Of a stretch of DNA of 11,293 nt, positions 1-11,293 are shown in pieces. The DNA is from Candidatus Hermodarchaeota archaeon. Lineage in GTDB: Archaea > Asgardarchaeota > Thorarchaeia > Thorarchaeales > Thorarchaeaceae. The DNA lies in NCBI GenBank assembly GCA_048885865.1, contig JBHLLF010000070.1, positions 1 to 11,293 of the forward strand, in the 5' to 3' direction. The notes beneath the pieces were generated by a model. The model made no database searches. It worked only from the letters and a program-made list of their open reading frames with translations, and was not told the origin of the DNA. A program made the position numbers and the translations under genes. The stretch's first letter is position 1; each line of letters begins with the position of its first letter.

Positions 1-644
1 TTCATGGCCGCTCGCTGTTTGCCATATCTGATGTTCACATCGGCAAGAACACGCCAGGTTTCTATGTCGTCTGGTGCCAACTTGGTGGCTTTCTCAGCTG
101 ACTTCACTGCCTCTTTTCCTCTCTGCATCATTGAGAGACCTATTGCTCGATGAACAAGAGCCGCCACCTTTTCAGGATCAAGCATCAATGCATGGTCATA
201 GTTGCCGACTGCATCATTAAAGCGACCTTGCTCCAATTTGATGTCACCCATGCGAATCCAGATCGCTGGAACATCAGTGACTGTTTCGCTGAGCTTCTCA
301 TAACATGCAAGCTCTTCCTTGGTTCGCCCCAACGCCCGCATAGCCTTGGCCTTATCAAGGAGGGCCTCCCAATTGTCTGGAGAGAGCCGAAGTGCCTTGT
401 TGAAAGATTCCAATGCACTACTTGCCTTGTCAGGACCTAGAGCCATGAGGACACGACCGCGATTAGTGTATGCCTCTGAGAGATTCGGGTCTAGGCGAAT
501 TGCCTGATTAAAACAACGCAGAGCCTCTCCAAACTCGTTCTTGTTTGCCAAAAGAACTCCCCGGACATTCCAGGCGGATGCATCATCTGGATTCTCCTCA
601 AGATGCTTCTTCACAGCTCTCAGGGTATCATCCACAGATGCCAT
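1..644 (-). CDS. Tetratricopeptide repeat (TPR) protein, 3' end truncated by the window edge
   Basis: Manual translation from the ATG at 644 is open to base 1 (214 codons): MASVDDTLRAVKKHLEENPDDASAWNVRGVLLANKNEFGEALRCFNQAIRLDPNLSEAYTNRGRVLMALG...ALESFNKALRLSPDNWEALLDKAKAM...AIWIRMGDIKLEQGRFNDAVGNYDHALMLDPEK... It contains about 5-6 tandem ~34-aa units with the TPR consensus (W/Y-x2-x-G...A-x3-F/Y-x2-A-x3-x-P). Confidence 0.93.
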   Translation of the reverse strand, partial: MASVDDTLRAVKKHLEENPDDASAWNVRGVLLANKNEFGEALRCFNQAIRLDPNLSEAYTNRGRVLMALGPDKASSALESFNKALRLSPDNWEALLDKAKAMRALGRTKEELACYEKLSETVTDVPAIWIRMGDIKLEQGRFNDAVGNYDHALMLDPEKVAALVHRAIGLSMMQRGKEAVKSAEKATKLAPDDIETWRVLADVNIRYGKQRAAM

Positions 645-668
645 CCAAATCTAGATGATATCACTTGG

Positions 669-675
669 ATTAAAG
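669..675 (-). promoter_or_regulatory. Candidate archaeal TATA box for the TPR gene
   Basis: Minus-strand CTTTAAT lies 25-31 nt upstream of the ATG at 644, the spacing expected for a leaderless or short-leader archaeal transcript. Confidence 0.4.
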
Positions 676-757
676 AAAAAGGTTGACCAGCTAGACTCCT
701 CTGCCGTCACATATAGATACAGGTAGGCAGATTGCAAATCCAATTGGCGGAATATAG

Positions 758-1495
758 ATGATAGAAGGAATTGATGCTGTTATCTTCGACCTAGGAGGGA
801 CCCTCTACAGGACAGAGAGAGACCTTGGAGAGGTCCATAGGCGATTTCTTGCTGACGTAGGTCTGGAAGATATTGCAGCCATGTCTGACTATGAGCTTGA
901 GGGAGCGCAATCCCGCGGCCCCGATGTGTGGCTCGATGATTTCATGCTGAAGAAGCAAGCCGACCTGCATTGGGAACCATCCAGAGAGGATTGGGTGGAG
1001 TATGATAAGCGACTGCTAAAGAGCCTTGGCGCAAAAGGGGATATTGAGAAAATGGCCAATGAGTTTCAATCATTGTGGGACGATTGGCTTCGCCTTGACA
1101 GATACATACCTCTGGATGGCTGTAGGGAAACACTCATGGAACTGAGGAGGAGAGGCTACAAGCTTGGAATGGCGTCAAATCGCTTTGGAGACCCTAGATC
1201 TATCCTCAAGCGTGATAACAATCTCTCCCTCTTTGGGTCTGTTGAGTATACAAATGTGCCGGGATACAAGAAGCCGTCACCATACATGTTGTTCAAGGTG
1301 GCTGACGAACTTGGAGTCAACCCTAGAAGATGCGCGTATGTTGGTAACTATGTGAGATATGATGTCGAGGCTGCAATCAGAGGTGATATGGTACCGATTC
1401 TGATTGTAGAGTGTAACCCTGAGGAGAGAGAGATTGCACCGGCCAATATCACGATTATCGAACATTTACCTGAGCTTCTGGAAATCCTACCATAA
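758..1495 (+). CDS. HAD-superfamily hydrolase (subfamily IA-like)
   Basis: Motif I VIFDLGGTL, motif II MASN, motif III KKPSP and motif IV YVGNYVRYDV are present, with a helical cap insertion between motifs I and II. Confidence 0.9.
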   Translation: MIEGIDAVIFDLGGTLYRTERDLGEVHRRFLADVGLEDIAAMSDYELEGAQSRGPDVWLDDFMLKKQADLHWEPSREDWVEYDKRLLKSLGAKGDIEKMANEFQSLWDDWLRLDRYIPLDGCRETLMELRRRGYKLGMASNRFGDPRSILKRDNNLSLFGSVEYTNVPGYKKPSPYMLFKVADELGVNPRRCAYVGNYVRYDVEAAIRGDMVPILIVECNPEEREIAPANITIIEHLPELLEILP

Positions 1496-1528
1496 TCCTA
1501 AAGACCACCAAGCAATATACCAGGGGTA

Positions 1529-2338
1529 ATGAAGCTTAGACTATGCGGAGCTTTGCTGTCTGTTGCATTGCTTATTCCATTTCTCAGTGCTTCATCCGTT
1601 TCAGCCCAAAGCAATCATAGCCTAGAGTGGGGAGTGGAAGTAGGTGACGAGATAACATATGTTCTGCAGAGAAAACTGCTCGACGAGACATTTGGCTCAT
1701 ATCTCAGCGAGTTCATGCCCTTCATCTCTGAGGTTGATGAAGGCCAAAAGATAACCGCGCGAGTCACATACCTAGATCTTATACCTTCTTTGATTAATGA
1801 GTCTTGGCAGATGCCAGGATCCAATTGCACATTGATTCGTCAAAATGACTCTGAGGTCATCATGGAAGACATGTTTCTGGTAGTTGTGCCTATTGGTGAT
1901 TGGAATTTTTCAAGTGAACTGGATGGATTCGGATTCTTTGGAAGTGTCAATGAATCAGAAGCGCCTAGCAACTTCACGGCTTTTGATGACATTGAACTAG
2001 TAGACACTGATACCAGTTGGGGCACTGTGATTGACACCTCGTTCGTCTTCGGAATATTCCCCATCTCTATCTACATGGAGATGCTCTACGAGAAGGTCAA
2101 TGGCACCTTGACAAACATGCGAATGAGGGTCAATTTTGCTGGAAATGACATGATAGACCTCGTGTTCACTCAATGGTATCCAGGAATAATGCTCATTCTT
2201 CCTCCAGAGCTGCAGCTTCTCACAATTGGCCTCATTTCCACAGGAGTGATAATCATAGTCCTCATAGCCTTCTTCTACAGGCGTCGACGTATGCGAAGGG
2301 CTCTTCCTATTGCACCTTCAGAGGGATATGGTGAGTGA
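1529..2338 (+). CDS. Secreted, C-terminally anchored surface glycoprotein of unknown function
   Basis: N-terminal signal peptide (MKLRLCGALLSVALLIPFLSASSVSA), an acidic ectodomain with 8 N-x-S/T sequons, and a C-terminal TM helix (LLTIGLISTGVIIIVLIAFFY) followed by the stop-transfer sequence RRRRMRR. Confidence 0.85.
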   Translation: MKLRLCGALLSVALLIPFLSASSVSAQSNHSLEWGVEVGDEITYVLQRKLLDETFGSYLSEFMPFISEVDEGQKITARVTYLDLIPSLINESWQMPGSNCTLIRQNDSEVIMEDMFLVVVPIGDWNFSSELDGFGFFGSVNESEAPSNFTAFDDIELVDTDTSWGTVIDTSFVFGIFPISIYMEMLYEKVNGTLTNMRMRVNFAGNDMIDLVFTQWYPGIMLILPPELQLLTIGLISTGVIIIVLIAFFYRRRRMRRALPIAPSEGYGE

Positions 2339-2341
2339 TCT

Positions 2342-2692
2342 ATGAAACCTAAGGATGCCGAGATGCGTCAAATTGAATGCACAAGGGCAATATGCGAGGT
2401 CAGGGTCCAAGTAGGCGAGCGCTTTTTCTACCAGTTTCATAGACATGGCTCTGTGGGTGAGGATGCTGAGTTTGAGATTGATGATGACACGGTCATCTAT
2501 CTGGAGGATACTGAGACCGAGTATGTCAATCCAGAGAATATGAAGAAGCCAGGATGGACCGGAGGCGACGCTGAGAGGGGAAGGTGGATCTTTAGAGCAC
2601 TACGCCCAGGCAAAGCAACACTCACCATTCGGATATTGTTCAGGTTCGAGGTGGAAGAGGAGCGATTGATAGACTTCACAGTAGTCTTCTAA
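2342..2692 (+). CDS. Small beta-rich protein, possibly a divergent chagasin/I42 protease-inhibitor-like fold
   Basis: 116 aa, starting 3 nt after the upstream stop and preceded by SD-like GGTGAG. The pattern V.VGE.F...HGSVG...GWTGG...WIFRALRPGKATLTI resembles the I42 pattern (V..G..F...NPxTGY...GxGG...F.F.A..PG...L). The ORF is solid; the family call is tentative. Confidence 0.6.
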   Translation: MKPKDAEMRQIECTRAICEVRVQVGERFFYQFHRHGSVGEDAEFEIDDDTVIYLEDTETEYVNPENMKKPGWTGGDAERGRWIFRALRPGKATLTIRILFRFEVEEERLIDFTVVF

Positions 2693-3444
2693 TCGATAGA
2701 TTTCCTAGCCCACACATAGGTGTAGCCAGCCGCATAGTCTAACTTCTCACAATTTGCAATTGCTTGCTGGAGGGCTTTGAGACCTTCCTGATAATCGTTC
2801 TCAGGTATCTTGTGTAACATCGAGTAGCCTTTCCGTGAAACTGTGTCCAAATAGTCCTCACCTAGAATAATTGGAGCAAACTTGTATTGATTTGACCAAA
2901 TGGTATCTAATCCTGCTGATTCCATGTGCTTCTCAATCTCAGGGATGTCTGGATATCGTGCTGTATCGATGGCAACAGTTGCAGGAAAGAACCGCGATGT
3001 CATCCGGTCCTCAATCTGCTTATGGGATTGTGTGACTATACACATGAAGCCTCTATCTAGAATCCTCTCCATTTCATGTATAGCTGATACGGCGTCCGGA
3101 AGATGATGCACCACCTCCGTCATGAAAATCATGTCGAACGTATCAGCAGGAAATGGCATTTTGTTGGCTGGGGCATGAACTAGCGAGATGACATCAGACT
3201 TGGATCGGGCTTCTGCAAGCATCCCACCTGATAAATCAAGTCCAACCACCCGAGCGCCAGTAGACTTCTGGAAGAGCAATGTGTTGTTTGCAGTTCCACA
3301 ACCAACATCCAGAACTAATGACTCTGAATCAGGAGAGAACTCTTCAAGAAGATGAAATATCATCTCAGGGTCGCCCATGCGGACCTGATCATATACCTTT
3401 GAAACTGAGTCATAATCGATGCTCTTCTCGCGTCCTCCTTTCAT
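2689..3444 (-). CDS. Class I SAM-dependent methyltransferase (Methyltransf_11/UbiE-like)
   Basis: Motif I VLDVGCGTA, post-I VVGLDLSGGML, and MPFPADTFDMIFMTEVVHHL. Its stop overlaps the convergent gene's stop by 4 nt (CTAA, 2689-2692). Confidence 0.92.
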   Translation of the reverse strand: MKGGREKSIDYDSVSKVYDQVRMGDPEMIFHLLEEFSPDSESLVLDVGCGTANNTLLFQKSTGARVVGLDLSGGMLAEARSKSDVISLVHAPANKMPFPADTFDMIFMTEVVHHLPDAVSAIHEMERILDRGFMCIVTQSHKQIEDRMTSRFFPATVAIDTARYPDIPEIEKHMESAGLDTIWSNQYKFAPIILGEDYLDTVSRKGYSMLHKIPENDYQEGLKALQQAIANCEKLDYAAGYTYVWARKSID

Positions 3445-3503
3445 GGTACAATTGGACTCAAGTCAGTCCACCATTTGAAAACACCGGTCGGATAGCAACA
3501 GGA

Positions 3504-3509
3504 TATATA
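3504..3509 (+). promoter_or_regulatory. Candidate archaeal TATA box for the 3540 gene
   Basis: TATATA lies about 31-36 nt upstream of the GTG at 3540 in a short divergent intergenic region. Confidence 0.45.
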
Positions 3510-3539
3510 CCGAGATTCAACTACTTTTGCCTGTGAACC

Positions 3540-4010
3540 GTGTTGAATGAAAGGGAGCATTTCTTGTTTGAGGACTCTCCTCCATATGACAAATCCCTGA
3601 TTGCTGTTGCCACAATCATGCCCATTGTAATAATGACTCCAATCTTCCTGTTAATGGCATATTCTGAACCTGCATTAACAGCAGCAGCATTGATTCTCAT
3701 TGTGTTGGTACCACTCATTGTCTTAACCATACCCTATGGTTTCGGGGTGCCGGGTTATGTGTCAGTTTCTGAAGCCCGTATAGTAGTGAGGCACGGTAGA
3801 GTGCTTTGTATTAGGATTCCAATTGGTAGTATAATCTCTACTGATCTAAGACCTCCTCCATGGTGGTTCAACCTGTACTATCTGTTTGCCCCTTCGCAGT
3901 GGGTACATGTGAGGAAGAGCACTGGACTCCTGAAGTGGTGGTACATCCCAGCCACATCAGCCGCCAGACTCAAGACAATCCTAGATTCACTCTGGCAGGG
4001 TACTCATTAG
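3540..4010 (+). CDS. Membrane protein with two N-terminal TM helices and a probable prokaryotic PH-like domain
   Basis: Two hydrophobic segments (aa ~21-41 and ~46-66) are followed by a beta-rich pattern VSVSEARIVVRHG..IRIPIGSI...VHVRK...WYIP and a terminal helix. This layout is typical of bacterial PH-like membrane proteins. Confidence 0.7.
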   Translation: MLNEREHFLFEDSPPYDKSLIAVATIMPIVIMTPIFLLMAYSEPALTAAALILIVLVPLIVLTIPYGFGVPGYVSVSEARIVVRHGRVLCIRIPIGSIISTDLRPPPWWFNLYYLFAPSQWVHVRKSTGLLKWWYIPATSAARLKTILDSLWQGTH

Positions 4011-4017
4011 TGTACAT

Positions 4018-4608
4018 CTAGCTGAACAGCTGGCTTAAACACCGATCACAAAGCAGCTCAGAACCACCCTCATCTCTCTGGATTGTTTGGTGACAGTTGG
4101 TGCATACGGGTCTAAAGCAGCGTTCGCATAAAGTAAGATCAGCCATCTTCCTAATGCGACCACAGACAGAGCACATGTTCTTAGTACCTCGACCTCTGTG
4201 TGCGAACAGGGTCCGTACTATCGCAACTGCATCCTCTTGATCTAGACGGCCAGCTTTCACCTCCGCCTGGGCTTTCTCCTCAATCTCATCGTGATTAACG
4301 TCACTCTCAATCTCAGTCCCTATCACATCGCTCATGGCCTCTGCGGATATCTCAGTGCATCTTTCCAGACGCACAGAAGCTACAGGAAAGAGAAGTGAGT
4401 TCTTGACCTTGTCGATCACAACATCTAGAACGGAAACTAGTTCTGCATCCACGAGAGGTTTGAGATGATGCTCCAGAGCTGCTCGTTCCAGTCCCAGCTC
4501 CTCCATGACATCGCCCTTGTTAGCCACTCGTTTAGTGAGAAGATACTCTAGAATTCGGACCCTCGTTGAATTGGAAAGTGCCTTTGAAACAGGCAGAAGA
4601 TCGTTCAT
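4018..4608 (-). CDS. ArsR/SmtB-like winged-HTH transcriptional regulator with a C-terminal 8-Cys zinc finger
   Basis: The N-terminus KALSNSTRVRILEYL...DVMEELGLERAALEHHLKPLVDAELV matches the ArsR signature (ALxxxxRxxIL...HL..L..A.LV). The C-terminus has four CxxC pairs (C146/149, 161/164, 169/172, 187/190). Confidence 0.88.
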   Translation of the reverse strand: MNDLLPVSKALSNSTRVRILEYLLTKRVANKGDVMEELGLERAALEHHLKPLVDAELVSVLDVVIDKVKNSLLFPVASVRLERCTEISAEAMSDVIGTEIESDVNHDEIEEKAQAEVKAGRLDQEDAVAIVRTLFAHRGRGTKNMCSVCGRIRKMADLTLCERCFRPVCTNCHQTIQRDEGGSELLCDRCLSQLFS

Positions 4609-4629
4609 CTTGCTCTGACAGTAAATAGG

Positions 4630-4679
4630 TAAAGACTTCTTTATGTAGTATTGGACCAGAGCAAGGGAAACTTTTCCCT
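4630..4679. promoter_or_regulatory. Two short palindromes, candidate operators between the ArsR-like gene and the ABC operon
   Basis: TAAAGA-CT-TCTTTA (4630-4643) and AGGGAAA-CT-TTTCCCT (4664-4679) are both perfect inverted repeats with a central CT dinucleotide. Confidence 0.4.
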
Positions 4680-4758
4680 ACACTCTGCGAGAGATCGTTT
4701 CGTGTTCATTCATATTAAGAAACGCCCTAATGCATACTGCAAATGGAGTGAAAGAAAG

Positions 4759-5466
4759 GTGACTTCAACAGACAGCCTCGTTGAGATCTCAGACCTTAGA
4801 AAAGAATACAGAATGGGCGAAACCATAGTCCATGCCCTAAGAGGGATTTCGCTAGATGTCGCAGATGGTGAGTTTGTAGCCATTTTGGGCCAATCAGGCT
4901 CCGGCAAGACAACTCTCTTGAACATGATTTCTGCCCTCGATACGCCTACATCAGGGGAGGTTTCTGTTCAGGGATCAGTCATCTCCTCAATGAAGAGAGA
5001 TGAGCGGACCAGATTCAGACGCTCTAGCATCGGACTAGTCTTTCAATTCTATAATTTGTTTCCCACCCTCACCGCACTCGAGAACGTAGAGATTGGCATC
5101 GCCATGGAAATAAAGGACAAACACGAGATGCGCAATAGGGCTAGCAAATATCTCGAGCTAGTCGGTATACCCGACAAGGCAAACAACTATCCATCACAGA
5201 TGAGTGGAGGAGAACAACAGCGAGTAGCAATCGCTAGGGGATTGGCTAAAGAGCCGCCCATACTTGTACTTGACGAACCAACAGGCAACCTTGATGCGGA
5301 AACATCCGAGGTGATTTGGGAACTTCTTCAGACACTCAACAAGCAGACTGGAACCACTGTCATCGCAGTGACTCACCAAACATCAGTGTCAAAGTTGGCT
5401 GACAGGTCGATCTTTCTGCGCTCCGGTTTGATATATGGAGTTTCAGAACGGAATGAGGAGGAATAG
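4759..5466 (+). CDS. ABC transporter ATP-binding protein, LolD/MacB family
   Basis: Walker [11 protein letters not shown]-loop VFQFYNL, signature [13 protein letters not shown], Walker B/D-loop [11 protein letters not shown] and H-switch VTH are all present. The start is placed at the in-frame GTG at 4759 (SD-like GGAGTG at 4745-4750) rather than the TTG at 4651. Confidence 0.95.
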
Positions 5467-5469
5467 ACC

Positions 5470-7854
5470 TTGGCTGGAACTCTCCTGCGGAAGACTAGGA
5501 AAGAGATCTTCAGTCAGAGAGGAAAAGTTGTCAGCAGCATGTTCCTTGTTTTTGTCGCTGTCTTGAGTTATGTCATGTTCTCAGCAATGATGCCAATGAT
5601 GAGGGCCACAATTGACAATACATACGAAACCTATGCTGCACCAGACTTCATGGCAGTTGCCTATTCCGCTCCTCGAGATCATATCAGTGTTATTGGAAAT
5701 ATCGAGGGCGTTGAAGCATTCACAAGTCGCTACCATGTCTTTGGGGATGTCAGTTTCACCGGCACTTCTGAGAACCCAGCAGACCTCTATGGCATTGATC
5801 CAGCAAATCCCCCGGATGTGTTCAGGCTTCTCCTGTCCGAAGGGAATTACCTGAATCCCGCAGACAATCGTTCTGCATTGGTAGAGAAGACATTTGCAGC
5901 GAACAACGGAATCGAACTGGGGTCTGAAATCACAGTGTCAGTGTTTGGGGAGGAACACGAAGTAGAAGTGGTTGGTATAGTGATCTCTTTGGAGCATCTG
6001 TTTCCCCACAGAAATCCAAAGCAACTGATCTACGCCCCTTCACGTGTTTCATTCTCTGCAGTTGCACCGATTTGGATGGACATTTCAGTGCTGCAGGAGC
6101 TGGCCTATGCAGGATATGGCGAGAAGGATGTTGTGAATGAGGTAATCGTTCGTTTCGAGGAAGGCTATGACCATACTGAACTCTCAGAATTGGTTATTGA
6201 GGCTATTAATCCGTATCCAATTGTGACCACTCTGGACATCAGTGATTTGAGAAGCGCTGAACTCACACGTTTTGATGTAGCGGACGAGTTCATCGTTCTC
6301 TTCGCAGGCATCATCTTTGCTGTTGCCGCATTTGTTGTGTTCACCACGGTGAAGAGAATTGTCGAGTTCAACTCTCGACAGATTGGCATCACCAAATCTC
6401 TTGGCTACACAACCTCAGAGGTTCAAAGAGCATACCTTCTCATTTTGGGAGCCTTGGCATTCATAGCAACCATTATAGCTCTACCTCTAGGTGAGCCATC
6501 AGGAAAGGCGATTCTTCAGAGCTTTGCTTCTGTCTATTCATTAGAGATACTGACGGGCACTATGCCACCAATGGTCTTTGTTTGGGCGTTAATCGCAGGA
6601 CCCGGCACTGTGCTTGTTTCTGCATACTTCCCGATTCGCAAAATCTCAAGGTATGAGCCGATAAGGGCCATTCGTGGGTGGATGATGGAGAAAGGATATG
6701 TTGGTGAAACAGCCCTAGAGAAAGTTGGAAAGCGGATTGGAATCCGAGGATATGGTTTCAAGTTTGTAGTTAGAGGGATTTCTCTCAACAAGGTCCGCGC
6801 AGGATTGATGGTCATTGGAATTGCCTTGGCAGCCGCAGTGGCCTCAATGGGCACAATCATGGTTGGGGGATTCAACACTAGCATCGTTGTCTATATGGAT
6901 CAGAATGAGCACTGGGACATGCTTTTGGATTTCAAAGAACCAATGAACTCGACAGAGATTGATGCGCTGATGGCGCAGGTAGACAATATCGACAGCTATG
7001 AGCCATATCTCAAGCTCGGGACGAGGGCGGTTGTGTCTGACAGATCAAGGTTGGTCAGTTTGCTATGTTTAAACACAATGGGGCAGTTACATGATTTCAA
7101 TCTCGAAATAGGCAGGACCATTCAAAATGATGATGAAGCTCTGATTGATGTCTCTGTGGCCAACTCGATTGGAGTTGAAGAAGGAGATGTAGTCAATCTC
7201 ACTGTTGGTAGTTCGACCCAATTGTTCACCGTAGTTGGATTAGTGAGTTCTCCGATGAATGTGCTCTATATCTCTCTTAGTGAGGCATTCGACTTACTCG
7301 GCGCTGAGATGATTAGCGGACTGTTCGTCAAGACCTCCGGAGGAATAGATCCTGATGCAGTCGCCGAAGAGGCATTTGCATTGGATGATGTAGAGAATGC
7401 AATGACGATGGAACAGGCATCAAGTGGCGTCTTAAGCGAAGCTCAGGGACTCGCAGTTGCTTTAGGCATGGCAGCCATCGCAATGCTATTGCTATTTGCT
7501 GTTGTGTGGAATATCGTTTCGATAAGTGTTGGAGAACGAATCCCTGAACTGGCACAGCTTGAGGCTATCGGTTGGTCGAGAAATACACTCACACGGCTTC
7601 TATTCTTGGAGATATCAATAGTGACTCTCGTTGGCGTGATACTGTCCTATCCTGTGAGCTTTGCAATGTCTGGGATGTTCAACGCCTTCATGCAGTCGTA
7701 CATATCCTTCTATGTTCCGTCGTACAATGTCTTGGTGCTCCTAGGAATAGCTGTTCTAACTTTTCTAACGTCTGTTATTGCAACGCTGCCTTCTGTAAGG
7801 CGCCTCAGGCATATTGATGTTGACAGAGTAATCCGTGACCGGCAGTTGACATAA
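5470..7854 (+). CDS. ABC transporter permease, FtsX/MacB type (type VII) with duplicated architecture
   Basis: 794 aa made of two halves, each with TM1, a large extracytoplasmic domain and three further TMs. The coupling-helix motifs RQIGITKSLGY and PELAQLEAIGW are present. The TTG start is 3 nt after the ATPase stop, with GAGGAG upstream. Confidence 0.93.
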   Translation: MAGTLLRKTRKEIFSQRGKVVSSMFLVFVAVLSYVMFSAMMPMMRATIDNTYETYAAPDFMAVAYSAPRDHISVIGNIEGVEAFTSRYHVFGDVSFTGTSENPADLYGIDPANPPDVFRLLLSEGNYLNPADNRSALVEKTFAANNGIELGSEITVSVFGEEHEVEVVGIVISLEHLFPHRNPKQLIYAPSRVSFSAVAPIWMDISVLQELAYAGYGEKDVVNEVIVRFEEGYDHTELSELVIEAINPYPIVTTLDISDLRSAELTRFDVADEFIVLFAGIIFAVAAFVVFTTVKRIVEFNSRQIGITKSLGYTTSEVQRAYLLILGALAFIATIIALPLGEPSGKAILQSFASVYSLEILTGTMPPMVFVWALIAGPGTVLVSAYFPIRKISRYEPIRAIRGWMMEKGYVGETALEKVGKRIGIRGYGFKFVVRGISLNKVRAGLMVIGIALAAAVASMGTIMVGGFNTSIVVYMDQNEHWDMLLDFKEPMNSTEIDALMAQVDNIDSYEPYLKLGTRAVVSDRSRLVSLLCLNTMGQLHDFNLEIGRTIQNDDEALIDVSVANSIGVEEGDVVNLTVGSSTQLFTVVGLVSSPMNVLYISLSEAFDLLGAEMISGLFVKTSGGIDPDAVAEEAFALDDVENAMTMEQASSGVLSEAQGLAVALGMAAIAMLLLFAVVWNIVSISVGERIPELAQLEAIGWSRNTLTRLLFLEISIVTLVGVILSYPVSFAMSGMFNAFMQSYISFYVPSYNVLVLLGIAVLTFLTSVIATLPSVRRLRHIDVDRVIRDRQLT

Positions 7855-7875
7855 CAGACATCCCATTCAAATCTC

Positions 7876-8151
7876 TCAGTTGGTGCCGTAGTGTGCGTTT
7901 ATTCGTTCTCCAGCTCGGGGAATGATAATTGCATATCCAGCTGCGAACCAAATCAGCAAGCCGCCAATAAGAGCCAGATAAAATGGGCTAGTGGGGCTGG
8001 GATCACCCCACAAATCAATCATGATTCCCTGTAGTAGAAGGATGAGGATAAATGGCAATATAAAGACCAACAGCAGAAGGACAATCTTCAGTACATTTCC
8101 TGTTGCCGCACCTCCTTTGAATTTGATTTCGCCGAAATCTTCATCATTCAT
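7876..8151 (-). CDS. Small two-TM membrane protein of unknown function
   Basis: 91 aa with an ATG start and two clear hydrophobic helices (IVLLLLVFILPFILILLL; FYLALIGGLLIWFAAGYAIII). It fills the gap between neighbours without overlap. Confidence 0.75.
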   Translation of the reverse strand: MNDEDFGEIKFKGGAATGNVLKIVLLLLVFILPFILILLLQGIMIDLWGDPSPTSPFYLALIGGLLIWFAAGYAIIIPRAGERINAHYGTN

Positions 8152-8176
8152 TGAATAACACTCTCACACTTCACAT

Positions 8177-8257
8177 ATGTTAACCAAAAGGGTTAACATT
8201 CTTATATGTTTACCTAATATATCAATATCTGATATTGTTTACTAAAAGGGTAAACTT
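8177..8257. promoter_or_regulatory. Three tandem palindromic operator-like boxes (9-5-9) at a 29-bp period
   Basis: Box 1 is ATGTTAACC-AAAAG-GGTTAACAT (8177-8199, perfect IR). Box 2 is ATGTTTACC-TAATA-TATCAATAT (8206-8228, right arm degenerate). Box 3 is TTGTTTACT-AAAAG-GGTAAACTT (8235-8257). Confidence 0.8.
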
Positions 8258-8262
8258 ATAAA
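8256..8262 (+). promoter_or_regulatory. Candidate TATA box of the SatE-like/SatD operon
   Basis: TTATAAA is a close match to the archaeal TATA consensus, lies 43-49 nt upstream of the ATG at 8305, and overlaps the right end of box 3. Confidence 0.6.
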
Positions 8263-8304
8263 GTGTGACTTGAATGTGATTCATAACTAGATTGTGGTGT
8301 TCTC

Positions 8305-8796
8305 ATGGGAATATATCAAAGGATTATAGGTCTACTAATAGCTCTGGTAAGCATCATTGCTCTATATCTCATCAGAGTCTTTCCAATACCCCCATTGTAT
8401 TCAGAGTTCTCGACAATCCTCTTTGGATACTTATTGGCTCTCTTCCTACCAGGTCTACTAATAGACCTAGTCTTTAGCGGAATAGGGAAGGAGGCAGGTG
8501 AAGACATTGCCTCCAAATGTGGAGGGTTGAGGTATGGAGGATATCTTATAGGATACGCTGAGAGGAGTCTGATTTTTCTGGCTGTTGTTATTGCCTATTT
8601 TGACGCTGCATTAACTTACGCATCGATTCTAAGCTTTCTCTCGGTTATAGTGGCTGGTAAAGCAATATTCAGGTATTCGAGTAGAGGAACAGATGATCGT
8701 GCCTGCGCAGACTGGTATATTCTAGGCACGCTCATGAGCATAACAATGGCTCTGGCATTGACATGGGGCATCTTTAGGTTCCTATTAGTTGGTTGA
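8305..8796 (+). CDS. Polytopic membrane protein resembling the C-terminal half of SatE/DUF3307-containing proteins
   Basis: About 5 hydrophobic segments. The motifs GGYLIGYAERSL, AGKAIFRY and ADWYILGTLMS match the remembered family pattern G..IG..ER...AK.I.R...EY.L.GTL.S. The gene is adjacent to a SatD-family gene. Confidence 0.75.
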   Translation: MGIYQRIIGLLIALVSIIALYLIRVFPIPPLYSEFSTILFGYLLALFLPGLLIDLVFSGIGKEAGEDIASKCGGLRYGGYLIGYAERSLIFLAVVIAYFDAALTYASILSFLSVIVAGKAIFRYSSRGTDDRACADWYILGTLMSITMALALTWGIFRFLLVG

Positions 8797-9415
8797 TGAT
8801 GAAATGATTGCGGCTATCATAGACATCGTAGCATCCAGAGATGCCTCCGTCCGCGAGCGGAGAAAATTGGACAGAGAGATACGAGGCGTGATAGATGAAA
8901 CATACAAACGGTTCAAGGAGTATTGTGTTGCCATACCTGCCTTGACGCAGGGCGATAGTATAGAGCTGTTAGTCAGCAGTTGGCATCCAATTGTATTTCT
9001 CCTTCATAAGCTCCTGATGAAAGACTTGGAGGTTCATGTAGGACTTGGAACAGGAGAGATCATAATCCATAATGAGATGGCAGATGATTGTGATGGACCT
9101 GCCTTCTGGAATGCCAGAGAAGCTCTCGACGAAGTGAAGCGCTTGAAACACATGAAGAGGCCAGCCAGCTTCAAAATTGATGAGAATGTTTCAGACAATG
9201 AGAGAACGATGATTGTCAATGTTGTTCTCTTGTTCACCAATCTTCTCAGTTTAAGCACAACTCAACTGCAGTATTGCTTCTACTACCTCTGGGATAAGAA
9301 GCAGATTTCTGAGATTGCCAAGGCTGTGAAGACGACGAAGGGGAATGTGAGCAGGACTTTGAGCAAGACACCATGTTATCTGCTCGAAGAGGTGATGACA
9401 TTTCTGGGCTGGTAA
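8789..9415 (+). CDS. satD: SatD-family protein (nucleotide-cyclase-like N-terminal domain plus C-terminal HTH)
   Basis: Motifs IDIVASR, TQGDSIE, VGLGTGEI and DGPAFWNAREAL, plus the C-terminal HTH KQISEIAKAVKTTKGNVSRTLSK, are characteristic of SatD. The start is either the TTG at 8789 (8-nt overlap with the upstream gene) or the ATG at 8804. Confidence 0.85.
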   Translation: MVDDEMIAAIIDIVASRDASVRERRKLDREIRGVIDETYKRFKEYCVAIPALTQGDSIELLVSSWHPIVFLLHKLLMKDLEVHVGLGTGEIIIHNEMADDCDGPAFWNAREALDEVKRLKHMKRPASFKIDENVSDNERTMIVNVVLLFTNLLSLSTTQLQYCFYYLWDKKQISEIAKAVKTTKGNVSRTLSKTPCYLLEEVMTFLGW

Positions 9416-9573
9416 TTGACAAAGGACATGAATCGGCTTGAACCGTCAATATCGGCAGGCCATCGTCCTCTTCTGTTCAGAATTATCTTCTAGCACGCAT
9501 CTCGTATTCATACATTTGGAGCTAAGAACAGTGTTCTGTTCTCTTCCTCAACCAAATACGTCAACTTGAGAGC

Positions 9574-9580
9574 TTATTAA
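9574..9580 (+). promoter_or_regulatory. Candidate TATA box for the sulfotransferase gene
   Basis: TTATTAA lies 32-38 nt upstream of the ATG at 9612, with purine-rich AAGGGAG at 9597-9603. Confidence 0.5.
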
Positions 9581-9611
9581 GAGGACTGTGGAAATCAAGG
9601 GAGACCTTCTG

Positions 9612-11293
9612 ATGAAGTGGAGTAGAGAAGCCCTATTTGCACTCATACTTATTGCGTTGATAATTAGTGGACTCTGGGTCACTCTCGCCTTCATCCATTC
9701 CCAAGGCACATCCCCCTTCGGTCCTGGTACTTATACTCCACATAGCTCAGATGCAACATCCAGACTAACAAGCTCTCTCTATGGGGGCATATCTTTTGAC
9801 TTAACGAAGACCGAGGGGTACTTGGATGGGTATAATCTGTTCAATCTGCATGCGATCAATGCCAGCAAACATAACGAACGAATAAACAACTCTCTGGTCA
9901 TCTTTGATATGGAAGGCAATCTCATCCTAGAGAATTCAGCTTTCAGAAAGCCGGTCGAGATGATAGATTCCACAACGATACTTGGTAATAGCCTGGACGG
10001 TGCCTTGCTATGGAATATGGAGACTGATGAGTATCTTCATACCAATATCAATGGACACCACGAGTTTGAGTATAATCCAAACAGCAACACTATCTTCACT
10101 CTGAATCTGACCAAGGTGGAGATTGAAGGTGAGATCTACCGATTTGATGAGATTTGTGAATACGCGCTCAATGGCTCTCTTGTTTGGAAGCTGGACCTTC
10201 ATGACTTCATTGACCTTTCAGATTGGTGCCCTTTTCATGATCGAGAGGGAGGCAAGAATGATGTAACACACGCAAACAGCATCTTCTACAATGCAGATGA
10301 AGACACCCTCATTCTGAATGTACGTAATGTAAACACATTCTACAAAATCGATCATGCTACCGGAGATATAATCTGGGCTCTTGGAGAACATGGGGATTTC
10401 ACTTTGTTTGACAGGGTCGGTCGAGAACGAGCCAGTCTCTTCTATCATGCTCATTCCGTTGAACAGATTGATGACAACCGATTCATCTTGTTTGATAATG
10501 ACTTTCATAATCAGACCAAACAATATTCTTTCAGGTCTCGCATTCTCGAGATTGAGATTGATGAAGAAGCCATGACTGCACGGGAGGTCTGGTCCTGGAC
10601 TGGTGATCTGAGTTATTTCTCTGCTTGGTGGGGTGACGCGGATCGATTAGCAAATGGGAATCGATTGGGGGCTTTCGGCACAGAGATCAAATATGCAGGC
10701 CCCTATGGTGCCCGTCTTGTTGAGGTGAATGATGAAGGCGAGGTCGTCTGGGAGATGTCATTCAGAAACACCGACGACATCATCTATGGTGTATACAGAA
10801 TGGAAAGAATCCGATTCTCCCCAATTCTCTCTTCACATGAGGATGTCCTAGTCAGCTATGGAACAGACCTTGACCTATCTTGGCAGGCATGGTACAACTT
10901 CAGACCGAAGTGGACTATGCACGGTACATACGAATTGTATGTAGATGACATTCTCTCGAAAAATGGAGCCATTGAATATGACAAATACTGGCGCCCCACG
11001 AATATGAGCTTCAATATCGGATCCCTTGATGTTGGATACCACAATGTCACCATGACTATCAGTGATGAAGCAGGCCACAGTACCACTGATACAGTGAATG
11101 TGAGCGTGCAGACATTTCAGGTTGATCGTAGTGGTCCATTGTTCACGGAAACAGGGTCCTCAAATTCAACCATCCGATGGAGTGGTGTCACCTCCTTTCC
11201 AGTATCATATGAATTGTCAGCAAACAGCACCATTCTTGAGCAGGGTCCTTGGTATGGTTCTGATATTCTATTGGATCTGAACGACCTGGCAGT
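9612..11293 (+). CDS. Aryl-sulfate sulfotransferase (ASST) family protein with an N-terminal signal/anchor and C-terminal Ig-like repeats; 3' end truncated
   Basis: Manual translation from the ATG at 9612 is open to the window end (560 codons). It begins with the hydrophobic leader MKWSREALFALILIALIISGLWVTLAF. ASST motifs are GHHEF, DVTHANSI, LNVRN, IIWALG, FYHAHS, LFDN, GDADRLANGN and VYRMER. A beta-rich tail follows (LDVGYHNVTMTISDEAGHSTTDTVNVSV). Confidence 0.9.
   Translation, partial: MKWSREALFALILIALIISGLWVTLAFIHSQGTSPFGPGTYTPHSSDATSRLTSSLYGGISFDLTKTEGYLDGYNLFNLHAINASKHNERINNSLVIFDMEGNLILENSAFRKPVEMIDSTTILGNSLDGALLWNMETDEYLHTNINGHHEFEYNPNSNTIFTLNLTKVEIEGEIYRFDEICEYALNGSLVWKLDLHDFIDLSDWCPFHDREGGKNDVTHANSIFYNADEDTLILNVRNVNTFYKIDHATGDIIWALGEHGDFTLFDRVGRERASLFYHAHSVEQIDDNRFILFDNDFHNQTKQYSFRSRILEIEIDEEAMTAREVWSWTGDLSYFSAWWGDADRLANGNRLGAFGTEIKYAGPYGARLVEVNDEGEVVWEMSFRNTDDIIYGVYRMERIRFSPILSSHEDVLVSYGTDLDLSWQAWYNFRPKWTMHGTYELYVDDILSKNGAIEYDKYWRPTNMSFNIGSLDVGYHNVTMTISDEAGHSTTDTVNVSVQTFQVDRSGPLFTETGSSNSTIRWSGVTSFPVSYELSANSTILEQGPWYGSDILLDLNDLA

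What the first reader, a model, noticed from the sequence alone, without database searches (positions are those of the whole stretch)
8177..9415. Candidate autoregulated two-gene system: nucleotide-cyclase-like SatD-HTH plus a membrane partner
Seen in the sequence: a ~5-TM protein and a SatD-family protein are abutting or overlapping genes behind one TATA box and an array of palindromes. SatD has DIVAS (D12) and QGDS (D56), two aspartates 44 residues apart, then VHVGLGTG and DGPAFWNAR, then an HTH. Established: class III nucleotide cyclases use two metal-binding Asp residues in D-I-x-x-(S/F)-T and G-D motifs with about this spacing, followed by R-x-G-x-H-x-G and G-x-x-V-N-x-A-x-R. A cyclase paired with a TM effector is also the architecture of Pycsar anti-phage systems. 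SatD and SatE are known from the streptococcal sat operon and, to my knowledge, have no defined biochemistry. Inference: this is a self-contained nucleotide-signalling or stress/defence module in which SatD makes or senses a nucleotide, represses its own promoter and controls the membrane protein. Caveat: the cyclase Asn/Arg pair is not conserved in register and the phosphate-binding Arg is His83, so SatD may be a nucleotide sensor rather than an enzyme.
Basis: partly seen in the sequence, partly recalled or inferred. Interest (0 to 1): 0.8.

Follow-up and report, generated by a model that had tools for sequence, protein, structure and literature searches.

The report
Self-regulated cyclase-fold regulator with membrane partner
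An Asgard archaeon carries a compact, self-regulating two-gene cassette (a small membrane protein plus a DNA-binding protein whose front half folds like a nucleotide cyclase); the same pair occurs from gut Firmicutes to archaea, I found no paper on what it does, and nothing found here marks it as a phage-defence system.

Summary
Window 8305-8796 encodes a five-helix membrane protein. Window 8804-9415 encodes a SatD-family protein (PF16264, E 4e-15).

The membrane protein is a truncated relative of the bacterial DUF3307 ("SatE") partner. It keeps only the C-terminal core, and the gene order is reversed.

Three 21-bp palindromes (TGTTWAC-N7-GTWAACA) lie exactly 29 bp apart, and the last touches the TATA box. 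They recur upstream of the pair in 21 of 23 Asgard loci and nowhere else in those loci. The 29-bp period also appears in Bacillota loci.

Naturally duplicated SatD proteins split the conserved residues between their two copies, as adenylyl cyclase C1/C2 does. This points to a composite nucleotide site across a dimer.

The cassette is patchy and its flanks vary. I found no defence-gene enrichment, no PADLOC match and no cyclic-nucleotide-binding effector, so the Pycsar analogy is not supported.

This scan has already noted the cassette on other DNA (at least 92 genomes). The Asgard form is a minimal variant. Its chemistry and physiological role remain unknown.

The parts
8178..8198 (.). Operator O1, the perfect palindrome TGTTAAC-N7-GTTAACA.
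   Evidence: Repeat finder. One of the two exact genome-wide occurrences of the core pattern. Lies at -127 from the membrane gene's start, as in relatives.
8207..8227 (.). Operator O2. The left arm TGTTTAC is intact and the right arm is degenerate (ATCAATA).
   Evidence: Read. Lies at -98, exactly 29 nt after O1. The nearest relatives have TGTTTACCTAATATATTAACA at the same position.
8236..8256 (.). Operator O3 (TGTTTAC-N7-GTAAACT), promoter-proximal. It covers the expected BRE position.
   Evidence: Lies at -69, 29 nt after O2. The junction GGTAAAC-TTATAA is conserved in many loci.
8256..8262 (+). TATA-like box TTATAAA, about 43 nt upstream of the ATG.
   Evidence: Read from the sequence and recurs in related loci. 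That it acts as the promoter is inferred.
8294..8299 (+). Shine-Dalgarno-like GTGGTG, 5 nt before the ATG of the membrane gene.
   Evidence: The same GTGGTG/GAGGTG lies before the ATG in most related loci.
8305..8796 (+). Membrane protein of 163 aa with five predicted helices: a minimal DUF3307/'SatE'-type partner. Conserved motifs are CGGLxxGGYLIGYxER, AGKAIFRYS and CADWYILGTLxS.
   Evidence: 82 homologues, all Asgard and all without a Pfam domain. Alignment A5. hhalign to the C-terminal part (166-256) of bacterial DUF3307 proteins gives probability 97% and E 5e-11. AlphaFold pLDDT 79.
8804..9178 (+). SatD N-terminal palm domain, with the class III cyclase/GGDEF-like fold. Key residues are D12, S16, R24, D56, G85/G87/G89, D102-G103 and R110.
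9194..9415 (+). SatD C-terminal helical DNA-binding domain (HTH, winged-helix or sigma-region-4-like) and stop codon.
   Evidence: Five helices in the model. Weak profile hits to MarR/MJ223 wHTH and to sigma-70 ECF. Bacterial homologues hit Sigma70_r4_2 and GerE at 1e-12 to 1e-14.

Best explanation
This is a self-contained, autoregulated two-gene module.

**Shown here**
- SatD is a two-domain protein: a class III cyclase/GGDEF-type palm domain followed by an HTH.
- Its gene lies 7 nt behind the gene of a five-helix membrane protein. That protein is a truncated homologue of the DUF3307 partner found beside bacterial SatD.
- The pair is preceded by three phased palindromes that occur only at this locus in the genome.

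**Inferred**
- SatD binds the palindromes as a two-fold symmetric dimer and controls only its own operon. Occlusion of the BRE/TATA edge is the most likely mechanism, but activation is not excluded.
- The palm domains pair head-to-tail, as in class III cyclases. They form a composite Mg-nucleotide site in which D12 and D56 come from one protomer and D102 and R110 from the other.
- Occupancy or turnover of a nucleotide at that site is the switch that couples the state of the membrane partner to DNA binding.
- Because the operator has no other copies in the genome, the physiological output must come from the membrane protein itself and/or from a product of the palm domain, and not from a regulon.
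- The membrane protein's conserved cytoplasm-facing loops (CGGLxxGG and KAIFRYS...DRACADWY) are the likely contact or response surface.

The direction of information flow is open: the membrane protein could be the sensor or anti-factor, or it could be the effector.
For: **Family and fold**
- Pfam SatD, E 4e-15.
- AlphaFold pLDDT 96.7.
- The top Foldseek hits are all class III cyclases plus GTP cyclohydrolase III.

**Site conservation in 99 homologues down to 18% identity**
- D12 99/99, D56 99/99, G103 99/99, S16 97, D102 95, R110 95, R24 90.

**Composite site**
- All five tandem [palm+HTH]x2 proteins inspected keep both Asp only in copy 1 and DG..AR only in copy 2.

**Register**
- A weak HMM hit to the DosC GGDEF domain aligns D12 with the first Asp of IIDVDKF and GDEF with GGDEF.
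- hhalign to a GGDEF alignment gives the same register.

**HTH**
-.

**Partner**
- 61 of 80 Bacillota loci have a polytopic ORF of about 250 aa directly after satD, usually overlapping its end by 8-11 nt.
- 27 of 28 of these ORFs tested are DUF3307.
- The Asgard partner is homologous to their C-terminal part.
- The partner is visible in 27 of 29 evaluable Thorarchaeal loci.
- SatD-TPR and tandem SatD variants keep the partner.

**Operators**
-.
- The 29-nt period is also a sharp peak in 78 bacterial upstream regions: 731 matches at 29 nt against about 40 at other distances.
Against: - No biochemical evidence for nucleotide binding or turnover exists.
- The Asgard clade has Ser where most members have the second acidic residue of GDEF.
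- This protein has His83 where 77 of 99 members have Arg.
- The cyclase Asn is not conserved (31 of 99).
- PF00211 does not detect SatD, and hhalign to GGDEF reaches only 44% probability.
- I could not read model coordinates, so the Asp-Asp juxtaposition follows from fold equivalence and was not measured.
- That SatD itself binds the palindromes is inferred.
- The operators lie upstream of the TATA box or the -35 element. That position also suits an activator.
- Two Thorarchaeal loci have SatD with no partner within 1.5 kb.
- The five tandem proteins may descend from a single duplication.
Confidence: 0.5

Rival explanations
1. Transcription factor plus membrane anti-factor, with no nucleotide chemistry. 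The palm domain serves only for dimerisation or docking. The membrane protein sequesters or releases SatD in response to a membrane or envelope cue, as in ECF sigma/anti-sigma pairs or the LytTR regulator/membrane-inhibitor pairs of streptococci (HdrRM and BrsRM, recalled from memory).
For: - A two-gene operon of regulator plus membrane protein with dedicated upstream repeats.
- The HTH of bacterial members is sigma-70 region-4-like.
- The operators lie upstream of the core promoter, as for positive autoregulation.
- The catalytic Asn, and Arg83 in this protein, are not conserved.
Against: - Two Asp, a Ser, a DG motif and two Arg are invariant or nearly so across 99 sequences at 18-60% identity. 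That is hard to explain for a mere scaffold.
- The complementary loss in tandem proteins keeps exactly one full set of these residues.
- No other operator copies exist in the genome. A pure regulator would then have nothing to regulate except its own operon.
Confidence: 0.2
2. Toxin-antitoxin or addiction-like module. The membrane protein is harmful when over-produced, and SatD is its autorepressing antidote. The palm domain could neutralise it enzymatically, as in type VII systems such as MntA/HepT (recalled from memory).
For: - A compact autoregulated pair with a DNA-binding first or second gene and tight translational coupling.
- Patchy distribution: 30 of 87 Thorarchaeia and 49 of 251 Asgard genomes.
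- Unrelated flanks even between relatives.
- Either gene order occurs, as in TA families.
Against: - One copy per genome.
- Rare on plasmids (10 of 72,556 records) and absent from phage records with this query.
- No PADLOC or TA-family hit.
- Protein sequence is well conserved, and the membrane protein's polar motifs are strictly conserved, which suggests a specific activity and not generic membrane damage.
Confidence: 0.15
3. One reading: a Pycsar/CBASS-like anti-phage system. On infection SatD synthesises a cyclic nucleotide, which activates the membrane protein to kill or arrest the cell.
For: - Cyclase fold with an intact metal dyad.
- An obligate membrane partner.
- Patchy distribution.
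- Earlier notes of this scan report some cassettes inside restriction-modification loci. I did not check these.
Against: - The membrane partner has no cyclic-nucleotide-binding, SAVED, CARF or TIR domain.
- No PADLOC match.
- The window's neighbours are an ABC transporter, an ArsR regulator, a methyltransferase and an arylsulfotransferase-like gene.
- The nearest flanking proteins of 80 bacterial loci fall into 180 Pfam families, none in more than 5 loci, with only generic PADLOC hits.
- An HTH fused to the cyclase and a dedicated operator array are not features of Pycsar cyclases (from memory).
Confidence: 0.1

Closest known systems
SatD/SatE of the Streptococcus mutans sat operon (Pfam SatD PF16264 and DUF3307 PF11750)
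   Same: - The SatD protein passes the Pfam model.
- Bacterial satD is followed by a DUF3307 gene in 61 of 80 loci.
- The Asgard partner is homologous to the C-terminal part of those proteins.
- The phased 29-bp operator architecture is shared.
   Different: - Gene order is reversed, with the membrane gene first.
- The partner has 163 aa instead of about 250. It lacks the whole Pfam-covered N-terminal half with the conserved His, Asp and Gln (HxxGDFYxQ).
- The second palm motif is GDSIE instead of GDEFQ.
- The operator sequence differs.
- I found no paper on the biochemistry of SatD or SatE. The original 2001 sat-operon paper was not held.
Class III nucleotidyl cyclases (Pfam Guanylate_cyc PF00211; for example M. 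avium Ma1120 4wp9, M. tuberculosis Rv1625c 7yz9, Rv1264 1y10, mammalian AC C1/C2 1cjk)
   Same: - An Asp lies at the end of strand 1 and another in the beta2-beta3 turn.
- A Gly-rich strand follows, with Arg at its start in most members.
- A helix carries a conserved Arg.
- Complementary degeneration in fused tandem copies mirrors C1/C2.
   Different: - PF00211 does not detect it.
- The domain is shorter, about 125 aa.
- The substrate-specifying Lys/Asp pair and the Asn are not conserved.
- It is fused to an HTH.
- No activity is known.
GGDEF diguanylate cyclases (PF00990) and GTP cyclohydrolase III (MJ0145, 2qv6)
   Same: - The bacterial SatD motif ITLGDEFQGLL aligns with RxGGDEFxxLL, and DGPAxxxARxAxxxxK aligns with ADxAMYxAK.
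   Different: - The first motif is GDIxxS[RK], not DxDxFKxxND.
- There is no I-site.
- Profile similarity is weak (probability 44%).
- The Asgard clade has lost the EF of GDEF.
Cyclase-domain transcription regulators such as M. tuberculosis Rv0386 (class III cyclase + ATPase/TPR + LuxR HTH; recalled from memory)
   Same: - A cyclase-type domain and a LuxR/sigma-4-type HTH lie in one polypeptide.
- SatD-TPR variants exist.
   Different: - SatD is far smaller and has no STAND ATPase.
- It has an obligate membrane partner and a dedicated operator array.
- It is not detected by PF00211.
Pycsar (PycC cyclase + PycTM/PycTIR effector)
   Same: A cyclase-fold protein is encoded next to a small multi-helix membrane protein.
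   Different: - There is no cNMP-binding domain in the membrane protein.
- There is no PADLOC hit.
- There is no defence context.
- SatD carries an HTH and autoregulates.

Membership tests
Pfam SatD (PF16264) | Score above the curated gathering threshold of the family HMM. | tested here: met
   56.3 bits against a cut-off of 29, E 4.3e-15, residues 7-148. It is the only copy found in the assembly (87% complete).
Pfam DUF3307 (PF11750), the SatE-type partner | Match to the Pfam HMM, which covers the N-terminal half with the conserved HxxGDFYxQ motif. | tested here: not met
   No Pfam hit for the 163-aa protein even at E 10. None of its 81 close homologues carries a Pfam domain.
Pfam DUF3307 (PF11750), the SatE-type partner | Homology to full-length DUF3307 proteins that sit beside SatD. 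| tested here: met
   hhalign of A5 against A4 gives probability 97% and E 4.9e-11 over columns 166-256 of the bacterial proteins. The motifs GxxIGxxER, AKxIxRY and [DE][WY]YxLGTLxS are shared. 27 of the 28 bacterial proteins are PF11750.
Class III nucleotidyl cyclase (PF00211) | Cyclase-homology-domain palm fold. | tested here: met
   [not shown]
Class III nucleotidyl cyclase (PF00211) | Detection by the family HMM. | tested here: not met
   PF00211 searched over the whole genome gives no match, so none at 8804-9415.
Class III nucleotidyl cyclase (PF00211) | Two metal-binding Asp, one at the end of strand 1 and one in the beta2-beta3 turn. | tested here: inconclusive
   D12 and D56 are invariant in 99 of 99 members. 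They sit at the end of strand E2-9 and just before strand E52-57 of the model. A weak HMM alignment puts them on the GGDEF metal ligands. The coordinates could not be read, so no distance was measured.
Class III nucleotidyl cyclase (PF00211) | Transition-state Asn...Arg pair and substrate-specifying Lys/Asp supplied in trans. | tested here: inconclusive
   R110 is found in 95 of 99 members and D102 in 95 of 99, but N108 in only 31 of 99, and the spacing differs from N-x-x-x-R. Trans action is suggested by the complementary loss in tandem proteins.
Class III nucleotidyl cyclase (PF00211) | Conversion of an NTP to a cyclic NMP. | not testable with these tools
   This needs an enzyme assay.
GGDEF diguanylate cyclase (PF00990) | GG[DE]EF signature and profile similarity. 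| tested here: inconclusive
   [not shown]
Pycsar anti-phage system | Effector with a cyclic-nucleotide-binding domain, and detection by defence-system HMMs. | tested here: not met
   No Pfam domain in the membrane protein. No PADLOC hit for either protein or for the bacterial pair, apart from one chance-level hit.
Pycsar anti-phage system | Protection against phage. | not testable with these tools
   This needs an infection assay.
HTH DNA-binding regulators (sigma-70 region 4 / LuxR / winged helix) | Significant match of the C-terminal domain to an HTH family. | tested here: inconclusive
   This protein gives TIGR02937 at E 0.01 and MJ223/MarR at E 0.3-0.8. Bacterial family members give Sigma70_r4_2 at 5.7e-14 and GerE at 2.6e-12. 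The model shows a five-helix C-terminal domain.

The most novel reading that the evidence does not exclude
SatD is an active palm-domain nucleotidyltransferase or cyclase with a composite dimer site. It makes a so far undescribed small nucleotide signal, and the conserved C-terminal core of DUF3307-type membrane proteins is that signal's dedicated receptor or effector. This would be a new second-messenger module shared by Bacillota, haloarchaea and Asgard archaea. In the Asgard form it is reduced to its minimal working parts.
Probability: 0.2. Interest if true: 0.85.

Novelty: new variant of a known kind. Interest (0 to 1): 0.6.

Why it matters
SatD and DUF3307 exist only as database names. 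I found no paper on their fold, partnership, operators or chemistry.

- **Architecture.** A cyclase-fold domain wired directly to DNA binding, with an obligate membrane partner, would be a new way of linking the membrane to gene control or to nucleotide signalling.
- **Use of the Asgard form.** It removes the partner's His/Asp-bearing N-terminal half and shows which part always travels with SatD.
- **A direct test.** The tandem-copy pattern predicts that mutants of the Asp dyad and of the DG..AR motif should complement each other in trans.

Tried and rejected
- **Membrane protein fold.** Foldseek against PDB found nothing below E 0.5. The ESM Atlas shape search and feature search gave only generic helical-bundle rows. 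No fold assignment was made.
- **Sequence search of solved structures.** SatD profiles gave only sub-threshold hits: DosC at E 0.48 and Rv1900c at E 1.7. I used these for register only.
- **Family-wide genome scan.** The search for related loci with the family-wide alignment failed because no stretch was conserved enough. I used a bacterial subset instead.
- **Fusions.** A search for SatD-DUF3307 fusion proteins found only SatD-TPR forms. That is weak evidence of absence.
- **Literature.** Searches for SatD, SatE, DUF3307 and PF16264 returned nothing on function. The 2001 sat-operon paper was not held.
- **Structured RNA.** Rfam gave no match in the window, so the palindromes are not a known RNA element.
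- **Replication origin.** I considered whether the 29-bp array is an iteron-type origin with SatD as a palm-domain initiator. I rejected this as unlikely. The array abuts a TATA box or -35 element in chromosomal single-copy loci, the cassette is rare on plasmids, and it always includes a membrane protein.
- **Divergent small ORF.** The 91-aa two-helix ORF at 7876-8151 is not part of the module. It is shared only with the nearest relative.
- **Foreign origin.** Base composition gives no clear signal. GC is 0.39-0.45 in the cassette against 0.44-0.50 elsewhere in the window, and the dip is mostly the intergenic region.
Full report
**1. What is in the sequence**

The window comes from a Thorarchaeal (Asgard) metagenome-assembled genome of 3.58 Mb, 87% complete. 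The closest homologues are named Candidatus Thorarchaeota.

- ORF 8305-8796 (+) encodes a 163-aa protein. AlphaFold models it as five long helices (pLDDT 79).
- ORF 8789-9415 (+) encodes a protein that matches Pfam SatD (PF16264) at 56.3 bits against a cut-off of 29.
- Homologues start at MIA..., the ATG at 8804. That start leaves a spacer after the membrane gene's stop, 7 nt in 20 of the 26 loci where both genes were located by motif. The genes abut and do not overlap.
- The membrane gene has a GTGGTG Shine-Dalgarno-like element 5 nt before its ATG. This too is conserved.

**2. SatD has a cyclase-type palm fold plus an HTH**

I collected 150 representatives with an exhaustive HMMER search. 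I aligned 99 full-length ones, down to 18% identity.

With that alignment AlphaFold gives pLDDT 96.7 and pTM 0.92.

- Foldseek's best PDB hits are all class III adenylyl or guanylyl cyclases (Ma1120, Rv1900c, CyaC, sGC) plus GTP cyclohydrolase III, with probability 1.00.
- The family is nevertheless distinct at sequence level. PF00211 does not detect it. PDB profile searches give only sub-threshold hits. hhalign to a GGDEF alignment reaches 44% probability.
- Those weak alignments agree on register. D12 falls on the first Asp of the GGDEF strand-1 motif, GDEF on GGDEF, RxGIGxG on SxSIGI, and ARxAxxxxK on ADxAMYxAK.
- The C-terminal 70 residues form a helical DNA-binding domain. The hits for this protein are weak: sigma-70 ECF at E 0.01 and MarR/MJ223 at E 0.3-0.8. 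Bacterial members give clear hits to Sigma70_r4_2 and GerE, at 1e-12 to 1e-14.

**3. The conserved residues look like a working, composite site**

Counts among the 99 sequences:

| Position | Conservation |
|---|---|
| D12 | 99 |
| D56 | 99 |
| G103 | 99 |
| G87 | 98 |
| S16 | 97 |
| G85 | 97 |
| D102 | 95 |
| R110 | 95 |
| R24 | 90 |
| Position 83 | Arg in 77, His only in this protein |
| Asn108 | 31 |
| Position 57 | Glu in 70 (GDEF), Ser in the Asgard clade |

Five proteins in the hit list are natural tandem duplications, [palm+HTH]x2.

- In all five, copy 1 keeps GDIxxS[KR] and ITLGD[EQ]F. It has lost the DG Asp (replaced by Gln or Ser), and in four of the five the Arg is replaced by Leu or Ile (in P0310 an Arg lies one position away).
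- Copy 2 has lost the first Asp in all five (IGAYPS, IGCWDT, IGSWEG, IGRWDT) and the second clearly in four (GHEFQ, YHEFQ, GYEFQ), but keeps MDG[PST]xFYxAR.
- This is the logic of the C1/C2 halves of mammalian adenylyl cyclase. It implies that the two Asp of one palm act with D102 and R110 of the other, across a head-to-tail dimer. It also implies that one complete site is enough.
- The pattern argues that the site is used for binding or catalysis. It also fits a two-fold symmetric dimer on palindromic DNA.
- It does not prove catalysis, and the five proteins may share a single origin.

**4. The membrane protein is a minimal SatE/DUF3307**

- It has 82 homologues, all Asgard and none with a Pfam domain. 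A marginal hit to a 269-aa DUF3307 protein is the only exception.
- In Bacillota, 61 of 80 satD loci have a polytopic ORF of about 250 aa directly downstream, usually overlapping satD by 8-11 nt. 27 of 28 of those tested are PF11750.
- Profile-profile comparison places the Asgard protein on the C-terminal part (166-256) of those proteins, with probability 97% and E 5e-11. The shared motifs are GxxIGxxER, AKxIxRY and [DE][WY]YxLGTLxS.
- The Pfam-covered N-terminal half, with its conserved His, Asp and Gln (HxxGDFYxQ), is absent. Two unrelated helices take its place.
- The part that always travels with SatD is therefore the C-terminal three-helix core.
- By the positive-inside rule, which is my own inference, its two conserved polar loops face the cytoplasm.
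- No solved or Atlas structure resembles it.

**5. Pairing, distribution and context**

- The partner is visible beside SatD in 27 of 29 evaluable Thorarchaeal loci. Two loci have an orphan SatD and one has a frameshifted partner.
- The partner is also present in two distant Asgard loci whose surroundings are entirely different: a hydrogenase cluster, and a helicase-Cas1 gene with TnpB.
- SatD-TPR fusions and tandem SatD proteins keep a DUF3307 neighbour. The tandem form has it upstream, as here.
- SatD is found in 30 of 87 Thorarchaeia genomes, and in 12 of the 24 high-quality ones. It is found in 49 of 251 Asgard genomes, concentrated in two families and as one copy each.
- Flanking genes are not shared except between the closest relatives.
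- In this window the neighbours are an ABC ATPase with an FtsX permease, an ArsR regulator, a methyltransferase, a HAD hydrolase, a TPR protein and an arylsulfotransferase-like gene.
- The nearest flanking proteins of the 80 bacterial loci fall into 180 Pfam families, none in more than five loci. Their PADLOC hits are mostly generic, from XRE-type HTH proteins and ABC-type ATPases, with DpdF in two loci.
- Neither protein hits PADLOC.
- SatD occurs on 10 of 72,556 plasmid records and on no phage record.
- The cassette therefore behaves as a movable accessory unit, but I see no defence-island signal.

**6. The operator array**

- Upstream of the membrane gene lie three 21-bp sites of consensus TGTTWAC-N7-GTWAACA, at -127, -98 and -69. 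They are exactly 29 bp apart, and the last abuts TTATAAA.
- At 12 or more of 14 specified positions, the motif occurs 40 times within the 200 nt upstream of the pair in 21 of 23 loci. It does not occur in the remaining 91 kb.
- In this genome the exact core occurs only at O1 and O3. The four one-mismatch sites elsewhere are isolated, and they are fewer than the reversed-pattern control gives.
- In 78 Bacillota loci the upstream regions show a sharp 29-nt autocorrelation peak: 731 against about 40, with a second peak at 58. Their palindromes have a different sequence, for example ATGCAT-N6-ATGCAT. The geometry is a family trait, while the sequence changes between clades.
- The last site lies at or just upstream of the -35 element or the BRE. 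That would allow occlusion but does not exclude activation. Some bacterial loci instead have one large palindrome enclosing the promoter.

**7. Interpretation**

The best reading has the following parts.

- This is a self-contained, autoregulated module.
- A SatD dimer binds the phased palindromes and governs only its own operon.
- Its palm domains form a composite Mg-nucleotide site that acts as the switch.
- The membrane protein is the obligate partner, either as sensor or anti-factor or as effector.
- Because there is no wider regulon, the output must be the membrane protein's own activity or a palm-domain product.

The rival readings are a pure regulator/anti-factor pair, a toxin-antitoxin-like pair, and a Pycsar-like defence system. 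The last is the least supported.

**8. Relation to earlier notes and novelty**

This scan has already noted SatD-DUF3307 cassettes with 29-bp phased palindromes in at least 92 other genomes, and this same stretch once. I re-derived these points independently. I add two points that the notes I retrieved do not state:
- the explicit homology of the Asgard partner to the C-terminal core of DUF3307;
- the complementary degeneration in tandem SatD proteins. An earlier first-reader note only saw a 424-aa tandem form.

In the literature I found no characterisation. I rate it a new variant of a known but uncharacterised kind.

Noticed in passing
Proteins P0212, P0292, P0307, P0310 and P0311 (metagenomic SatD relatives); P0212 lies at L133:2326-3600: Tandem-duplicated SatD proteins ([palm+HTH]x2, 410-424 aa) show complementary loss of motifs. 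Copy 1 keeps both Asp motifs but not DG..AR, and copy 2 is the reverse. The pattern resembles adenylyl cyclase C1/C2.
   Followed up: partly
L131:4001-6311 (P0255); also P0237, P0325, P0260, P0339 and P0340: SatD proteins extended by long TPR arrays, one also with hexapeptide repeats. The one locus read (P0255, in L131 and L132) still has an overlapping DUF3307 gene downstream.
   Followed up: partly
L004:1-2313 and L004:7123-8367: In a distant Asgard relative, the cassette lies near the gene of an 1169-aa protein that combines DEAD/Helicase_C, HTH and Cas1 domains. A TnpB (OrfB_IS605) gene lies nearby. This is a helicase-Cas1 fusion that may mark a mobile element.
   Followed up: no
window 7876-8151 (-): A divergently oriented 91-aa two-helix ORF starts 27 nt from operator O1. 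It is shared only with the closest relative, so it is probably not part of the module, although here O1 may overlap its promoter.
   Followed up: partly
window 4651-7854 (+) and 4018-4608 (-): An ABC ATPase and a 794-aa FtsX-type permease (MacB-like layout) lie next to a divergently oriented 196-aa ArsR-type HTH protein, upstream of the cassette.
   Followed up: no
window 9588-11291 (+, runs off the window): A protein of more than 568 aa with an arylsulfotransferase (ASST) beta-propeller domain is encoded directly downstream of the cassette.
   Followed up: no
L011, L012, L014 and L015 (upstream of satD, about 3850-4000): A subgroup of Bacillota loci lacks the 29-bp array. Instead one long palindrome (TATAACC...GGTTATA) encloses the predicted -35/-10 region. 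This is a different operator layout for the same gene pair.
   Followed up: no
L098 and L113; L093: Two Thorarchaeal genomes have SatD with no detectable partner within 1.5 kb. In a third the partner gene is split by a frameshift.
   Followed up: partly
Plasmid hits H1, H2 and H4 (Haloplanus, Halorientalis and Natronosalvus megaplasmids): SatD-family genes are annotated on haloarchaeal megaplasmids, so the family reaches a second archaeal phylum on replicons other than the main chromosome.
   Followed up: no
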